Assembly (NCBI GenBank): GCA_964405665.1
Contig: CAYOOT010000003.1
Coordinates: 6,060 to 70,059, forward strand
Direction of reading: 5' to 3'
Origin: an uncultured Bdellovibrionales bacterium
Lineage (GTDB): Bacteria > Bdellovibrionota_C > UBA2361 > SZUA-149 > CAZDWZ01
DNA: 64,000 bases
Position 1 is the first letter of the stretch, and each line of letters begins with the position of its first letter. Under the pieces are notes generated by a model, which was given only the letters and a program-made list of their open reading frames with translations, was not told the origin of the DNA and did not search any database. Below, in pieces: positions 1 through 64,000 of the stretch. The position numbers and the translations under genes were made by a program.

Positions 1-1
1 A

Positions 2-1438
2 TATTTACTAAGCAATGATAGTGGAACAATTTCGATTACTCCCAAAGAATCAGTGCATGATATTCGTTTAGAACTGAGTTCTTCCGGTCTACCTCGAGGG
101 GGAAGTAAAGGTTTTGAATTATTTGATAGCACCAGCTTAACTACTTCTGCAGTAATGGAAAAGATTAATGAATTAAGAGCAAAGCAAGGAGAATTAGAAA
201 GAACAATTCAAGCAATTGATGCTATAAAAAATGCTAGAGTGCATATTACTCTTCCGGAAAGATCTTCCTTTGTTAAAAAAGATGTAGTGCCAACGGCCTC
301 TGTTTTATTGAGACTAAAAGCAGGAGCGGAAATTACACCTGCTCAGGTTAATGCCATTACCCACTTAGTAGCCGGCAGTATTGAACGTTTGTTGCCGGAA
401 AATGTGACAATAATGGATTCTAAAGGAGCATTACTTAGCAATAAAAATGGCGAAGGGGATTTATCAGGGGATGATGTAGCAAGACTTGATTATCAAAGAA
501 AAATTGAAGCTTCCTATGCTAAAAGAATTGAATCAATGATTTCAGAAATTTTAGGGACAGGCAAAGTTGTTGCTCGTGTAACGGCGGATGTTGATTACAA
601 TAAGTTTGAAAAAGAAGAAGAGCTTTATGATCCTGCTGGTTCTGTTGCCAGAAGTGAAAAAGTAATTGAAGACAATGTTTCAGGAAAAGGCTCTGAAGGC
701 GGAGTTGCCGGGATCTCTTCCAACTTAACCAACGATCCTAATTTACTTAAAAGCAAAGAATCAAGCGGTGGTGGAGGTTTGCATCGCGAAACAGTGAAGA
801 ATTTTGAAATTTCCAGAGCTGTAAGCAGAACAGCTTCTGCGGCAGGGAAAATCCAACGCTTGTCAGTTGCAGTACTTGTCGATGGCCAATATGTAAAAGC
901 TCCTAGTGCTGAAAAAGACGAAAAGGGAGTTACCACAGAACAAATGCTTTATCGCCCATTATCTTCAGAAATGATTCGAAAAATTGATAATTTGGTTAAA
1001 CAAAGCGTCGGTTATGATTCCACAAGAGGAGATATTGTTACAGTAGAAAATATTCAATTTTTAAATGATGATTCATTGGAGCAACAATTTGCCGCTAATG
1101 CTCCCACAGCTGTGGATAAGTATTTACCTTATACACTCCCCTTAATTTTCGTTTTATTTTTCTTCCTCTTTGCAGTACGACCTTTAATTAAATTTATTAT
1201 TACTCCAGGGGAATCAGAAGTGGATTTAACAAGATTATTACCAGAAGGCATTGATGAATTAGAAGCGGAAATTGAAGCAGAAAGAGACAAATCAACAGGT
1301 GTTGTTCCGGATGTTAAGTTGGGAATTAACTTAGAAGAATTAGAAAACTTAATTGCAACTAACTCTAGTATTGTTAAGCAAAACCCGCAACAAGCAGCCT
1401 TGTTGATTAGATATTGGCTCAATGAAGGAAGACTATAA
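2..1438 (+). CDS. fliF: Flagellar M-ring protein FliF (5' partial; the reading frame is open from the window start)
   Basis: Motifs GFELFD, GELERTI, ARVHITLP, PTASV, RLSVAVLVDG, RGD.VTVEN and C-terminal NPQQAALLIRYWL. The frame continues upstream of the tracked start at 53 (YLLSNDSGTISITPKESV). Confidence 0.95.
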   Translation, partial: YLLSNDSGTISITPKESVHDIRLELSSSGLPRGGSKGFELFDSTSLTTSAVMEKINELRAKQGELERTIQAIDAIKNARVHITLPERSSFVKKDVVPTASVLLRLKAGAEITPAQVNAITHLVAGSIERLLPENVTIMDSKGALLSNKNGEGDLSGDDVARLDYQRKIEASYAKRIESMISEILGTGKVVARVTADVDYNKFEKEEELYDPAGSVARSEKVIEDNVSGKGSEGGVAGISSNLTNDPNLLKSKESSGGGGLHRETVKNFEISRAVSRTASAAGKIQRLSVAVLVDGQYVKAPSAEKDEKGVTTEQMLYRPLSSEMIRKIDNLVKQSVGYDSTRGDIVTVENIQFLNDDSLEQQFAANAPTAVDKYLPYTLPLIFVLFFFLFAVRPLIKFIITPGESEVDLTRLLPEGIDELEAEIEAERDKSTGVVPDVKLGINLEELENLIATNSSIVKQNPQQAALLIRYWLNEGRL

Positions 1439-1440
1439 TT

Positions 1441-2454
1441 ATGGCAGATGAAAAAACAGAATTAAGCTTAACAAACAAAGCAGCTGTTATTTTAATGAGC
1501 TTAGGCACGGAACAGGCAGCTGAGGTGATCAAGTATTTAAGTGAAGATGAAATAAAAAAACTTAGCCGCGCTTTTATGGCAGTGCAAGAGTTAGATCGAG
1601 ACATTCAACGGGATATCTCAATGGAATTTAATAAAATGTTGCAAGCCGCGGAAAAAATGGTGGTTGATGGAAGAGATTTTGCAAAAGAAGTAATTAGCTC
1701 GGCCTTCGGAGAAGAAGCTGGTGAATCATTTGTCGAAGCATTATCCGGTGGAAGAAAAGAGTCTTTGGCTTCATTGATTTCTGATATGCCTCCCAATATT
1801 GCCGACAATTTTCTGCAATCTGAGCATCCGCAAACAATCGCGTTTCTTCTCTCTAAAATGCCCGCAGACAAAGCAGCAAGTATGCTCTCTAAAATGTCTG
1901 AAGAAATGCAAACAGAAGCTTTAATCAGAATCTCTAAACTGGAACAAGTAAAAAGAGACGTTGTTGATGATGTTTGTGATGTATTAAGAAACCAACTTCG
2001 CGGAGTTAGCATGGGCGGCGAAGAAGATTTAGGTGGGCCAAAAGCTTGTGCCCAAATTCTTAATTTCATCAATAAAAATATTGAAGAAAGAATACTTACT
2101 GAAGTGGAAGAAACTTATCCAGAACTTGCTGAAGAAATCAGAAACCTGATGTTTACATTTGAAGATGTTCTTAAGATTGACGATCGTAGTATTCAAACAA
2201 TACTTAAAGATGTTCCTCGAGAACAACTTGTGCTTGCACTTAAAACAGCCAGTACGGAACTTCGAGATCTTCTATTTAAAAACATGTCTCAGCGTGCTGC
2301 GGATATGCTTAAAGATGATTTAGATAGTCTCGGGCCAACCAAGCTTAAAGATGTAGAAAAAGCTCAACAAGGAATTGTCGATGTTATTCGCCGTCTAGAA
2401 GCAGAAGGTAAAATTCAACTAGCAGGTGCAGGCGGAGAAGATGCGTTAGTATAA
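1441..2454 (+). CDS. fliG: Flagellar motor switch protein FliG
   Basis: KAAVILMSLG, EHPQTIA, GGPK..A.ILN, MFTFED, NMSQRAA, DVEKAQQ motifs; follows fliF. Confidence 0.97.
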   Translation: MADEKTELSLTNKAAVILMSLGTEQAAEVIKYLSEDEIKKLSRAFMAVQELDRDIQRDISMEFNKMLQAAEKMVVDGRDFAKEVISSAFGEEAGESFVEALSGGRKESLASLISDMPPNIADNFLQSEHPQTIAFLLSKMPADKAASMLSKMSEEMQTEALIRISKLEQVKRDVVDDVCDVLRNQLRGVSMGGEEDLGGPKACAQILNFINKNIEERILTEVEETYPELAEEIRNLMFTFEDVLKIDDRSIQTILKDVPREQLVLALKTASTELRDLLFKNMSQRAADMLKDDLDSLGPTKLKDVEKAQQGIVDVIRRLEAEGKIQLAGAGGEDALV

Positions 2455-2462
2455 TTCTTTTC

Positions 2463-2538
2463 ATAAGTTATGCGATATTGCTGTATCGCATAACTTATAG
2501 AAAAGATTATATCATCCGTAGCTTTAGCGAAGGATGAT
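2463..2538. repeat. Two adjacent palindromes between fliG and fliH
   Basis: Perfect 15-bp stem ATAAGTTATGCGATA/TATCGCATAACTTAT (2463-2498), then ATCATCC-GTAGCTTTAGCGAA-GGATGAT (2511-2538). The core of the second resembles TCCGAAGCTTTATCGAAGGA at ~46783. Confidence 0.7.
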
Positions 2539-2583
2539 CGTAGTAAAAGATGTTGGTAAAAAGTTTTTAATTTATAGGTTTTA

Positions 2584-3321
2584 ATGGCGGCGACAGAACA
2601 GAAAATGAAAGCTTTTACCTTTGCAAAATGGGAAAGTATTAATGAAAGTCTATCTCGAGGCTTTCTGCGTATTCAACCGGAATTAATCGATTCTCAACTT
2701 GAAAAAGTTTCAGGTTTTTCTCTGATCAAACCAGAAGTCTTAGCGGATAAAGATTCACAAACTATTTCTGAGCACACAGAAAAAGTTCCGGAAGTTAAAA
2801 CACTTTCTTTAGAAGAAAACATAGAATTAAGGATTATTCAAGCGCAAGAAGAAGCTTCACGCGCTGCAAGAACTGAATTAGAGAAAGAATATCAGACACG
2901 GATAGAAGAGATTAAGGCAAAACATCAAGAGTTTATAACTTCTCAGATTAATGCCTGGAAAGAACTTGAAATCAAGCATGAAACCAAATGTTTGGAACTG
3001 GCGCTTGCTGTGGCCAAAAAGATTCTTTCAGTAACTGTCGAAATCAAACCCGACTATATCCAAGAAGTCATTAAAGAAGCTTTAGCACAGTTATCAGGAA
3101 CTACTCCCTTAAAAGTAAAAGTTTCACATCAGGATTATGAATTTATTGAAGTTGTAGGTTTGCCCAGAGAATTATCTGCTGCCGAATTGAATTTAGTTTA
3201 CGAGTTGGATGATACGATCAGTTCAGGTTGTGTGATTGAAACTAATTACGGAGAAGTAGATTTTGTTTTGGAAAATATGTTTGAAAGAATTAAAAAAAGT
3301 ATTATTGAGGCTTTAAAATAA
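2584..3321 (+). CDS. fliH: Flagellar assembly protein FliH
   Basis: Lies between fliG and fliI. C-terminal LALAVAKKIL...VKVSHQD...DDTISSGCVIETNYGEVD matches the FliH domain. Confidence 0.88.
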   Translation: MAATEQKMKAFTFAKWESINESLSRGFLRIQPELIDSQLEKVSGFSLIKPEVLADKDSQTISEHTEKVPEVKTLSLEENIELRIIQAQEEASRAARTELEKEYQTRIEEIKAKHQEFITSQINAWKELEIKHETKCLELALAVAKKILSVTVEIKPDYIQEVIKEALAQLSGTTPLKVKVSHQDYEFIEVVGLPRELSAAELNLVYELDDTISSGCVIETNYGEVDFVLENMFERIKKSIIEALK

Positions 3322-4625
3322 TGGGACTACTAGAACAAGCCACAGACCTCTTAGAACAAATTAACCCGATTGAATCAACAGGGATAGTCACAGATATTAC
3401 CGGTTTGGTGATTGAGGCCAGTGGTCCAGCTGTGGGACTGGGAACTACCTGTCAAATTCAGCAAGCAGAACAAAAAATTAATGCCCAAGTTGTAGGATTT
3501 AAAAAAGACAGAGTTTTGCTAATGCCTTATGGTAGTGTAAATGGCTTAGCGCCTGGAGCGATGATTAAAGCAACAGGAAGAACGGATTATATTCCTGCAG
3601 GATATGAATATTTGGGCAGAGTGATTTCTCCTTTAGGAGAACCGCTGGATAATAAACCACTTCCTATTGCAAAAAATCTTGTTCCTTTATTTAGAGAATC
3701 ACCTTCTCCTTTAAGTAGAAAAAGAATTACTGAACCCTTTGATGTTGGTGTTAAAGTGGTAAATAGTTTGCTGCGAGTGGGAAGGGGACAACGGATGGCA
3801 ATCATGGCCGGCTCGGGAGTAGGAAAATCAACCTTTTTAGGGATGATTGCTAAACATGCCAAAGAAACAATTAACGTTATTGCCTTAGTCGGTGAGCGAG
3901 GAAGAGAAGTTCGAGAATTTATTGAAAAAGATTTGGGAGAAGAAGGTTTAAAAAGAAGCGTTGTTGTTGTTGCTACCAGTGACAGTAGCGCTTTAATGAG
4001 AATTAGAGCGGCTTTTTATGCAACAGCTATTGCAGAATATTTTAGAGATCAGGGAGAAAATGTTTCTTTAATGGTCGATTCTATTACCCGCTTGTGCATG
4101 TCTCAGAGAGAAGTGGGGTTGGCAGTGGGAGAGCCGCCTAGTACCTCTGGCTACACTCCTTCAGTCTTTGCAATGTTACCAAAGTTATTGGAACGCTCCG
4201 GAAATTGTGGTGGTACTGGAAGTATCACTGCATTCTATACTGTCTTAGTTGAAGGCGACGATATGAACGAGCCAATTGCCGATGCCGTCAGAGGAATTTT
4301 AGATGGACATATTATTTTGAGTAGAAAACTTGCCGGAAAAGGGCATTATCCGGCCGTTGATGTATTGCAAAGCGTTTCACGGTTAATTGATGAAGTTTCC
4401 AGCAAAGAAGAACTGGAATTATCTCGTTTGGCCAGAAGAGTTCTGGCCGATTATGCTGAAGTTGAAGACTTAATTACGATTGGCGCTTACCGCGAAGGAC
4501 AAAATGCAAAAATAGACTTTGCCGTCAAGCAAATTGAAGGAGTAAGAGGATTTTTGGTTCAATATCCAGAAGAAAAATTTTTGATTGAAGATTGCGATGT
4601 TTTATTAAAACAGGCTTTAAACTGA
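3321..4625 (+). CDS. fliI: Flagellar export ATPase FliI
   Basis: Walker A GSGVGKST, GERGREVREF, DSITR, GEPP, VEGDDMNEP, DGHIILSR. Confidence 0.96.
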   Translation: MGLLEQATDLLEQINPIESTGIVTDITGLVIEASGPAVGLGTTCQIQQAEQKINAQVVGFKKDRVLLMPYGSVNGLAPGAMIKATGRTDYIPAGYEYLGRVISPLGEPLDNKPLPIAKNLVPLFRESPSPLSRKRITEPFDVGVKVVNSLLRVGRGQRMAIMAGSGVGKSTFLGMIAKHAKETINVIALVGERGREVREFIEKDLGEEGLKRSVVVVATSDSSALMRIRAAFYATAIAEYFRDQGENVSLMVDSITRLCMSQREVGLAVGEPPSTSGYTPSVFAMLPKLLERSGNCGGTGSITAFYTVLVEGDDMNEPIADAVRGILDGHIILSRKLAGKGHYPAVDVLQSVSRLIDEVSSKEELELSRLARRVLADYAEVEDLITIGAYREGQNAKIDFAVKQIEGVRGFLVQYPEEKFLIEDCDVLLKQALN

Positions 4626-4628
4626 TTT

Positions 4629-5060
4629 ATGAAAAAATTTAAGTTTAGGTTAGAAAAAGTTCTGGGCTATAAGAATGTCCTTAAAAAGGAAAGCGAACTT
4701 GAGCTTGTCCGTAAAAATTCCGATCTTGCCAATGCCCATGAAAAGTTAGAAAATATCATAGCAGAGCAAGATGCTACAAAAGATTTTCCCAATAAAGTTT
4801 TACCGATGACAGAATTAATATTAAACAAAGATTATCATCAAGCCCTACAAGAAGCACTGGAAAGACAAAGATTAATCGTTATTGAAGTTGCCAAAACTGT
4901 AGAAATTGCCAGGGATATGTATTTAGAAAGACTTAAAGAAGAAGAAGTATTAAGAAAACTAAGAGAGAAGAGAAACAATGAACATCTCATTGAAGAAAAA
5001 AAGGAAGAAAATAAACTTCTGAAAAATTATGTTGCTCAGAAATATAAGCAATTTAAATAA
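4629..5060 (+). CDS. fliJ: Flagellar export protein FliJ
   Basis: N-terminus MKKFKFRLEKVL, coiled-coil character, directly after fliI. Confidence 0.85.
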   Translation: MKKFKFRLEKVLGYKNVLKKESELELVRKNSDLANAHEKLENIIAEQDATKDFPNKVLPMTELILNKDYHQALQEALERQRLIVIEVAKTVEIARDMYLERLKEEEVLRKLREKRNNEHLIEEKKEENKLLKNYVAQKYKQFK

Positions 5061-5068
5061 AGGAATAT

Positions 5069-6010
5069 ATGGTTTTTGAAGAAGATGATCTTAACGAACT
5101 TAAAAAAAAGATGAATCCGCAACAAATCAGAAAAGTTGCGCAAATAGTACAAGCTGAAGTTAAAAGGAGAGAAAACATGAAATCGCAAAATAATTCCAAT
5201 CAAAACCAGCTGGCAGAAATGTATGAAGAGATTGATGAAAAAATGAGACAAAACCGTTTACAAAAGGAAGATGGTCGATCAAGAAAAACAAACTACCGTC
5301 GATCCTTATTCTCTGGGAAATTAAATTTGTCAAAATTAATTTTACCAAAATTTAATTTAAATCAAAGCACTAAAAATATTGCCTTATTGGCAGCTGTGAT
5401 AATATTTGCTTCTCTAAAGATATTCAGCATTTCCGGTTCTGAAAGTATGGTTTCAAATAAAGCTGCTGAAGTTGAGGCAAAACAAAACGTTATGCCAGTT
5501 ACTTTGACAGAAAATAAATCAGAGCTATCAATTCCTCCCCTAAAAACCAGAGCTGAACATGCAAGAGCAAGATTAGATAACCAGAGTTCTACTAATCCCG
5601 GTGAACAACAATTATTGATGGAACTTGATGCTCGGAGAACGGAATTAGAAAAGAAAGCTCAAAATTTGGAAGAGAAAGAAATTGAAATTAAAAACCAATC
5701 GCAAGCATTAGCTGAAAAATTGGCTGAATTAAAAACCCTAACCAGCAAGATTCAGCAAGTGCGAATTGAAAAAGATAATCAGTACGAAGCAAGACTGGAG
5801 CAACTATCGCAAGTATATGGATCCATTGCACCGAATGAAGCAGCACCGATGTTGGGTAAACTTGATGATGAAACAGCCTTGGCACTATTAAAAAGAATGC
5901 CCAGTAAGAGAATGGGCCAAATTCTAAGTCAGATGGATCCTCAAAGAGCTGTTGACTTGACAAAGTCACTTACTGCCAAGGACAAACTCGATGATCTTCC
6001 AGCAAAATAA
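5069..6010 (+). CDS. MotE/FlbB-like flagellar protein (one TM, coiled coil, MgtE_N-like C-terminus)
   Basis: C-terminal LSQVYGSIAPNEAAPML...LLKRMPSKRMGQILSQMDPQRA pattern; position between fliJ and fliK. Confidence 0.75.
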   Translation: MVFEEDDLNELKKKMNPQQIRKVAQIVQAEVKRRENMKSQNNSNQNQLAEMYEEIDEKMRQNRLQKEDGRSRKTNYRRSLFSGKLNLSKLILPKFNLNQSTKNIALLAAVIIFASLKIFSISGSESMVSNKAAEVEAKQNVMPVTLTENKSELSIPPLKTRAEHARARLDNQSSTNPGEQQLLMELDARRTELEKKAQNLEEKEIEIKNQSQALAEKLAELKTLTSKIQQVRIEKDNQYEARLEQLSQVYGSIAPNEAAPMLGKLDDETALALLKRMPSKRMGQILSQMDPQRAVDLTKSLTAKDKLDDLPAK

Positions 6011-6142
6011 TCTGCTTTATGAAAAATGTTAATTTTTGCCTAGTCGGTGAAATTTAGGCAAAATTTTCAAGCTAATAAATATCAGTCCTTTTTTAAGCTG
6101 CTAATTTTATTATAAATATTTCTTCTCTACAGATTTAGAGGG

Positions 6143-6160
6143 TTGGATCAACCCTTGCAT
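6143..6160 (+). promoter_or_regulatory. Putative sigma54 (-24/-12) promoter for fliK-flgD-flgE
   Basis: TTGGATCAACCCTTGCAT has GG at 6145-6146 and GC at 6157-6158, 10 nt apart. An upstream dyad TTTTGCCTA..TAGGCAAAA at ~6034-6063 could be an activator site. Confidence 0.6.
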
Positions 6161-6215
6161 CAATGTTTATGTTTTAATTTTAAAGTGTGGTGGATAGGGG
6201 TGGAGAGATATTATT

Positions 6216-7664
6216 GTGAAAATTAGCTCAATAGATACAATTGTAAATAAAGTGATAGCAGACAAACAAAATGCTAATAGCTCAGAAAGCTTCTCCTCAG
6301 AACTTGGTGAGGAATTTGCACAGCTTATTGAGCAATTTTTTAGTGGCAGTAATGTCAATGATAACTTGGAAATGCTAGATCAGATTGAAAAAACTACTAT
6401 TATTCAAGGTCTGGAAAAAGAAAAAGTAAAAACTGAAAAGAAAGTTGAAACCTCTGCTACAGCTCCAGAAAAAAATACCGACGATGAAGAAACAAAGCTA
6501 GAAGTTGACGAGGACCAAGATCGTGATGATTCTAGCAATGAAGAAAAGTCTATTAAATCAGTTGATGATTCTGAAAAAAAGGATATTCAAGTGGTAAGTC
6601 TTGCTTCTAATATTAAGAATGAAGAATTAAAAGTTGAAGATGCCGGTTTAGAAGAAATGAAAGTTACAGAAGAACAAATCGGAAATTCTCAGCAAAAACA
6701 AAGTAAAGATCATCAGGATTCTTCCGATCAAGAAGTTGAAATTAATCAAAACAACTATTTGCAAAACAATAAGTTGCAAGCCTCTGCAAAAACTCAAAAA
6801 AACAACACTGCCAGCAATGAACAAGCTCTAGTTACTCCAAATAATACTGTCGTCGAGCAAGGATTAAAAGACGCAGCGGTAAAAAATATTAAAAAAACTT
6901 CAACACAAGAAGATCGAGAAGTACAAGAAAACAATATGTCAGAGTCTCATGATCAAAATAACGAAGAAAGTTTTAAAGCATCTTTAATAAAACAAAATTC
7001 TTTAGCAGCAGTGTCTACTAAAAATTCTGCTCAGGATCTTAGCTCTCAACTTGTCAGAGCAGCTAATTTGTCAGAATTAGCCGGCCAAAAAAACGCGATT
7101 AAAACTAATAGTTCTCAAGGCAATTTAGATTTAGCCGGAGTTCATAGTAACGAAGGAATTGATAAGAGCACCTTGGCAAAAGTTAAGCAGACAGCAAGTA
7201 GCATTCTTGCCAAATATTCTGAAAAGACCTTAGAAAAAGTTAAAGAACTTTTAGCTAAGGCAGCGCAGAATAGAGATGGCAACAGTTTGACTTTAAAACT
7301 AAATCCCAAGGAATTGGGAGAGATTACTGTAAAAGTAACTCATCGAGATAATAATATCTATGCGCGGATTACTCCAGATTCTTCCGAGGTAGAATCAATG
7401 CTTCGTCACAAAGCAGCCGAACTGACTCAAGTTTTGATTCAAGCAGGAATTAAATCAGAACAATTGCATATCAGTATTGGTCAGGAAAGAACTGAAGCGG
7501 AAAGCTTTAAATTTGCTGATTTTTTAAATGGACATCAAAATTCAAGACAAAATGAATCATTTTCTGATAAATCTAAACAAGAGGCAACAGAAAATCCGTT
7601 AATTAAAAATGCCTTTAACAATCAGGCAAAAAACAGTAATATTGATTTAGGTTGGATTGCATAA
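6216..7664 (+). CDS. fliK: Flagellar hook-length control protein FliK
   Basis: Long low-complexity N-terminus plus C-terminal Flg_hook motif LKLNPKELGEITVKV; lies upstream of flgD. Confidence 0.88.
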   Translation: MKISSIDTIVNKVIADKQNANSSESFSSELGEEFAQLIEQFFSGSNVNDNLEMLDQIEKTTIIQGLEKEKVKTEKKVETSATAPEKNTDDEETKLEVDEDQDRDDSSNEEKSIKSVDDSEKKDIQVVSLASNIKNEELKVEDAGLEEMKVTEEQIGNSQQKQSKDHQDSSDQEVEINQNNYLQNNKLQASAKTQKNNTASNEQALVTPNNTVVEQGLKDAAVKNIKKTSTQEDREVQENNMSESHDQNNEESFKASLIKQNSLAAVSTKNSAQDLSSQLVRAANLSELAGQKNAIKTNSSQGNLDLAGVHSNEGIDKSTLAKVKQTASSILAKYSEKTLEKVKELLAKAAQNRDGNSLTLKLNPKELGEITVKVTHRDNNIYARITPDSSEVESMLRHKAAELTQVLIQAGIKSEQLHISIGQERTEAESFKFADFLNGHQNSRQNESFSDKSKQEATENPLIKNAFNNQAKNSNIDLGWIA

Positions 7665-7687
7665 TTTTATTTTTAAAGTGAGTTGAT

Positions 7688-8398
7688 ATGGCAGATAACA
7701 AAATAGGAATAACTGGCTCCAGCAGTGGTCAGCAAATTACTCCTACAATAAAAAATGAAAGTGTTCCTGATACTAAATTTAAGGATAGTTCAACTTCTTC
7801 TGCCACTGGTCAAATTGGAGAGCAAGATTTTTTAAAACTTTTGGTAACTCAATTGAAATTTCAAGATCCGCTTAATCCTACTGATAACCAACAATTTGCC
7901 GTTGATTTATCGCAGTTTGCTCAGGTTGAACAATTAGTAGCCCTGAATAAAAAAGTTGATGGTGCAGGACTTGGTGGCGGAACTTCCGGTTCTGTAGGAA
8001 CCATGGCTTCTTTCTTAGGAACTGAAGTAGTGCTCAAAGGAGAGGGAATTGATTTATCTAATGGCACGGGGCCAAATGTTACTGTAGATATTCCAGAGGG
8101 TGCACAAAGTGCAAGGATTGACTTAATTGACAGCGATGGAAAAGTCGCTGGCTCAATAAATCTGGATCAACCGGATGGCGGCAAACAACAATTTGCCTTA
8201 AAGAATCTGCCGGTTAAAGATGGGAAATATGATGTTCGAGTAGTAGCAGTTGATGGAAATGGAAGTTTTAGAGAATTAACTTCTAAAATCACAGGGACAG
8301 TTGAAGGGTTTGTGCTTGAGCCGGAAGCCAAACTTTTAGTTGGTGGTCGGCAAGTAGCCTTAGATCAGGTGGTTGAAGTATATAAACCTGCTGTCTAA
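7688..8398 (+). CDS. flgD: Flagellar hook capping protein FlgD
   Basis: DFLKLLVTQLKFQDPLNP and LSQFAQVEQL motifs. Confidence 0.95.
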   Translation: MADNKIGITGSSSGQQITPTIKNESVPDTKFKDSSTSSATGQIGEQDFLKLLVTQLKFQDPLNPTDNQQFAVDLSQFAQVEQLVALNKKVDGAGLGGGTSGSVGTMASFLGTEVVLKGEGIDLSNGTGPNVTVDIPEGAQSARIDLIDSDGKVAGSINLDQPDGGKQQFALKNLPVKDGKYDVRVVAVDGNGSFRELTSKITGTVEGFVLEPEAKLLVGGRQVALDQVVEVYKPAV

Positions 8399-8467
8399 GG
8401 GTAAAAAACTTCTTATTTCTTTTTGAAATAAGATCGGTTTATTAATATTGATTGAGGAGGGTCTCCT

Positions 8468-9733
8468 GTGCCTAGTATTATAGATGGATTATTCGCTGGT
8501 CGTTCTGGTATTTCTTCTCATGGTAGTGCCATTTCGGTATTATCTGATAATATTGCAAATTCTAATACCACTGGATTCAAGCAATCACGAGCAGATTTTG
8601 CAGATATTCTTTCTGGAAGTCTCTTCGGCGGGGGTGGTAACATTTCCGGAAGTGGTAGTAGAATTGTAGGTGTTACTCCTATTTTAAACCAAGGAAGTTT
8701 TGAATTCACAGGGCGTGGTTTAGATACCGGCGTTGATGGCAGAGGATATTTTATTCTTGAAGATGAGACTGCCAGTGGTCAACGATTTTATTCTCGAGCA
8801 GGGAATTTTAAATTAGATATTGAAGGTAATTTGTTAAATCAAAATGGTTTCCGAGTGATGGGATTTCCTGCTACGGGTGCCGGTGGTCTGACTGCATTAA
8901 ACGTAAATCAACGAACACAGAATTCTATTAAAACCACGCTTGTGACAATTGGTGGTAATTTAGATGCCAGCGAAGATACTGATGCCGAACCAGCAGCCGG
9001 TAGTTCTTATGCACAGTTAAATGCTGCAGCAAAGTTTTCTACATCTGTAAATATCTTTGACTCACTTGGTGCCCAACATTCTGTTACAACTTATTTCTTC
9101 CATACCGGCAATAATGCCTGGACTGCTAGTGCCTATGTCGATGGAGAAGAAGTTACCGGAGGAACTGCCGGCACACCTTCTAAGCTTGGTGATGTGGATT
9201 TAGCATTTGGTTCTGACGGTCAGCTTACAGATCCAACAATAAACACAATTACAGCAACACCTCCATGGAATAATGGTTCCGATCCAGCTGTTGATATTGA
9301 ATTTGTTTTTGATCCGATCACACAATTTGCCGCAGCATCCGCTATTGATAATATTTCTCAAGATGGAACGGGAAGTGGTAGTGTGGTTGGTTTTAACGTT
9401 GAAAAAGATGGTTCACTATTTGCGCAGTTAGATAACGGACAGTCTGCAAGTATTGGAATAATCGGTTTAGCAAATTTTGCCAACGCCGAAGGCTTAAGAC
9501 GTTCCGGAAATTCTTTATTTCAAGAAACTATTGTCAGTGGTTCACCCGTAGTTGGTCAACCAGATACCGGAACATTCGGTTCAATCGAAGCAGGTGCCTT
9601 AGAGTTATCAAATTCAGACGTTGCAGCTGATTTTATTAAATTGATTTCGCTACAACGAGGTTTCCAAGGTAGTTCCAGAGTGATTCAATCGATCAATCAG
9701 CTCTTAAGTGATTTGGTTAATATTATTGGATAA
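8468..9733 (+). CDS. flgE: Flagellar hook protein FlgE
   Basis: SDNIANSNTTGFK, YSRAGNF, FDSLG, LELSN...QRGFQ motifs; GAGGAGG RBS before a GTG start. Confidence 0.95.
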   Translation: MPSIIDGLFAGRSGISSHGSAISVLSDNIANSNTTGFKQSRADFADILSGSLFGGGGNISGSGSRIVGVTPILNQGSFEFTGRGLDTGVDGRGYFILEDETASGQRFYSRAGNFKLDIEGNLLNQNGFRVMGFPATGAGGLTALNVNQRTQNSIKTTLVTIGGNLDASEDTDAEPAAGSSYAQLNAAAKFSTSVNIFDSLGAQHSVTTYFFHTGNNAWTASAYVDGEEVTGGTAGTPSKLGDVDLAFGSDGQLTDPTINTITATPPWNNGSDPAVDIEFVFDPITQFAAASAIDNISQDGTGSGSVVGFNVEKDGSLFAQLDNGQSASIGIIGLANFANAEGLRRSGNSLFQETIVSGSPVVGQPDTGTFGSIEAGALELSNSDVAADFIKLISLQRGFQGSSRVIQSINQLLSDLVNIIG

Positions 9734-9738
9734 TAAAT

Positions 9739-9816
9739 TGTAGGCGCACCCTTTATGGGTGCCCGGCTGACCATTATATTTTGGAATTCCGGGCACCCAT
9801 AAAGAGTGCCCCTACA
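9739..9816. repeat. GTAG-family REP doublet (REPIN-like)
   Basis: TGTAGGCGCACCCTTTATGGGTGCCC...GGGCACCCATAAAGAGTGCCCCTACA, inverted arms between convergent genes. Confidence 0.85.
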
Positions 9817-9817
9817 A

Positions 9818-11197
9818 TTAACTAGGCTTACCAATCAAACCAGTAGATAATCCAATAAAGAAACGATTACCTTCATAGTCTTGGGTATTGTTGAGTAGTT
9901 GTTGAGTAAGATTTTGGTTATCAGCATCTTGATTTACATAATTCCAACCAGCAGATAAAGCAATTGATTCTGTCAGGCTATATTGAATTGCTGTTGTTAA
10001 ATCAAAACGTTCTGTGGGATCTTTTAAAGAGTCTCCAACATTATACTGCAAGAACCTTCCGCCAAGATTCAATTTTACTCGATCACCAATTGATTTTGTG
10101 GCATCAAGTCCGATAGTTCGAGTTAAAAGTCTGTCCCCATCAATATCTGTTCTTCTCGATTGATCAATTGCTAAACGAAATAAGGCCGAAGGATCGGGCA
10201 CATATTCCAGTTCTCCCCCAAAAATAAATGCTAAGTCACCTTGATCCACTCCTAAAGGAACATCCATAATAGTTCCATCGTCTTGTAAAACAGGACCGGA
10301 GGTATCTTGCGGTTTGTTTTTAAAGCGGGAATAATTAATACCAACATTTGTCTTAAAAGTTACTTGTTTACTTAGTATGTATTTTGTTTTGATTCCTGTT
10401 TGTGTTTCATTGCGATCTAAATCATCTTCATCTTGTTCCACAACACTGCCTGATTCAACTTTGGTGTAACTATAATTTTTTAAACCACCGTAAATTCCTG
10501 CTTCAAAATTTTCAAATACCAGATGAGTAATTGAAGCATCAAGGGAATTAAGAAAATAATCAGCACCTCTTGGTTTAATTCTATTTTCAAAAATACCTAA
10601 ATCTTCATCAGCATTATTATTAAAGGTAAAATCTTCAAGAAATTTATTATAATTAAATGAATAGCTGGCATCCAAATCTGTTGCTTGAGCAAGCTTTACA
10701 TCTTTTACACCCATAATTAAACTCAAAGTATAAGTTTCTGATTGCCGAGCACTGGTTCCATCAGCAACTCCAATACCATCGGACTGAGATTTTATGGAAT
10801 TTAAAAAGCTAATATAAAATGGTTCTGGAATTAATGTTTTTTCTGAATCCATGCTTAAAACACCATCCAAAATTAAACGACTTTCGTCAGTTTGATCAGC
10901 AAAAATCAAAGCACCAATTTTTCCATCAGCTGCAGTCTTAATGTAAGGACTTAAAGGAATATTTCCTGATGCACCCAAATAAACATTGGTGATCAAATCA
11001 TCTTGCGGATCCCCGTCTATTTGTTCTGGTAAAATAAAATCATCTGGCAAATTAGAAACATCTACTTTTTTATCATCTTCCAGATAAATATTATCATCGT
11101 AAATTTCTTGCACACCCAAGCTAAGCACTGTTTGAGCATTGGCTAGAGAAATATTTAAAAAATTAATTAATGCTAGAGTAATAATATATCTTTTCAT
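9818..11197 (-). CDS. Outer-membrane beta-barrel protein, probably of the polysaccharide-export-associated type
   Basis: Signal peptide, N-terminal EIYDDNIY motif, alternating amphipathic strands, C-terminal DYEGNRFFIGL. Confidence 0.6.
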   Translation of the reverse strand: MKRYIITLALINFLNISLANAQTVLSLGVQEIYDDNIYLEDDKKVDVSNLPDDFILPEQIDGDPQDDLITNVYLGASGNIPLSPYIKTAADGKIGALIFADQTDESRLILDGVLSMDSEKTLIPEPFYISFLNSIKSQSDGIGVADGTSARQSETYTLSLIMGVKDVKLAQATDLDASYSFNYNKFLEDFTFNNNADEDLGIFENRIKPRGADYFLNSLDASITHLVFENFEAGIYGGLKNYSYTKVESGSVVEQDEDDLDRNETQTGIKTKYILSKQVTFKTNVGINYSRFKNKPQDTSGPVLQDDGTIMDVPLGVDQGDLAFIFGGELEYVPDPSALFRLAIDQSRRTDIDGDRLLTRTIGLDATKSIGDRVKLNLGGRFLQYNVGDSLKDPTERFDLTTAIQYSLTESIALSAGWNYVNQDADNQNLTQQLLNNTQDYEGNRFFIGLSTGLIGKPS

Positions 11198-11281
11198 AGC
11201 TACCTTCTATTAATCAGAATTCCTAATAAAAATAAGGGATAACGGCTCATTTTTGTTTAAACTATAAGAAATATTACTATC

Positions 11282-11309
11282 TTTAGAAAATTTTGCGCAA
11301 TGCCGATTA
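11282..11309 (+). promoter_or_regulatory. Putative sigma28 (FliA) promoter
   Basis: TTTAG-N15-GCCGATTA upstream of a hypothetical gene and the FlhB-C-like gene. Confidence 0.55.
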
Positions 11310-11384
11310 TTAATCTAAGCAGAAAAAAACTCAAGAATATTGAGCTAACTATATTTTAAAAGCCTTAAATTACAGGAGAGCTCA

Positions 11385-11846
11385 GTGAGATCAGAGCCGG
11401 TTAATTCAAAAAAAGCAGCTTATATTAAAAAAAGGTTAGAAAAATCTAAGATAGACCCTGCTTTGCAAAATGCTGCAATTAGAACAGCGTTTGTAGCCAG
11501 GTTTATTATTCTGAGAGAAGGAAGAAGGTCTCGGGCCCATAGAATTATTGAACAAATGTCTTGGCAAGAAAACTCGACTGCAGAAGTATTATATAAAATG
11601 TTTCGCCAAGCTTTTGTGGAAAATGGCGATAAACTTTTATCTGTAGATAGAGACCTAAGAAGATCTCTTGATCATGCTTATTCCTCTGTGGGACACTTTG
11701 TAGATCAATATCTGGGTCGTTCCGGCTTAAGTTTTCAAGAAGCATTAATCGATTATGAGAGAAGCAACGTGTTGCTTTTTGGTGAAGAGGATCTTCCTCG
11801 AAGTGGTGGATGGAGACTTCCTAGTGATATTAAACGAGAACAATAA
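11385..11846 (+). CDS. Hypothetical protein (153 aa)
   Basis: AGGAG RBS before a GTG start; apparently co-transcribed with the next gene; no recognised family. Confidence 0.65.
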   Translation: MRSEPVNSKKAAYIKKRLEKSKIDPALQNAAIRTAFVARFIILREGRRSRAHRIIEQMSWQENSTAEVLYKMFRQAFVENGDKLLSVDRDLRRSLDHAYSSVGHFVDQYLGRSGLSFQEALIDYERSNVLLFGEEDLPRSGGWRLPSDIKREQ

Positions 11847-11858
11847 AGATCAGTAAAT

Positions 11859-12158
11859 ATGAGCGAAAGAAGACAACAAGCAGTAGCATTGCAATATGCA
11901 CTCGAAGACAGAGCTCCGCATGTTGTAGCCAGTGGAATTGGAGCGATTGCCCAAAGGATCCTGAAAATTGCCCAAGAAAATAATATTCCCATAAAAAAGG
12001 ATGATGATTTAGTTAAAATCCTTTCTCAATTAAAAATTGGTTTTGAAATTCCAGAGGAAACTTATCAAGCAGTGGCTGAAATACTTGCTTTTTTATATCG
12101 TACAGATTCTTTATGGAAGAAAAGAACTGAAGCTTTAGGTAAAAGTTGTAGTGAATAA
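11859..12158 (+). CDS. Stand-alone FlhB C-terminal-domain protein (EscU/YscU/FlhX-YlqH type)
   Basis: AVALQY...APHVVASG.G.IAQRI...A.ENNIP...EIPEETYQAVAEILAF. Confidence 0.9.
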   Translation: MSERRQQAVALQYALEDRAPHVVASGIGAIAQRILKIAQENNIPIKKDDDLVKILSQLKIGFEIPEETYQAVAEILAFLYRTDSLWKKRTEALGKSCSE

Positions 12159-12201
12159 TAATATTTTTGAAAGTATTCAAATGTGTTTATATACTTAACA
12201 C

Positions 12202-12230
12202 TTGAAAACTCAGCAGTTTAAAAGTATAAC
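12202..12230 (+). promoter_or_regulatory. Putative sigma70 promoter of ahcY
   Basis: TTGAAA-N17-TATAAC about 36 nt upstream of the ATG. Confidence 0.5.
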
Positions 12231-12266
12231 TATGAAAAACAATCATTATATTAAAGGGTAAATATT

Positions 12267-13598
12267 ATGTCAGCAGTGGCCAATTTGAAAGTTAAAGATA
12301 ATCAAGATTACAAAGTAGCAGATATTGGTCTTGCTGAAGCAGGAAGAAAAGCTATTGGACTTGCGGAGAAAGAAATGCCCGGACTAATGGCCTTGAGAGA
12401 AGAATTCGGAACAAGTAAACCTCTTAAAGGTGCGAGAATTACTGGCTGTTTACATATGACAGTTGAAACCGCCGTCTTAATCGAAACTCTTATTCATTTG
12501 GGAGCGGAAGTTCGCTGGTCAAGTTGTAATATTTTTTCAACTCAAGATCACGCAGCAGCAGCAATAGCTGCAGCAGGAATTCCAGTATTTGCTTGGAAAG
12601 GTGAAACAGAAGAAGAATATTGGTGGTGTGTTGAACAAACAGTTACTGGTTTTAGCGGTGGAAAAAGTTTAAATATGATTTTAGATGACGGTGGTGATTT
12701 AACAGTTTTAGTTCACCAAAAATTTCCTGAATTACTAAAAGAAGTAGAAGGTGTTTCAGAAGAAACAACAACTGGAGTGCATAGACTCTACCAAATGCAT
12801 GCTAAGGGCGAATTAAAATGTCCTGCATTTAACGTCAATGACTCAGTAACAAAATCTAAGTTTGATAATCTTTATGGTTGCCGTGAATCTTTAGGAGATG
12901 GAATCAAAAGGGCAACTGATGTGATGATTGCGGGAAAAGTTGTTGTTGTTGCTGGTTTTGGAGATGTGGGCAAAGGATGTGCTGAAGCGATGAAAGGCTT
13001 GGGAGCAAGAGTGATCATTACTGAAATTGACCCAATTATTGCACTACAAGCGGCAATGGAAGGCTTTCAAGTTCTGACAATGGAAGAAGCAGCTCCACTG
13101 GCAGACATTATCGTTACTGCAACTGGTTGCTGTGGGGTAGTGACAGGAAAGCATTTTGAACTAATGAAGGACCATTCAATTCTTTGTAATATCGGACACT
13201 TTGATTCTGAAATAGATATGCATTGGCTCACTTCCAATAAATCTGTAAAAGTAACAAATATCAAAGCGCAAGTTGATAAATTTACTCTTCCCAATGGAAA
13301 GAATTTAATTATTTTAGCCAGTGGCCGTTTGGTCAATCTTGGTTGCGCTACAGGGCATCCCAGTTTTGTAATGTCTTGCTCATTTACCAATCAGGTCTTG
13401 GCCCAAATCGCTCTTTGGACTGAAAAAGGTAAATATCCTGTGGGTGTGCATGTTCTTCCAAAAGAGCTTGATGAAAAAGTAGCCCGACTTCATTTAGGAA
13501 AACTTGGAGTGAAACTCACAACCTTGACTAAAGAACAAGCTGAGTATCTGGGAGTTTCTGTCAATGGTCCATATAAGCCGGATCATTACAGATATTAA
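12267..13598 (+). CDS. ahcY: S-adenosyl-L-homocysteine hydrolase
   Basis: [52 protein letters not shown]-terminal YRY. Confidence 0.98.
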
Positions 13599-13606
13599 AC
13601 AATCAT

Positions 13607-13706
13607 CTAGGGGCAGGTCTTGTGACTGCCTGTTTTGCCATTATCTTTGGTAATTCCGGGCAGGTATCCTTCGGTAAGCTCAGGACAAGAAAAACCTGGC
13701 ACTACG
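13607..13706. repeat. Degenerate GTAG-family REPIN interrupted by a second short repeat
   Basis: Left arm TAGGGGCAGGTCTTGTGACTGCC. The right arm GGGCAGGTA...AAAACCTGGCACTAC is split by TCCTTCGGTAAGCTCAGGACAAG (~13667-13689). Confidence 0.65.
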
Positions 13707-13787
13707 TAAGATCTGACCAACATCAAATAAGAAACTTTTTCTAATTCTATGCGAAAAGACTAAGCAGAACTTTCTAAACGGAGAGAT

Positions 13788-14888
13788 ATGCTTAGTCAAA
13801 ACAATTCTTTTGATTCCATCAAACTAGTTTTTCTTGCTTTAGTTCTATCGGAATTTCCTAATATCGGAAAAATTAGAAAATTATTCTTTGAACTTAAGAC
13901 CTCCGGTTCAGACGAAGAAATTTTTAAGATCCTAGGCACAAAAATCAAGCTTCACTTTTGGAAACAAGCTGAAATTGAATTAAATTTAGCGAGGCAGAAG
14001 GGAATTGAAGTTTTTTGCATCGCCGAAGCCGATTACCCAGAAAAATTAAGACACATTCCCGATCCTCCTCTAGTAATTTTTGTTCAAGGGAATTTAAATG
14101 TTAAAAACTCTGTTGCTATTGTCGGTTCCAGAAAATGCAGTCAATATGGTCTCAATGTAGCAAGAAACACTGCAAAGGAATTATGCAGTTCAGGAATTTC
14201 CGTAGTAAGTGGACTTGCTTTTGGAATTGATTGTGCTGCTCATTCTGGAACATTAGAGACAAAACATTATCCAGGAGTTGCCGTATTAGGAAGTGGTCTT
14301 TTGCATGTTGCGCCAAAATCCAATTTGGAAATAGCCGAACGTTTACTGGAAGCGGGTGGGGCTTTAGTTTCTGAATATCCATTGAACACAAATGCCCAGA
14401 GTTATTTTTTCCCGGAAAGAAATAGAATTGTTAGCGGCTTAAGTGATCTCGTTTTAATTGTCGAAGCAGCAGAAAAAAGTGGTTCTTTAATTACTGCGCG
14501 GCTGGCCTTGGAGCAGGGAAGGGAGGTCTTTGCGGTTCCTGGTCAAATAACTTCTAGCTTTAGTTTGGGTACTAATAATTTAATTCGAGAAGGAGCTAAA
14601 ATTTTTTCTCATACTAAAGATCTTCTAGAATTTTTTCCGGAGATTAAGCAAAATAAAGTTTATAACAACAAAAATATATTAAAAAATTTGTCTGCCGAGC
14701 AAAAGCAAGTTTACGAGCTTATTTCTGCAGAAATTGAAATTTCTAAGGAAGATCTGGCCTACAAAATAAATTTTTCCACAAAACTTTTAACTCAAATTAT
14801 CTCTCAACTGGAACTAAGTGGCTTAATTAACTTAAATTATAACGCATGCCTAGAAATAAACCAAAAGTTGACAGATCCTGATTTTTAA
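13788..14888 (+). CDS. dprA: DNA-processing protein DprA (Smf)
   Basis: YPEKL..IPDPP, VAIVGSR, VVSGLAFGID..AH, FPERNRIVSGLS, SGSLITA..A.EQGREVFAVPG. Confidence 0.96.
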   Translation: MLSQNNSFDSIKLVFLALVLSEFPNIGKIRKLFFELKTSGSDEEIFKILGTKIKLHFWKQAEIELNLARQKGIEVFCIAEADYPEKLRHIPDPPLVIFVQGNLNVKNSVAIVGSRKCSQYGLNVARNTAKELCSSGISVVSGLAFGIDCAAHSGTLETKHYPGVAVLGSGLLHVAPKSNLEIAERLLEAGGALVSEYPLNTNAQSYFFPERNRIVSGLSDLVLIVEAAEKSGSLITARLALEQGREVFAVPGQITSSFSLGTNNLIREGAKIFSHTKDLLEFFPEIKQNKVYNNKNILKNLSAEQKQVYELISAEIEISKEDLAYKINFSTKLLTQIISQLELSGLINLNYNACLEINQKLTDPDF

Positions 14889-14917
14889 GCAATTTAGTGG
14901 TGCTGTTTTTAGAGTAT

Positions 14918-14994
14918 GGTGGACGTAGCTCAGTTGGTAGAGCGCCGGATTGTGGTTCCGGTGGTCGTGGGTTCAAATCCCATCGTTCACCCCA
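14918..14994 (+). tRNA. tRNA-His (GTG), with encoded G-1 and CCA
   Basis: Acceptor GTGGACG/CGTTCAC, anticodon arm CCGGA-TTGTGGT-TCCGG, T-loop GTTCAAATC, C73 then CCA. Confidence 0.97.
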
Positions 14995-15054
14995 CCCGCC
15001 TCCATTTAATTCGTCCGGGCCTTCGGCCGGGACGAATTAAATGGGGCGAGGTGG
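14992..15054. repeat. Long imperfect hairpin overlapping the tRNA-His 3' end
   Basis: CCACCCGCCTCCATTTAATTCGTCC-GGGCC-TTCG-GCCG-GGACGAATTAAATGGGGCGAGGTGG. Confidence 0.75.
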
Positions 15055-15189
15055 ATCTCGACCCTTGAGCACCCAAGAATTTCAAACGAAGTATCTATAC
15101 TTCTGGTGCGAAAGGGGCGGACCGTACTAGTTAATTCTTCAGTATTCTTTCAAGAAACATTTCCTTATTTTCTTCGATTATTCTTATAT

Positions 15190-15435
15190 ATGTTCTACGT
15201 CTACATTCTTAAAAGCAAATCAAAAAACGATAGTTTTTATGTCGGCTACACTTCCGATCTAAAACGTCGCTTAGCGGCACACAATCGAGGAGATTCAATC
15301 TATACTTCAAAACATAGTCCATGGAAATTAATTAACTATTTTGCCTTCATCAACCGCAAGAAAGCAGAAGAATTTGAAATCTATCTCAAAACTTCTTCGG
15401 GTCGAAAATTTCAACATCGCCATTTTGGGGAATAA
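15190..15435 (+). CDS. Small GIY-YIG nuclease family protein (UPF0213-like)
   Basis: MFYVYILKS...FYVGYTSDLKRRL..HN.G...YT...PWKL...A..FE.YLK..SGR. The true start is probably the ATG at 15190 rather than 15106. Confidence 0.92.
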   Translation: MFYVYILKSKSKNDSFYVGYTSDLKRRLAAHNRGDSIYTSKHSPWKLINYFAFINRKKAEEFEIYLKTSSGRKFQHRHFGE

Positions 15436-15574
15436 TTAGGGAATTATCTCTTGCTCTTTTTTGTCAAAAAGCTCTAAAAAACCTTAGCCGTACCTCAATG
15501 TAAAAAATTTCTTTTATTAATATTTGAGTATAGGGTAATCCTTCGCAAAACTCTGCTGCAACTATGGAGGCTCC

Positions 15575-16333
15575 TTGAAAAACGAGACCAAAGAAATTTT
15601 AAGTAAAGTTCCTGAAGTCACCTTGATTTTTTGGATAATTAAAATTGCGGCAACGACCCTAGGGGAAACCGGCGGCGATGCTGTCTCAATGTCAATGGAC
15701 CTTGGTTATTTAGTTGGAACTGAGATTTTTGCTGCAATCTTCGCCCTAGCTGCTTTTACCCAAATTTCTGCCAAAAGATTTCATCCGTTTTTGTACTGGT
15801 TAACAATTGTTGCTACAACCACTGTTGGCACGACTTTGGCTGACTTCGCTGATCGTTCATTAGATATAGGTTATGCAGGCGGTTCAGCACTCTTGCTCAC
15901 CTTGCTTACCGGATCGTTGCTAGTCTGGTATAAATCCCTGGGAACAGTATCAATTAATTCTGTGAGTTCAAGAAAAGCAGAAATGTTTTATTGGGTAACT
16001 ATTATGTTCTCTCAAACCCTGGGAACTGCGCTTGGCGATTGGACTGCTGATACTGCAGGTATCGGTTACTTGGGAAGTGCCTTATTGTTTAGTGTACTTC
16101 TAGCTCTTGTTGTCGTTGCTTACTATCGGACAAAAATATCACATACGGTGCTGTTCTGGGCGGCTTTTGTTCTGACGCGTCCTCTTGGTGCTGTAGTGGG
16201 AGATTTTTTGGATAAACCAATCGAGGATGGTGGACTTGCGTTAAGCCGTTACTCTGCTTCGACAGAACTCTTTATGTTTATGATAGTTTGCATTTTAATT
16301 TTCCCTCAGCGAGCTGCAAAGACTGTGCATTGA
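15575..16333 (+). CDS. Membrane protein, COG4705/DUF347-repeat family
   Basis: SKVPEVTL.FWIIKI.ATTLGETGGD, YW...SQTLGTALGD, FW.AFVLTRPLGA..GD; GGAGG RBS before a TTG start. Confidence 0.85.
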   Translation: MKNETKEILSKVPEVTLIFWIIKIAATTLGETGGDAVSMSMDLGYLVGTEIFAAIFALAAFTQISAKRFHPFLYWLTIVATTTVGTTLADFADRSLDIGYAGGSALLLTLLTGSLLVWYKSLGTVSINSVSSRKAEMFYWVTIMFSQTLGTALGDWTADTAGIGYLGSALLFSVLLALVVVAYYRTKISHTVLFWAAFVLTRPLGAVVGDFLDKPIEDGGLALSRYSASTELFMFMIVCILIFPQRAAKTVH

Positions 16334-16436
16334 TCAACTATCGATGATGATTTCATTGTAGCCTACAAGCTGTGTTCTTGATACTTGCAATCTCCCACTT
16401 TTCTTAATCAGATCATACTTGCCCTCTGTTTAAAGT

Positions 16437-17144
16437 TTATTTCCGCAATTCTGTAGAATCTTCAACTTCATTTCTTAGCTTGCTCCGATAAGCAAAATGT
16501 GCACCAACCAAACCTCCAATCAACATCGCAAAATAAAATTGACCGCAGACTGCTTCAATTGTACCTAAACAACGAATTAAAGAAGTGTGGGCACTAATGG
16601 CACTCATTGATACTGTGGTAATGGTAGATAAACTGAACTGAAAAAAATCACCCAAAGTAAAAGGTATAGTGCTGTCTCCAGAAAAAGAAGATGGGTCTAT
16701 TATCCAAATAAAATTGTAGAGAAATCCCCACCAGATTCCCAAGAGCAAATATAAAGCGAAAGATGCACACAAATGCTCTGACCCAATTAAGTTTTTAGCA
16801 ATTAAAGTATATACATTCTTAAAAATAAATGTTCCGATCAAAAGTAAAAGTGAAATATCTTCAAATTGTCTAAAAAGGGAAGCCTCAGCAGGAAAGATGT
16901 TGTCCAGCCAAATCATACAAAACGCTGTACCCGCAACTATCGATCCCCAGATTGAGAAAGTTATTCCATCATAGGAAATACTAAGAAAGAGCATTAAGAC
17001 AAAGAATGTTGAAATGCAATCGATCCAGGAAGAATGGGCAGTGGACTCTTCAAAAAGTCCGTGGCAAGCAAAAAGAATGAGTGCCAAAACAAGAAGAATT
17101 ACAGCACGGTGTTTTTTTATAAAAATGGAATTTGCAGCTATCAT
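16437..17144 (-). CDS. Membrane protein with an ion-channel (Ion_trans_2-like) C-terminal domain
   Basis: Several TM helices; YLLLG..W...Y, FS..TITTV, EAVCGQFYFA.LIG.LVG pattern. The selectivity-filter region reads TVSMS instead of TxGYG. Confidence 0.65.
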   Translation of the reverse strand: MIAANSIFIKKHRAVILLVLALILFACHGLFEESTAHSSWIDCISTFFVLMLFLSISYDGITFSIWGSIVAGTAFCMIWLDNIFPAEASLFRQFEDISLLLLIGTFIFKNVYTLIAKNLIGSEHLCASFALYLLLGIWWGFLYNFIWIIDPSSFSGDSTIPFTLGDFFQFSLSTITTVSMSAISAHTSLIRCLGTIEAVCGQFYFAMLIGGLVGAHFAYRSKLRNEVEDSTELRK

Positions 17145-17276
17145 GTAGGAAATTGACTTGTCACAGTGAGCCTATATTCAAAAATACTTAAGAACTCATT
17201 TTTATCAATTTTAAGAATGTTCTAATAATTTACTTCAAAGCTTTTTGTGTTATAAATAGCCTTTTAGGAATAAGCT

Positions 17277-17714
17277 TTGAAAAAATTACACTTTCGGAAA
17301 ATTGCATTATTTATTTTAGTAGCATTTGCTCTCATTCAGCTTATTCCAGTAGATCGTTCTAATCCCGCGATTGAATCTGAAATTATAGCTCCTCCTGAAA
17401 TACAAAACATCTTGCGTAAATCCTGTTATGACTGTCATTCCAACGAAACTGTATGGCCTTGGTATAGTAAAGTTGCACCAGTGTCTTGGTTACTTACTTC
17501 TGATATTGACGAGGGTCGTAATGAAGTAAATTTTTCCACTTGGGGGAATTATAATGCTAAACGACAAACTAAGATGTTGAAAGAAAGTTTGGAGGAGGTG
17601 AGTGAAAATGAAATGCCACCTTGGAGCTATTTACTAATGCATAAAAACGCCGTTCTTTCGGCAGAGGAGCGAGAACTTTTTCGTAAATGGATTATTGAAG
17701 TAACAACAAAATAA
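17277..17714 (+). CDS. Haem-binding domain protein (c-type cytochrome, Haem_bd family)
   Basis: IQLIP..R.NP, CYDCHSN.T.WPWYS..APVSW, NFS.W, MPP.SY...H. Confidence 0.88.
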   Translation: MKKLHFRKIALFILVAFALIQLIPVDRSNPAIESEIIAPPEIQNILRKSCYDCHSNETVWPWYSKVAPVSWLLTSDIDEGRNEVNFSTWGNYNAKRQTKMLKESLEEVSENEMPPWSYLLMHKNAVLSAEERELFRKWIIEVTTK

Positions 17715-17728
17715 AAGATTCCTCTTAA

Positions 17729-18050
17729 TTAATGAATAATTGCTGCAAGAGTTTGTTGTGCTGTTTCTTCACGCTGTTCTTTTAAAGGCAGTTTTTCAAA
17801 ATCTCCTCGAAGAACCTTAAGTGCATATCTTTCAGTATTTATTTCATCGGCTGTTCTTACACCCAAACGCCTAAAAACAGGAAGTGGAGGACACCAACCT
17901 TGTATCACATGTTGCATAAAAAAGCTTTGAACCGCTATTGGTAAAAGAAGCCAACGACGATTAAAAGTCAGAGCCATAAAAAGGCCTAAAAGTGAAATAC
18001 CTGAGGATCCGGTTTCTAAAACACGTTCAATATCCCACTCGTAATCTAAT
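17729..18050 (-). pseudogene. 5'-truncated DUF2892-like membrane protein gene
   Basis: The frame extends upstream of the tracked ATG as LDYEWDIERVLETGSSGISLLGLF into QHVIQGWCPPLPVFRRLGVRT..EI..ERYALK. Further upstream it becomes AT-rich sequence and meets a stop at ~18101 with no start codon. Confidence 0.65.
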
Positions 18051-18138
18051 GAGAGAAAATAAATTTTATAATCATTCTGAAAATTTATAAAATAAAATAC
18101 TCATTGACCAAGATCATAGTAAAAAAACATCATCTCAG

Positions 18139-18274
18139 CTAGATTTTAGATGTTGTGAAGATTGAGAGTTATCACTCTTGAAGAAGTTAAGTGAGTAAAA
18201 GGTGAAAACTGATTACTTTCTTGACTGAACAACAAAAGCCCCGGTTGTAGTTCTTAACCGGGGTGTTTTATTTT
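18139..18274 (+). ncRNA. Candidate small RNA, copy 1 (ends in an intrinsic terminator)
   Basis: Shares ordered motifs with 18376-18521; terminal hairpin CCCCGGTT/AACCGGGG followed by a T-rich tail. Confidence 0.35.
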
Positions 18275-18375
18275 GTGACAACTTCTTTAAATCTTAGTTA
18301 TATATTAAGTTTACAAATCTAAAGTCTCTTATTACGTGATTGCAATCATATCAAAAAAAGTAAATACTCTGTATT

Positions 18376-18521
18376 CTAGATTCATGTCGTAATTTCTTAA
18401 TCAGGAGCAATAAACTCTTGTTAGAAAGTTCAGTGAGTGAAGCAAAGATAAAACTTTAATGATCTCATGTGAATGTAAACGGCGGAACCCCTGGTGATCA
18501 ACAAGATTGCCCGGGGTTTTT
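18376..18521 (+). ncRNA. Candidate small RNA, copy 2 (ends in an intrinsic terminator)
   Basis: Preceded by TTGCAA-N17-AATACT; terminal hairpin AACCCCTGG.../...CCGGGGTTTTT. Confidence 0.35.
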
Positions 18522-18694
18522 CACTTGCAGAAAACTCTATTTTTAAAAAATTATTTTTTATAAGCACCCCTGCTGTATAAGGGCGCATAGGTCTTCGTCA
18601 TTGGTTTTTTCTTTTCCTCTGATTTGCCACCACATTTATGTCTTTTATTGCTTACTTGATGTTATACTCGGCAGAAAAAGAGAGGATATCAATT

Positions 18695-19801
18695 ATGTTA
18701 TATGAATTTTTAATAGCAGAACGAGAGAGTATTCTTGCTCTCTGTGCAAAAAAAAACTTGCGTCTTGCAGATTCTAGAATTTCCAGTGAAGAAATGGAAA
18801 AGGGTTTGCCTATATTTTACAATGAACTTATTGAGGTGTTACGCACAGACGCAAACGAATCTCGGGAAATAAGTAGTAAATTAAATGCTGATGTTCACAT
18901 AGTATCAGCAATAAGAAGGGGTAAGGAATCTTTGAAGCTTGGCTATAGTATCTCTCAGGTTGTGCATGGCTATGGTGCTCTTTGTCAGGCAATTACGCAA
19001 TACTTAGAAGAAAAAAGTAGCATACTACCATCTGCCCGGGAATTTAACAGATTAAATTTGTGTCTTGATATCGCTATTGCTGAAGCAGTGACTGAGTTTG
19101 ATCGAGTGCAGCGAGAAAATGTAGAACGTGAAGAAGTGCAGCGTCTTGGAGTTTTAGCACATGAGTTAAGAAATGCATTGTTTCACGCTACGATAGCTTA
19201 CCAAATGATTAAGACAGGAAAAGTGGGAGCTAGTGGAAACACAGCTCAAATTTTGGAAGATGCTCATCTGCGAATGAAGAATATTATTGATCGCTCTCTT
19301 GCCGAGGTGCGACTGAGAAACGAGCCGACCGTGACACATCAAAAATATCGAGTTATAGAACTGATCAGCGAAGTAGAGGTTACAGCATCTTTTGAAGCTA
19401 GTGCAAAGTCTGTTCACTTGTGTATAGAGACAGAACCTGGATTGGAGATCTTTACTGATCGTCACTTAATAATATCTGCTCTATCGAATTTAGTTCAAAA
19501 TGCAATTAAATTCACTACGCCTGGTGGAATTGTTTGGATCCGTAGCAAAGCAGCAGGAGATCGTGTTTTGATCGAAATTGAAGACCAATGTGGCGGACTT
19601 CCTACAGGTAAGGCAGAAGAATTATTTCAACCATTTTCAGTGAAAGGAGCAAATAGATCCGGATTAGGTCTGGGGCTTACGATCGCACAACGTGCCATTT
19701 TGCTAAACAATGGGACGCTCTCAGTTCGAGACCTCCCAAATCATGGATGTGTATTCTCAATTGATTTACCTTTATCCAGCAGTTTTTCAGAAAAACAATA
19801 A
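18695..19801 (+). CDS. Orphan cytoplasmic sensor histidine kinase
   Basis: H-box LAHELRN, N-box NLVQNAIKF, G1 variant EDQCGG, F-box LFQPF, G2 GLGLGL. Likely start is the ATG at 18695 after AGAGGA. Confidence 0.9.
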   Translation: MLYEFLIAERESILALCAKKNLRLADSRISSEEMEKGLPIFYNELIEVLRTDANESREISSKLNADVHIVSAIRRGKESLKLGYSISQVVHGYGALCQAITQYLEEKSSILPSAREFNRLNLCLDIAIAEAVTEFDRVQRENVEREEVQRLGVLAHELRNALFHATIAYQMIKTGKVGASGNTAQILEDAHLRMKNIIDRSLAEVRLRNEPTVTHQKYRVIELISEVEVTASFEASAKSVHLCIETEPGLEIFTDRHLIISALSNLVQNAIKFTTPGGIVWIRSKAAGDRVLIEIEDQCGGLPTGKAEELFQPFSVKGANRSGLGLGLTIAQRAILLNNGTLSVRDLPNHGCVFSIDLPLSSSFSEKQ

Positions 19802-19833
19802 GCATTACAAATAATATTTTTAGGAAAATCCAT

Positions 19834-20235
19834 TTAAAACAAAGTTGGTGTTTCGCCATAGGTGTAGCCAAGATAAAGAAAAATGCCAGCAATGAAAGTG
19901 TGAAGCCAAATATCATTAAAATTATTAGCTAGTATTCCTAGTATGTAGTTATCTCCGACGATTAAACCCATTAAAGCGATAACGCCATAAAAAATTCCAA
20001 AAAATTTAAAATATTTTCGGCAAGCATTTTCTCCGATCCTCACACAGACCAATGCCCCCAACCCACTAAGAAGGAAGATAAAATTATTTGCAGAATTTAT
20101 ATGGAAGAGTCCAAATAAATAACCCTCAGCTGTAACTCTTGGAAAAAACCCGAGAATTCCAACAACTATAAATCCTAGTCCAAAACTAGTCGAAATTTTA
20201 CTTAAATTCATTTTTAAAAATTTTTGCGTATTCAT
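19834..20235 (-). CDS. Small four-TM membrane protein (DUF4383-like)
   Basis: VGILGF.P, LFGLF.IN..NN, FG.FY...ALMG, N..D.WLH pattern. Confidence 0.75.
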   Translation of the reverse strand: MNTQKFLKMNLSKISTSFGLGFIVVGILGFFPRVTAEGYLFGLFHINSANNFIFLLSGLGALVCVRIGENACRKYFKFFGIFYGVIALMGLIVGDNYILGILANNFNDIWLHTFIAGIFLYLGYTYGETPTLF

Positions 20236-20415
20236 TAGTATTTTTTTTATAAATTCAATATGATCTCCGTCAGATCTGAGGGATTTATAGGTATAACTGA
20301 TTAAAAAAATAAGAAAATATTCTCTATTTCCATTTTTTTCTTAAATTTAGTATAGCCTACTCTCGCTAAATTACTGTTTTTGAGAGGAAATTTTAATTCA
20401 GAAAGAGTTTTTTAT

Positions 20416-20496
20416 GCGGGAATGGTGAAATTGGCAGACACGCTAGACTTAGGATCTAGTGCCTTTGGCATGGGGGTTCGAGTCCCTCTTCCCGCA
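20416..20496 (+). tRNA. tRNA-Leu (TAG); CCA not encoded
   Basis: Acceptor GCGGGAA/TTCCCGC plus A73, anticodon arm CTAGA-CTTAGGA-TCTAG, variable arm, T-loop GTTCGAGTC; lies upstream of tig. Confidence 0.97.
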
Positions 20497-20552
20497 TTTC
20501 ATTTGCTTTTAGCAAATGAAATGACTTGAGCGAACGTAGTGAGTCGAAAGGC
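20495..20552. repeat. Hairpin and short repeat-like element after tRNA-Leu
   Basis: CATTTCATTTGCT-TTT-AGCAAATGAAATG, then GACTTGAGCGAACGTAGTGAGTCGAAAGG. Confidence 0.55.
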
Positions 20553-20594
20553 AAATCCGAGAATATTAAAACATTAAGTAAATAAAAAGTAGGT

Positions 20595-21905
20595 ATGGAT
20601 TTAATTATAGAAGTAGAAAGCACAGGCGAAATTGAACGAAATGTTAAAATCGAAGTTCCTCGTTCTGAATATAAAAAAGAATTTGATAAAGCATTACAAA
20701 GAGCAACGAATGTGGTTCAAGTAAAAGGTTTTCGTAAAGGAAAAGTACCACAGGCGATGCTCTTAAAAATGTATGGGGAATCCATTCATTACGAAGTGCT
20801 AGACGATCTGACAATGAAAGCAATGCAAAAAGCTTTAGAAGAAAAGAAAATGAATGTCGTAGGACGACCTAAAGTTAGCTACGAAGACGAAAAAGATGAA
20901 AGCAAGAATTTAAAGATCAAAGCAGAGGTTCAAATTTTCCCCGAACCAAAAATCTCTGGCTACGAAAAACTTAAATTTTCCGTAGAACAAAGAAAAATTG
21001 ATGATTCTGAATTGGAAAAAACAATAGAAAATCTTAGGGATTATCAAGCTAACTATCAACCCGCAGAAGGAAAAATTGTTGTAGAAAATGGCGATATTGC
21101 GCTGCTTGATGTTCATCTGACAGACAAAGACGCCAAGACTCAACATCTTCATGACAGGAAGGTAGAAGTAGGTAAGGGACTTTGGCCTAAGGAAGTTGAA
21201 GCAGCTTTGTTGGGAATGAAATTGGACCAAGAAAAAGAAGTTGTAGTAAATAATGCCAAAGAAGATGCCGGCAAAGATTCCACGGAAGAATCGAAAACAA
21301 CAACATTTCACCTAAAACTAAAAGCTATAGAAACAAAAAAACTACCTGAACTCACAGATGAGTTTGCTAAAAATTCCGGCATGGCGGAAACCATGGAGGA
21401 GTTGAGAAAAAAACTAAAGGATGATTTGGAAAAAAATTGTTCCAAGGAAAATGAAGAGGCAAAAGAAAAAAAATTGTTGGAAGTTTTAATCGAAAAAAAT
21501 CCTTTTACTCTTCCACAAGATTTAATTGATTTTGAAATTAGAAATCTTCTTTTTCAAATGGGAGTTTTGAGTCCGAAAAATAAGAAATCTTTCGATTTAA
21601 GTATGGAACCTTTTAGAGGTCGCTTGGGTGAACAGGCAGAATATAAAGCAAGAAGTGCCATTATTTTAGATAATATTCTCAAACAAGAAGGATTTAATCC
21701 TTCAAGAGAAGATATCGAGCTTTGGATTAATGATTCTTTTGAGAAATGGGGTTATAAAAACAAGGAAGATTTCGAGAAAGATTTGGATTTTCCAAACGAT
21801 CTCGATAGATTAAAAATTATTATGGGCCGCGATAGCATTTTGAAAAAACTATTGTCACAAGCAAAAATAACTGAGACAGTAAAAACTGCTAAAGAGCAAG
21901 ATTAA
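20595..21905 (+). CDS. tig: Trigger factor
   Basis: GFRKGKVP ribosome-binding motif, FKBP-like middle domain, LPELTDEFAK; tig-clpP-clpX-lon synteny. Confidence 0.95.
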   Translation: MDLIIEVESTGEIERNVKIEVPRSEYKKEFDKALQRATNVVQVKGFRKGKVPQAMLLKMYGESIHYEVLDDLTMKAMQKALEEKKMNVVGRPKVSYEDEKDESKNLKIKAEVQIFPEPKISGYEKLKFSVEQRKIDDSELEKTIENLRDYQANYQPAEGKIVVENGDIALLDVHLTDKDAKTQHLHDRKVEVGKGLWPKEVEAALLGMKLDQEKEVVVNNAKEDAGKDSTEESKTTTFHLKLKAIETKKLPELTDEFAKNSGMAETMEELRKKLKDDLEKNCSKENEEAKEKKLLEVLIEKNPFTLPQDLIDFEIRNLLFQMGVLSPKNKKSFDLSMEPFRGRLGEQAEYKARSAIILDNILKQEGFNPSREDIELWINDSFEKWGYKNKEDFEKDLDFPNDLDRLKIIMGRDSILKKLLSQAKITETVKTAKEQD

Positions 21906-21932
21906 TACCTTTTTTAAAAGGGAGAATGCAAA

Positions 21933-22538
21933 ATGACACAGTATGTTCCATACGTAATTGAACAAACCGGAAGAGGGGAAAGATCTTATGATATTTACTC
22001 TAGGCTTCTAAAAGACAGAATAATATTTCTGGGTTCTCAGGTAAATGATGCTGTAGCAAATGTTATTACTGCACAAATGCTTTTTCTTGAAAGTGACGAT
22101 CCTGAAAAAGACATATTCTTTTACATCAATTCTCCTGGTGGATCGGTTACTGCAGGCATGGCGATTTATGATACAATGCAATATATTTCCCCAGATGTAT
22201 CTACAGTTTGTATCGGCCAAGCTGCCAGTATGGGTGCTTTATTGCTTTGTGCGGGAGCTAAAGGCAAGAGAGTAGCATTGAAACATTCTCGAATTATGAT
22301 CCATCAACCTCTCGGTGGATTTCAAGGTCAAGTATCTGATGTCCAAATTCATGCTGAAGAAATGATTCGCATGAAACAAGAGCTGAATGAAATTATGGCC
22401 GGACATTGTGGACAAACTGTTGAACGATTGCACAAAGATACCGACCGCGATAATTTTATGTCTGCAATTGATGCCAAGGAATATGGCTTGATTGATACTG
22501 TGGTCACCAAACGTCCAATTCCGATAAAACCTTTGTAG
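21933..22538 (+). CDS. clpP: ATP-dependent Clp protease proteolytic subunit
   Basis: [41 protein letters not shown]. Confidence 0.98.
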
Positions 22539-22733
22539 AAGTTACGAAAAGCCTACAAATTATCGCTGTAAACTAGTGCTTTGTATCTAGCTTATTCTTT
22601 GTAATTATTGATTTTTTAGTAAAACTTGTTTCATTTAACTTGAATAATTATAATTTACTTTACAAGCGTCAGATTTTTAGTGAGAGTGCATAACAAAGTT
22701 ATATAAATTGTTTCATATGTTGAGGGTATAACT

Positions 22734-23984
22734 GTGGCAAAAAGTATTGAAAGAAGTGGGACTGGTTTATCTTGTAGTTTCTGCGGAACTTCACAAGAAG
22801 AAGTAAGAAAGCTGATAGCGGGACCGGGCGTTTATATCTGTGATCAATGTATTGACCTGTGTAACGATATTATTATTGATGAAGCTGAAAATCCTAATGC
22901 CAATAGCAAATTTAATCAGTTACCAAAGCCTCGAGAAATAAAAGCATTTCTTGATGAATTCGTAATCGGTCAAGAAAGAGCAAAAAAAGTATTATCTGTT
23001 GCAGTTTATAATCATTATAAACGTATTGAAGAAAAGTCCAACAAGAAAGCAGAAGTTGAAATTTCAAAATCCAATATACTTTTAATCGGACCAACAGGTT
23101 CTGGAAAAACATTATTAGCAAGAACTTTGGCCCGAATGCTGGATGTGCCTTTTACAATGGCTGACGCAACAAATCTGACTGAAGCAGGCTATGTTGGTGA
23201 AGACGTTGAAAATATTATTCTTAATCTAGTGCAAGCTGCAGACTACGATATTGAAAAAGCTCAAAGAGGTATTGTCTATATTGATGAGATAGATAAGATT
23301 TCTAAAAAATCTGAAAACCCATCAATTACCAGAGACGTTTCCGGAGAAGGTGTGCAACAAGCATTATTAAAAATCCTTGAAGGAACTAAAGCTAGTATTC
23401 CTCCCAAAGGTGGAAGAAAACATCCTCAACAAGACTATCTGCAAATAGATACTACCAATATTTTGTTTATCTGCGGAGGGGCCTTTATGGGCCTTGATGA
23501 TATTATCAAAAGAAGAACTAGGGGAAATTCTCTAGGATTTTCTGCTGATGTGCAAACTAAAATAAAAAGCTCAAAAATAGTTGCCGAAGTTCAACCTGAG
23601 GATCTATTGAAATTTGGTTTAATCCCGGAATTTATCGGCAGACTTCCTGTGATTGCCTCCTTACAAGAACTTAATGAGCAAACTTTGGTACAAATACTTA
23701 CTGAACCAAAAAATGCATTGGCCAGACAATATCAAAGATTATTTGATATGGAAAATGTTAAGCTTAGGTTTACTGATGACTCAATAAAAGCAATTGCCAA
23801 AAAAGCATTACAACGAAAACTTGGTGCAAGAGGTTTACGTTCAATTCTGGAAGAAGTGATGTTGGAGCTAATGTACGATGTTCCTTCTCAGTCTGATATT
23901 AAAGAAATTGTTGTTTCAGAAGATACCATTAACAGAGGTGAGCAACCGTTGTTGGTATATGAACATAAAGCTGAAAGCGCTTAG
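22734..23984 (+). CDS. clpX: ATP-dependent Clp protease ATP-binding subunit
   Basis: CSFC...ICDQC zinc finger, [30 protein letters not shown] loop. Confidence 0.98.
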
Positions 23985-24014
23985 AATAGAACGTAATTTA
24001 AAGCATAAAACGTC

Positions 24015-24035
24015 GGAGCGCGGACTTTAGTCCGC
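24015..24035 (+). repeat. GGAG-family REP-like palindrome
   Basis: GGAGCGCGGACTTTAGTCCGC is identical to the left arm at 39487; a possible decayed partner lies at ~24075-24093. Confidence 0.8.
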
Positions 24036-24314
24036 TTATATCCAAATATTTTAGTATAGCTGAATAGAAATGTTTAGCATTAGTCTGAGCTCCGTACGTT
24101 TCGTAGGACACACGAAAATTTTAAAACACGCTCCACATTCCCCAGGAAAACCATTGGGTATTTGTATTTCACCTTTTTAGTTCTTATATCAACTAAAGAA
24201 TATTAATGACTTTGTCGTCTGAAGTTGCATCTAAATTATTGATTGCTACAAGCCAATTATTGCTGTAGCAATATTAATAATGAATATAAACATTTAAATG
24301 GTGTTTTCTGATTT

Positions 24315-26762
24315 ATGAGTGAGCAAAAATATAACCCAGTTCCGCTATTAGCACTAAGAGATATTATTATTTTCCCGCAAATGGTGGTTCCTCTGTTTGT
24401 CGGTAGAGAAAAAAGCGTTCGCGCGTTAGAAGAAGCAGAAAGGTTAAAAAAACCAATTATGCTTGCTGCTCAAAAAGACGCCAAAACTCATCATCCCGGA
24501 CCGGGAGATATTTTTGAAATCGGCACTCTAGGAGACATCATGCAAATGATGAAACTTGCTGATGGCACAGTAAAAGTTTTAGTTGAAGGCAAAAAAAGAG
24601 CAAAAATTGATCGCTATTTAGAAACCGATGATTACTTCTTGGTAGATGTCTCCGAACTTCCAGAAATTGCCGAAATCACACCGGAAGTTAAAGGCTTAAT
24701 GCGCTCTGTAACTTCATCTTTTGAAACGTATGTAAAACTTGGAAAAAAGATTACTCCAGAAATGATTCATCAGATCAATGCAATCGAAGATCCTTTTCGT
24801 TTAGCTGATGCTGTGATTGTGCATTTAAATATTAAGCTTGAAGAAAAGCAAGAAATTTTGGAAACAAACGATGCTGGCCAAAGATTAGAAAAAATCTATA
24901 GCCACATGAAATCGGAAATTGAAATTCTTCAAGTAGAAAAAAGAATTCGTACTCGTGTTAAGAAACAGATGGAAAAAACTCAGAAGGAATATTACCTTAA
25001 CGAGCAAATGCGAGCGATTCAAAAAGAACTGGGAGAAAAAGACGATTTCCGCAATGAGATCCAAGAGCTTGATGATAAGTTAAAAGCCAAAGACATGCCC
25101 GAAGAAGCGCGAGATAAGACAGAAAAAGAAATCCGTAAACTTAAAATGATGTCCCCAATGTCAGCGGAAGCAACCGTAGTTAGAAATTACGTCGATTGGA
25201 TGTTAAGTTTACCTTGGAACGAATACTCCGATGATAAAATTGATATCAATGAGGCGGAAAAAGTTTTAGATGAAGATCACTTTGGTTTATTTAAAGTAAA
25301 AGAAAGAATTCTAGAGCATCTTGCAGTGCATCAACTTGTGGGGAAAATTCGTGGACCGATTCTTTGTTTGGTTGGACCTCCGGGAGTTGGTAAAACTTCT
25401 TTAGGAAAATCCATTGCTAAAGCTACAGGAAGAGAGTTTGTTCGAGTCGCTCTTGGTGGCGTTAGAGATGAGGCAGAAATCAGAGGACATCGCAGAACTT
25501 ATATCGGTGCGCTTCCTGGGAAATTAATTCAGTCTCTAAAAAAAGCTGGGAAAAGTAATCCTGTGTTTTTATTGGATGAAATTGATAAAATGTCACAAGA
25601 TTTTAGAGGAGATCCTTCTTCTGCTTTCTTGGAAGTTTTGGATCCGGAACAGAATAACACTTTTAATGATCATTACATTGACGTTGATTATGATCTGTCC
25701 AAAGTAATGTTTATTACTACTGCCAACTACGAACAAAACATTCCCCGTCCGTTATGGGACAGAATGGAAGTAATCAGAATTGCTGGTTACACCGAGTTGG
25801 AAAAAATGGAAATTGCTAAAAAATATTTAATTCCAAAATCCTGTGAAAAAAACGGATTGAAACCAGAAAACATCAGTATCGGTCATGATGCATTAAAGAG
25901 CATCGTTAGAAACTATACTAGAGAATCTGGAGTAAGAAGCCTGGAAAGAACTATTGATATGATCTGCCGAAAGGTTGCCGTAGAAATAGTTAAGAAAGGA
26001 AAAGACGCTACGCAGAAAATTAGTGATAGCAATATCGAGCGTTATTTAGGTGTTAAAATATTTAAATACGGAACACAAGAAAATGAAAATCAAGTTGGGA
26101 CTACTACCGGCTTAGCTTGGACCGAAGTTGGTGGTGAATTGCTAGTAATTGAAGTAGCAATTGTTACCGGCGGTGGAAAACTAATTATCACAGGTAAACT
26201 GGGAGAAGTAATGCAAGAATCAGCTCAAGCAGCGATGATGTATGTGCGCTCGCGGGCCAGTATCTTTGGATTACCAAAAGATTTTTATAACAAAATTGAC
26301 ATCCATATCCATGTTCCAGAAGGAGCTATTCCTAAAGACGGACCTTCTGCTGGGATTACCATGGTTACAGCAATCACTTCTGCCTTAACCGGTATTCCGG
26401 TAGATAAGAATGTTGCCATGACCGGTGAAGTAACCCTACGTGGTAGAGTGTTGCCTATTGGTGGATTAAAAGAAAAAATCCTAGCTGCCCATCGCGGCGG
26501 AATAACCAGAATTATTATTCCTAAAGAAAACGAAAAAGATATTGAAGAAATACCAGCTTCAGTTAGAAAGGGAATTGAAATAGTAACAGTGGAACATGTT
26601 GATCAGGTATTAAGAGAAGCTCTGGTAATTGAAGGGCATGTTGATTATCTGGCAAAAATTGATGAAGCAGCAACCCGCAACGAAGATCTTTATACAAGGC
26701 CTGATTTGACTAAAAAGCCTAAGGAAGAAGATGTTTCTGCAGGGACTGTAGTTGCGCATTAG
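24315..26762 (+). CDS. lon: Lon protease
   Basis: LON N-domain, [39 protein letters not shown]. Confidence 0.98.
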
Positions 26763-26778
26763 GAAGTGATGATTTTTT

Positions 26779-26922
26779 CTGGAGCGCGGACGTCCTCGTC
26801 CGCAGCCTGGAATACATTTCAGACAGAAGTCTCAAAGCTAATCGAAAAGTAAATTATTTTTTTCCATGAGGATTCTTACTTTGCTTTATTCCAGGTTGCG
26901 GACGAGGACGTCCGAGCTCCAG
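26779..26922. repeat. GGAG-family REP doublet with a long spacer
   Basis: CTGGAGCGCGGACGTCCTCGTCCGCAGCCTGGAATA...TATTCCAGGTTGCGGACGAGGACGTCCGAGCTCCAG, between convergent lon and HD genes. Confidence 0.85.
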
Positions 26923-26932
26923 GATCTAAAAT

Positions 26933-28222
26933 TTATCTTTCCAATCCCAAATAACTCTTAATCTCAGCCGGAACGGTAACCCATTCCCGTTTTTGGGTGG
27001 AAGCAGCTTGTAATTGACCAATTAAAGGCTCAATTTCACTTACTGGAACAATTTTTCCCGAATCAAGCATAATCGAAGGCGTTTGCTCTATTTTGCCACG
27101 GTGTGTGTCTGCATCTCGAACTAAAGCCACATAATATTTAGGATCAAAACCCAGTTTTATCGCTGCCTCCTGAGCTTTGTTGAGAATGGAATTATCGTCT
27201 CTAATTCTAATTGTTTTAAATAACACTCTATCTCTTAATCTTCTGGATAAGTCTGATAAAATTAGATCCTCCGAATGACACCATTTATTTAAGTGATACT
27301 GCCACCAGCTTTCTGTCATATTAAAAATTTCTTCTAGTGATAATTCATTAAAATAATCTTTGGAAGAGAGCACTGCAAGCATTGTTTCATCACAAAAAAT
27401 TTTTAAGTTATTAAAATCAGAATTTGTGGCCAGCAAATCTCTAAGGCGAATAATAATATTCTGATTGAGGATATCGACAGCTTGAATCACACGATGCTGA
27501 TAAATTTGGCGATACATGGAATCACGGGCAACAAAAAAGTGGGTGAGGGCATCCAATCTGCTTTCATGAAGGACTAAATCTCCAGTGCTACTTAAGCGAT
27601 AAGAATCAATTAAAGCGTTGACATTATACCGGCCGTAAGTAACGGCACACATCGTGCTATCGACAATTGCCCAATTTCCTCTGTCAGCATTCCAACCACC
27701 TCCGGAAATTATTGCCGAAGTCCAGGGTGGAAGATTTACATCTTCTTGGAGGACTTTTACTACAAGCTGGGGAAGCTGTGGATCGTATTTGGTTAAAATT
27801 GCATTCAGTTCATTATCATTTAAAATTATCCGCGCACTAATATCTTCGTGACTTCCGGACTTATTTTGCCTCCAAATTCTTTCAGCCATATGCGAACCAG
27901 GTGCAACATGACCGATGTCATGAAGTACTGCTGCCGCCGCAACTGCCTGCTGATATTTCTCAATTTGTTCTGGATAAAAGCGTTTTAAATGTGTCATCAA
28001 GCTGATCGCCAGATAAGCAACTCCCAAACTATGACCAAAGCGGCTATGTTCGGCAAACATATAAACTAATTTGGTATTACCGGTTTGGCTAATATTTCTT
28101 AAGCGCTGCAGCCATTTGGTGTTAATCAACTCCAGCACTAATTTTTCCACTGGATCAGATTCATTAAAAATTAAAGTTCCATGGGCAACATCAGCAAAAC
28201 TAACACTGGAAATTCTTTTCAT
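26933..28222 (-). CDS. HD-domain phosphohydrolase (YwfO/SAMHD1-like dNTPase family)
   Basis: D..HG, QRLR.I.Q.G, EHSRFGHSLG, LHDIGH, HE, ADR, AR..MY.QIY.H. Confidence 0.9.
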   Translation of the reverse strand: MKRISSVSFADVAHGTLIFNESDPVEKLVLELINTKWLQRLRNISQTGNTKLVYMFAEHSRFGHSLGVAYLAISLMTHLKRFYPEQIEKYQQAVAAAAVLHDIGHVAPGSHMAERIWRQNKSGSHEDISARIILNDNELNAILTKYDPQLPQLVVKVLQEDVNLPPWTSAIISGGGWNADRGNWAIVDSTMCAVTYGRYNVNALIDSYRLSSTGDLVLHESRLDALTHFFVARDSMYRQIYQHRVIQAVDILNQNIIIRLRDLLATNSDFNNLKIFCDETMLAVLSSKDYFNELSLEEIFNMTESWWQYHLNKWCHSEDLILSDLSRRLRDRVLFKTIRIRDDNSILNKAQEAAIKLGFDPKYYVALVRDADTHRGKIEQTPSIMLDSGKIVPVSEIEPLIGQLQAASTQKREWVTVPAEIKSYLGLER

Positions 28223-28229
28223 AGCATTC

Positions 28230-29333
28230 CTAGATATTCAAGGGATAACGCTTGACGATCTTTAAGTTAAAAGCATCAAGTCCCAAATAATCTTTGGCCG
28301 AACTGCTGATTAGTTCGATTAATTTCACACCAAGAGCAGAAAGTATTTGTGAACCTACGCCATTTTCTCGAAGAGCAATATCTAAACTTTGGGTTTTGGT
28401 TTTATTTTTAATTTTTTTTATTTGCTGAGCCAAATAATCACTTTTGCTTTGTCTGATATAAAGAAAAATTCCTTTTCCTCTTTTATCGATTTGTTCCAGG
28501 GCCTTCGTAATTTTATTATTCAGTGTAATATCGTTTAAAGAAAACAGATCATCAAACTTATTCTCAGCATGCACTCTTACTAAGATTGCTTCAGCTGATT
28601 GTGGATCAATTTCTCCTTTAACTAAAGCCAGATGTTCATTGCCATCAACTTGAGATTTAAAACAAAAAGCCTTAAACGAACCTGCAGATTTTGTCGGCAA
28701 GTTGGCTTCAGCAATTTTTTCCACAATAGTTTCGGTGCTTAATCGATACTTGATAATATCTAGCATACTGATGCTAGATATATTTAGCTTTTCAACAAGT
28801 TTTTTTAATTCTTTTTCTGATTGAAACTCTCCTTTTTGATTTAAGCAGTGAGAATAAGCAGCAACTTGAGGAAGGCCGGCTAAAGTCATTAAATCAGAAG
28901 TAGCTTCAGCAACATCAGTAAAAATTAGTACTCCGCCTTTTCTGGCATGGACAGGAAAAATATGTCCGGGAGTAACTAAATCCAACTTGGGATCCTTGGT
29001 GCAAGCCAGCACATTTAAGGTAATAGCTCGGTCAGCCGCACTAATTCCGGTACTCACTCCTTTTCTTGCTTCAACACTGACAGTAAAATTACTTTCGGCA
29101 ATCCCTTTTTCCTTAATCATGGGTTGTAGTCCCAGTTCTTTAATTCTGGAATCTGAGACAGAGGCACAAATTACACCTTTTGCTTCATTTACTAAATCAC
29201 AAATAATATTTTCAGTAATTTTATAAGCTGAAGTAAAAAGATATCCTTTGACCACTGGACCTAAATTGTCCTTTAAGAGGACAAGCTTATTTTTCTTTAA
29301 TTCCTTGATTACTTGGGTAATATGACTCTCCAT
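28230..29333 (-). CDS. RibBA-like protein (DHBP synthase + GTP cyclohydrolase II folds) with degenerate active sites
   Basis: Retains FTVSVEA..GVSTGISAADRA, PGHIFP, EHLALVKG, LVRVH and G.QIL..LGV; catalytic motifs are replaced (see findings). Confidence 0.85.
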   Translation of the reverse strand: MESHITQVIKELKKNKLVLLKDNLGPVVKGYLFTSAYKITENIICDLVNEAKGVICASVSDSRIKELGLQPMIKEKGIAESNFTVSVEARKGVSTGISAADRAITLNVLACTKDPKLDLVTPGHIFPVHARKGGVLIFTDVAEATSDLMTLAGLPQVAAYSHCLNQKGEFQSEKELKKLVEKLNISSISMLDIIKYRLSTETIVEKIAEANLPTKSAGSFKAFCFKSQVDGNEHLALVKGEIDPQSAEAILVRVHAENKFDDLFSLNDITLNNKITKALEQIDKRGKGIFLYIRQSKSDYLAQQIKKIKNKTKTQSLDIALRENGVGSQILSALGVKLIELISSSAKDYLGLDAFNLKIVKRYPLNI

Positions 29334-29348
29334 TAGGAGAGTATATCT

Positions 29349-29849
29349 TTATTTAAACAAATGAATCAAGCGACCGATCAGGCTCTTATTTTCTGTATTT
29401 TTAAGGATTTGCTCTTCTATCGAATTGATTACAAAAGCTGTTTGTTTATTTTCCTGTGTCGCTAAAAAACCTTTATTCGGTTTTTGAACTTTTTCCCCAG
29501 TGCAATTTAATTTTTGTTCCGCATCAGGAGCTTGGCGATTGATTAATCTCCAAAAAGCATATCTTCCGCAAGCAGATACAAAGGAACAATTAATGAAAAA
29601 AAGATTATTCTCCAATGAGCAATAAGCTTTTATTTCATAATCTTTTTCCAGATCAAGAATAAAATGTGTGTTGAGAATTTTTTGCCATTCCTTTTTTGCG
29701 CGATAAGCAGAAATTTGATCACCAAATTTTCCGATTAGGGTTATTCCTTCAGCGTCATAAATTAAACCGTTTTTTGCTTTTTTGATATCGACATTAGTAA
29801 AACTAAATTCAGTAGGAATGCTGCTTTGTGAATTTAATGACATATGCAA
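29349..29849 (-). CDS. Hypothetical protein (about 165 aa)
   Basis: Intact ORF heading a three-gene minus-strand unit; no recognised family. Confidence 0.6.
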   Translation of the reverse strand: MHMSLNSQSSIPTEFSFTNVDIKKAKNGLIYDAEGITLIGKFGDQISAYRAKKEWQKILNTHFILDLEKDYEIKAYCSLENNLFFINCSFVSACGRYAFWRLINRQAPDAEQKLNCTGEKVQKPNKGFLATQENKQTAFVINSIEEQILKNTENKSLIGRLIHLFK

Positions 29850-29907
29850 TAAAACCTTATAAAAAACTTTTTATCTCAACCCCTTGAGGGATCCGGGCTT
29901 ACTTCAA

Positions 29908-29935
29908 TTATCGTCTGATATTTAGAGTGTCTTTA
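29908..29935 (-). promoter_or_regulatory. Putative sigma28 promoter
   Basis: Minus strand reads TAAAG-N15-GACGATAA, ~60 nt upstream of the 29849 ORF. Confidence 0.5.
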
Positions 29936-29996
29936 ATTATATTTTGGTATATAATATTACTAGAATACTTATTTTATTTTTAAAGATTTTTTGTTT

Positions 29997-31673
29997 ATGA
30001 AAAAAACGTTAATAATAGGGCTCTTAGGCCTTATTTGCTTTGTTCCTAACTCTCAAGCTTTAACAGAAATATGCGGAAATGGGCTCGATGATGATGGCGA
30101 TGGAGTGTCTTTAGCCTGTCCAGAGCCGGATAAAGACAATGACGGATATCTTTCAACCAGCAATGCTGGAAATGACTGTGACGATAATAATTATATGATT
30201 TATCCCGGAGTTATTACTGCCTCCGGTTGTCCTTCCGGACAAACCAGAAAATGCCAATCCAATGGTAATTTCACAGCATGTTCGGCAACTACAGTTTGTG
30301 AAGCTTATCCTGGCTCTAATTGTAAATATATTGACTGTCAAGATGGCAACGATATTTCCGGAGATGGTAGTTATGCTCATCCCTGGAAATCATTTAAAAA
30401 GATAGGATATTATGAATCAGTTGGTTTAAAACCTGCCGGTTGGTATCAACTGCAAGCAGGAGATGCTGTTTATCTTAAAGGCCCAGGAACATGTTCTGAT
30501 TGGTACGATCCTGGTCCGACACTTCCTAATGCTATGTTGTTTATCACTGCTTCAGGAACATCAGACAAACCAATTCTAATTAAACGTTATCCCGGAAGCA
30601 CCTCGGTACTTGATCCACCTTTTACTTCTGCTTTACCGGGACATGTCATCCGAGCAGCAGGATCTAATTATTTAAAAGTTGAAGATTTAGAAATTACTGG
30701 TTCTTATGGTGCAGTGCTCTATTTTTCTGATGTTCATAATAATGAAATTTCAAGAGTAAAATGTCACGATACTCAAGGCACAACTTATGACAATATTGCC
30801 TGCCTCAATGCTTCAGCGGATTTAGTTGGAAATTATTTTCATCATAACGAGTTTTACAATGTCTACGATCCCGATCGTCCAGGAGAAGATAATGTCAGCA
30901 ATATGGTCCTCTTCGGTGGCCATGATAATCGGGTAGAATATAACAGGCTTTATTATACAAACAGTCCCGCCTATTCCGGGGTGATTAAAGGAAAATGCTT
31001 TAAATATAAACACCCAGGCGCTTCCGGTAATTTTGATTTCAAAGGAAATCAAATGTGGAATTGTTATAAAATGGGAGTGGAGAACTCAGCTTCAGGAATT
31101 AGAATGAACCATAACCTCTTGGTCAATCCAACAGATTATTCCGGAGCCGTAGGTTATTTCTGTGGTGATATCGGTGCAGGAATTTCTTATTGTAAAAATG
31201 GCGTGATTGAATACAATACAATTGTTAATTTCCGACCGATCTCTTTTCGGGAATCAGTCAATGCCGGACTGGGTTCCAATACAATTCGTTATAATGTAGC
31301 AGTGGATAATGCCAGTTCTTATAATTCTGAAAATGGATTTTATCGAGTGGAGCGTTACGGAAGTGATGCTAATTACTTAACATTTCTTAATGGACATTCC
31401 ATTGTTTCCAGTAATAATTGTTATTACAATGCAAACACGAGCTTAAAATTTGATTTTTTCGGGGATAACACTGCGCCTGCTGGCGGAATGTATTCTTTTA
31501 GTGAATGGCAAGGACTGGGGTTTGATAGCGGTTCACAAGTTGTAAATCCTAGCTTTAACCAATATTTTATGGCAACAGCTGGAGCCTGCACAAATTTTGG
31601 CTGGAAGACAGGAGCAACTGAAGTTATCAGTAGACCAAATGCTCCTACTGGTTTGCAAGCAACTGTCAATTAG
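29997..31673 (+). CDS. Secreted Cys/Asp-rich protein with a probable right-handed beta-helix (pectin-lyase-like) domain
   Basis: Signal peptide; EICGNGLDDDGDG and D.D.DG...DCDD...IYPG motifs; G.D...GS...PWKS, LQAGD.VYLKG, SGT...PI.I; Asn-rich repeats; C-terminal PNAPTGL. Confidence 0.7.
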   Translation: MKKTLIIGLLGLICFVPNSQALTEICGNGLDDDGDGVSLACPEPDKDNDGYLSTSNAGNDCDDNNYMIYPGVITASGCPSGQTRKCQSNGNFTACSATTVCEAYPGSNCKYIDCQDGNDISGDGSYAHPWKSFKKIGYYESVGLKPAGWYQLQAGDAVYLKGPGTCSDWYDPGPTLPNAMLFITASGTSDKPILIKRYPGSTSVLDPPFTSALPGHVIRAAGSNYLKVEDLEITGSYGAVLYFSDVHNNEISRVKCHDTQGTTYDNIACLNASADLVGNYFHHNEFYNVYDPDRPGEDNVSNMVLFGGHDNRVEYNRLYYTNSPAYSGVIKGKCFKYKHPGASGNFDFKGNQMWNCYKMGVENSASGIRMNHNLLVNPTDYSGAVGYFCGDIGAGISYCKNGVIEYNTIVNFRPISFRESVNAGLGSNTIRYNVAVDNASSYNSENGFYRVERYGSDANYLTFLNGHSIVSSNNCYYNANTSLKFDFFGDNTAPAGGMYSFSEWQGLGFDSGSQVVNPSFNQYFMATAGACTNFGWKTGATEVISRPNAPTGLQATVN

Positions 31674-31679
31674 AGTTTA

Positions 31680-32885
31680 GTGAGAAAAAAACTTCTTTGG
31701 GTTTCACATTTTCTACTTTTTCCCGAAACTGGCTTTGGTGCCTTGCAGCGCAGCCGTAACCTCCTAGTCGAAGTAGCCAAAGAGTTTGATGTTACTTTAA
31801 TCTGCCTAATTACTTCTCAAGAAACTAATAACTTTAATCCTGTGCTTATTCAGCAGGCTAAGAATGATTTACTAAAATTCTGCAATCAAGTTTTTTTAAT
31901 TAAGCGCCAGTCTCGACCTTCTGGTATGAAATTGCTTAAACTTTTTTTAAATCCTTTTATCCCATATTCCACTTTTATTTATTCGCTTCCGGATTTGAAA
32001 CTTAAAATCGAAGAGCTGCTCAAAGAAACTGACTTTAATTTGATTTTCAGTGACACTCTCGGACTGACAGAAAATACCTTAAAAAGTATTAATTGCCCAA
32101 CAATCCTCAACCATCACAATATTGAATCAGCAATGATGTTGCGGCGTGCCCAAAAAGAAAAAGGTTTTAGAAAAAGAATTATATTTTACAGCGAAGCACG
32201 AAGATTAAAAAGATATGAACGAAAATATTGTCCTCAATACACTCTTAATCTTGTGGTTTCAGAGCAAGACAAACAAATACTTTTAAAAAACGTAGGAACA
32301 ATCAAAACTGAAATTATTCCCAATCCGGTGGATACTTCATATTTTAATTTTCGAAAAAAAGCAGTTAATAGCAAAATAATTAGTTTTATTGGTGGACTCA
32401 CTTGGTATCCTAATTTATCAGCAATGAAATATTTTTTAGAAAAAATCTGGCCGGAGATTTTATTAAAACAGCCCGATACCATTTTTAAGATTGTTGGTAA
32501 ACATGAAGGCGAAATAGAGAATGACTATCAAAATGTTATTTTTTTAAATTTTGTAAAAGATATTAGAGAACTTCTGGCCAACACCAGAGTCTTTGTTTGT
32601 CCAATCACTGATGGGGGGGGAACAAGGCTAAAAATACTCGATGCTGTTGCTTCGGGAGTGCCAGTAGTAACCACTACTATCGGCGTGGAAGGCTTGGAGT
32701 TTGAACACGAAAAGCAACTTTTGATTGCCGATCAACCTAAAAAATTTGCATCCGAGGTTAAGCGTCTTCTGGAAGATGATAAGTTGTCTTTAGATCTTGC
32801 GGAGAATGCCAAAAAACTTCTTGATGAAAAATACTCCTTAAATGTTGTTGGAAAAAAGTTAAAGCAAACTTTAAATTCTTTATAA
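31680..32885 (+). CDS. Glycosyltransferase family 4
   Basis: HNIES, VVSE.D, IPNPVD, W.PN, GGGTRLKILDA...G.PVV.T..G.EGL. Confidence 0.92.
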   Translation: MRKKLLWVSHFLLFPETGFGALQRSRNLLVEVAKEFDVTLICLITSQETNNFNPVLIQQAKNDLLKFCNQVFLIKRQSRPSGMKLLKLFLNPFIPYSTFIYSLPDLKLKIEELLKETDFNLIFSDTLGLTENTLKSINCPTILNHHNIESAMMLRRAQKEKGFRKRIIFYSEARRLKRYERKYCPQYTLNLVVSEQDKQILLKNVGTIKTEIIPNPVDTSYFNFRKKAVNSKIISFIGGLTWYPNLSAMKYFLEKIWPEILLKQPDTIFKIVGKHEGEIENDYQNVIFLNFVKDIRELLANTRVFVCPITDGGGTRLKILDAVASGVPVVTTTIGVEGLEFEHEKQLLIADQPKKFASEVKRLLEDDKLSLDLAENAKKLLDEKYSLNVVGKKLKQTLNSL

Positions 32886-32933
32886 ATTATTCTAACAACT
32901 TGTCTTTACGAACGAAGCGAAAACAAAACTATC

Positions 32934-33059
32934 TGTCGTTGCGAGCGAAGCGAAGCAATCTCCATGTGTTTACCCCAATTATAATCAGAAGAAACTGGGT
33001 AATCACATGGAGATTGCCACAGTCGCCACGCGAAATACGCGTGGCCCATTCGCAAGACA
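32934..33059. repeat. Structured palindromic repeat (MITE/RPE-like), with a partial tandem copy of its left end at 32901-32921
   Basis: Ends TGTCGTTGCGA...TCGCAAGACA; inner stems GCAATCTCCATGTG/CACATGGAGATTGC and GCCACGCG/CGCGTGGC. Confidence 0.75.
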
Positions 33060-33063
33060 ATAT

Positions 33064-33399
33064 TTACTCTCTCTCATAGACTTCTGAAATCTTTGCCGCC
33101 AGAATAAAATCATTTTCACTCAAAGCATTAATCGCATGAGTCCAGATATCAATTTTTACTTTTCCATAACTGATAAAAATATCCGGATGATGATTTTCTT
33201 GTTCAGAAATTTCAGTAACTTTATTTAAAAACGCCATAGCAAGTTTAAAATTTTTAAATTTAAATTGACGATTTAAGTGTTGATCATTTGTTATTTGCCA
33301 AGCTGGAGTTTGCTCTAAAAGTTTCTTTACTTCTTCCTGACTTAATGGAGCAACTCCAGCTTCGCAGGGAACACATCTTTTCTCAGTTAAGCCACTCAT
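33064..33399 (-). CDS. phhB: Pterin-4-alpha-carbinolamine dehydratase
   Basis: C.PC, F.FKNF, E..NHHPDI, WTH.I..LSENDFILAAKI. Confidence 0.93.
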   Translation of the reverse strand: MSGLTEKRCVPCEAGVAPLSQEEVKKLLEQTPAWQITNDQHLNRQFKFKNFKLAMAFLNKVTEISEQENHHPDIFISYGKVKIDIWTHAINALSENDFILAAKISEVYERE

Positions 33400-33476
33400 T
33401 AGCTTTTTTCCTTTAAAAATTATATTATAGTTTCAAGATAAAAACACAAAATTAATTGTAAAACAATAAAATAAAA

Positions 33477-36182
33477 ATGGAACCACTTTATTTAGTCGAT
33501 GGATCAGGCTACATTTTTCGGGCATTTTATGCAGTTGCACCTTTATCTAATTCTCAAGGTCTTCCTACGAATGCTTTAGTCGGATTTTCTCGGATGCTTG
33601 CCAAGTTAATCAAAGATTTTAAAGCAAAATATATTGCAGTTACTTTTGATACCAAAGAGCCGACTTTTAGGCATTTAATGTATCCGCAATATAAAGCAAA
33701 TCGTGTGGAATGCCCTCATGATTTAATTCCTCAACTTCCTTATTTCAGAAAAATTGTGCAAGCTTTTGGAATATTGTCATTGGAAAAAGCTGGCGTTGAG
33801 GCAGATGATATTATTGCCACCATTGCCAGAAATTTTTCCAAGCAAGGTCAAGAAGTTATTGTTGTTAGCGGAGATAAGGATTTATTGCAATTGGTTGATA
33901 CCAATATAAAAGTATTTGATGCCATGCGCGATCGAACATTTTCTGAGGCGGATGTTAAAGAAAAAATGGGGGTCTGGCCCAAACAAGTGCGGGACTATTT
34001 AGCTTTAATTGGCGATAGCTCTGATAATGTTCCGGGGATTAAAGGTTTAGGGCCAAAGACCGCTGAGATTTTATTTGATAAGTTTGAAACTTTGGAAAAT
34101 CTTCTGGCTAATATTGATACTCTGGAATCAATCCCAGGTATTCGCGGCGCTAAATCAATCAAGGAAAAACTTTTAAATAGCCAGGATATTTTAAAAATTA
34201 GTCTTGATTTAGTCAGTCTTAAGGAAGATGTAGATCCTTTTTATTTATTTAGCGACATTGAAGAACTAAAATCCAAAGATATTCAGCAAGACTTGATTCA
34301 ACCTCTATTTGAGGAACTGGAATTTACCAGATTTCTATCAACACTATCTTTAGCTCCCGGCGCACCCAAGGGTGAGAACGTTATAAAAAAGAAATATCAA
34401 CTAATCACCAAAGAGACTTTAAATGATTTTGTAAAAACTTTATCTTCACAAAAAGAATTTGCCTTTGATACGGAAACCATTTCCTTAGATGTCATGGCAA
34501 CCAAACTTTATGGTATTTCCTTTTCCTGGTCTGCGCTGGAAGCATATTTTCTTCCTTTAATGGGAGAAGGAGCTTTAGATGAAAAAACTGTTTTTGAATT
34601 ATTAAATCCTATTTTTTCCAACTCAGAAATCAAAAAAATCGGCCAAAATCTTAAATTTGATATGGGGGTTTTAAGCACTCAAGGATACACAGTCAAAGGA
34701 ATACATTTTGATACAATGCTTGCCGGCCATTTGCTGCATCCGGACAAAAGACAAAACGGACTAAAGCAGCTCTCCAAAATTTATCTCAATGAAGAAATGA
34801 CCACCTATGAACAAATGATGGGAGAAAATGAGGATATAGCCAGCGTTCCTCAAGAACAAGTTTGCAATTATGCTTGCCATGATGCCGAAGTAACCTGGAA
34901 ACTCTACAAAACTTTGGATCCACTTTTAGGAGACAAACCTGCAACAAGACCCAGCCTGCGTTTTGCTTATGAAAATACAGAAGTCCCGTTAGTTCCCGTA
35001 TTGGAAAAAATGCAAAGAAATGGCATCAAACTGGATTTACCTTTTTTAGATTCTTTATCTGAAGAATTTTCCAAAGAAATTGCCGAATTGGAACTACAAA
35101 TTTATAAACTTGCAGATTCAGAATTTAATATTAATTCTCCAAAGCAGTTAAGTGTAATTCTTTTTGAAAAACTGGGGCTTCCCACAAAAGGAGTAAAGAA
35201 AAATCAAACTGCTTATTCAACTGATGCCGGGGTACTTCAGGATTTGGCTAAAGAACACGAAATAGCCAGAAATTTATTGGAATATCGGGAGTTACATAAA
35301 CTTAATTCAACTTATGTAGAGTCTTTAAAGAAATTAGTAAGGCCAGAAACATCAAGAGTGCACACCTCTTATAACCAAGCTATTGCCGCCACAGGCCGAT
35401 TAAGCTCGACCGAACCGAATTTACAAAATATCCCCATAAAAAATGCCAGAGGAAGAAAGATCAGAAGGGCATTTGTCGCCGAAGATGGTTATTTACTTCT
35501 TTCCGCCGATTATTCTCAAATTGAATTAAGGATCTTGGCTCATTTATCAGGAGACAAAAATCTACAACTTGCTTTTATTAATAATGAAGACATTCATCAA
35601 AAAACGGCTGATGAACTTTTTGGAGCACAAATCGCCAGTGCTCAAGAAAAGAAAGAACTGCGAAGAGTTGCCAAAACCATTAACTTCGGAGTGATTTATG
35701 GAATTAGCGCTTTTCGCCTATCTAACGAACTTGGAGTTTCTAGAAGACAAGCACAGGATTATATCGATCAGTATTTTAATCGTTACCCCAGCGTTAAAGA
35801 ATATTTTGAAACCATAAAAACAGAAATTAAAAGCCTTGGTTATGTACAGACTTATTTTGGCAGAAGAAGGTTCCTGTCAGAAATTGAGACCATGGGCAGG
35901 GATGCCGGTTATGCCGAAAGGTCATTAATCAATGCTCCTCTTCAAGGAACCGCCGCTGAAATTATCAAATTGGCAATGATTCGTTTAGATGGCTACCTTC
36001 AAACCTTGAAAGAGGACCAAGCCAGAATGCTCTTACAAGTTCATGATGAATTAATTTTTGAAGTAAAAGAAGATTTTATTGAACAATTTAAGACTACTGT
36101 TACGTCCATAATGGAAAATTCCATAAGTTTGTCTATTCCTCTAAAAGTCGACTTAACTTGTGGTAAATACTGGGAAAAGTAA
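33477..36182 (+). CDS. polA: DNA polymerase I
   Basis: 5'-3' exo (DGS...RAFYA, EADD, GDKD, GDSSDN.PG), 3'-5' exo (DTET, NLKFD, YA..D), polymerase (ADYSQIELR, K.INFG..YG, QVHDEL). Confidence 0.98.
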   Translation: MEPLYLVDGSGYIFRAFYAVAPLSNSQGLPTNALVGFSRMLAKLIKDFKAKYIAVTFDTKEPTFRHLMYPQYKANRVECPHDLIPQLPYFRKIVQAFGILSLEKAGVEADDIIATIARNFSKQGQEVIVVSGDKDLLQLVDTNIKVFDAMRDRTFSEADVKEKMGVWPKQVRDYLALIGDSSDNVPGIKGLGPKTAEILFDKFETLENLLANIDTLESIPGIRGAKSIKEKLLNSQDILKISLDLVSLKEDVDPFYLFSDIEELKSKDIQQDLIQPLFEELEFTRFLSTLSLAPGAPKGENVIKKKYQLITKETLNDFVKTLSSQKEFAFDTETISLDVMATKLYGISFSWSALEAYFLPLMGEGALDEKTVFELLNPIFSNSEIKKIGQNLKFDMGVLSTQGYTVKGIHFDTMLAGHLLHPDKRQNGLKQLSKIYLNEEMTTYEQMMGENEDIASVPQEQVCNYACHDAEVTWKLYKTLDPLLGDKPATRPSLRFAYENTEVPLVPVLEKMQRNGIKLDLPFLDSLSEEFSKEIAELELQIYKLADSEFNINSPKQLSVILFEKLGLPTKGVKKNQTAYSTDAGVLQDLAKEHEIARNLLEYRELHKLNSTYVESLKKLVRPETSRVHTSYNQAIAATGRLSSTEPNLQNIPIKNARGRKIRRAFVAEDGYLLLSADYSQIELRILAHLSGDKNLQLAFINNEDIHQKTADELFGAQIASAQEKKELRRVAKTINFGVIYGISAFRLSNELGVSRRQAQDYIDQYFNRYPSVKEYFETIKTEIKSLGYVQTYFGRRRFLSEIETMGRDAGYAERSLINAPLQGTAAEIIKLAMIRLDGYLQTLKEDQARMLLQVHDELIFEVKEDFIEQFKTTVTSIMENSISLSIPLKVDLTCGKYWEK

Positions 36183-36222
36183 TTTCCAGATTAATTTCAT
36201 ATATATTTGAGAGTTTTGTATT

Positions 36223-36930
36223 ATGGACGCAGTAAGCGTGGTAAAATACGATAAAGTTAAAAACAACAAAAAGGTTTTTGTGAATTTAGAAACTAATAAT
36301 CAAATTGAAATTAACCAAGAGAGTGATCTCAGCTTAATAGAAAAAGCTAAGCATGGAGACGTAGAAGCCTACAAAACAATTGTCCTTCGTTATCAATCAA
36401 AAGCTTACTCGATAGCAAAAAACGTTATTAAAAATCCCAGCGATGCAGAAGATATAGTTCAAGAAGCTTTTATTAAAGCTTATCGCAACTTGGCGGGTTT
36501 TAGAGGAGATTCTTCTTTTTATACTTGGTTTTATAGAATAATTTTTAATTTGGCTATTGATCTAAGCCGTAAAAAATACCGTCATGTGGAAACAGGAGTA
36601 GGGGATAGCTTTGAATTATCCAAATTAAAAAACAACTCCACTTTAAATGACAATTTTCAATCAAAAATGGAAGGGCCAGAGGAAATTGTTTATCGTTCTG
36701 AACTGCAAGAACAGATCAATAAAGCCCTAAATGAACTTAGTGCTGAACATCGAACAATGATTGTCTTAAGAGAAGTTGACGGTTTCTCTTATAATGAAAT
36801 TTCAGAAATAGCAGGTTGTTCACTAGGAACTGTGATGAGTAGATTGCATCATGCCAGAAAAAAATTGCAACAAGCTTTATTGAAAAGAGATGTTTATCAA
36901 AAAACAAATTTGGTCAACCTAAAAAGGTAA
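36223..36930 (+). CDS. ECF RNA polymerase sigma factor (RpoE-like)
   Basis: DAEDIVQEAFIKAY..L..FRG.SSFYTW.YRI, and LRE.DG.SY.EI.....GTVMSRLHHAR. Confidence 0.93.
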   Translation: MDAVSVVKYDKVKNNKKVFVNLETNNQIEINQESDLSLIEKAKHGDVEAYKTIVLRYQSKAYSIAKNVIKNPSDAEDIVQEAFIKAYRNLAGFRGDSSFYTWFYRIIFNLAIDLSRKKYRHVETGVGDSFELSKLKNNSTLNDNFQSKMEGPEEIVYRSELQEQINKALNELSAEHRTMIVLREVDGFSYNEISEIAGCSLGTVMSRLHHARKKLQQALLKRDVYQKTNLVNLKR

Positions 36931-36935
36931 ATTTT

Positions 36936-37718
36936 ATGAAAGAGAAAGAAAGAGTGCTGGAATTACTTGATGCCTATTTCGATTCCGAGCTTGATTTCAA
37001 AGAACAATCCTTAGTTACCAGGAAAATAATTGAAGGCGATCCGGATGTAATTCAAAAAATAGAAGCTTTGCGTTTAATTAAAAGTGAATTGAATATTTGG
37101 TGTCAGCAAAATAATTCTACCAAAACAAATTTTTGGGAAAAAATTGAAAGAGATATCTGCAAAATTGCAGCCCAACAAAATAAACGAAACTCAATTGAAA
37201 AATTTATTGAAAATTTCATTGAAGAAATAAAATACGTTATTTTCAAGCCAATTCCTTTGGGATTTGCTGCAACTGCCGCCCTTTTTGTTTTTGCTTTAAC
37301 ACATAGTTTCCATAGCTATTATTATGCCCAAAATACTCCTCAACTGGCTCTGGAATCCAATTTAAAAAAACCCGTAGAAAATATTATGTTGGTTTCAGGA
37401 TCAGAGCCATATGCAGAAAATAATTCTTTTAATGATCAATTGATTTTTAAAGAAACTTCTGAAGAGAAAAAAGCAGACGATGATTTAAACGCTGAAAACT
37501 TGTTTAAAAGGCCAGAATTAAAACCACTTTCAATTAAACTATTATCTGCTGCAGATGCTTTTAATAACAAACCTATTATTAATGATTTTATTGCTGATAG
37601 TAATCGTAATCCTACTAGATTTGCCCTGATTGATAATCAAAGACCGCTTCATCTTAATTTGGGTAATGAAAATCATAATCAGTTGCAAACTCAATACAAG
37701 CTTGTTAATTTCAAGTAA
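36936..37718 (+). CDS. Putative anti-sigma factor
   Basis: Directly after the ECF sigma; N-terminal ELLDAYFDSEL (RseA_N-like L.AY.D.EL) and a single TM helix. Confidence 0.7.
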   Translation: MKEKERVLELLDAYFDSELDFKEQSLVTRKIIEGDPDVIQKIEALRLIKSELNIWCQQNNSTKTNFWEKIERDICKIAAQQNKRNSIEKFIENFIEEIKYVIFKPIPLGFAATAALFVFALTHSFHSYYYAQNTPQLALESNLKKPVENIMLVSGSEPYAENNSFNDQLIFKETSEEKKADDDLNAENLFKRPELKPLSIKLLSAADAFNNKPIINDFIADSNRNPTRFALIDNQRPLHLNLGNENHNQLQTQYKLVNFK

Positions 37719-37748
37719 AATGATCTGCTGTTACGTTGGTATAAATCA

Positions 37749-37826
37749 TGTAGGGGTAGCCTTTATGGCTGCCCGTAATTCCAAATATATTTTGTAAAAC
37801 GGGCAGGTATAAAACCTGTCCCTACA
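37749..37826. repeat. GTAG-family REP doublet
   Basis: TGTAGGGGTAGCCTTTATGGCTGCCC-spacer-GGGCAGGTATAAAACCTGTCCCTACA. Confidence 0.85.
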
Positions 37827-37858
37827 AGCAAAATTATTAAAAAAGAAGGTATAATCTT

Positions 37859-38473
37859 GTGAAAAAATTATCAGTTTTCTTTGAAGATCTAAAAAAAATA
37901 GATTTATTACCAGAAGCAGAGCAAGTCTTATTTAAATATTTTCAGCCTTTTTGTTATAAGCAGAAAAACAATAGTCCTTCTAATGAACAATTAAAGAAAA
38001 ACTTTGATCAGTATTTGGAAGATGTCAGTTTTATTTTGGCTAATAATAACTTAGCGGATAAAATTTTATCTTCTGCAATAATACTAAGCTATGTTGGAAC
38101 TGCCCTAATTGAAATTAATAAAATATTTTTAAAAACAGGATTAAGACAATCTGTAGAATTTCGTTATGTGCAAACAGTAGCTGAATATGAAAGTGCTCTA
38201 TCTCTCAGTTTTGATCTTTTAAAAAATATTCCCGATTTAAAAAGAATTGGCGTAATGCCTGCAGTTGCCTATAAAGCTAATTTAATTTTATCCAGAAGTA
38301 TGCTGGAAATGCTCTCTTTTATAAATGAAAATCAGGCGTTAGAAGCAAAGGAAATATTAATTTTAGATAAAATTATTCGAGAGCTTAATAAATTAAGGAC
38401 TGTACTTTTAGAATACCAGCAAGATAAGTATTCAGATACTCAAGAGATAGTTAGAAGCTTAGAGATTTCCTAG
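37859..38473 (+). CDS. Hypothetical protein (204 aa, helical)
   Basis: Intact ORF with an AAGG-type RBS; no recognised family. Confidence 0.6.
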   Translation: MKKLSVFFEDLKKIDLLPEAEQVLFKYFQPFCYKQKNNSPSNEQLKKNFDQYLEDVSFILANNNLADKILSSAIILSYVGTALIEINKIFLKTGLRQSVEFRYVQTVAEYESALSLSFDLLKNIPDLKRIGVMPAVAYKANLILSRSMLEMLSFINENQALEAKEILILDKIIRELNKLRTVLLEYQQDKYSDTQEIVRSLEIS

Positions 38474-38508
38474 TTAACTACTGCGTTAACCTTCATCAAG
38501 AATATAGG

Positions 38509-38536
38509 TTGACGCAATAAACAACTGTGATATCTT
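38509..38536 (+). promoter_or_regulatory. Putative sigma70 promoter of rplM-rpsI
   Basis: TTGACG-N16-TATCTT with an extended -10 TG. Confidence 0.55.
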
Positions 38537-38614
38537 CCTGCGCCTGCTTATTTGCAGTTTGTGGCTTAAAATAATTAGCCTAAATATTTATAATTAAACG
38601 CTTATATTATTAAA

Positions 38615-39049
38615 ATGAAAACCTTTACCGAAACAAAAAAAGACGCTGACAAAAATCGTAAGTGGCACGTTGTTGATGCCTCCGGAAAATCTATTGGTAG
38701 ACTTTGCTCAAAAGTTGCTTCAATTCTTCGAGGAAAAGAAAATCCTAGATATACAACAAACATTGATACTGGAGATTTTGTTATTGTGCTTAATGCCGAA
38801 AAAGTAAAATTTACAGGCAATAAATTAGAAGAAAAAAAATACTACAGACACACAGGTTTCATTGGCGGAGTTAAAATTGCTACAGCTTTAGAATTGATGA
38901 CTAAAAGTCCTGAAAAGCTAATTCAACAAACAATTCAAGGAATGCTTCCCAAAACTGCTTTGGGACGTCAACAAATTACAAAACTAAAGGTCTATACAGG
39001 CTCAGTTCATCCTCATCAATCGCAAGAACCAAAAGAATTAACCGTATAA
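38615..39049 (+). CDS. rplM: 50S ribosomal protein L13
   Basis: WHVVDA, GRL, LRGK, DTGDFVIV.NA, YYRHTG, GMLPK, KLKVY.G..HPH. Confidence 0.98.
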   Translation: MKTFTETKKDADKNRKWHVVDASGKSIGRLCSKVASILRGKENPRYTTNIDTGDFVIVLNAEKVKFTGNKLEEKKYYRHTGFIGGVKIATALELMTKSPEKLIQQTIQGMLPKTALGRQQITKLKVYTGSVHPHQSQEPKELTV

Positions 39050-39068
39050 TTATTAGGACAAATTAAAA

Positions 39069-39482
39069 ATGGCTATAAAAAAGATTTACGCAACTGGAAG
39101 AAGAAAACAATCTAGCGCAAGAGTATTTCTTTTGCCGACTCAGGCAGAAAACGAAGAAGATAAAGGTAAAATTACTATTAACGGAAAAGCCTTAAAAGAT
39201 TATTTCCCAGGAGAGATTAATCAAAAAGTTCTTAATCAGCCTTTGGAAATCACTGGAACACAAAAAAAATACGATATTAGTATAACAGTAAGTGGTGGTG
39301 GAAAATCCGGCCAAGCTGGAGCAGTGCTTCATGGATTGGCTAGAGCCTTACAAAGTGCTGAACCGGAATTGCATAGCACACTTAAAAAAGCAGGTTTCTT
39401 AACTAGAGATCCTCGTGCTGTTGAACGTAAAAAACCAGGCCGTCATAAAGCAAGAAAGAGCACACAGTTTTCTAAGAGATAA
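39069..39482 (+). CDS. rpsI: 30S ribosomal protein S9
   Basis: TGRRK, GGG.SGQAGA, LTRDPR.VERKK, C-terminal QFSKR. Confidence 0.98.
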   Translation: MAIKKIYATGRRKQSSARVFLLPTQAENEEDKGKITINGKALKDYFPGEINQKVLNQPLEITGTQKKYDISITVSGGGKSGQAGAVLHGLARALQSAEPELHSTLKKAGFLTRDPRAVERKKPGRHKARKSTQFSKR

Positions 39483-39486
39483 TTCT

Positions 39487-39541
39487 GGAGCGCGGACTTT
39501 AGTCCGCATCTTGGTAATAAGCGGACTAAAGTCCGCGCTCC
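39487..39541. repeat. GGAG-family REP doublet
   Basis: GGAGCGCGGACTTTAGTCCGC-N13-GCGGACTAAAGTCCGCGCTCC, perfect inverted arms. Confidence 0.88.
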
Positions 39542-39555
39542 TAAAAATAATTTAA

Positions 39556-40200
39556 ATGGAACTCTTAAAAAAATTCATTGATCTCTTTCTTCATCTCGAT
39601 AAACATTTAAATGAAATTATATCCACCTACGGTACCGGCACTTATATAATCCTTTTTATAATTTTATTCTGTGAAACTGGATTAGTAATCACTCCTTTTC
39701 TTCCTGGCGACTCTTTACTTTTTGCCGCAGGGGCTTTCTCTGCCTTAGGTTCACTGGATGTGGTTACACTGCTTGTTCTTTTAATTATTGCCGCAATTGT
39801 GGGTGATGCCATTAATTATAAAATTGGAAAAACACTCGGTCCCAAAGTTTTATCCGGCAACTATCGTTTCCTTAAAAAAGAATATCTCGATCGCACTCAA
39901 AAATTTTATGAAAAATACGGTGGAAAAACAATAATCTTTGCCCGCTTTGTGCCGATTGTCAGAACTTTTGCTCCTTTTCTCGCCGGAGTAGGAAAGATGA
40001 GCTATGCCCGTTTTGCTTCATTTAATATCATTGGTGGTATTCTTTGGGTTTGCTGTTTTGTTTTAGCGGGATATTTTTTCGGAAATATGGAAATAGTAAA
40101 GAAGAATTTTACTTTGGTAATTATGGCAATAATTGTGATTTCGGTAATGCCTGCTGTGTTTGAAGCTTATCGGGCGAAGAAGGAAAATAAAAGAAATTAA
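39556..40200 (+). CDS. dedA: DedA family membrane protein
   Basis: ETGL...[34 protein letters not shown]. Confidence 0.95.
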
Positions 40201-40201
40201 A

Positions 40202-40234
40202 CTGTAGGGGCACCATTTATGGGTGCCCCTACAG
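40202..40234. repeat. Collapsed GTAG-family REP hairpin
   Basis: CTGTAGGGGCACC-ATTTATG-GGTGCCCCTACAG between convergent genes. Confidence 0.82.
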
Positions 40235-40247
40235 AACAACATTTCGT

Positions 40248-41222
40248 TTAAATCTTCCTTATCAAACTCTCAATATGCGGCCTAATCAAATCCTCAAAAG
40301 CCTGCTCGGAATCTCCAGCACCGGGATGAAACTTAAGTCTGTGTTTGAGCACAAATGGCGCCAAAGTTTTTAGATCATCAGCTGTTACATAATCACGACC
40401 TTCGGTTAAGGCCCAAGCTAATAAACATTTCTTCAACATAATTGCCGCTCTGGTAGATGCCCCAAATTGCAAAACCGGACTCTTTCTTGTTGCTTGAACA
40501 ATTTCCACAATTGTTTCCAAAACTTTGGGATGAATTTTTATTTGGCTGCTTGCTTCTCTTGCGGCAAGCACTTGTTCTCTGCTGACAACAGCCTTAACCT
40601 GATTGGCTTCGGAATTTATTTTATCGGAATCTTGAAGAATTTCCAATTCCTTGTCAGCGCTAACGTACTTCATCGGAACTTTTAATAAGAAGCGATCTAA
40701 TTGCACTAAGGGCAAAGGATAGGTTCCTGCCAAATCTAGTGGATTTTGTGTGCCAATTACGAAAAATAATTCATCAAGAGGATAAGTTACATTATCTATT
40801 GTCACTTGTCTTTCGGCCATACATTCTAAGAATGCGGCCTGTACTTTGGGGCCAGTACGGTTAATTTCATCAGCCAATACAATGTGGGCAAAAACAGGAC
40901 CATGTTGAAAATGAAAAGTGGAACTTTTAGGATCAAAAATATTTACCCCCAAAACATCAGAAGGCAAAAGATCCGGCGTGAATTGAATTCGGCGAAAAGG
41001 AAGAATATTTTTATTAAGTGAATCACTTTTAGAACAATCAATGATTCGTCCCAAACTCTTTGCTAAGGTAGTCTTTCCTGAACCGGGATAATCTTCAATC
41101 AAGACATGTCCTCCAGCAATTAGACCGGTAACAAGCAAACGCACGGTATCGCTTCTGCCTCTAATAATAGTTTCTAAAGAGCGAATCAGTGCATCTACAG
41201 TTTTAATAGCATCATTTATCAT
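40248..41222 (-). CDS. MoxR family AAA+ ATPase
   Basis: GGHVLIED.PG.GKT, RIQFTPDLLPSD, LADEINR, TQNP, GTYPLP..QLDRF, GASTRA. Confidence 0.95.
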   Translation of the reverse strand: MINDAIKTVDALIRSLETIIRGRSDTVRLLVTGLIAGGHVLIEDYPGSGKTTLAKSLGRIIDCSKSDSLNKNILPFRRIQFTPDLLPSDVLGVNIFDPKSSTFHFQHGPVFAHIVLADEINRTGPKVQAAFLECMAERQVTIDNVTYPLDELFFVIGTQNPLDLAGTYPLPLVQLDRFLLKVPMKYVSADKELEILQDSDKINSEANQVKAVVSREQVLAAREASSQIKIHPKVLETIVEIVQATRKSPVLQFGASTRAAIMLKKCLLAWALTEGRDYVTADDLKTLAPFVLKHRLKFHPGAGDSEQAFEDLIRPHIESLIRKI

Positions 41223-43201
41223 AAGACGTTTTTTAACAACTCCAATTTAGGAAGAGGGTCTGAAGGAGGATCTACCCTATGTTTAAAAGTTGAGGCAACA
41301 TAATTGTTTATTAAATCAGCAATTTCTTCTTTTTTGCTTGAAATATCCTTTTTTATAGTGCTAATTTGAGAATTGTCGGTTTTATCAATCAGACTGATCT
41401 CTAAAGAATAATTATTATTTGAAGAATTCTGAACAGCAATCTCTAACTGATACTTTACTTCTTGATCTTTTATTTCCTCAAAACGTCCCTGCAAATAATG
41501 TTTAATATTTTTTGCAAAATTCGTAATTCCGGTTATTTGAAAATTAACCGGAAGTTTTAAATCATAGTATCTTAGTTGCGAAGGAAGTATCCCAAACAGA
41601 TCTTCTCGATTTTTTATATTTTGATTTAATTCAGTGGAGGTAAAAGACTGCCAAAAATATTTTTTATTTGTTTCGCTAATAATAATATCAGTTAATACTT
41701 CAGCTTTTGCCAGACGATCAATTGCCCTAAATTGATCTTTAATCTCCAGAAGTATCGACAGTGCTTGTTGATACTTTCCTTTATCCATAAGATTTTCTGC
41801 CAAATAAAGCTGATAATAGATTTTGGCATCTTCTCTTTTATCTTCTGCTTCTAGACGTGATAATCTCTTAGAAAGTGAAGTAGTGGGAAATCCCTGAAGC
41901 ATCGAACCAATTGTCGGATATTCCACCATCGTATCGGTATTTCTAATGGAGAGATCTTCTAAATCTTCCAGCTCATTTACTCCCTGAGCCCGAGCCTGAC
42001 GATTGAGCCACCAAGAATTAAGCAGGTAATATTGCTGATTATATAAATTTTGAAAATATTCTTTCCAGTCTTTATTAATATGATCATTTAATGCGAAAGC
42101 TTTTGCCCTTAATGCGCGAGCTAAAGAAATAGTGGAGGCAAATTCTACGTCGTTTTGGTTTGTACCAATTTTTCCAAACCATTGCTGCCTTTCTTTTGCT
42201 TCTAATAAAAGTTTTAAGGCCTGATCGACATCTCCACGATGCAGGTCAATTTTGCCTTTAGCCAGTGCAAGCAAAGTTTTATGTTCAGCATCAGATTTTT
42301 CCAATTGTTGCGCAAAACAAATTTGAAAATCATCCAAAACCCTTTGAGCTTGAATAAACCTTGTTTGGTCAATGTATAAAATTGTTAAATTGAGGCTGGG
42401 AAGAATATGTTCACAACCATCAGGTAATGATATCGCTTTAATCCAAGAAACTTCCGCCAAACTGTCTTTAAATAACTCTCGGTAAACTTCTCCGGCATTA
42501 TTTAAAGGAGTTGATGCTTGTCCGGAGCTTCCTTCGGAAAGTTCAGTAACAATTGATTTAGCAAAGGCTTTTAAGGCTAATTCTCTGTCACCCCGCATGG
42601 AAAGAAGAATACCCAAAACATTATAAATGCCTCTTTCCTCGGGGTTAAATAATAAGCCACTTTTCGCAACAGAAATGGCATCGTCTAGCCTTTTTAGTTT
42701 CATCAAAACCCAAGCCTTACTCCGCGGTAACCACGTTGCATAATAGAGTTTTTCAAAACGTTCCAGAGTATTTAAAGAATCTTGGTATTTATCCAAATTA
42801 AGCTCGGCTTCAGAACGAAGAAATAAAAGTAATCCATGTTGCCGGGCAAGTTCCGGATCCCGAATATTAATTTCCTCACCATATTTTTTCTTAAATAATT
42901 CTTCCGCTGTTAAAACATAACGGTAAGCCAGTTTAAAATGAGCGACATCTACTAAATAATATTGAGCAAGAAAGAGATAAGGGCGATAATCATCCGGGGA
43001 TTTTTGCAAAGCGGTTTGCAATTTATTTCGAGCATCGATCGGATGCCGAGACAGAAGTAGGGTTTTGGCTTCATCAATCAATTCTTCCGCCGTTTTTTGC
43101 AAATCGTTATCGGAGCTGGTGGAAGAATCGGCCTTTCTTTCTTGGGCATAAGCCAAGTTTTGAAAAGAAATTAATAATAAAATCAATAAAAGTTTTTTCA
43201 T
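41219..43201 (-). CDS. Exported TPR-repeat protein
   Basis: Signal peptide and TPR-like helices (YNVLGILL...AL..F, LNNAGEVY); ATGA overlap with moxR. Confidence 0.75.
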   Translation of the reverse strand: MKKLLLILLLISFQNLAYAQERKADSSTSSDNDLQKTAEELIDEAKTLLLSRHPIDARNKLQTALQKSPDDYRPYLFLAQYYLVDVAHFKLAYRYVLTAEELFKKKYGEEINIRDPELARQHGLLLFLRSEAELNLDKYQDSLNTLERFEKLYYATWLPRSKAWVLMKLKRLDDAISVAKSGLLFNPEERGIYNVLGILLSMRGDRELALKAFAKSIVTELSEGSSGQASTPLNNAGEVYRELFKDSLAEVSWIKAISLPDGCEHILPSLNLTILYIDQTRFIQAQRVLDDFQICFAQQLEKSDAEHKTLLALAKGKIDLHRGDVDQALKLLLEAKERQQWFGKIGTNQNDVEFASTISLARALRAKAFALNDHINKDWKEYFQNLYNQQYYLLNSWWLNRQARAQGVNELEDLEDLSIRNTDTMVEYPTIGSMLQGFPTTSLSKRLSRLEAEDKREDAKIYYQLYLAENLMDKGKYQQALSILLEIKDQFRAIDRLAKAEVLTDIIISETNKKYFWQSFTSTELNQNIKNREDLFGILPSQLRYYDLKLPVNFQITGITNFAKNIKHYLQGRFEEIKDQEVKYQLEIAVQNSSNNNYSLEISLIDKTDNSQISTIKKDISSKKEEIADLINNYVASTFKHRVDPPSDPLPKLELLKNVL

Positions 43202-45550
43202 TTAAAATTTCTTCTTTAGATAAGAATTAATTAATCTACTGATACTCAGCGGATTAAGTAAGACAATTATTCGAAAGATCTTCTTATTATTTTGATCGTA
43301 GGAATTTTTCCAAGCATTCATTGCCTTGATAATGCTTGAGTTTTCCTTGTCGCTTAAATTTGAAAGATAAGAACTTTGTTCTTCCAGATTAATTAATTCT
43401 CGAGCATTAATTTTTTCATTTCGATCTAACCTTTTTGCAAATTCCTTTTTTGTTTCACCAAAATTCCTTTGCAGGCCAAGCTCGGATATTTGTGTGGCAA
43501 AAGAAACGTAAGCTAATTTTGCTTTACTGTTAGCGTTTCTTACAAAGCGATAAGCAAAAAGTAGCCAAAGTTTAAATAGTAAAAGTATTAGTAAAAAACC
43601 AAGAAAAAGAAAGAAAGGCTTTTTACTGTCAAATAAATTCTCCAGAATTTTATCCAAGCTGATTTTTTCTTGCTTATTATCATTAGCAGCGACAGTTTCC
43701 GCTTGAATAAATTCCAGGTTAGGATTGATTTTACTCATTAGTTCTTCCAGAAGTTTACTATCAGGAATAGGCGCGGTTTCATTCTCCGCTTGAGCAGGAT
43801 TAATATCGGCTACGACCCAGCCCACTTGATCAACATAAATTTCCGGCCAGGCATGGCGATCTCCCATTTGCAAAAGAATATGTCCGTCTTTGGCATAACT
43901 TAAATCAGTCAAATAACCGGTGCCAATTCGGGCGGGGATCCCGGCGCTGCGCAATAAATAAACTCCGGCATGAGAAAAATGCACACAATAGCCTCTCATT
44001 TTTTCAGCAAAGAGATAGGGTGCAGTGGGATCCGCAGTCGGATCACTTAAAATATGTCCGGGGTTTTTTGTATAAATACTATTTTTTGAAAGGTAATCCA
44101 GAATTGCCTGAACTTTCTCCAAGGGGGTCTGAGCATGCTCCGTAATTTTCTTGGATAATGCTAGATATCTTAAATCTTCATTGTTGCTATCCAAAATTGC
44201 TTGATTATTATCAATAATCAATTCAGCTGGCAGAGTTTTGGCTTTACTTCCGGGAGCTCGAAAATAATGTTCTAGCGTGTAAGGATCCCAATTTATAGAG
44301 CCAAATGTTTTTCCCTCCAAAGAATCAAGTTTTATTACCGGGGCAAAAGATGTTGCTTGATAAGCCAGTAAAAATTTTTCCGGAGCTGGATTTTTTAAAA
44401 GAGAAATTTTTATAGGATAATCAAGGGCAGGTACGGCTGTATGTTGGCTGATTAAAAAAACAGAATAACTAATTTTTTGACGACTATCGTTCATTTCTTG
44501 ATCGGCTTTACCTAAAAAGGCCTGACCGACTTGAATTTTAGGAACATCGGTATCAAATCGTGCGGCAGCTAATACCATTTCCCTGCCAGCAAACTCCGAA
44601 AGTGCTCCTTCTCTAAAATAAAGCATCGGAGCCCAAGGATTTTTAGTATAATCTCCATCGAGCCTGACTAAAGCTGTAGGTTGAGGATTTTCTCCAATAG
44701 CTTTATGAAAACCAAGATTGCTTTGACCTTCTTTCGCACCTTGTCCCACACCTTCTGAAGCCCGACTTAATTCTGCACTATATTTTTTATTAAGAATATT
44801 TGCATACAAAAAAAGTATAAATATTAAGAAGCCAGGAAGAGCAAGATTAAAAAACAAACTGCTTTTAAAATAATTACGAACAATATTCTCTCTTATAAAC
44901 AGAGGTCGATTACAAGAAAAAAACAGATAAAGAGCAAGAAAGATAATATAGCAGCAAGCTAAAGCAATAAATAAATGATGGGGTTCAATCAGGTAGTGTT
45001 GGAATAAACTTATTTTCCAGCTAAGAGAACTAATTTCTTTAGGGCTATCGATTTGGTAATTTCGATGCCCACTTAAAAGATAGATAAACAAGGAAGAAGA
45101 AATTAAGGCTTCCCAGGTAGAATAACTGCGAAAATTCCAATACAAAATAGTGCTCAAGGCCGAAATTAGATAAAAAGAAATTAAGATTAGACATTGATCT
45201 TGAAGCAGAGGAATTAAAAAATCTCTGTTTGCCGGCACTGTGGGAGAAAGCATTAAAAAATAATTGGCAAGATTTGAAATAAAATAAAGTGCAAATATTA
45301 CAATAATGTGTCGAATAACAATTTTTAAAGGGGAAATTCCTTTAAGTAATAATTTTGAAGCAAGATAAATTCCCAAAAAACTAAAAAACAAAATAAGTTT
45401 AGAAGAAACTTCGAAATTAATTATTTTGCTTACAAAGAATAAGACTGTTAAAAGAAGTAGTGAACGCAGTATTTGAATTCGATAGAAATACTTTTTTTTA
45501 AGCTCTATCTGCGAAGTGTCAAAACTACTTTCTTTCTTAGTGAAATACAT
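43202..45550 (-). CDS. Membrane-anchored transglutaminase-like protein
   Basis: Multi-TM N-terminus; Cys-His-Asp triad in GYCVHF, HAWPEIY and GWVVAD; C-terminal TM and GET..EFA.R. Confidence 0.88.
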   Translation of the reverse strand: MYFTKKESSFDTSQIELKKKYFYRIQILRSLLLLTVLFFVSKIINFEVSSKLILFFSFLGIYLASKLLLKGISPLKIVIRHIIVIFALYFISNLANYFLMLSPTVPANRDFLIPLLQDQCLILISFYLISALSTILYWNFRSYSTWEALISSSLFIYLLSGHRNYQIDSPKEISSLSWKISLFQHYLIEPHHLFIALACCYIIFLALYLFFSCNRPLFIRENIVRNYFKSSLFFNLALPGFLIFILFLYANILNKKYSAELSRASEGVGQGAKEGQSNLGFHKAIGENPQPTALVRLDGDYTKNPWAPMLYFREGALSEFAGREMVLAAARFDTDVPKIQVGQAFLGKADQEMNDSRQKISYSVFLISQHTAVPALDYPIKISLLKNPAPEKFLLAYQATSFAPVIKLDSLEGKTFGSINWDPYTLEHYFRAPGSKAKTLPAELIIDNNQAILDSNNEDLRYLALSKKITEHAQTPLEKVQAILDYLSKNSIYTKNPGHILSDPTADPTAPYLFAEKMRGYCVHFSHAGVYLLRSAGIPARIGTGYLTDLSYAKDGHILLQMGDRHAWPEIYVDQVGWVVADINPAQAENETAPIPDSKLLEELMSKINPNLEFIQAETVAANDNKQEKISLDKILENLFDSKKPFFLFLGFLLILLLFKLWLLFAYRFVRNANSKAKLAYVSFATQISELGLQRNFGETKKEFAKRLDRNEKINARELINLEEQSSYLSNLSDKENSSIIKAMNAWKNSYDQNNKKIFRIIVLLNPLSISRLINSYLKKKF

Positions 45551-45553
45551 ATG

Positions 45554-46144
45554 TTATTTATAGAGATCCTTGCTCTGAATATACTGATAGACTGCCGCAG
45601 GCAATAAATCTTTCACCTCAGAACCTTTCTTGATTAAAGCTCGAATTTCCTTACTGGAGCCGGGAACTGAAAGATCGATAACTTTACTCTTTGGCGGCAA
45701 GTCTTCTATTTTAAATGCGATACCTGGCCTCTTTAGAATCGCAAATTGAGCACTGTCCCAAAGCTCTTTTCCTCGGTACCAACTTTGTTGAATTTCCGAC
45801 TTATTCTCTGCGCCACCTTGAATTAAATCCGATCCAATTACTAAGTAGCAATTATATTTTTCAGAAAACTTTTTATATAGCTCCAGACTAGGTGTAAATT
45901 TTTCTTTTTTTAAATCAGAAAGATCTAAAATAGTATTTGGAATATCACTAAATGCCAGTTCAGCAATTTTACTGCGATCGGTAAGAGATATTTCATTATT
46001 GGAAGACTTATCCAAACGCGGCCCACAAGGAATAATCAGAACTTGGGCAAAATATTGACAAAGTGCTTTAATAATTTTTTGATGATGGATCGCTGCCGGA
46101 TTAAAACTTCCACCAAAGATTGCTAATTCTTGTTTTTCAGTCAT
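45554..46144 (-). CDS. NadD-like nucleotidyltransferase
   Basis: AIFGGSFNP, IIPC, VIGSD, W, KRPG, SS.EIR, V.QYI....LY. The HxGH motif reads AIHH. Confidence 0.8.
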   Translation of the reverse strand: MTEKQELAIFGGSFNPAAIHHQKIIKALCQYFAQVLIIPCGPRLDKSSNNEISLTDRSKIAELAFSDIPNTILDLSDLKKEKFTPSLELYKKFSEKYNCYLVIGSDLIQGGAENKSEIQQSWYRGKELWDSAQFAILKRPGIAFKIEDLPPKSKVIDLSVPGSSKEIRALIKKGSEVKDLLPAAVYQYIQSKDLYK

Positions 46145-46216
46145 AATATGTGACGATAAAAGAGGAGGATCCTACATTTCAGACAGTCTTATTAAAATAC
46201 AGTAGATTATAATCAC

Positions 46217-46639
46217 ATGGCTAATTATAACAAGGATAAAATTAATATCTTATTTTTTGATGACAGTTGTGCCATGTGCAACGCCTGGGTAAGATTTGTG
46301 CTGAAAGTTGATAAGGATGGCAAAAAGTTTATTTTTTCACCCTTACATTCTCACTTTTTTAATAAAGCAATTCCTGAAGAAATAAGAAAAACTCTTCCCG
46401 ATAGTATAATTGTTCTTAGTTCCCAACTAGATCTTTTTTATAAAACTGAAGCAGTATGTTTTATCTTAAAAGAGCTTTCCGGATTTTGGCTTATTTTAGG
46501 TTTGATTATTAATTTATTCCCTTTAAAATTTTCAAATTTTATTTATGACTTAGTGGCAAAAAATAGAAAAAGATTTTTTAAAGCGGATCGTTGTGAGGTT
46601 TTAGAACCGGAAGTGAGTAAGAGAATAGTTTATGATTAG
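46217..46639 (+). CDS. DCC1-like thiol-disulfide oxidoreductase (DUF393)
   Basis: FDDSCAMCN.WV.F, F.F.PL.S, DSI, YDLVAKNR..FF. Confidence 0.88.
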   Translation: MANYNKDKINILFFDDSCAMCNAWVRFVLKVDKDGKKFIFSPLHSHFFNKAIPEEIRKTLPDSIIVLSSQLDLFYKTEAVCFILKELSGFWLILGLIINLFPLKFSNFIYDLVAKNRKRFFKADRCEVLEPEVSKRIVYD

Positions 46640-46681
46640 TTCCTATCTCTGCGAGTCCCTAAATCTTGCTATACCTTTAGG

Positions 46682-46802
46682 AATTTAAACACAGAGCAAC
46701 AGAGAAGGATAATAATTTTCTTTCCCTCTCTATTGCTCTGCGTGCTCTGTGTTTAAATTTTCCCTTAGAAATCAACTAGTCGTCCGAAGCTTTATCGAAG
46801 GA
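46682..46802. repeat. Inverted repeat (ACACAGAG type) plus a short palindromic repeat
   Basis: AATTTAAACACAGAGCA...TGCTCTGTGTTTAAATT (46682-46759), then TCCGAAGCTTTATCGAAGGA, similar to 2515-2534. Confidence 0.65.
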
Positions 46803-46818
46803 ATAAAGAAACGATCAT

Positions 46819-47658
46819 TTAATTCTTAAATTTCAACTCAGTAGCTTCTTTTAAAACTATATTTTTTAGTTCGGTTGATTTAGGGCTGAGGCCTGTTACA
46901 AAATTTTTATAATAATCAGCTCCCGCAGAATCCATATTTTGTTCGGCAATTTTAATGCCGATTTTTGCGGTGTTACTGTTTGTGTATAGACAAAATAAAG
47001 TAGCTAAATTTCTTATTAGGTCTTTGTCTATTTCCTTTCCTTCAGCTTGCGTAGGATTGAGGCTTAGAAAATTAGAACTATTAATCAAAATATTATTTAA
47101 AATTCTTAAGTCAACAAGATCTTTTTCCACTTCCCTACATTGATTTTCATAACCTAAGGCATTAGTGATAATTTTTTGAGTATTTATTTCCCATTGCGTA
47201 TTAGAAGAACTAGTAGGAAATTTTATTTTTGTTTCCGTGCATTTGGAAATTACTTCATTAACATCTTTGGCAACATTTTTAGAATCTACAGAGGATCTTC
47301 TTCCATAATTAATCAATTGCAAACGATTACATTCATCTTTACAACTATTAATGTATTCTCTTTGTTTTATGTTACAACTTTGAATACATTTAGCTACCGC
47401 AAATTCACCAAAAAGAATTTCAAGATAAGTTGATTTTGGTGTTGTCGTAAAAATATCTTCATTAAGCGGTTTAACTATTGCTTGAGTTTCTGATTTTTCA
47501 ACTGAAGTTTTAACTTTTGAATTATTGGAAACGCCCATAGTTAAGAAAGAAACAGCAACTCCGAGAACAAAAACAATTATTGGCCTTTTTCCTCGATTAT
47601 GCAGTGATGGTCTGAGATTACCAAGTTCAATTTTAGTCTTAGAATCTGGTGATAACAT
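46819..47658 (-). CDS. Hypothetical membrane-anchored, Cys-containing protein
   Basis: N-terminal TM; CIQSC...CKDEC and further Cys residues; no recognised family. Confidence 0.65.
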   Translation of the reverse strand: MLSPDSKTKIELGNLRPSLHNRGKRPIIVFVLGVAVSFLTMGVSNNSKVKTSVEKSETQAIVKPLNEDIFTTTPKSTYLEILFGEFAVAKCIQSCNIKQREYINSCKDECNRLQLINYGRRSSVDSKNVAKDVNEVISKCTETKIKFPTSSSNTQWEINTQKIITNALGYENQCREVEKDLVDLRILNNILINSSNFLSLNPTQAEGKEIDKDLIRNLATLFCLYTNSNTAKIGIKIAEQNMDSAGADYYKNFVTGLSPKSTELKNIVLKEATELKFKN

Positions 47659-47695
47659 ATACTTCTTTCTATAAAATAAGATTATTATTTTAATA

Positions 47696-47723
47696 TTATC
47701 GGAAGATTGCTCTTAAATCTTAA
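47696..47723 (-). promoter_or_regulatory. Putative sigma28 promoter
   Basis: Minus strand reads TTAAG-N15-TCCGATAA, ~38 nt upstream of the ATG at 47658. Confidence 0.5.
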
Positions 47724-47882
47724 ATTCAAATATAGAGCTAACTTCCTCTAATATTTACTTTTATTGTCAAAACTTAATTTATGTATAATTTTGATGCGTT
47801 ATTAAAAAAAACGATTCAATGATTGTGCTGGCTCGAAAAAGAATTTTACTACGGAAGTACCAGGGCTTCACCGAAATTTTTT

Positions 47883-47959
47883 TGTAGGGGCAGCCTTTAT
47901 GGCTGCCCGGTTTACAAAATATATTTGGAATTACGGGCAGGTATAAAACCTGCCCTACA
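47883..47959. repeat. GTAG-family REP doublet nested inside another inverted repeat
   Basis: TGTAGGGGCAGCCTTTATGGCTGCCC-spacer-GGGCAGGTATAAAACCTGCCCTACA, flanked by imperfect IRs at ~47845-47875 and ~48017-48048. Confidence 0.85.
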
Positions 47960-48063
47960 TGATAACACCAATGAAGTGGAGATTCTATTAGCAATTTGTG
48001 ATTTTTTAAATTTCATCTGCCGTGAAACTCTGTGCACTCCGTGGTAAAGAATCTTCCTAAGCT

Positions 48064-48777
48064 TCAAAGATCAATTTCAATAATCGCCGCATCGCGCTGC
48101 CATTCTTCCGTGGTCCAAATAGGGTGAGGAACTTTTTTTACAGAAATATTTTTTTTATCCATAATTTTTGAAAAAAGTAAAAAATAGTTTCTTAGCCAGT
48201 AATCAGGCAAACCATCTTTACCCGCATATAAATTGCCTGTAACACTTTCTCCTTCAGTATTTTGCTCCAAAAGAATAATTTTTTTCTTAGCAACTCTGAT
48301 CAATTCTCTCAGATAAAATTCTATATTTTCCGCTGAAAGATAAAGTAAACAGGCCGAAGAAACAACAATATCAAAGCTTTTGTTAGGGAATATTTTCAAA
48401 TCTGCTCCAGAGCATTGTTTTAATTCAACATTATTAAAATTCCGCACTCGTAAAAGATCTAAGCCTTGAGAAATTTTTTCTTGATCTAAATCTACCCCAA
48501 CTAGCTTCCGATCTTTAACAATTTTACAAAGAATATGAAAATTTTGAGCCATTCCGCAACCAACTTCCAGGAAGGTTTCAAAAGGATAATTACTTAAAAT
48601 TGCCTCAATTAAAGTGGCTCGTTCTGAGCCGGAAAGAGTTTTTGCTTGATTAAAGCCCAAAACTCTTTTTTGTTCATTAAGCTGCCTTTTCCAAAACAAA
48701 TTCCAATAAACCTCTTGTAATCTTAAGCAAAGCGCTTTGGGCAAAATGTTTTTATAAGTCATTAGTAGTTTAATCAT
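48064..48777 (-). CDS. Class I SAM-dependent methyltransferase
   Basis: LEVGCG.A, GVDL, F.NKSFDIV, L.Y, EL.RVAKK.I...E. Confidence 0.88.
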   Translation of the reverse strand: MIKLLMTYKNILPKALCLRLQEVYWNLFWKRQLNEQKRVLGFNQAKTLSGSERATLIEAILSNYPFETFLEVGCGMAQNFHILCKIVKDRKLVGVDLDQEKISQGLDLLRVRNFNNVELKQCSGADLKIFPNKSFDIVVSSACLLYLSAENIEFYLRELIRVAKKKIILLEQNTEGESVTGNLYAGKDGLPDYWLRNYFLLFSKIMDKKNISVKKVPHPIWTTEEWQRDAAIIEIDL

Positions 48778-48909
48778 TATTCTATTGCATCTGCCAAAGC
48801 TATTTAATATTCTTTTTAATTATAATCATTTATTTGGTTTAGGACGATATTTGCATTATCATTATTTTTAAAACACTTTAACGATAAAGGACACAAAAAG
48901 GTTTACATA

Positions 48910-50526
48910 ATGATTAGTAATAAAGTCAAAGAAAAACTAAACACTTTCCTTTCCAGTCTCGAGCCACTATTGAGTCTCAGTCCTTTTTATACTTTAGATT
49001 ACTCCTGGCCCAGCTTCGCTTTTTTTGACAGCTTAACACGACCACTTCGCGGCAAAAAGAATTTAGATCAATTCTCTACTGATGTAATTTCAGCAACTGC
49101 CGCTTACTTGGCAATAATAGCCCATGATTGCTGGCAATTATATGAGTCTGAAGTAATTGTTGATCTACAAGAAGAAGGAGTGATTATTGGTGCCCGAAAA
49201 GGAAAGTTTATTCCTGAAAGTGAAGAAGTAGTTTTGTATATTGAAAGAGATTTAAAAAAGATTCTTGCTGAATTTCCTTATCCTTTTCCTGTTTTTTCTG
49301 ATTTCAAGAGAGAGATTGCACCATACATGAATATCTTAAGTCCTTTTGCGATTGGCGTTGTCACTGGTTTAAGTCCCTATATCGAAGGACCATGGTCAAA
49401 ATTAAAACCTGTGGAATTTAAAGATAACATTGAACTAACCGTAAAACATTTGGCAGAAGGTTGTGCCAATTATTATGCAAAAATTTTCCCCAATGAGCCC
49501 TTAGGACAGGTTGCCGAATTATATTTAAATTCACTAATTTTTCCGCCAATTTTATATTCCGAAGATGCTCCTGGAAGAAGAGCAGTTAGTGGAATTTTAG
49601 AATTTGCCAAAGAATATAAGGTCACTAAAGAAAATCTTCTGGCACTCTCACTTAATTTAAGCAGGTTTCCCGATGAAGTATTATCCCTTGCCGGCATTGC
49701 CATCTCTTCGGCTTTAACGGAAAAAGAAAATCCACATCTTGTTGCCGCAGCAGATATTAAAGGCCTTTTCCTGGGAACTCTACGTATCGCTATGTATGAT
49801 GTAGTTGAGCATTTCAAATTAGCAGAAGATTGGTTAAAACTTGAAGATTACAGCGATCAAAACAAAAAACAAATCGATAAAGAAATTAATTTAGGCTATT
49901 TCCCTTGGTTAAAATTAAGTAATGAAAAAGTATACACTGCCGCTAACGATGAAGAAGTTAAAAAATTAATTAAAGCGCTTGCTGTTTTTGATTTAAAAAA
50001 AGCTATTACTATTACTGATGATATTATTGCAATTGATCCCAGCGATATTGAAATTAGAGTTCAAAGAGCATATTGTGATATTATAAAAAGAGACATTCAG
50101 TCGGCCAGCAGTAATATTAAAAAACTGCTTAGCGAACCGGAAGCAGATTCGGTAGCTTCAGTTTTTAATTTATATGGAATGATTCTGCTGATCACCCAAG
50201 AATTTGAAAAAGCAATAAATTTATTCAAACAAGCGCAAAATTTAGCTGCGGGAGATCCTCGTCTTTCCAATGAAATTTCCAATAATCTGGGTTGGACTCA
50301 GATGTGTAATATGCAACATCAAGAGGCTCTTGATACTTTAGAACTAGCACTGCAAAGAAATCCCAAAAGCTTAGTTACGATGTTAAACAAAATGGCTTGT
50401 TTGATTGAGCTGAATAAGTTTAACGTTGCTGCGCGCTACATTAAGGAACTTGTGGACTTAGCTCCTTTTGAAAATAGGGCAATTTCAGCGGCGCTGGAAA
50501 TTTTAATTTTTCGCCAGAGTACATAG
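48910..50526 (+). CDS. Protein with an unknown N-terminal domain and C-terminal TPR repeats
   Basis: TPR-like units (NLYGMILL...FEKAI..F.QA, NNLGW......EAL..LELAL..NP). Confidence 0.72.
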   Translation: MISNKVKEKLNTFLSSLEPLLSLSPFYTLDYSWPSFAFFDSLTRPLRGKKNLDQFSTDVISATAAYLAIIAHDCWQLYESEVIVDLQEEGVIIGARKGKFIPESEEVVLYIERDLKKILAEFPYPFPVFSDFKREIAPYMNILSPFAIGVVTGLSPYIEGPWSKLKPVEFKDNIELTVKHLAEGCANYYAKIFPNEPLGQVAELYLNSLIFPPILYSEDAPGRRAVSGILEFAKEYKVTKENLLALSLNLSRFPDEVLSLAGIAISSALTEKENPHLVAAADIKGLFLGTLRIAMYDVVEHFKLAEDWLKLEDYSDQNKKQIDKEINLGYFPWLKLSNEKVYTAANDEEVKKLIKALAVFDLKKAITITDDIIAIDPSDIEIRVQRAYCDIIKRDIQSASSNIKKLLSEPEADSVASVFNLYGMILLITQEFEKAINLFKQAQNLAAGDPRLSNEISNNLGWTQMCNMQHQEALDTLELALQRNPKSLVTMLNKMACLIELNKFNVAARYIKELVDLAPFENRAISAALEILIFRQST

Positions 50527-50564
50527 ATTTTCAGGGAGCTGGCCATTTAGCTTATTTCGATTTT

Positions 50565-50645
50565 CCGGGCACCCATAAAGGGTGTTGCTACAGATACCTA
50601 AAATATGCAAAATCCTAAAGTAGGGGCACCCTTTATGGGTGCCCG
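50565..50645. repeat. Two GTAG-family REP units arranged with their GTAG ends facing inward
   Basis: CCGGGCACCCATAAAGGGTGTTGCTACA (50565-50592) and GTAGGGGCACCCTTTATGGGTGCCCG (50620-50645). Confidence 0.82.
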
Positions 50646-50941
50646 TTTAACCGGATAAACTCTTTCTCCAAAAAACATAAAGTTACTTAGCATCAGCTAA
50701 AACACTAATTTTTTTCGTAAATCATCCTTTTTTAAATAAAAAATCTAATATTTTTTATAGCTTAACCCTTCTAGCGCACATTTAAATGCTAAATTTTTCA
50801 CCTAATTACCTGAAATTATAAGATATTTTTATGAAACACTAGCTCACAAAAGCTTCATAACAGTAGTAAGAGAGTTTTTTGTTAATGGAGCAATATTCTA
50901 AAAAGATCAGATAGGTTAACGGGGAGATTTTAGATCGAGAC

Positions 50942-52201
50942 ATGAAAATAACAAATAAATTTAAATACTTTTGTCTGCTTAATTTGATTTTGGGAATTTA
51001 TTTTCTGACGTCATCAATTTGTTTTGCTGAAGAAAAAAAGCAAGTAATCAAGAAACCCAAAACAGGATTAGAATTTTTTGAAAAAGGTTTATTCAATTAT
51101 AAAAATTCCAACCTAAATTCCAAAGTGGCATTCTTCGAAGGTGATTTTAAAAATAAAGAAGTAATCGATGTTACTAACGAGGACAAAAAAGATTCGGCAC
51201 TAGATACTTCTTCTAAAGATGAAAAGCCTGTTGTTAATTCTGAAGATCCTGAAATAAACAAAAATATCGTTGAAAATGTTAAAGAAAACTTAAGCAGCAA
51301 ATATGCAGTTGTTTATGATAGCGATAGTCCCGATAAAAAAGTCATCTCTCCCGATGAAGATCCTAAAATTGCAATCAATAAAGATGCTTCCGGACCAGCA
51401 ATTGGAATGGTTGCTGCTTGGCAAGATGGAGATCGGGAAACTGCTACAAAATATGCCTCGCAATGGGTTCGATACCAACAAAACTTTTTCTTTCTTGTAA
51501 GAGACATTACACAATTAGTGGGAGAAGCTTTAATCAAACAAGGCGAAATCGATCAAGATCAATGGGTGGGAGTTAATCAATACATCGATTATGAATTTGC
51601 CAAAACAAGAAACGAAACCGGAGCTTTATTTAAGCCTAAACATGAACAGGCAATGAAAAGAATTAAAGCGGATTCCAAAGGTGAAGCGGAAATTTACTTT
51701 TTCTTTACTCTCAATTGTTCTTGGTGTCGAAAAATGGCACCAGATGTTGAAAGACTCTGGAGAGCTGTACAATCTGATAACAAAGTTAAAATGGTTGCCC
51801 TAACAATGGGTGCTACACCAAAATCTTGGATTACTGAATATCGAAAATATACCGGCTTAACAATTCCAATTTTAGAAGGCGAAAATGTTGCCAAAAAAAT
51901 GGGAGTAAAATTTGTTCCGGCTGTGGTGATTGTTGCACCAACAGATAACAAGGCTTACTTAAAAACAGGCGAACAAGATTTCAACAGACTTTACGAATTT
52001 ACAAGAAGGGTGCAAGGACTACCTAACACTTTAAGCCCGGAAATAGAGCAAATAATTAACACACCAATTGGCGAAAAAGAACAGCTCGAATTAATCCAAG
52101 CAAAAAAAGAGATTCCTAATAAGAAGGTAGATAATGTTGTATCTACAGTAAGTGGCTTAAATAACAATAACGAAAGTCAATTGAGATTAAATAAGTTTTA
52201 A
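50942..52201 (+). CDS. TraF/TrbB-like exported thioredoxin-fold protein
   Basis: Signal peptide, charged linker, helical region, then IYFFFTLNCSWCRKMAPDVERL and A.KMGV..VPA (CxxC plus cis-Pro); heads the TraG-like cluster. Confidence 0.7.
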   Translation: MKITNKFKYFCLLNLILGIYFLTSSICFAEEKKQVIKKPKTGLEFFEKGLFNYKNSNLNSKVAFFEGDFKNKEVIDVTNEDKKDSALDTSSKDEKPVVNSEDPEINKNIVENVKENLSSKYAVVYDSDSPDKKVISPDEDPKIAINKDASGPAIGMVAAWQDGDRETATKYASQWVRYQQNFFFLVRDITQLVGEALIKQGEIDQDQWVGVNQYIDYEFAKTRNETGALFKPKHEQAMKRIKADSKGEAEIYFFFTLNCSWCRKMAPDVERLWRAVQSDNKVKMVALTMGATPKSWITEYRKYTGLTIPILEGENVAKKMGVKFVPAVVIVAPTDNKAYLKTGEQDFNRLYEFTRRVQGLPNTLSPEIEQIINTPIGEKEQLELIQAKKEIPNKKVDNVVSTVSGLNNNNESQLRLNKF

Positions 52202-52220
52202 GTTTGGTTATGAGGTAAAT

Positions 52221-54614
52221 ATGAAAGACTCAACTAATAGATTTAATTTTTTAATAAGTATATTTTTAATAACAAGTTTTTTTGTTATTAATACAGCCCT
52301 TGCCGATTATGTCTTGGTCGGAACTAATATCGTAGATTCGCAAAATAATGTGGTTGGTACTTTGAGTTCAGTTGTTAACCCCAATACGGGTACAACAGAA
52401 AGTGTTGCTGTCGATAGAAATGGTAATCCTTTAGCTAATCAAAAGATAATTTCATCCGAAACCGGGGCAATTTATAATGTAACTTCCGATGGAAAATTAA
52501 TTCAAGAAGGAGAGGATGAGAATAAAGACGAAAATGGCAATCCAATTCTTCCGTTCCAATTAGGAGCTGGAGGTACTGGGGGAAGCGCAAGTAGTGGAAC
52601 TGGGACTGGAACCGGGAGCAGTGGAACCGGAACTGGGACTAGTGGAAGTGGAACGGGTAGTTCGGCAGCTAATAGTTCAGGTGCAACTCCACCTGAACCT
52701 AATTTGGCATCTGATGTAACTTCAGTTAGTGAAACTGTTTCTCCTGGCTCACCAATATTCGATATTGCGGGTGAAATGGAAGTTACTGGAAGTAATGCTA
52801 GTTCTGCTACATCTAGATCGAGCGCTAGAACCTTAGGCGATAAAGTAAAAAGAGTGGGTGATACATCAACAAGAGAAAATAGCATGTTGGATTCTTTTGA
52901 TGGTTGGTCAACACTCTATCGTGGCACAAGAAACACTTCTCTTATGGTAGATCCTTACAAATTAAGCGAGCAATATCCTGAATTGTTTTACTCTGAAAGA
53001 GAAGATTCAAATAGGCCATCATTAGGCAAGGAATATACCTTACCAAAAAATAATACTGACAATATGGATTCAGGAAATGCTGATGCAACAGATATCGGTG
53101 TTGATGATGAAATTCTCAAAACATCAATGTCTATTTATCAACCAATAAGAAGAATGCAAAAAGATTTTTTAGAAGACCAAGCAGCCAGAAATGCTTATTT
53201 AGATAACGCTCTTACTGTAAGAGGAATTGCCATTATGACAATGGGCTTTTTAGATAAAACCGTTGGAGCAGGTTTAACATCAATTCAGCAACAAGCTGAC
53301 CAGGAAACAGTTCAAAACTTATTGAAGCAAATATCTTGGACAACATCTAAAATGGCCAATCCCGATCGAGCGCAAATCTATCGTGATACTGACGAAAAAT
53401 TAGAAGCTTGTTTGGAAGTAGCTTTTCAATCTCAAGCTCCAACAGCTAGCATTCAAGGACTTTCTAGAAAAATCGTATCATTTGATTGTGATGAAAAAAA
53501 ATGTGGCACAGCGCCAGTTGCCACTAAACCTTATCGAACAACAACTTCCGGAGAAACAGCTTATAAGCAACAAGGAAATGGCACTTATGCCTATTGTGTA
53601 TGCTGTGCAGAAACAAAAGATGAATTAAATAAAATTAACGAAAATAATCCCGATACTGGTGTCCGATATAGCCTGGCATCGAGACTTTTTTACGGAACAA
53701 AAAAACCTACTGCTAGCACCCTGAAAATGACAAGAATGCTAAATTGGTTTAGAAAAACTTATGGCGATGTTATTGTGCAAAATAAAACTGCAGGTGGCCC
53801 TGATAAAATATTTACTTACGCTTATGTACCTCCTGAATATAGCGTCAGAAGACTTGCTGCCGCATTTAATGATGGCTGTAAAGAACCTAACTCTGCTGCA
53901 GAAGTTGTCTTTAATGACACTCCGGGCACAAACTGCCCAATGATACTTCGTGATTTCAAAATTAAATATGGAATTTGTCCCGCATTGGTAAATGTTCTTC
54001 ATAATTGGAGGGCTATTAATAACCGAGCAACCCGAACTACTGAACATGTCAGAATGCTACTGGAAGCCTCTATGGGATTGATGTTAACTGCCAATGATGT
54101 TGAAAATCTTTTAGGCTTTAATGGCGGTGAACCGGATGGCTTGCCAGCGGGAAAAGAACCAACTGATGGCATGAGACGTTGGATTAGAAATTTTTGTAAT
54201 GCATCATCATTTACCGCAGTAACAAGATTTCATACAAAGCAATCTCAAATTATTAACGATCATTTGATTTTAAATCAACAACTGACTTCTATAGAAAAGG
54301 GGAAGATTTTGGAATTAATGTCAAGGGTTAGCCAGCATATTGCTCTAGCAGAGAAAGATTCTTCATCTAGTTATCCTGTTGAAGCTTTATTAGAAGGATT
54401 GCTAGTAAAAACTGGACGAGAAAATATTGGTAAACAAGCAGCAATCTCCGGAGCATCCGGCGCAATGAAAGCAAGAGTTGGTGAAATTGGCAGTATTCTT
54501 ACTTGGGGAGTGGGGGTTGGAGATTACTTTGCTGGTGCAAGCGGTGGTAGCGGTACAGTAGTCGGACGAGAAGCAGATCCAATTACAAGAACGCTTGATG
54601 AAATTAAACCATAG
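52221..54614 (+). CDS. Large exported Cys-rich protein, possibly a very divergent TraH-like pilus assembly protein
   Basis: Signal peptide, Gly/Ser/Thr linker, about ten Cys residues and helical/coiled segments. It occupies the traH slot between TraF-like and TraG-like genes; the family call rests mainly on synteny. Confidence 0.45.
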   Translation: MKDSTNRFNFLISIFLITSFFVINTALADYVLVGTNIVDSQNNVVGTLSSVVNPNTGTTESVAVDRNGNPLANQKIISSETGAIYNVTSDGKLIQEGEDENKDENGNPILPFQLGAGGTGGSASSGTGTGTGSSGTGTGTSGSGTGSSAANSSGATPPEPNLASDVTSVSETVSPGSPIFDIAGEMEVTGSNASSATSRSSARTLGDKVKRVGDTSTRENSMLDSFDGWSTLYRGTRNTSLMVDPYKLSEQYPELFYSEREDSNRPSLGKEYTLPKNNTDNMDSGNADATDIGVDDEILKTSMSIYQPIRRMQKDFLEDQAARNAYLDNALTVRGIAIMTMGFLDKTVGAGLTSIQQQADQETVQNLLKQISWTTSKMANPDRAQIYRDTDEKLEACLEVAFQSQAPTASIQGLSRKIVSFDCDEKKCGTAPVATKPYRTTTSGETAYKQQGNGTYAYCVCCAETKDELNKINENNPDTGVRYSLASRLFYGTKKPTASTLKMTRMLNWFRKTYGDVIVQNKTAGGPDKIFTYAYVPPEYSVRRLAAAFNDGCKEPNSAAEVVFNDTPGTNCPMILRDFKIKYGICPALVNVLHNWRAINNRATRTTEHVRMLLEASMGLMLTANDVENLLGFNGGEPDGLPAGKEPTDGMRRWIRNFCNASSFTAVTRFHTKQSQIINDHLILNQQLTSIEKGKILELMSRVSQHIALAEKDSSSSYPVEALLEGLLVKTGRENIGKQAAISGASGAMKARVGEIGSILTWGVGVGDYFAGASGGSGTVVGREADPITRTLDEIKP

Positions 54615-54623
54615 TAATTTATT

Positions 54624-57600
54624 ATGCCCGATTCAACCACATTATCAGCTGCGACATTTGTCTGTGCGGTGCTGGAACAGGCCGGGTACATGGCGCAAGC
54701 GCAAATGCTGCAGGATTTCAAAGCTTTTTTTAGAGAAGCAGGGGCATTTATTTACTTGGTCTCTATTGCTTCAGGCATAATTTCATTTGTAATCTTCGGA
54801 AGTTTTAGGGCAGCAAGATATTTGATACTCGGTCCTGCTTTTTTTTGGTTTTTAATTGGGCCGACCTCAGAATTTGACGGAGTGCTCTGGAAACTTGGTG
54901 ACGCACCAGCAAGAGCAATTGATCCGAGGCAGCGTGGAGACGCAGTTTCCAAGGCAAGTGTTAATAAAGTACTTAATGAAATTGGTTATGGCAGTAGTAC
55001 CACAGGAACTCCTCCTGCTGGAGGCGGTGGAACATCCACAGTTGAAAATATCAAAGTGGCCTATTTTTTTTCTTTCTTTGTCCGAGTGGTCAATAGTTTA
55101 GTTAGGGAACTTTCTCAAGAAATAATTGGGGATGAATCCAAGCATTTGAATTATATCAGTAAAGGGAGAGCGCTTGATTATCTAATTAATCATAATCCTA
55201 CTGACCCCTATTTAATTGAAACATTTGAAAATAACTTAATGGTTAAATGTAGCGGTTACTTTGGAGCGGCGATGGCTCTTTCCGCTTACGATATTTCTTC
55301 AGAATCGTTTATTATCGCCAGTTCAACTGCTGAAGCCGCTCAATTAAAAAGACAAAAATATTTAGAACTTTTCCGGGCTTATCAAGGACCGGGAGCAGGA
55401 CAAGAAAAAATAACTTTAAATAATAAACTGACCAGAACTTTAAAAATGCTTTATTATTTAAAAAAAGATGCTGCAGACGGAGGTGTTACCCAAGCAGAGA
55501 TTGATACGATCAATGCTTCTTTTGAAGGAGATCCTGACAAATCAAGCAAAGTTAACCAAGCCTTAGATGCAAAAATGCCCGGAAAGACAATTAGTTGTCA
55601 AGAAGCCTGGCAATTAATCGCTAAATTTCTGGCAGAAGATTATGCGCCTGCTAGAACAAAATATATAATTAACATTGCCAGTGGTGCGGGAAGAGATGCA
55701 GGTGAAGCTTGTCTTGATTTAGAAGAGAAACTTACCGGAGGCAGATCTAGTGATAAAGCCGGTTGTGAAACAAGATTAAATAGAATTGTTTCATTATTTA
55801 TCCTGAAAAATGGAGTGACCAGGGGGCTTCCCTTTGCCAGAGCCGCTCAATACGCAGCTAATCAAGAAGTTGAATTCGGTAAATACAAACAACCGGTTTA
55901 CATGCAGGTTGCAAGTACTGCCGGGCTGGCTCTAGCCAATACTGTTCCTGGAGGAGGAGCACTTGTCGGCTTTCAGCAATCTTTAAGTCCTTATGGAAAA
56001 GGAATTTATAATGCTGCTTCCAACGCCTTTGGAATAGCGGATAATGATAATCAAATGAGTAAATTTATTGCTTCCTCAATCAGCCAAGATGTTGATAAAA
56101 AAAAATGGACTTTGTCAGCCAGATTAGTAAACGTCGGGGGTACTACTGATGCAGCATTTGTTGAACTTCCCCAATACCAAATAAGAAACTTAAGACAAAC
56201 ACTGTTTTCTTGGGCACTAAATGTTCCTTACTGGCAGGGTGTTTTACTTTATTTAATTTCCATTGTTTATCCCTTTGCCGCTTTATTGGTTTTAATGCCC
56301 TCCAAGGCTGCATCTTTTTTGACAGTGCCGATGGCTTGGCTGTGGGTGAAAAGTTGGGATCTAGGATTTGCCTGTGCCATGGTTTTTGAAAAAGTACTTT
56401 GGAATATTTTTCCGGCAACAAAAATTAATGAAAAATTTATTAATACTAACTTAGAAAGTAATTTACTTTACGAAGCACTGTCTGAAGTACAAAAATACGA
56501 TCATACCTGGAATCTGCATATGTATTACATGATGCTTTCTTTAGTAACTCTTTCAGTTCCAACAATCATGGGTTACCTGACTTTGAAATCTAAAAGAGCG
56601 ATTCTTGCCAGTTTTACAGACAAACTAATGAGTGATTCCAAACAATCAGGTGAAATGCTGGCTTCCGGTTACAAACTTAATCTTGCTTCGGAAAGATTAA
56701 AAGTAATGAGAGACGCCAAAGGTGCCGCAGCAATGATGACCGGCAAAAGAGAAGAAGGCGGAGTAATGGGAGGTGGTGGATTGGTGGCCAAAGCCTTTGG
56801 CGGAAACAGAAGTCAACAAGTCGGCTTTTTTAATAAAATGCAGCTTTTAAAAGATCTAACTGGAATAACTGGAATCAGCCCGGATAATGCGATTAATCTT
56901 GCTGCAGGTCAGGTTGATTCTCTTCGAATAGGTTTAGGACAACAAGTAAACTACGATAGACAACAAAATATGATCGATCACCCACAACTAGGACGTTGGG
57001 GTTTAATTCAAACCTTAAATGATGCTTATGCCACCCAATTTGACCAATCTGGCGGTTTCGAAATAACAGATACGGAAATGAATCAGGCTGATGTTTTTAT
57101 TTCAACCTTTCAGAATAAAGTTGATCGAACATTCGATTATGGAGTAGGAATAGCCAGTAATCTTATTCAAAAAGGCACAAATCTCCCCGGTTCAGCTGGG
57201 ACTAAAGCAATTTTAAAAACTTTTGCTAGTTTTGAAGCATTGAAAATTGCGGCCGCCAGTAAAAAGGCTAGTGCCAAAGGCGAAAAAACTGAAATTGATA
57301 TTGCTCTGGATCACATTAGAAAACAGCCTGGTTTTGAAAACTTAACCCAAGATGAACTGCTCCGCGAAATGTCTCTCGCCTTTGATGCTCCAATTGACTT
57401 AAATAAAATTAATGAAAGCATTACTGGCATTTTCGATTACAGGAAAACAGTCGACCCAGAAAGAAGAAAAGAGTTGGAAGCGATGTATAATACTCCATCA
57501 ATTGGAAGTCCGGCCGCAAGAAAAATTGATGAAAATATAAACTATAATATTTTAGAAGCTTTATTGCCCTTAGATAAACCTTGGGATGAGACAATTAGTT

Positions 57601-57683
57601 CTTCCATTATTCGAGAAAGCATTAGCATTAAAAAACCAGTTAAAGGTAGCACCAATATTTTTAAAGAATTTGAGGATAAATGA
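54624..57683 (+). CDS. TraG_N/VirB6-like polytopic membrane protein, paralog 1
   Basis: N-terminal TM pair, Cys-bearing loop (SCQEAW), TM cluster PYWQGVLLYL...YPF.ALL..P...WLWVKSWD.G, long Gly/Ala-rich tail. Confidence 0.7.
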   Translation: MPDSTTLSAATFVCAVLEQAGYMAQAQMLQDFKAFFREAGAFIYLVSIASGIISFVIFGSFRAARYLILGPAFFWFLIGPTSEFDGVLWKLGDAPARAIDPRQRGDAVSKASVNKVLNEIGYGSSTTGTPPAGGGGTSTVENIKVAYFFSFFVRVVNSLVRELSQEIIGDESKHLNYISKGRALDYLINHNPTDPYLIETFENNLMVKCSGYFGAAMALSAYDISSESFIIASSTAEAAQLKRQKYLELFRAYQGPGAGQEKITLNNKLTRTLKMLYYLKKDAADGGVTQAEIDTINASFEGDPDKSSKVNQALDAKMPGKTISCQEAWQLIAKFLAEDYAPARTKYIINIASGAGRDAGEACLDLEEKLTGGRSSDKAGCETRLNRIVSLFILKNGVTRGLPFARAAQYAANQEVEFGKYKQPVYMQVASTAGLALANTVPGGGALVGFQQSLSPYGKGIYNAASNAFGIADNDNQMSKFIASSISQDVDKKKWTLSARLVNVGGTTDAAFVELPQYQIRNLRQTLFSWALNVPYWQGVLLYLISIVYPFAALLVLMPSKAASFLTVPMAWLWVKSWDLGFACAMVFEKVLWNIFPATKINEKFINTNLESNLLYEALSEVQKYDHTWNLHMYYMMLSLVTLSVPTIMGYLTLKSKRAILASFTDKLMSDSKQSGEMLASGYKLNLASERLKVMRDAKGAAAMMTGKREEGGVMGGGGLVAKAFGGNRSQQVGFFNKMQLLKDLTGITGISPDNAINLAAGQVDSLRIGLGQQVNYDRQQNMIDHPQLGRWGLIQTLNDAYATQFDQSGGFEITDTEMNQADVFISTFQNKVDRTFDYGVGIASNLIQKGTNLPGSAGTKAILKTFASFEALKIAAASKKASAKGEKTEIDIALDHIRKQPGFENLTQDELLREMSLAFDAPIDLNKINESITGIFDYRKTVDPERRKELEAMYNTPSIGSPAARKIDENINYNILEALLPLDKPWDETISSSIIRESISIKKPVKGSTNIFKEFEDK

Positions 57684-60586
57684 AAATATATTTTAAATAT
57701 ATTTTAATATTAATTTTGATGCTGCTCCTTAGCGTTAGCATTGTGTACGCTCAGGATGCACCTTCAACTGATGCCACCACATCTGCCGGAGCCTCTACTG
57801 GCACATTAGTTGGTGCTGCCCTGGAAACTGCCGGTTATTTTGCTCAAGCAAAAATTCTTGCAGAACTAAAACAAGTCATTGATAAGTTAGGAGCACTTAT
57901 TTACTTACTCTGCATTATTGGCGGAATTGTCTCTGTTGCTCTTTTAGGAAATCCAGGAAATGCCTTATGGTTACTGCTTGGTCCGCCAATGTTTTTTTTC
58001 ATGATCAACATCAAAGTGAATGCCAACGGTGCTGAGTGGCGTTTAGGGGCATTTGAAGATCATCGAGATCTTCAGAAAACTCTTGCCGGGGTGGAAATAG
58101 ACGGCAGAACTGGTGAAAGCGTTTCCTGGTTTTTTCACCATTATAATGTTCTGATTTCAGACACCATGCAACAGCTGATCAGTTTTGTAACAAAAAAAGA
58201 TTTGCGACACCAAATGAAATTCATGGCTCGGCAACAAATTGTTGATGATATGTTTGCTGCAGAAATTGATTCTTCAGAAGTTCTGCAATTGGCACATTTG
58301 TCTCTTGCTCAATGCATGAATGAAATGGATGCAGCTCGAAGAATTGGATTAGGAATGAGAGACCCCCATTATAAAAGATCTGCCGGTTTTACGGAAGCTG
58401 TCACTTATTACTGTAATAATTATACTAAAAAAAATAAATATATCCCTCAAGACTCAGCCGCTTTTGATCTGATTAGACAAATAGAATTTAAAAAGGGAAA
58501 TAGCTCAGCTTTTGAACAAGGTTTTAATCCCAATCCTGCTACTTGTGAAACTATTTGGAATTGGTTGTATGAGAGTGTAAAAGATATTTCTAAAGATGAT
58601 TTTGAAAATTCCATTGCCATGAGAGTAAACTCGGAAGCAGATATTAGATTTTTAGAAGAGATAAAATTAGAAATAGCGGAGAAACTAACTCAGTCAGCTC
58701 CAGATCCGGAGCGGGATTTTCATGAACAAAGTGATCTTGCAGAGAATTTTACTTGTCCTGGCAGTAATGCCCCACAGACAATCAGCAGAAATGAACTTGT
58801 TCCTCTAATTTTTGCAGGTCACCTGATAAAAAAAGTCTACTCCAAAGATCCCCGCGGTCAAATGACACAGCAACTATATGACCGAGCTGGCGTTCAACTT
58901 GCCACTACAGGCAATGATAAATTTCTCTATAGCAATGCCCAATGGAATCAAGAAGTAGTAAGACGATTTAGAATAGAGGAGTCTGCAGAAGCTGCTAAAT
59001 ATGAAGGTTTTATCATCGCTATGATGCTGCCTTATGTTCAAGGTGCCGGACTTTATGTTCTGGCCGTTACATTTCCTTTCTTTGCTTTATTATTAATAAT
59101 CCCCGGAAAAGCAAATGGCTTCTTTATGTGGTGCGCTCTTTGGGCCTGGTTAAAAAGCTGGGATGTTGGTTGGGCTTTAGTCATGGTTGCTGATGAACTT
59201 TTATGGGTAATGATGCCCCATAGTGGTTTCTTCCGTTTAGCCAAAGGTTTTACTGGTGGAGCAAATGCCGGTGTATATAGCGATCCGGTGAATGTTTTAG
59301 AAGCAGCATTTGGTGGAGACTATGCTTATAACTTATCCACTTATTATATGCTTCTTGGAACAATGATTACTGCTGTGCCGATGCTTAGTGCTCAGGCAGT
59401 TCTTGGTTCAAAAAGGGCTGTCGCAGGAATTTTTGTCGATGGTCTAAAAACAATTGGTCAGGCTTTTGGAACTAAAGTCACCGATTGGATTGCTGTTGAA
59501 CAATTAGGTGAAATCGATAAGAGAAGAGAACTCTCTGCTGCCCGCACTGCTTCTAAACAAATGAATAAAGACTGGGAGAGCCTTAGTGCTGCTAGAAGAG
59601 GCAACCAAGCATCTTCAGGGACACTTCCCGGTGTGAATATGCAAAAAGCAGTTCAAAATTTTAGTGCATATGCCAAAAATACTCAAATGGCCAATAGCTC
59701 CGATCAATTAGCCAGCAACAAAGGTTTTGTAGATAGTCTTAGAAAAAAAGCGGGATCTGATCCAGATGTTGCAAAAATGTTTGCAGACGGGAAACTTACA
59801 GGAGAAGAACTGAGAGATCATTTCTTAAATGCCGCGCATGGAAATCTTCAAAATATTAATGATAGCATTGACTTTAAACAATTCAAGACTTCAATAATGA
59901 GTCCAGATTCTACGCATGCCGGAGCAAAATATCTTAGAGAAACTTTTGGTGCCGAATTAGGAAAAGTCGACAGCTTTGAGGGTCTGGCAAAAATATTTAG
60001 TTCTGCAAAAGGCAAACTTGAGGCAGAAGGACAGCGTCTTGATGATTTACTAAGTAAAAGTATTGAAGCCAATACTGCTTTTTTAACTGTAAAAGGAGGT
60101 CAAGATTTCGGACAGCCAACTAGAGAATTAGAAGCTCATCGTCGACAAATTGAAGTGATGAGGGAGCAGGCAGAAATCAGAAGAGGAATCGGGGAATTGG
60201 GAATTTTGGCTGGAATAGTTACTGCTCCAGCGAATTTAATTACTCTTGGTGCTCCGATCAATAATTCGCTAATGACTTTTGGAACATCGATGCAAGCAAG
60301 CAGTGTGTTGATGGAACGAAAGGTAAGTGAAATGTCGATCCAACATCTAGCGGCATCGGCTTCTTATGCTTATTACCAAGCCTCAAAAAGTGATGAATAT
60401 AATTTCTATGAAAACGTTAGAGCGGGAATAACCCATCGAGCAGAACACTGGGGCGTTCCATTTTCTCCATATCAAACAATGGTTAAGTTAGATTTTGCTT
60501 GGCAGTCCGCTCAATCAGAATCTGCAAAATATAGCGCACAGATTTTTTCAAAAATCGGTGTAGCCGCCAAAGAGGCTTTGCCATAA
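57680..60586 (+). CDS. TraG_N/VirB6-like polytopic membrane protein, paralog 2
   Basis: GAALETAGY.AQA.IL, LLGPP.FFF, WRLG, TCETIW, PYVQG..LYVL...FPF..LL...PG, W.WLKSWD.G; ATGA overlap with paralog 1. Confidence 0.7.
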   Translation: MKIYFKYILILILMLLLSVSIVYAQDAPSTDATTSAGASTGTLVGAALETAGYFAQAKILAELKQVIDKLGALIYLLCIIGGIVSVALLGNPGNALWLLLGPPMFFFMINIKVNANGAEWRLGAFEDHRDLQKTLAGVEIDGRTGESVSWFFHHYNVLISDTMQQLISFVTKKDLRHQMKFMARQQIVDDMFAAEIDSSEVLQLAHLSLAQCMNEMDAARRIGLGMRDPHYKRSAGFTEAVTYYCNNYTKKNKYIPQDSAAFDLIRQIEFKKGNSSAFEQGFNPNPATCETIWNWLYESVKDISKDDFENSIAMRVNSEADIRFLEEIKLEIAEKLTQSAPDPERDFHEQSDLAENFTCPGSNAPQTISRNELVPLIFAGHLIKKVYSKDPRGQMTQQLYDRAGVQLATTGNDKFLYSNAQWNQEVVRRFRIEESAEAAKYEGFIIAMMLPYVQGAGLYVLAVTFPFFALLLIIPGKANGFFMWCALWAWLKSWDVGWALVMVADELLWVMMPHSGFFRLAKGFTGGANAGVYSDPVNVLEAAFGGDYAYNLSTYYMLLGTMITAVPMLSAQAVLGSKRAVAGIFVDGLKTIGQAFGTKVTDWIAVEQLGEIDKRRELSAARTASKQMNKDWESLSAARRGNQASSGTLPGVNMQKAVQNFSAYAKNTQMANSSDQLASNKGFVDSLRKKAGSDPDVAKMFADGKLTGEELRDHFLNAAHGNLQNINDSIDFKQFKTSIMSPDSTHAGAKYLRETFGAELGKVDSFEGLAKIFSSAKGKLEAEGQRLDDLLSKSIEANTAFLTVKGGQDFGQPTRELEAHRRQIEVMREQAEIRRGIGELGILAGIVTAPANLITLGAPINNSLMTFGTSMQASSVLMERKVSEMSIQHLAASASYAYYQASKSDEYNFYENVRAGITHRAEHWGVPFSPYQTMVKLDFAWQSAQSESAKYSAQIFSKIGVAAKEALP

Positions 60587-60589
60587 GCG

Positions 60590-62752
60590 ATGAATAATTT
60601 TAATTTTAACATTTTTAATTCCTTAATTTTAACTGCCCAAGCAGCTGGTGTTGGTGCAGATTTTGGGGGAGATGGTGTAATCGGATCTGTCAGTCATTTA
60701 ATTTCTGCATTGATGCAAACAGTGGGACTTTATTTGCAGGCAGAAATATTAAAAAACTTTTCTCCTTATTTAATTAAATTAGCAGGTCTTTGCTATATCT
60801 GTTCTGTGATATCAGCAATAATTTCGACGGCAATTTTTGGAAGTTATCGTAAGGCAGTATATTTTTTATTGGGACCAACTTTCTTTTATTTCATTATTGA
60901 AACAAAAGCTCCTGTTTCCGGAACGCAATTTAGAATGGGCAAACAAATTCGCGGCTCGATTGAAGATCAAAAGGAAATGATTAAGAGATATGGTATGGGC
61001 AGAGATTTAAATGAAGATGCCCAGGTATCTTTTGCTTTTTTAGCTTTTGACAATGTCATTAGTTCGATAGTGCAGGATGTTACCGATCTGCTTGTCGATA
61101 CTGCAGCAAAAGAGGATATTCTGATTAGGGCAAGAGAAAGAGTATATTCCTGGGTGATGGCCGCTTATCCGGCTTCCCCTGGTTTTATTAAATTAGTCAG
61201 CCTCGGTTATACAGGATATTGCGCTGAACTAATGTCCAAAGTCGATCAGATTAGAAAACATAAATTGGATCCGACAAAGTCAAACTTAACGGACAGCAAT
61301 TTGGATGAAACGGGTAAAAAATTAAAACAAGAATATAATACTCTTAAAAAAGAAAAAAGAATTAATATAATAAATCAAAGTGAGGTTACCAGTTATTTAA
61401 ATTTTACCACACCTGAACAAAGCCTCTTAAGCTGCGAAGAAATTTGGAACCATGCTCGCCAAGCAGCAATTAATGTGGCAACAAATGAATTAGAAAAGAA
61501 AACATTTAATCTTTCCGGAGTAGAAGATCCCGATCAATCAACAGAGCTGATGATGACTGAAGTGAAAAATGCACTTTCAGGAGATGCTGCGCAATCCCGA
61601 CTACATTCCAGACCAGAAGAGATTCTTGCTGCCTATATCATCAGATCGACTTTAAAAAAGACGCCTCATAGTGCAATGGTCTCTGGTATCTATGATAAAA
61701 TACCATTTAATGCTGCAAGGCACGATGTCTTATTAAAAGATATTGCTAATGCACAAAGTTACGGTGCTTATTCCAGAATTCAATATTTTGCCGGAGCAAT
61801 TCCTTATATCCAAGGTTTACTATTGTTATTATTGACAGCGGCATTTCCGTTTTTTGCAGTATTATTAGTCATGCCTAATCGTTCAATGTCGTTTATGATT
61901 TGGGGTTCGCTCTGGGTCTGGGTAAAATCCTGGGATATTGGCTTTGCGATGATCCTTGTGATCAAAAAAATAATGTGGCAATTTATTTCTCACTCAATAA
62001 ATGCTTATAGCTCCGTTGTAGATTGGAATAGACCGGAAACGATTTTTGAATTAATAGCTAAAAATGATCCTCTGGCCTCCTTGAATACTTATTTACAAAT
62101 TACAGCACTACTAACTTGCAGTATTCCACTTTTAACTGCCCATTTTTGTCTTGGTGCAACTAATCTTTTTGGTGCTTTCAAAATGAGCATTGATGATTCT
62201 GCACAAAAATTTGGCAATAAACGTGCCGGTATTGAAATGCGGCTTGCAGCATCCAGAGCTGAACATAGCCAATGGCTGGCAATGGAAAAATATGGAAAAG
62301 CTTCTTATGATAGAACATTGGATGATATTAAAACAACTGATCCTGCAGAAAGATTAAAAAAAGGTTATGGAGCACCACTTACAACGAAAGACGGACAGCT
62401 GCTTAGTGCAAGAGGAGATGATTCTGGACATACAGCAGCACTCATTGCTTATCAAAAAGGAAAATTTGATTATCACTTATCCAAAGAAGGTACAAGAAAC
62501 GCTGCCTACTTGTCGGCACTAACTGGCCGGGAAACTCACAATGCTTATATGCGACAAGCTAGAGGGGGAACTGTTCCGCTCTCAGCAGAGTATGGTCATT
62601 TATCACAAACATTTTTAGGAAATAATGTGGGAGCCGGTGGAGTAAACTTCTTTGGTGGTCCCAATTCCACAGATTATGGTTATAACAATTTCTTCATGGA
62701 TATGAGTACATTTGGTGAATCTGTGTTTAGAGGAAGTCCAGATGGTGGTTAG
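60590..62752 (+). CDS. TraG_N/VirB6-like polytopic membrane protein, paralog 3
   Basis: ALMQTVGLY.QA.IL, FGSYR.A.YFLLGP, SCEEIW, PYIQGLLL...FPF..LL.MP, WVWVKSWD.G; shorter tail. Confidence 0.7.
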   Translation: MNNFNFNIFNSLILTAQAAGVGADFGGDGVIGSVSHLISALMQTVGLYLQAEILKNFSPYLIKLAGLCYICSVISAIISTAIFGSYRKAVYFLLGPTFFYFIIETKAPVSGTQFRMGKQIRGSIEDQKEMIKRYGMGRDLNEDAQVSFAFLAFDNVISSIVQDVTDLLVDTAAKEDILIRARERVYSWVMAAYPASPGFIKLVSLGYTGYCAELMSKVDQIRKHKLDPTKSNLTDSNLDETGKKLKQEYNTLKKEKRINIINQSEVTSYLNFTTPEQSLLSCEEIWNHARQAAINVATNELEKKTFNLSGVEDPDQSTELMMTEVKNALSGDAAQSRLHSRPEEILAAYIIRSTLKKTPHSAMVSGIYDKIPFNAARHDVLLKDIANAQSYGAYSRIQYFAGAIPYIQGLLLLLLTAAFPFFAVLLVMPNRSMSFMIWGSLWVWVKSWDIGFAMILVIKKIMWQFISHSINAYSSVVDWNRPETIFELIAKNDPLASLNTYLQITALLTCSIPLLTAHFCLGATNLFGAFKMSIDDSAQKFGNKRAGIEMRLAASRAEHSQWLAMEKYGKASYDRTLDDIKTTDPAERLKKGYGAPLTTKDGQLLSARGDDSGHTAALIAYQKGKFDYHLSKEGTRNAAYLSALTGRETHNAYMRQARGGTVPLSAEYGHLSQTFLGNNVGAGGVNFFGGPNSTDYGYNNFFMDMSTFGESVFRGSPDGG

Positions 62753-62879
62753 TTTTTTTTTAAACATAGTATGATTTCAATAGGTTATGCTTTTGAGAAA
62801 TATTGATTAATAAAAAAAGGAGCAATTCTAAGATCTTAACGGATAAGTAAGAGCTAAGATCTAAAAAGGATTAACAAAA

Positions 62880-64000
62880 GTGCTAAGCGAAATTTTAAAT
62901 AGTCTCGTTAGAATTGCTGGCTTAATTGGGGCTGGGTTGGAAACAACTGGTCTTCATGCTCAATCACATATTCTAAATGGTAGCGGTAGCGTAGGTAGCC
63001 TGATTGGTGCAGCACTTGAGACTGCCGGTTATCAAACTCAATCACAAATTCTAAATACTTTTGAGCTTACTTTATCTTCACACATCGGAGGCTTACTCTA
63101 TCTACTGGCAATTATTGCTGCCTTAATCACAATTTCTATTGGAGGAAGTTATCGTTACGGCTTATGGTTATTAGTCGGGCCTCCACTGTTTTTTTTCTTA
63201 ACCCAAGTTCGTGAACCAATTGCTGAAGCCAATTGGCAAATAGGAGATAACGTTCACGCAGAATCAAAACCAAGAATTATTCAAGGATCTGCAGAAATCG
63301 GTGATCCGGAAAGAAGAGTATCGGTTTTTTTTAAAGCCTGGAATAGATTGACCACTGATATTATCCAGGAACTAATTAGATTATTACACCTCACAGAAAA
63401 AGGAAGTGATTTAGATTTCTTAAATAAAACAGATCTCTATCTGGGAATATGGAATAACCTGACCATCGATCCTTCTTTAAAAGGTTTTGTAAATCTGGCA
63501 TTGGTTAACAAATGTGCTCCGTATTTTTATTTACAAAGAGAAGTAAATAGTCCTTTTGTGCCAGACAGCTTAAAACCAGGATTACGCCGGCGCTTGGAAG
63601 AACATAACGGTAAAAATGTTCAAGTAAATATGAATGACCAAAAAGATTGGTTTAAGGATTTTCTTGTTACTTATTTACCGGAAGAAAATATCAAAGATTT
63701 ATATACCTGTAATGAACTTTGGACCTTAGCAGTCAAGGCTTTTAGAAAAGAGGCAAAAAGAAATTTTGAATTAATGTTAAAATCCAATCTTTCACCGGGA
63801 TTAAGACCAGAGCAGCGCCTAGAAAAGTTCATGTGGAAATGCAGTCAAATAAAAATTAACGCCGGTGCAATAAATCTCATTACAGATTTAATAAACGGCA
63901 CAGATCAAATCAATGAACAGTGTTTAAGCGTCCTAATCAATGAAATCGCCGCCCGAGCTTTATCCAACGAATTTGCCAGTACTAATAAAAATCTTATTGG
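62880..64000 (+). CDS. TraG_N/VirB6-like membrane protein, paralog 4 (3' partial; not in the ORF track)
   Basis: GTG start after AAGGA. Hand translation gives MLSEILNSLVRIAGLIGAGLETTG...LIGAALETAGYQTQSQIL...GGSYRYGLWLLVGPPLFFF...WQIG...VSVFF...KC...TCNELW, and the frame appears to run to the window end. Confidence 0.75.
   Translation, partial: MLSEILNSLVRIAGLIGAGLETTGLHAQSHILNGSGSVGSLIGAALETAGYQTQSQILNTFELTLSSHIGGLLYLLAIIAALITISIGGSYRYGLWLLVGPPLFFFLTQVREPIAEANWQIGDNVHAESKPRIIQGSAEIGDPERRVSVFFKAWNRLTTDIIQELIRLLHLTEKGSDLDFLNKTDLYLGIWNNLTIDPSLKGFVNLALVNKCAPYFYLQREVNSPFVPDSLKPGLRRRLEEHNGKNVQVNMNDQKDWFKDFLVTYLPEENIKDLYTCNELWTLAVKAFRKEAKRNFELMLKSNLSPGLRPEQRLEKFMWKCSQIKINAGAINLITDLINGTDQINEQCLSVLINEIAARALSNEFASTNKNLI

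Follow-up and report, generated by a model that had tools for sequence, protein, structure and literature searches.

What does a bacterial chromosome do with five versions of a subunit that F-type conjugation systems, with their traF-traH-traG gene order, encode once? The question is raised by a stretch of 64,000 nucleotides, here termed the window (G000:C3:6060-70059, where G000 is the source assembly and C3 the contig), which is contained in four DNA sequencing runs of one freshwater study (possibly that of the source sample), no RNA run being listed. An earlier note on this DNA had described a co-oriented, tightly packed cluster encoding a CxxC thioredoxin, a large Cys-rich exported protein, and an array of at least four TraG/VirB6-like membrane proteins. 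All of these kinds of protein are present, and the array ORFs were recovered at the same coordinates, all on the + strand and with small gaps. The count of four, however, arose because the window ends there and not because the array does: shortly beyond the window lies a fifth paralog (922 aa), 6 nt after the fourth. The features of the locus, with the large paralogs designated G1 to G5, are as follows.

48910..50526, + strand: TPR protein, 538 aa, with matches to TPR families in Pfam.
50942..52201, + strand: periplasmic CxxC thioredoxin, TraF-like, 419 aa; Thioredoxin_2 match and N-terminal hydrophobic segment.
52221..54614, + strand: exported Cys-rich protein, 797 aa; no named family, 10 orthologues aligned.
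54624..57683, + strand: G1, TraG_N/VirB6-like, 1019 aa (TraG_N E 2.5e-3, 17.3 bits).
57680..60586, + strand: G2, TraG_N/VirB6-like, 968 aa (TraG_N E 1.1e-5, 25.1 bits).
60590..62752, + strand: G3, TraG_N/VirB6-like, 720 aa (TraG_N E 6.3e-12, 45.6 bits).
62880..64000 in the window, full gene C3:68939-71194, + strand: G4, TraG_N/VirB6-like, 751 aa (TraG_N E 3.8e-4, 19.8 bits).
C3:71201-73969, beyond the window: G5, TraG_N/VirB6-like, 922 aa (TraG_N E 6.6e-5, 22.5 bits).

The operon runs from the gene of the TraF-like CxxC thioredoxin through that of the 797-aa exported protein to G1 to G5, with successive gaps of 19, 9, -4, 3, 127, and 6 nt, the G1 and G2 genes overlapping by 4 nt. Upstream, the TPR gene is separated from the TraF-like gene by a 415-nt gap, and a TPR homologue is also found upstream of the TraF-like gene in three relatives (G002, G011, and G009). 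By gene position, the TPR protein is possibly associated with the operon.

The assignment of the large proteins to the TraG_N family (Pfam PF07916, gathering score 36.1 bits), as had been proposed from their motifs, is borne out. G3 exceeds the gathering score (45.6 bits, or 47 bits when the genome was searched); G1, G2, G4, and G5 fall below it, yet their homology to G3 is clear from BLASTP (E values of 1e-18 to 1e-49), and pairwise comparisons among all five give E values of 1e-13 to 1e-61. When the five proteins were searched against the whole of Pfam with an E limit of 0.01, only TraG_N was matched, with no match to TrbL/VirB6 (PF04610), and the TraG_N search of the genome itself returned four matches, all of them in the array. 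With identities to G1 of 22-25%, the large proteins have 39 invariant columns in common, which include ALETAGY..Q..IL, LLGP..F, V...F, C...W, PYxQG, PF, and WxWxKSWDxG and among which the ordered motifs listed in the earlier note lie. Across 48 proteins from 10 genomes, 15 columns are invariant, including W442, W444, W448, and D449. Similar to F-plasmid TraG, which is described in excerpts of PMC10939261 as the VirB6-like inner-membrane subunit of the F-type T4SS and belongs to the same Pfam family, the paralogs are large polytopic proteins with a long, variable C-terminal part.

The fold predicted for G3 may point in the same direction. In a search of the AF2 model (pLDDT 73.4, pTM 0.70) against 48,161 representative PDB chains, the best match is DotA in the DotA-IcmX protochannel (PDB 9ngy; Z 8.2, 236 residues aligned), followed by TrwI/VirB6 in the R388 stalk (PDB 7o3v; Z 6.5, 211 of 261 residues aligned), both Z values lying under the caution line of the tool for helical proteins; the third-ranked match has a Z of 5.9 over just 65 residues. 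Foldseek against the PDB returned nothing at E <=0.001 with the same model, and the TraG profile matched no PDB sequence at E <0.3. VirB6 and DotA are described, in the available sections of PMC12857230 and PMC10939261, as pentamers on the axis of the machine. As set out in parts of PMC12857230, TrwI/VirB6 forms a pentameric platform that is the proposed dock for VirB5 and the pilins, and DotA, a large VirB6-class protein like those of the array, forms a pentamer with a periplasmic partner. The two differ from the array in several respects: TrwI is a small protein (261 residues modelled) that assembles as a homopentamer and has no sequence-level match to the TraG profile, and Dot/Icm, a type IVB system, has one DotA, with IcmX as the partner.

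The array is a fixed set within its lineage. Matches to the A1 profile are found in 26/26 high-quality relatives, 14/30 genomes from the order give exactly five matches, the operon gene order is the same in nine relatives of the order, and no paralog has been lost in the ten genomes examined. In the tree, every array position is a clade of its own; SH-aLRT is 99 for positions 1 and 2, 100 for positions 4 and 5, and 99-100 overall. Mapping the array-position labels onto the tree requires 4 changes, the possible minimum, a value as low being reached in 0/200 shuffles, and the trees of the paralogs mirror each other. Core identity is equal in all five clades, at about 34%. No column was found that is fixed within each clade and differs between clades, so that there is no simple position-specific signature. 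More widely, TraG is found in 37/41 relatives and in 87/96 genomes of the wider lineage. Because the three-part layout is shared by the sister orders, which have only one TraG in it, the burst from one to five TraG genes is placed, on the tree and gene layouts, at the base of this order. The stem to the single-copy outgroup TraGs measures 1.38 changes per site, and the branches between the paralog clades measure 0.09-0.11.

This distribution bears on whether the locus could derive from an integrated conjugative element or plasmid, as a remnant or as cargo. Its gene families have a conjugative origin, and genuine mobile elements, with a relaxase beside a canonical T4CP, do occur in some relatives (G025:C15, G019:C44, G008:C26, and G013:C10). 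The array, however, is present in the same order in all of the high-quality relatives, with mirrored paralog trees, and not with the patchy distribution expected of an integrative element; the earlier note had considered such an element as one of the findings that would overturn its interpretation, and none was found. The relaxase families PF03432 and PF08751, which are matched in 9/41 and 4/41 relatives, respectively, have no match in G000, in agreement with what had been noted for the window, and the absence of an integrase and the genome-like composition also hold up: no integrase is present among the flanking ORFs scanned, and the GC content is 0.383 versus 0.364 for the genome. The flanking genes are housekeeping genes, such as that of PolA, the nearest tRNA lies at window position 20415, with none within 30 kb of the locus, and a tblastn search of G3 against 72,556 plasmids gave no match. 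An origin as an element remnant is already contradicted by these observations and retains a very small probability. The locus is instead chromosomal, as had been proposed, and is vertically inherited in a fixed gene order.

The remaining T4SS genes lie elsewhere in the genome, and the idea of a self-contained apparatus at this locus is accordingly abandoned. On contig C20, TraE-, TraK-, and TraB/VirB10-like genes are found in that order upstream of traC, together with one pilin-like gene; five further pilin-like genes on C4 bring the genome to six. The traC gene (C20:24248-26986) matches PF11130 TraC_F_IV with 33.3-34.9 bits (cut-off 28.1), and its best NCBIfam match is TIGR02746 TraC-F-type (E 6.4e-55, below the equivalog cut-off), followed by VirB4_CagE (1.1e-31). 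TrbI/VirB10 is matched with 47.5 bits (cut-off 35), TraK_C with 28.3 bits, just below its cut-off of 28.5, and TraE weakly (E 3e-3). TraC is a single-copy protein found in 40/41 relatives (52-87% identical), TraB and TraK are likewise single-copy, and the pilin profile has matches in 41/41 relatives, one of the matched genes lying 3.3 kb downstream from traC. Pilin copies range from 1 to 18 among the relatives, and five-gene pilin arrays were seen in certain families only; the idea that five pilins pair strictly with five TraGs was dropped on account of this variation.

Two sets of components call for comment. No protein of the genome exceeds the Pfam cut-offs for TraH, TraU, TraN, TraW, or TraV (PF06122, PF06834, PF06986, PF12477, and PF09676), divergence being high; the best PF06122 match, with an E value of 0.05, lies elsewhere in the genome. 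In addition, the earlier note had seen no coupling protein. This is correct for the present assembly, which is 92.85% complete and in which no T4CP was detected by Pfam or by tblastn with the T4CPs of three relatives, but it does not extend to the lineage, as a PF02534 T4CP, of the VirD4 type, exceeds the cut-off in 37/41 relatives; three of these T4CPs are 54-64% identical to each other. Synteny around the T4CP genes of the relatives is too poorly conserved to show whether the gene has been lost from G000 or falls in a gap of its assembly.

The separation of the operon from traE, traK, traB, and traC on different contigs, along with the undetected F-specific TraH, TraU, TraN, and TraW in the Pfam search of the genome, could be taken to mean that the traF-X-traG x5 operon no longer serves the T4SS but makes another envelope complex. 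The other T4SS genes are scattered as well, however, and the parts co-occur throughout the lineage, the TraC, pilin, and TraG counts given above running in parallel. A VirB6-class protein is, moreover, a core part of every solved T4SS named in the available sections of PMC12857230, and the TraG_N search of the genome, with all its matches in the array, gave no second VirB6/TraG candidate for the C20 machine. Departure of the operon from the T4SS is therefore improbable. We are confident that the operon instead represents, as a traF-X-traG module, part of a divergent F-like T4SS that is inherited vertically throughout an uncultured Bdellovibrionota-like lineage, that has its parts scattered over the genome, and that underwent in this order a one-to-five TraG burst, since which gene order and core motifs have been kept.

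The two proteins encoded upstream of the array each contain a single hydrophobic N-terminal segment, at residues 10-28. The 419-aa protein had been described as a CxxC thioredoxin, and it has a CxxC motif and a Thioredoxin_2 score of 29.9 bits over a cut-off of 27, whereas its match to TraF (PF13728) remains below threshold at 21.8 bits (cut-off 23); the match to TIGR02740 TraF-like has an E value of 2.6e-4. Orthologues of the order carry the motif C[ST][WY]CR in 6/7 cases, and sister-order proteins in 0/3.

The 797-aa protein occupies the gene position of TraH, with which the earlier note had suggested comparing the ORFs, but it is not demonstrably TraH. Its N-terminal part is variable and rich in Gly and Ser, its C-terminal domain (about residues 275-775) is conserved, and its ten Cys residues are all invariant or nearly so in an alignment of 10 orthologues. 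The protein matches no Pfam or NCBIfam family, and in Pfam searches that included TraH (PF06122), matches were obtained for 0/10 orthologues at E up to 1 and for 0/10 distant homologues at E up to 0.1. Its relatives number 14 in 90% clusters and 117 in 50% clusters. An hhalign comparison of the family with the middle gene of the sister orders gave a probability of 0.1, with no detectable homology. The AF2 model (pLDDT 67.3) is predominantly helical and ends in a C-terminal part with three long helices. Structural searches were unspecific: Foldseek found nothing in the PDB at E <=0.001, VIA-align with the C-terminal domain returned generic helical bundles only (Z <=5.4), and the ESM Atlas gave no usable match for this domain. 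The model has no specific match to IcmX, the sole match to 9ngy being at rank 26 with a Z of 4.7. A predicted complex of G3 (residues 34-590) with the C-terminal domain of the 797-aa protein gave no verdict, at a score of 0.00. The matches of the A5 profile in a search of PDB sequences were Gly/Ser-linker constructs only and were rejected as a low-complexity artefact.

Compared with the F system, the locus has a gene for a thioredoxin-fold, TraF-like protein upstream of traG, and the genome encodes an F-type TraC, but the locus differs in its five fixed TraG paralogs, in being chromosomal, vertically inherited, and unmatched among the plasmids searched, in a middle gene that is not detectably traH, in the CxxC of the TraF-like protein, and in the undetected TraU, TraN, TraW, and TraV. 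A parallel to the multiplication itself is the rvh system, an analogy that had been drawn in the earlier note and that proves apt. Rickettsia has five RvhB6 proteins (a-e) of 674-1154 aa, according to excerpts of PMC2653234, and Wolbachia wMel has four VirB6 paralogs, according to parts of 10.1101/2025.08.29.673095. In both rvh and the present system, tandem, deeply diverged, and enlarged VirB6-class paralogs with divergent flanking regions belong to a vertically inherited T4SS with scattered genes and duplicated pilins, and the number of copies in Rickettsia and here is five. The rvh proteins, however, belong to TrbL/VirB6 (PF04610) and to a P-type system found in intracellular Alphaproteobacteria, whereas those described here belong to TraG_N and to an F-like system found in a Bdellovibrionota-like lineage; nor is a duplication of VirB4, VirB8, or VirB9 seen here, TraC being single-copy. 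Because both the protein family and the type of system differ, the expansion is independent of that in rvh.

There remains the question of how five paralogs would be used by one machine. Each could assemble separately as a homopentamer, in which case as many as five versions of the machine, or five pilus-nucleating platforms, would serve different targets, pilins, or conditions. Consistent with such alternative platforms, the C-terminal tails of the paralogs differ in length and are 17-21% identical among orthologues, the pilins have been multiplied too (6 here and 1-18 in relatives), and clade-specific fixed residues are lacking. The arrangement of overlapping or abutting genes in one operon, however, argues against separate regulation, and alternative platforms are difficult to reconcile with the fixed gene order, with the retention of every paralog in ten genomes, with equal constraint across the five clades, and with single-copy TraC, TraB, and TraK. 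We consider separate homopentamers rather unlikely. Since the platform is five-membered in solved machines, each of the five copies may instead fill one place of the ring. A heteropentameric platform is the reading that we tentatively favour, on the basis of the number of paralogs, their co-retention, and the analogy to these structures.

In the proposed mechanism, the five paralogs would be co-translated from one tight operon and would co-assemble into a single hetero-pentameric VirB6-type inner-membrane platform or protochannel, replacing the homopentamer of R388 (TrwI) and Dot/Icm (DotA). Each paralog would take one ring position and display its own fast-evolving C-terminal tail. The CxxC thioredoxin would make or shuffle disulfides in the 797-aa protein, in the conserved Cys pair of the TraG periplasmic loop, and in the pilins, and the 797-aa protein would serve as the periplasmic partner of the platform, at the gene position of TraH. 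The machine may export proteins or build a contact filament toward other cells, with its own DNA not mobilised. As a whole, the vertically inherited F-like T4SS module together with the four inferred steps is, on balance, the best explanation, held with moderate confidence. Of the overall interpretation in the earlier note, the TraG_N family and the chromosomal locus are retained, and the number of paralogs and the self-contained apparatus are not.

The finding bears on why some secretion machines multiply VirB6. Excerpts of a 2025 Wolbachia preprint call the VirB6 duplications "a mystery," and this lineage provides a second, independent case, F-type versus P-type. Our search of the literature on T4SSs of Bdellovibrionota and on VirB6 multiplication and pentamers found no such system and no proposal of a VirB6 heteropentamer, and PMC11656739 mentions neither T4SS nor TraG. 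The evolutionary record is unusually clean, with one gene in the sister orders and five ordered genes in all reasonably complete genomes of this order that were searched, and the fixed number of five, combined with the pentameric structures of VirB6 and DotA, gives the testable idea of one paralog per ring position. If this is true, the five RvhB6 proteins of Rickettsia would be an independent convergent case, and the multiplication of VirB6 in Rickettsiales would share a structural explanation. In its fullest form, the proposal is that an obligate heteropentamer, which arose in one burst, operates in an F-like T4SS that has become a vertically inherited core organelle of a whole uncultured, Bdellovibrionota-like phylum (87/96 genomes), probably for cell-to-cell attack or attachment; this combination is possible, and we advance it with reserve. 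The lineage has no cultured member among 33 named records. A conjugation-type machine can turn into a phylum-wide, housekeeping-like organelle, and the machine described here, which may act in contact with prey, host, or kin, is a prime candidate for how cells of this lineage deal with other cells.

Window positions 50942-64000 are filled by six co-oriented, head-to-tail ORFs, the last of which encodes 751 residues in full on contig C3 of the source genome, G000, where the window spans C3:6060-70059, with a 922-residue paralog beginning 6 nt after it. The multi-paralog array described in the earlier note is real, as all of the motifs listed there fall within 39 invariant columns common to the large proteins; the tandem arrangement stands, but with the contig read past the window end the number of paralogs is five, not four. 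Identity to G1 among the five large proteins is 22-25%, and BLASTP between paralog pairs gives E values of 1e-13 to 1e-61. The operon comprises, in order:

419-aa TraF-like protein, window 50942-52201
797-aa Cys-rich exported protein
G1, 1019-aa TraG-like protein
G2, 968-aa TraG-like protein
G3, 720-aa TraG-like protein
G4, 751-aa TraG-like protein
G5, 922-aa TraG-like protein, beyond the window end

The successive gaps are 19, 9, -4, 3, 127, and 6 nt. Three further features lie near the operon on contig C3, the last two on the stretch L005:

Window 46217-46639, plus strand: DCC1-like thiol-disulfide oxidoreductase (PF04134, E 1.9e-17), 4 kb upstream of the operon
L005:9890-13519 (G000:C3:73949-77578), minus strand: 523-aa protein of no known family and two polysaccharide deacetylases (PF01522, E 3e-11 and 3.5e-23), immediately past G5 and just beyond the window end
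L005:13613-18979 (G000:C3:77672 to contig end): ORF of at least 1789 aa that runs off the contig, its sole match being a sub-threshold one to the putative metallopeptidase DUF6782 (24.2 bits versus a cut-off of 27)

The ORF at the contig end is possibly a giant secreted enzyme or substrate. The 523-residue protein and both deacetylase homologues also come after the array in the relative G002; in G001, two homologues of this trio lie inside the stretch examined, and in G011 the array is followed by two deacetylases.

The assignment of the large proteins to TraG_N is borne out by the Pfam profile, which G3 matches with 45.6 bits against a gathering score of 36.1; the matches of G1, G2, G4, and G5 fall under that score. 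An AlphaFold2 model of G3, with 48 homologues as input (pLDDT 73.4, pTM 0.70), begins with a long helix at the N terminus; two invariant cysteines lie in a large loop domain, and the C-terminal part is a membrane-helix bundle whose position matches that of the hydrophobic segments. Foldseek with this model returned no match. In an exhaustive structural alignment against 48,161 representative chains, the first rank is taken by DotA of the Legionella DotA-IcmX protochannel (Z 8.2, 236 residues aligned) and the second by TrwI/VirB6 of the R388 stalk (Z 6.5, 211 of 261 residues aligned), and the third match aligns 65 residues only. Since these Z scores are modest for a helical protein, the DotA and TrwI matches are supporting evidence rather than proof.

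The array is not a mobile island. A profile built from the five paralogs matches 37 of 41 relatives, including all 26 of high quality. The same order is represented by 30 genomes: exactly five matches occur in 14, more than five in 10, and fewer in 6, and all of these last six are at most 90% complete. The surplus matches in G003, G004, G006, G012, and G014 are read as one gene matched twice or split over contig ends. G007 has 10-11 TraG-like matches across several contigs and, given its contamination of 6%, may represent two strains or carry a second array. As had been proposed for checking, the locus was compared between genomes: the TraF-like gene, the 797-aa homologue, and G1 to G5 occur in identical order in nine relatives examined. 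In a 49-protein tree covering ten genomes, from which the fifth gene of G011 was left out (it is split over two stretches), each array position forms one clade with an SH-aLRT support of 99-100; the position labels require 4 changes, the minimum, which none of 200 shuffles equals. A similar species branching recurs within the paralog clades, G009 and then G005 being outermost in four of the five. The chromosomal, non-island character claimed earlier is likewise upheld by a GC content of 0.383 (genome, 0.364), housekeeping surroundings (PolA, an ECF sigma factor, MoxR), and the absence of any tblastn match to G3 among 72,556 plasmids. The nearest tRNA is 30 kb off. At the widest scope, TraG-like genes are found in 87 of 96 genomes, all labelled "same class"; every named public record of the lineage is an uncultured MAG, under labels such as Bdellovibrionota, Bdellovibrionales, or Oligoflexia.

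In other orders of the same class, the TraG-like gene (1008-1172 aa) stands alone, except that G035 has two. In G032, G034, and one locus of G035, it follows a TraF-like gene and a middle gene that looks unrelated; the G037 contig begins at the middle gene. With five sister-order TraG-like proteins as the outgroup, the five paralog clades remain intact (99-100) and group together at the end of a stem that measures 1.38 changes per site; the branches between clades measure only 0.09-0.11. The expansion was thus a short burst at the order's base. All five paralogs have evolved at an equal pace since the burst, with a core identity of ~34% in every paralog clade. The C-terminal tails differ in length, and their identity is only 17-21%.

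The 419-residue protein is a thioredoxin, as the earlier note has it, with a Thioredoxin_2 match over the cut-off; the TraF score falls just below its cut-off. Its CxxC is present in six of seven orthologues from the order with five paralogs (it is missing in G009) and in none of three sister-order proteins. The redox site seems to date from when TraG expanded and the Cys-rich 797-residue protein appeared, or from later. Both proteins have an N-terminal hydrophobic segment. The 797-residue protein combines a variable Gly/Ser-rich part with a conserved domain of ~500 residues in which all ten cysteines are conserved, and it has only 14 relatives when sequences are clustered at 90%, and 117 with clustering at 50%. 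It matches no Pfam or NCBIfam family and no specific fold in structure searches. In F-type operons, traH occupies this gene position; ten distant members of the 797-residue family nevertheless give no TraH signal, and the name TraH is withheld. From adjacency and cysteine conservation, the thioredoxin would act in disulfide formation and the 797-residue protein would be a platform partner.

Further parts of the secretion machine are encoded on contigs C20 and C4. The second T4SS locus is as follows:

L006, G000:C20:16000-35255: TraE-like protein, TraK_C, TrbI/VirB10 (over cut-off), possible lipoprotein with a weak DotD match, and TraC, in order
Following TraC on C20: three small ORFs, an SH3-domain protein, an M23 peptidase, and a pilin-like gene (C20:30250-30684)

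TraC (912 aa; top NCBIfam match TraC-F-type) was detected in 40 of 41 relatives, mostly in single copy, with identities that range from 69-87% inside the order to 52-64% in sister orders, a level typical of housekeeping genes. The pilin-like gene lies 3.3 kb downstream of traC, and five more stand in tandem on C4. The pilin profile matches all 41 relatives (1-18 matches each), and in six sister-order genomes the sole pilin is ~4 kb from traC; this proximity, shared with G000, ties the pilin family to the machine.

The claim that a coupling protein (T4CP) is lacking stands for the G000 assembly, in which neither Pfam nor a tblastn search using T4CPs from three relatives detects one, but not for the lineage: PF02534 is over the cut-off in 37 of 41 relatives, typically as a single gene of 720-990 aa (E ~1e-36 to 1e-43), 19 kb from traC in G011 and 11 kb in G019. 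Three of the relatives' T4CPs share 54-64% identity with one another. As G000 is 92.85% complete, the absence may be an assembly gap; the assembly spans 2.8 Mb versus 5.1 and 5.3 Mb in the two genomes of the same family. Relaxases of two families are rare (9 and 4 of 41 relatives), and several adjoin a second, canonical T4CP (E 1e-86 to 1e-101, within a few kb, on G025:C15, G019:C44, G008:C26, and G013:C10). These relaxase-bearing loci are therefore genuine conjugative elements, distinct from the core T4SS. A common T4CP and rare relaxases indicate that the lineage machine probably has its own coupling protein and no relaxase of its own, a combination more in keeping with protein translocation than with conjugation.

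Among characterised systems, the nearest relatives are F-plasmid TraG, which belongs to the same Pfam family but is present in one copy rather than five, and the rvh system of Rickettsiales. Rickettsia is described as having five RvhB6 proteins of 674-1154 aa with divergent flanks (PMC2653234), and the function of the four VirB6 paralogs of Wolbachia has been called a mystery (10.1101/2025.08.29.673095). The rvh proteins belong to TrbL/VirB6, to which the array proteins have no match, and the expansion is thus independent of rvh. A literature search covering few of the subscription journals found neither a description of such a five-TraG system nor any suggestion that VirB6 forms a heteropentamer.

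The R388 VirB6 homologue is described as a pentamer, the proposed docking site first for a VirB5 pentamer and then for pilins, and Dot/Icm as having a pentameric protochannel of DotA and IcmX (PMC12857230, PMC10939261). In Ehrlichia, four VirB6 paralogs are reportedly expressed and interact. The main rival reading, that the paralogs form five alternative homopentamers, seems less likely to us. The fixed number and order of the genes, their equal constraint, their translational coupling, and their origin from a single gene in one burst favour, tentatively, a putative obligate heteropentamer of all five paralogs; against it, a scan of the paralog clades found no position-specific conserved residues. 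The formation of such a heteropentamer would have converted a homopentameric platform into an obligately heteropentameric one in a single evolutionary switch.
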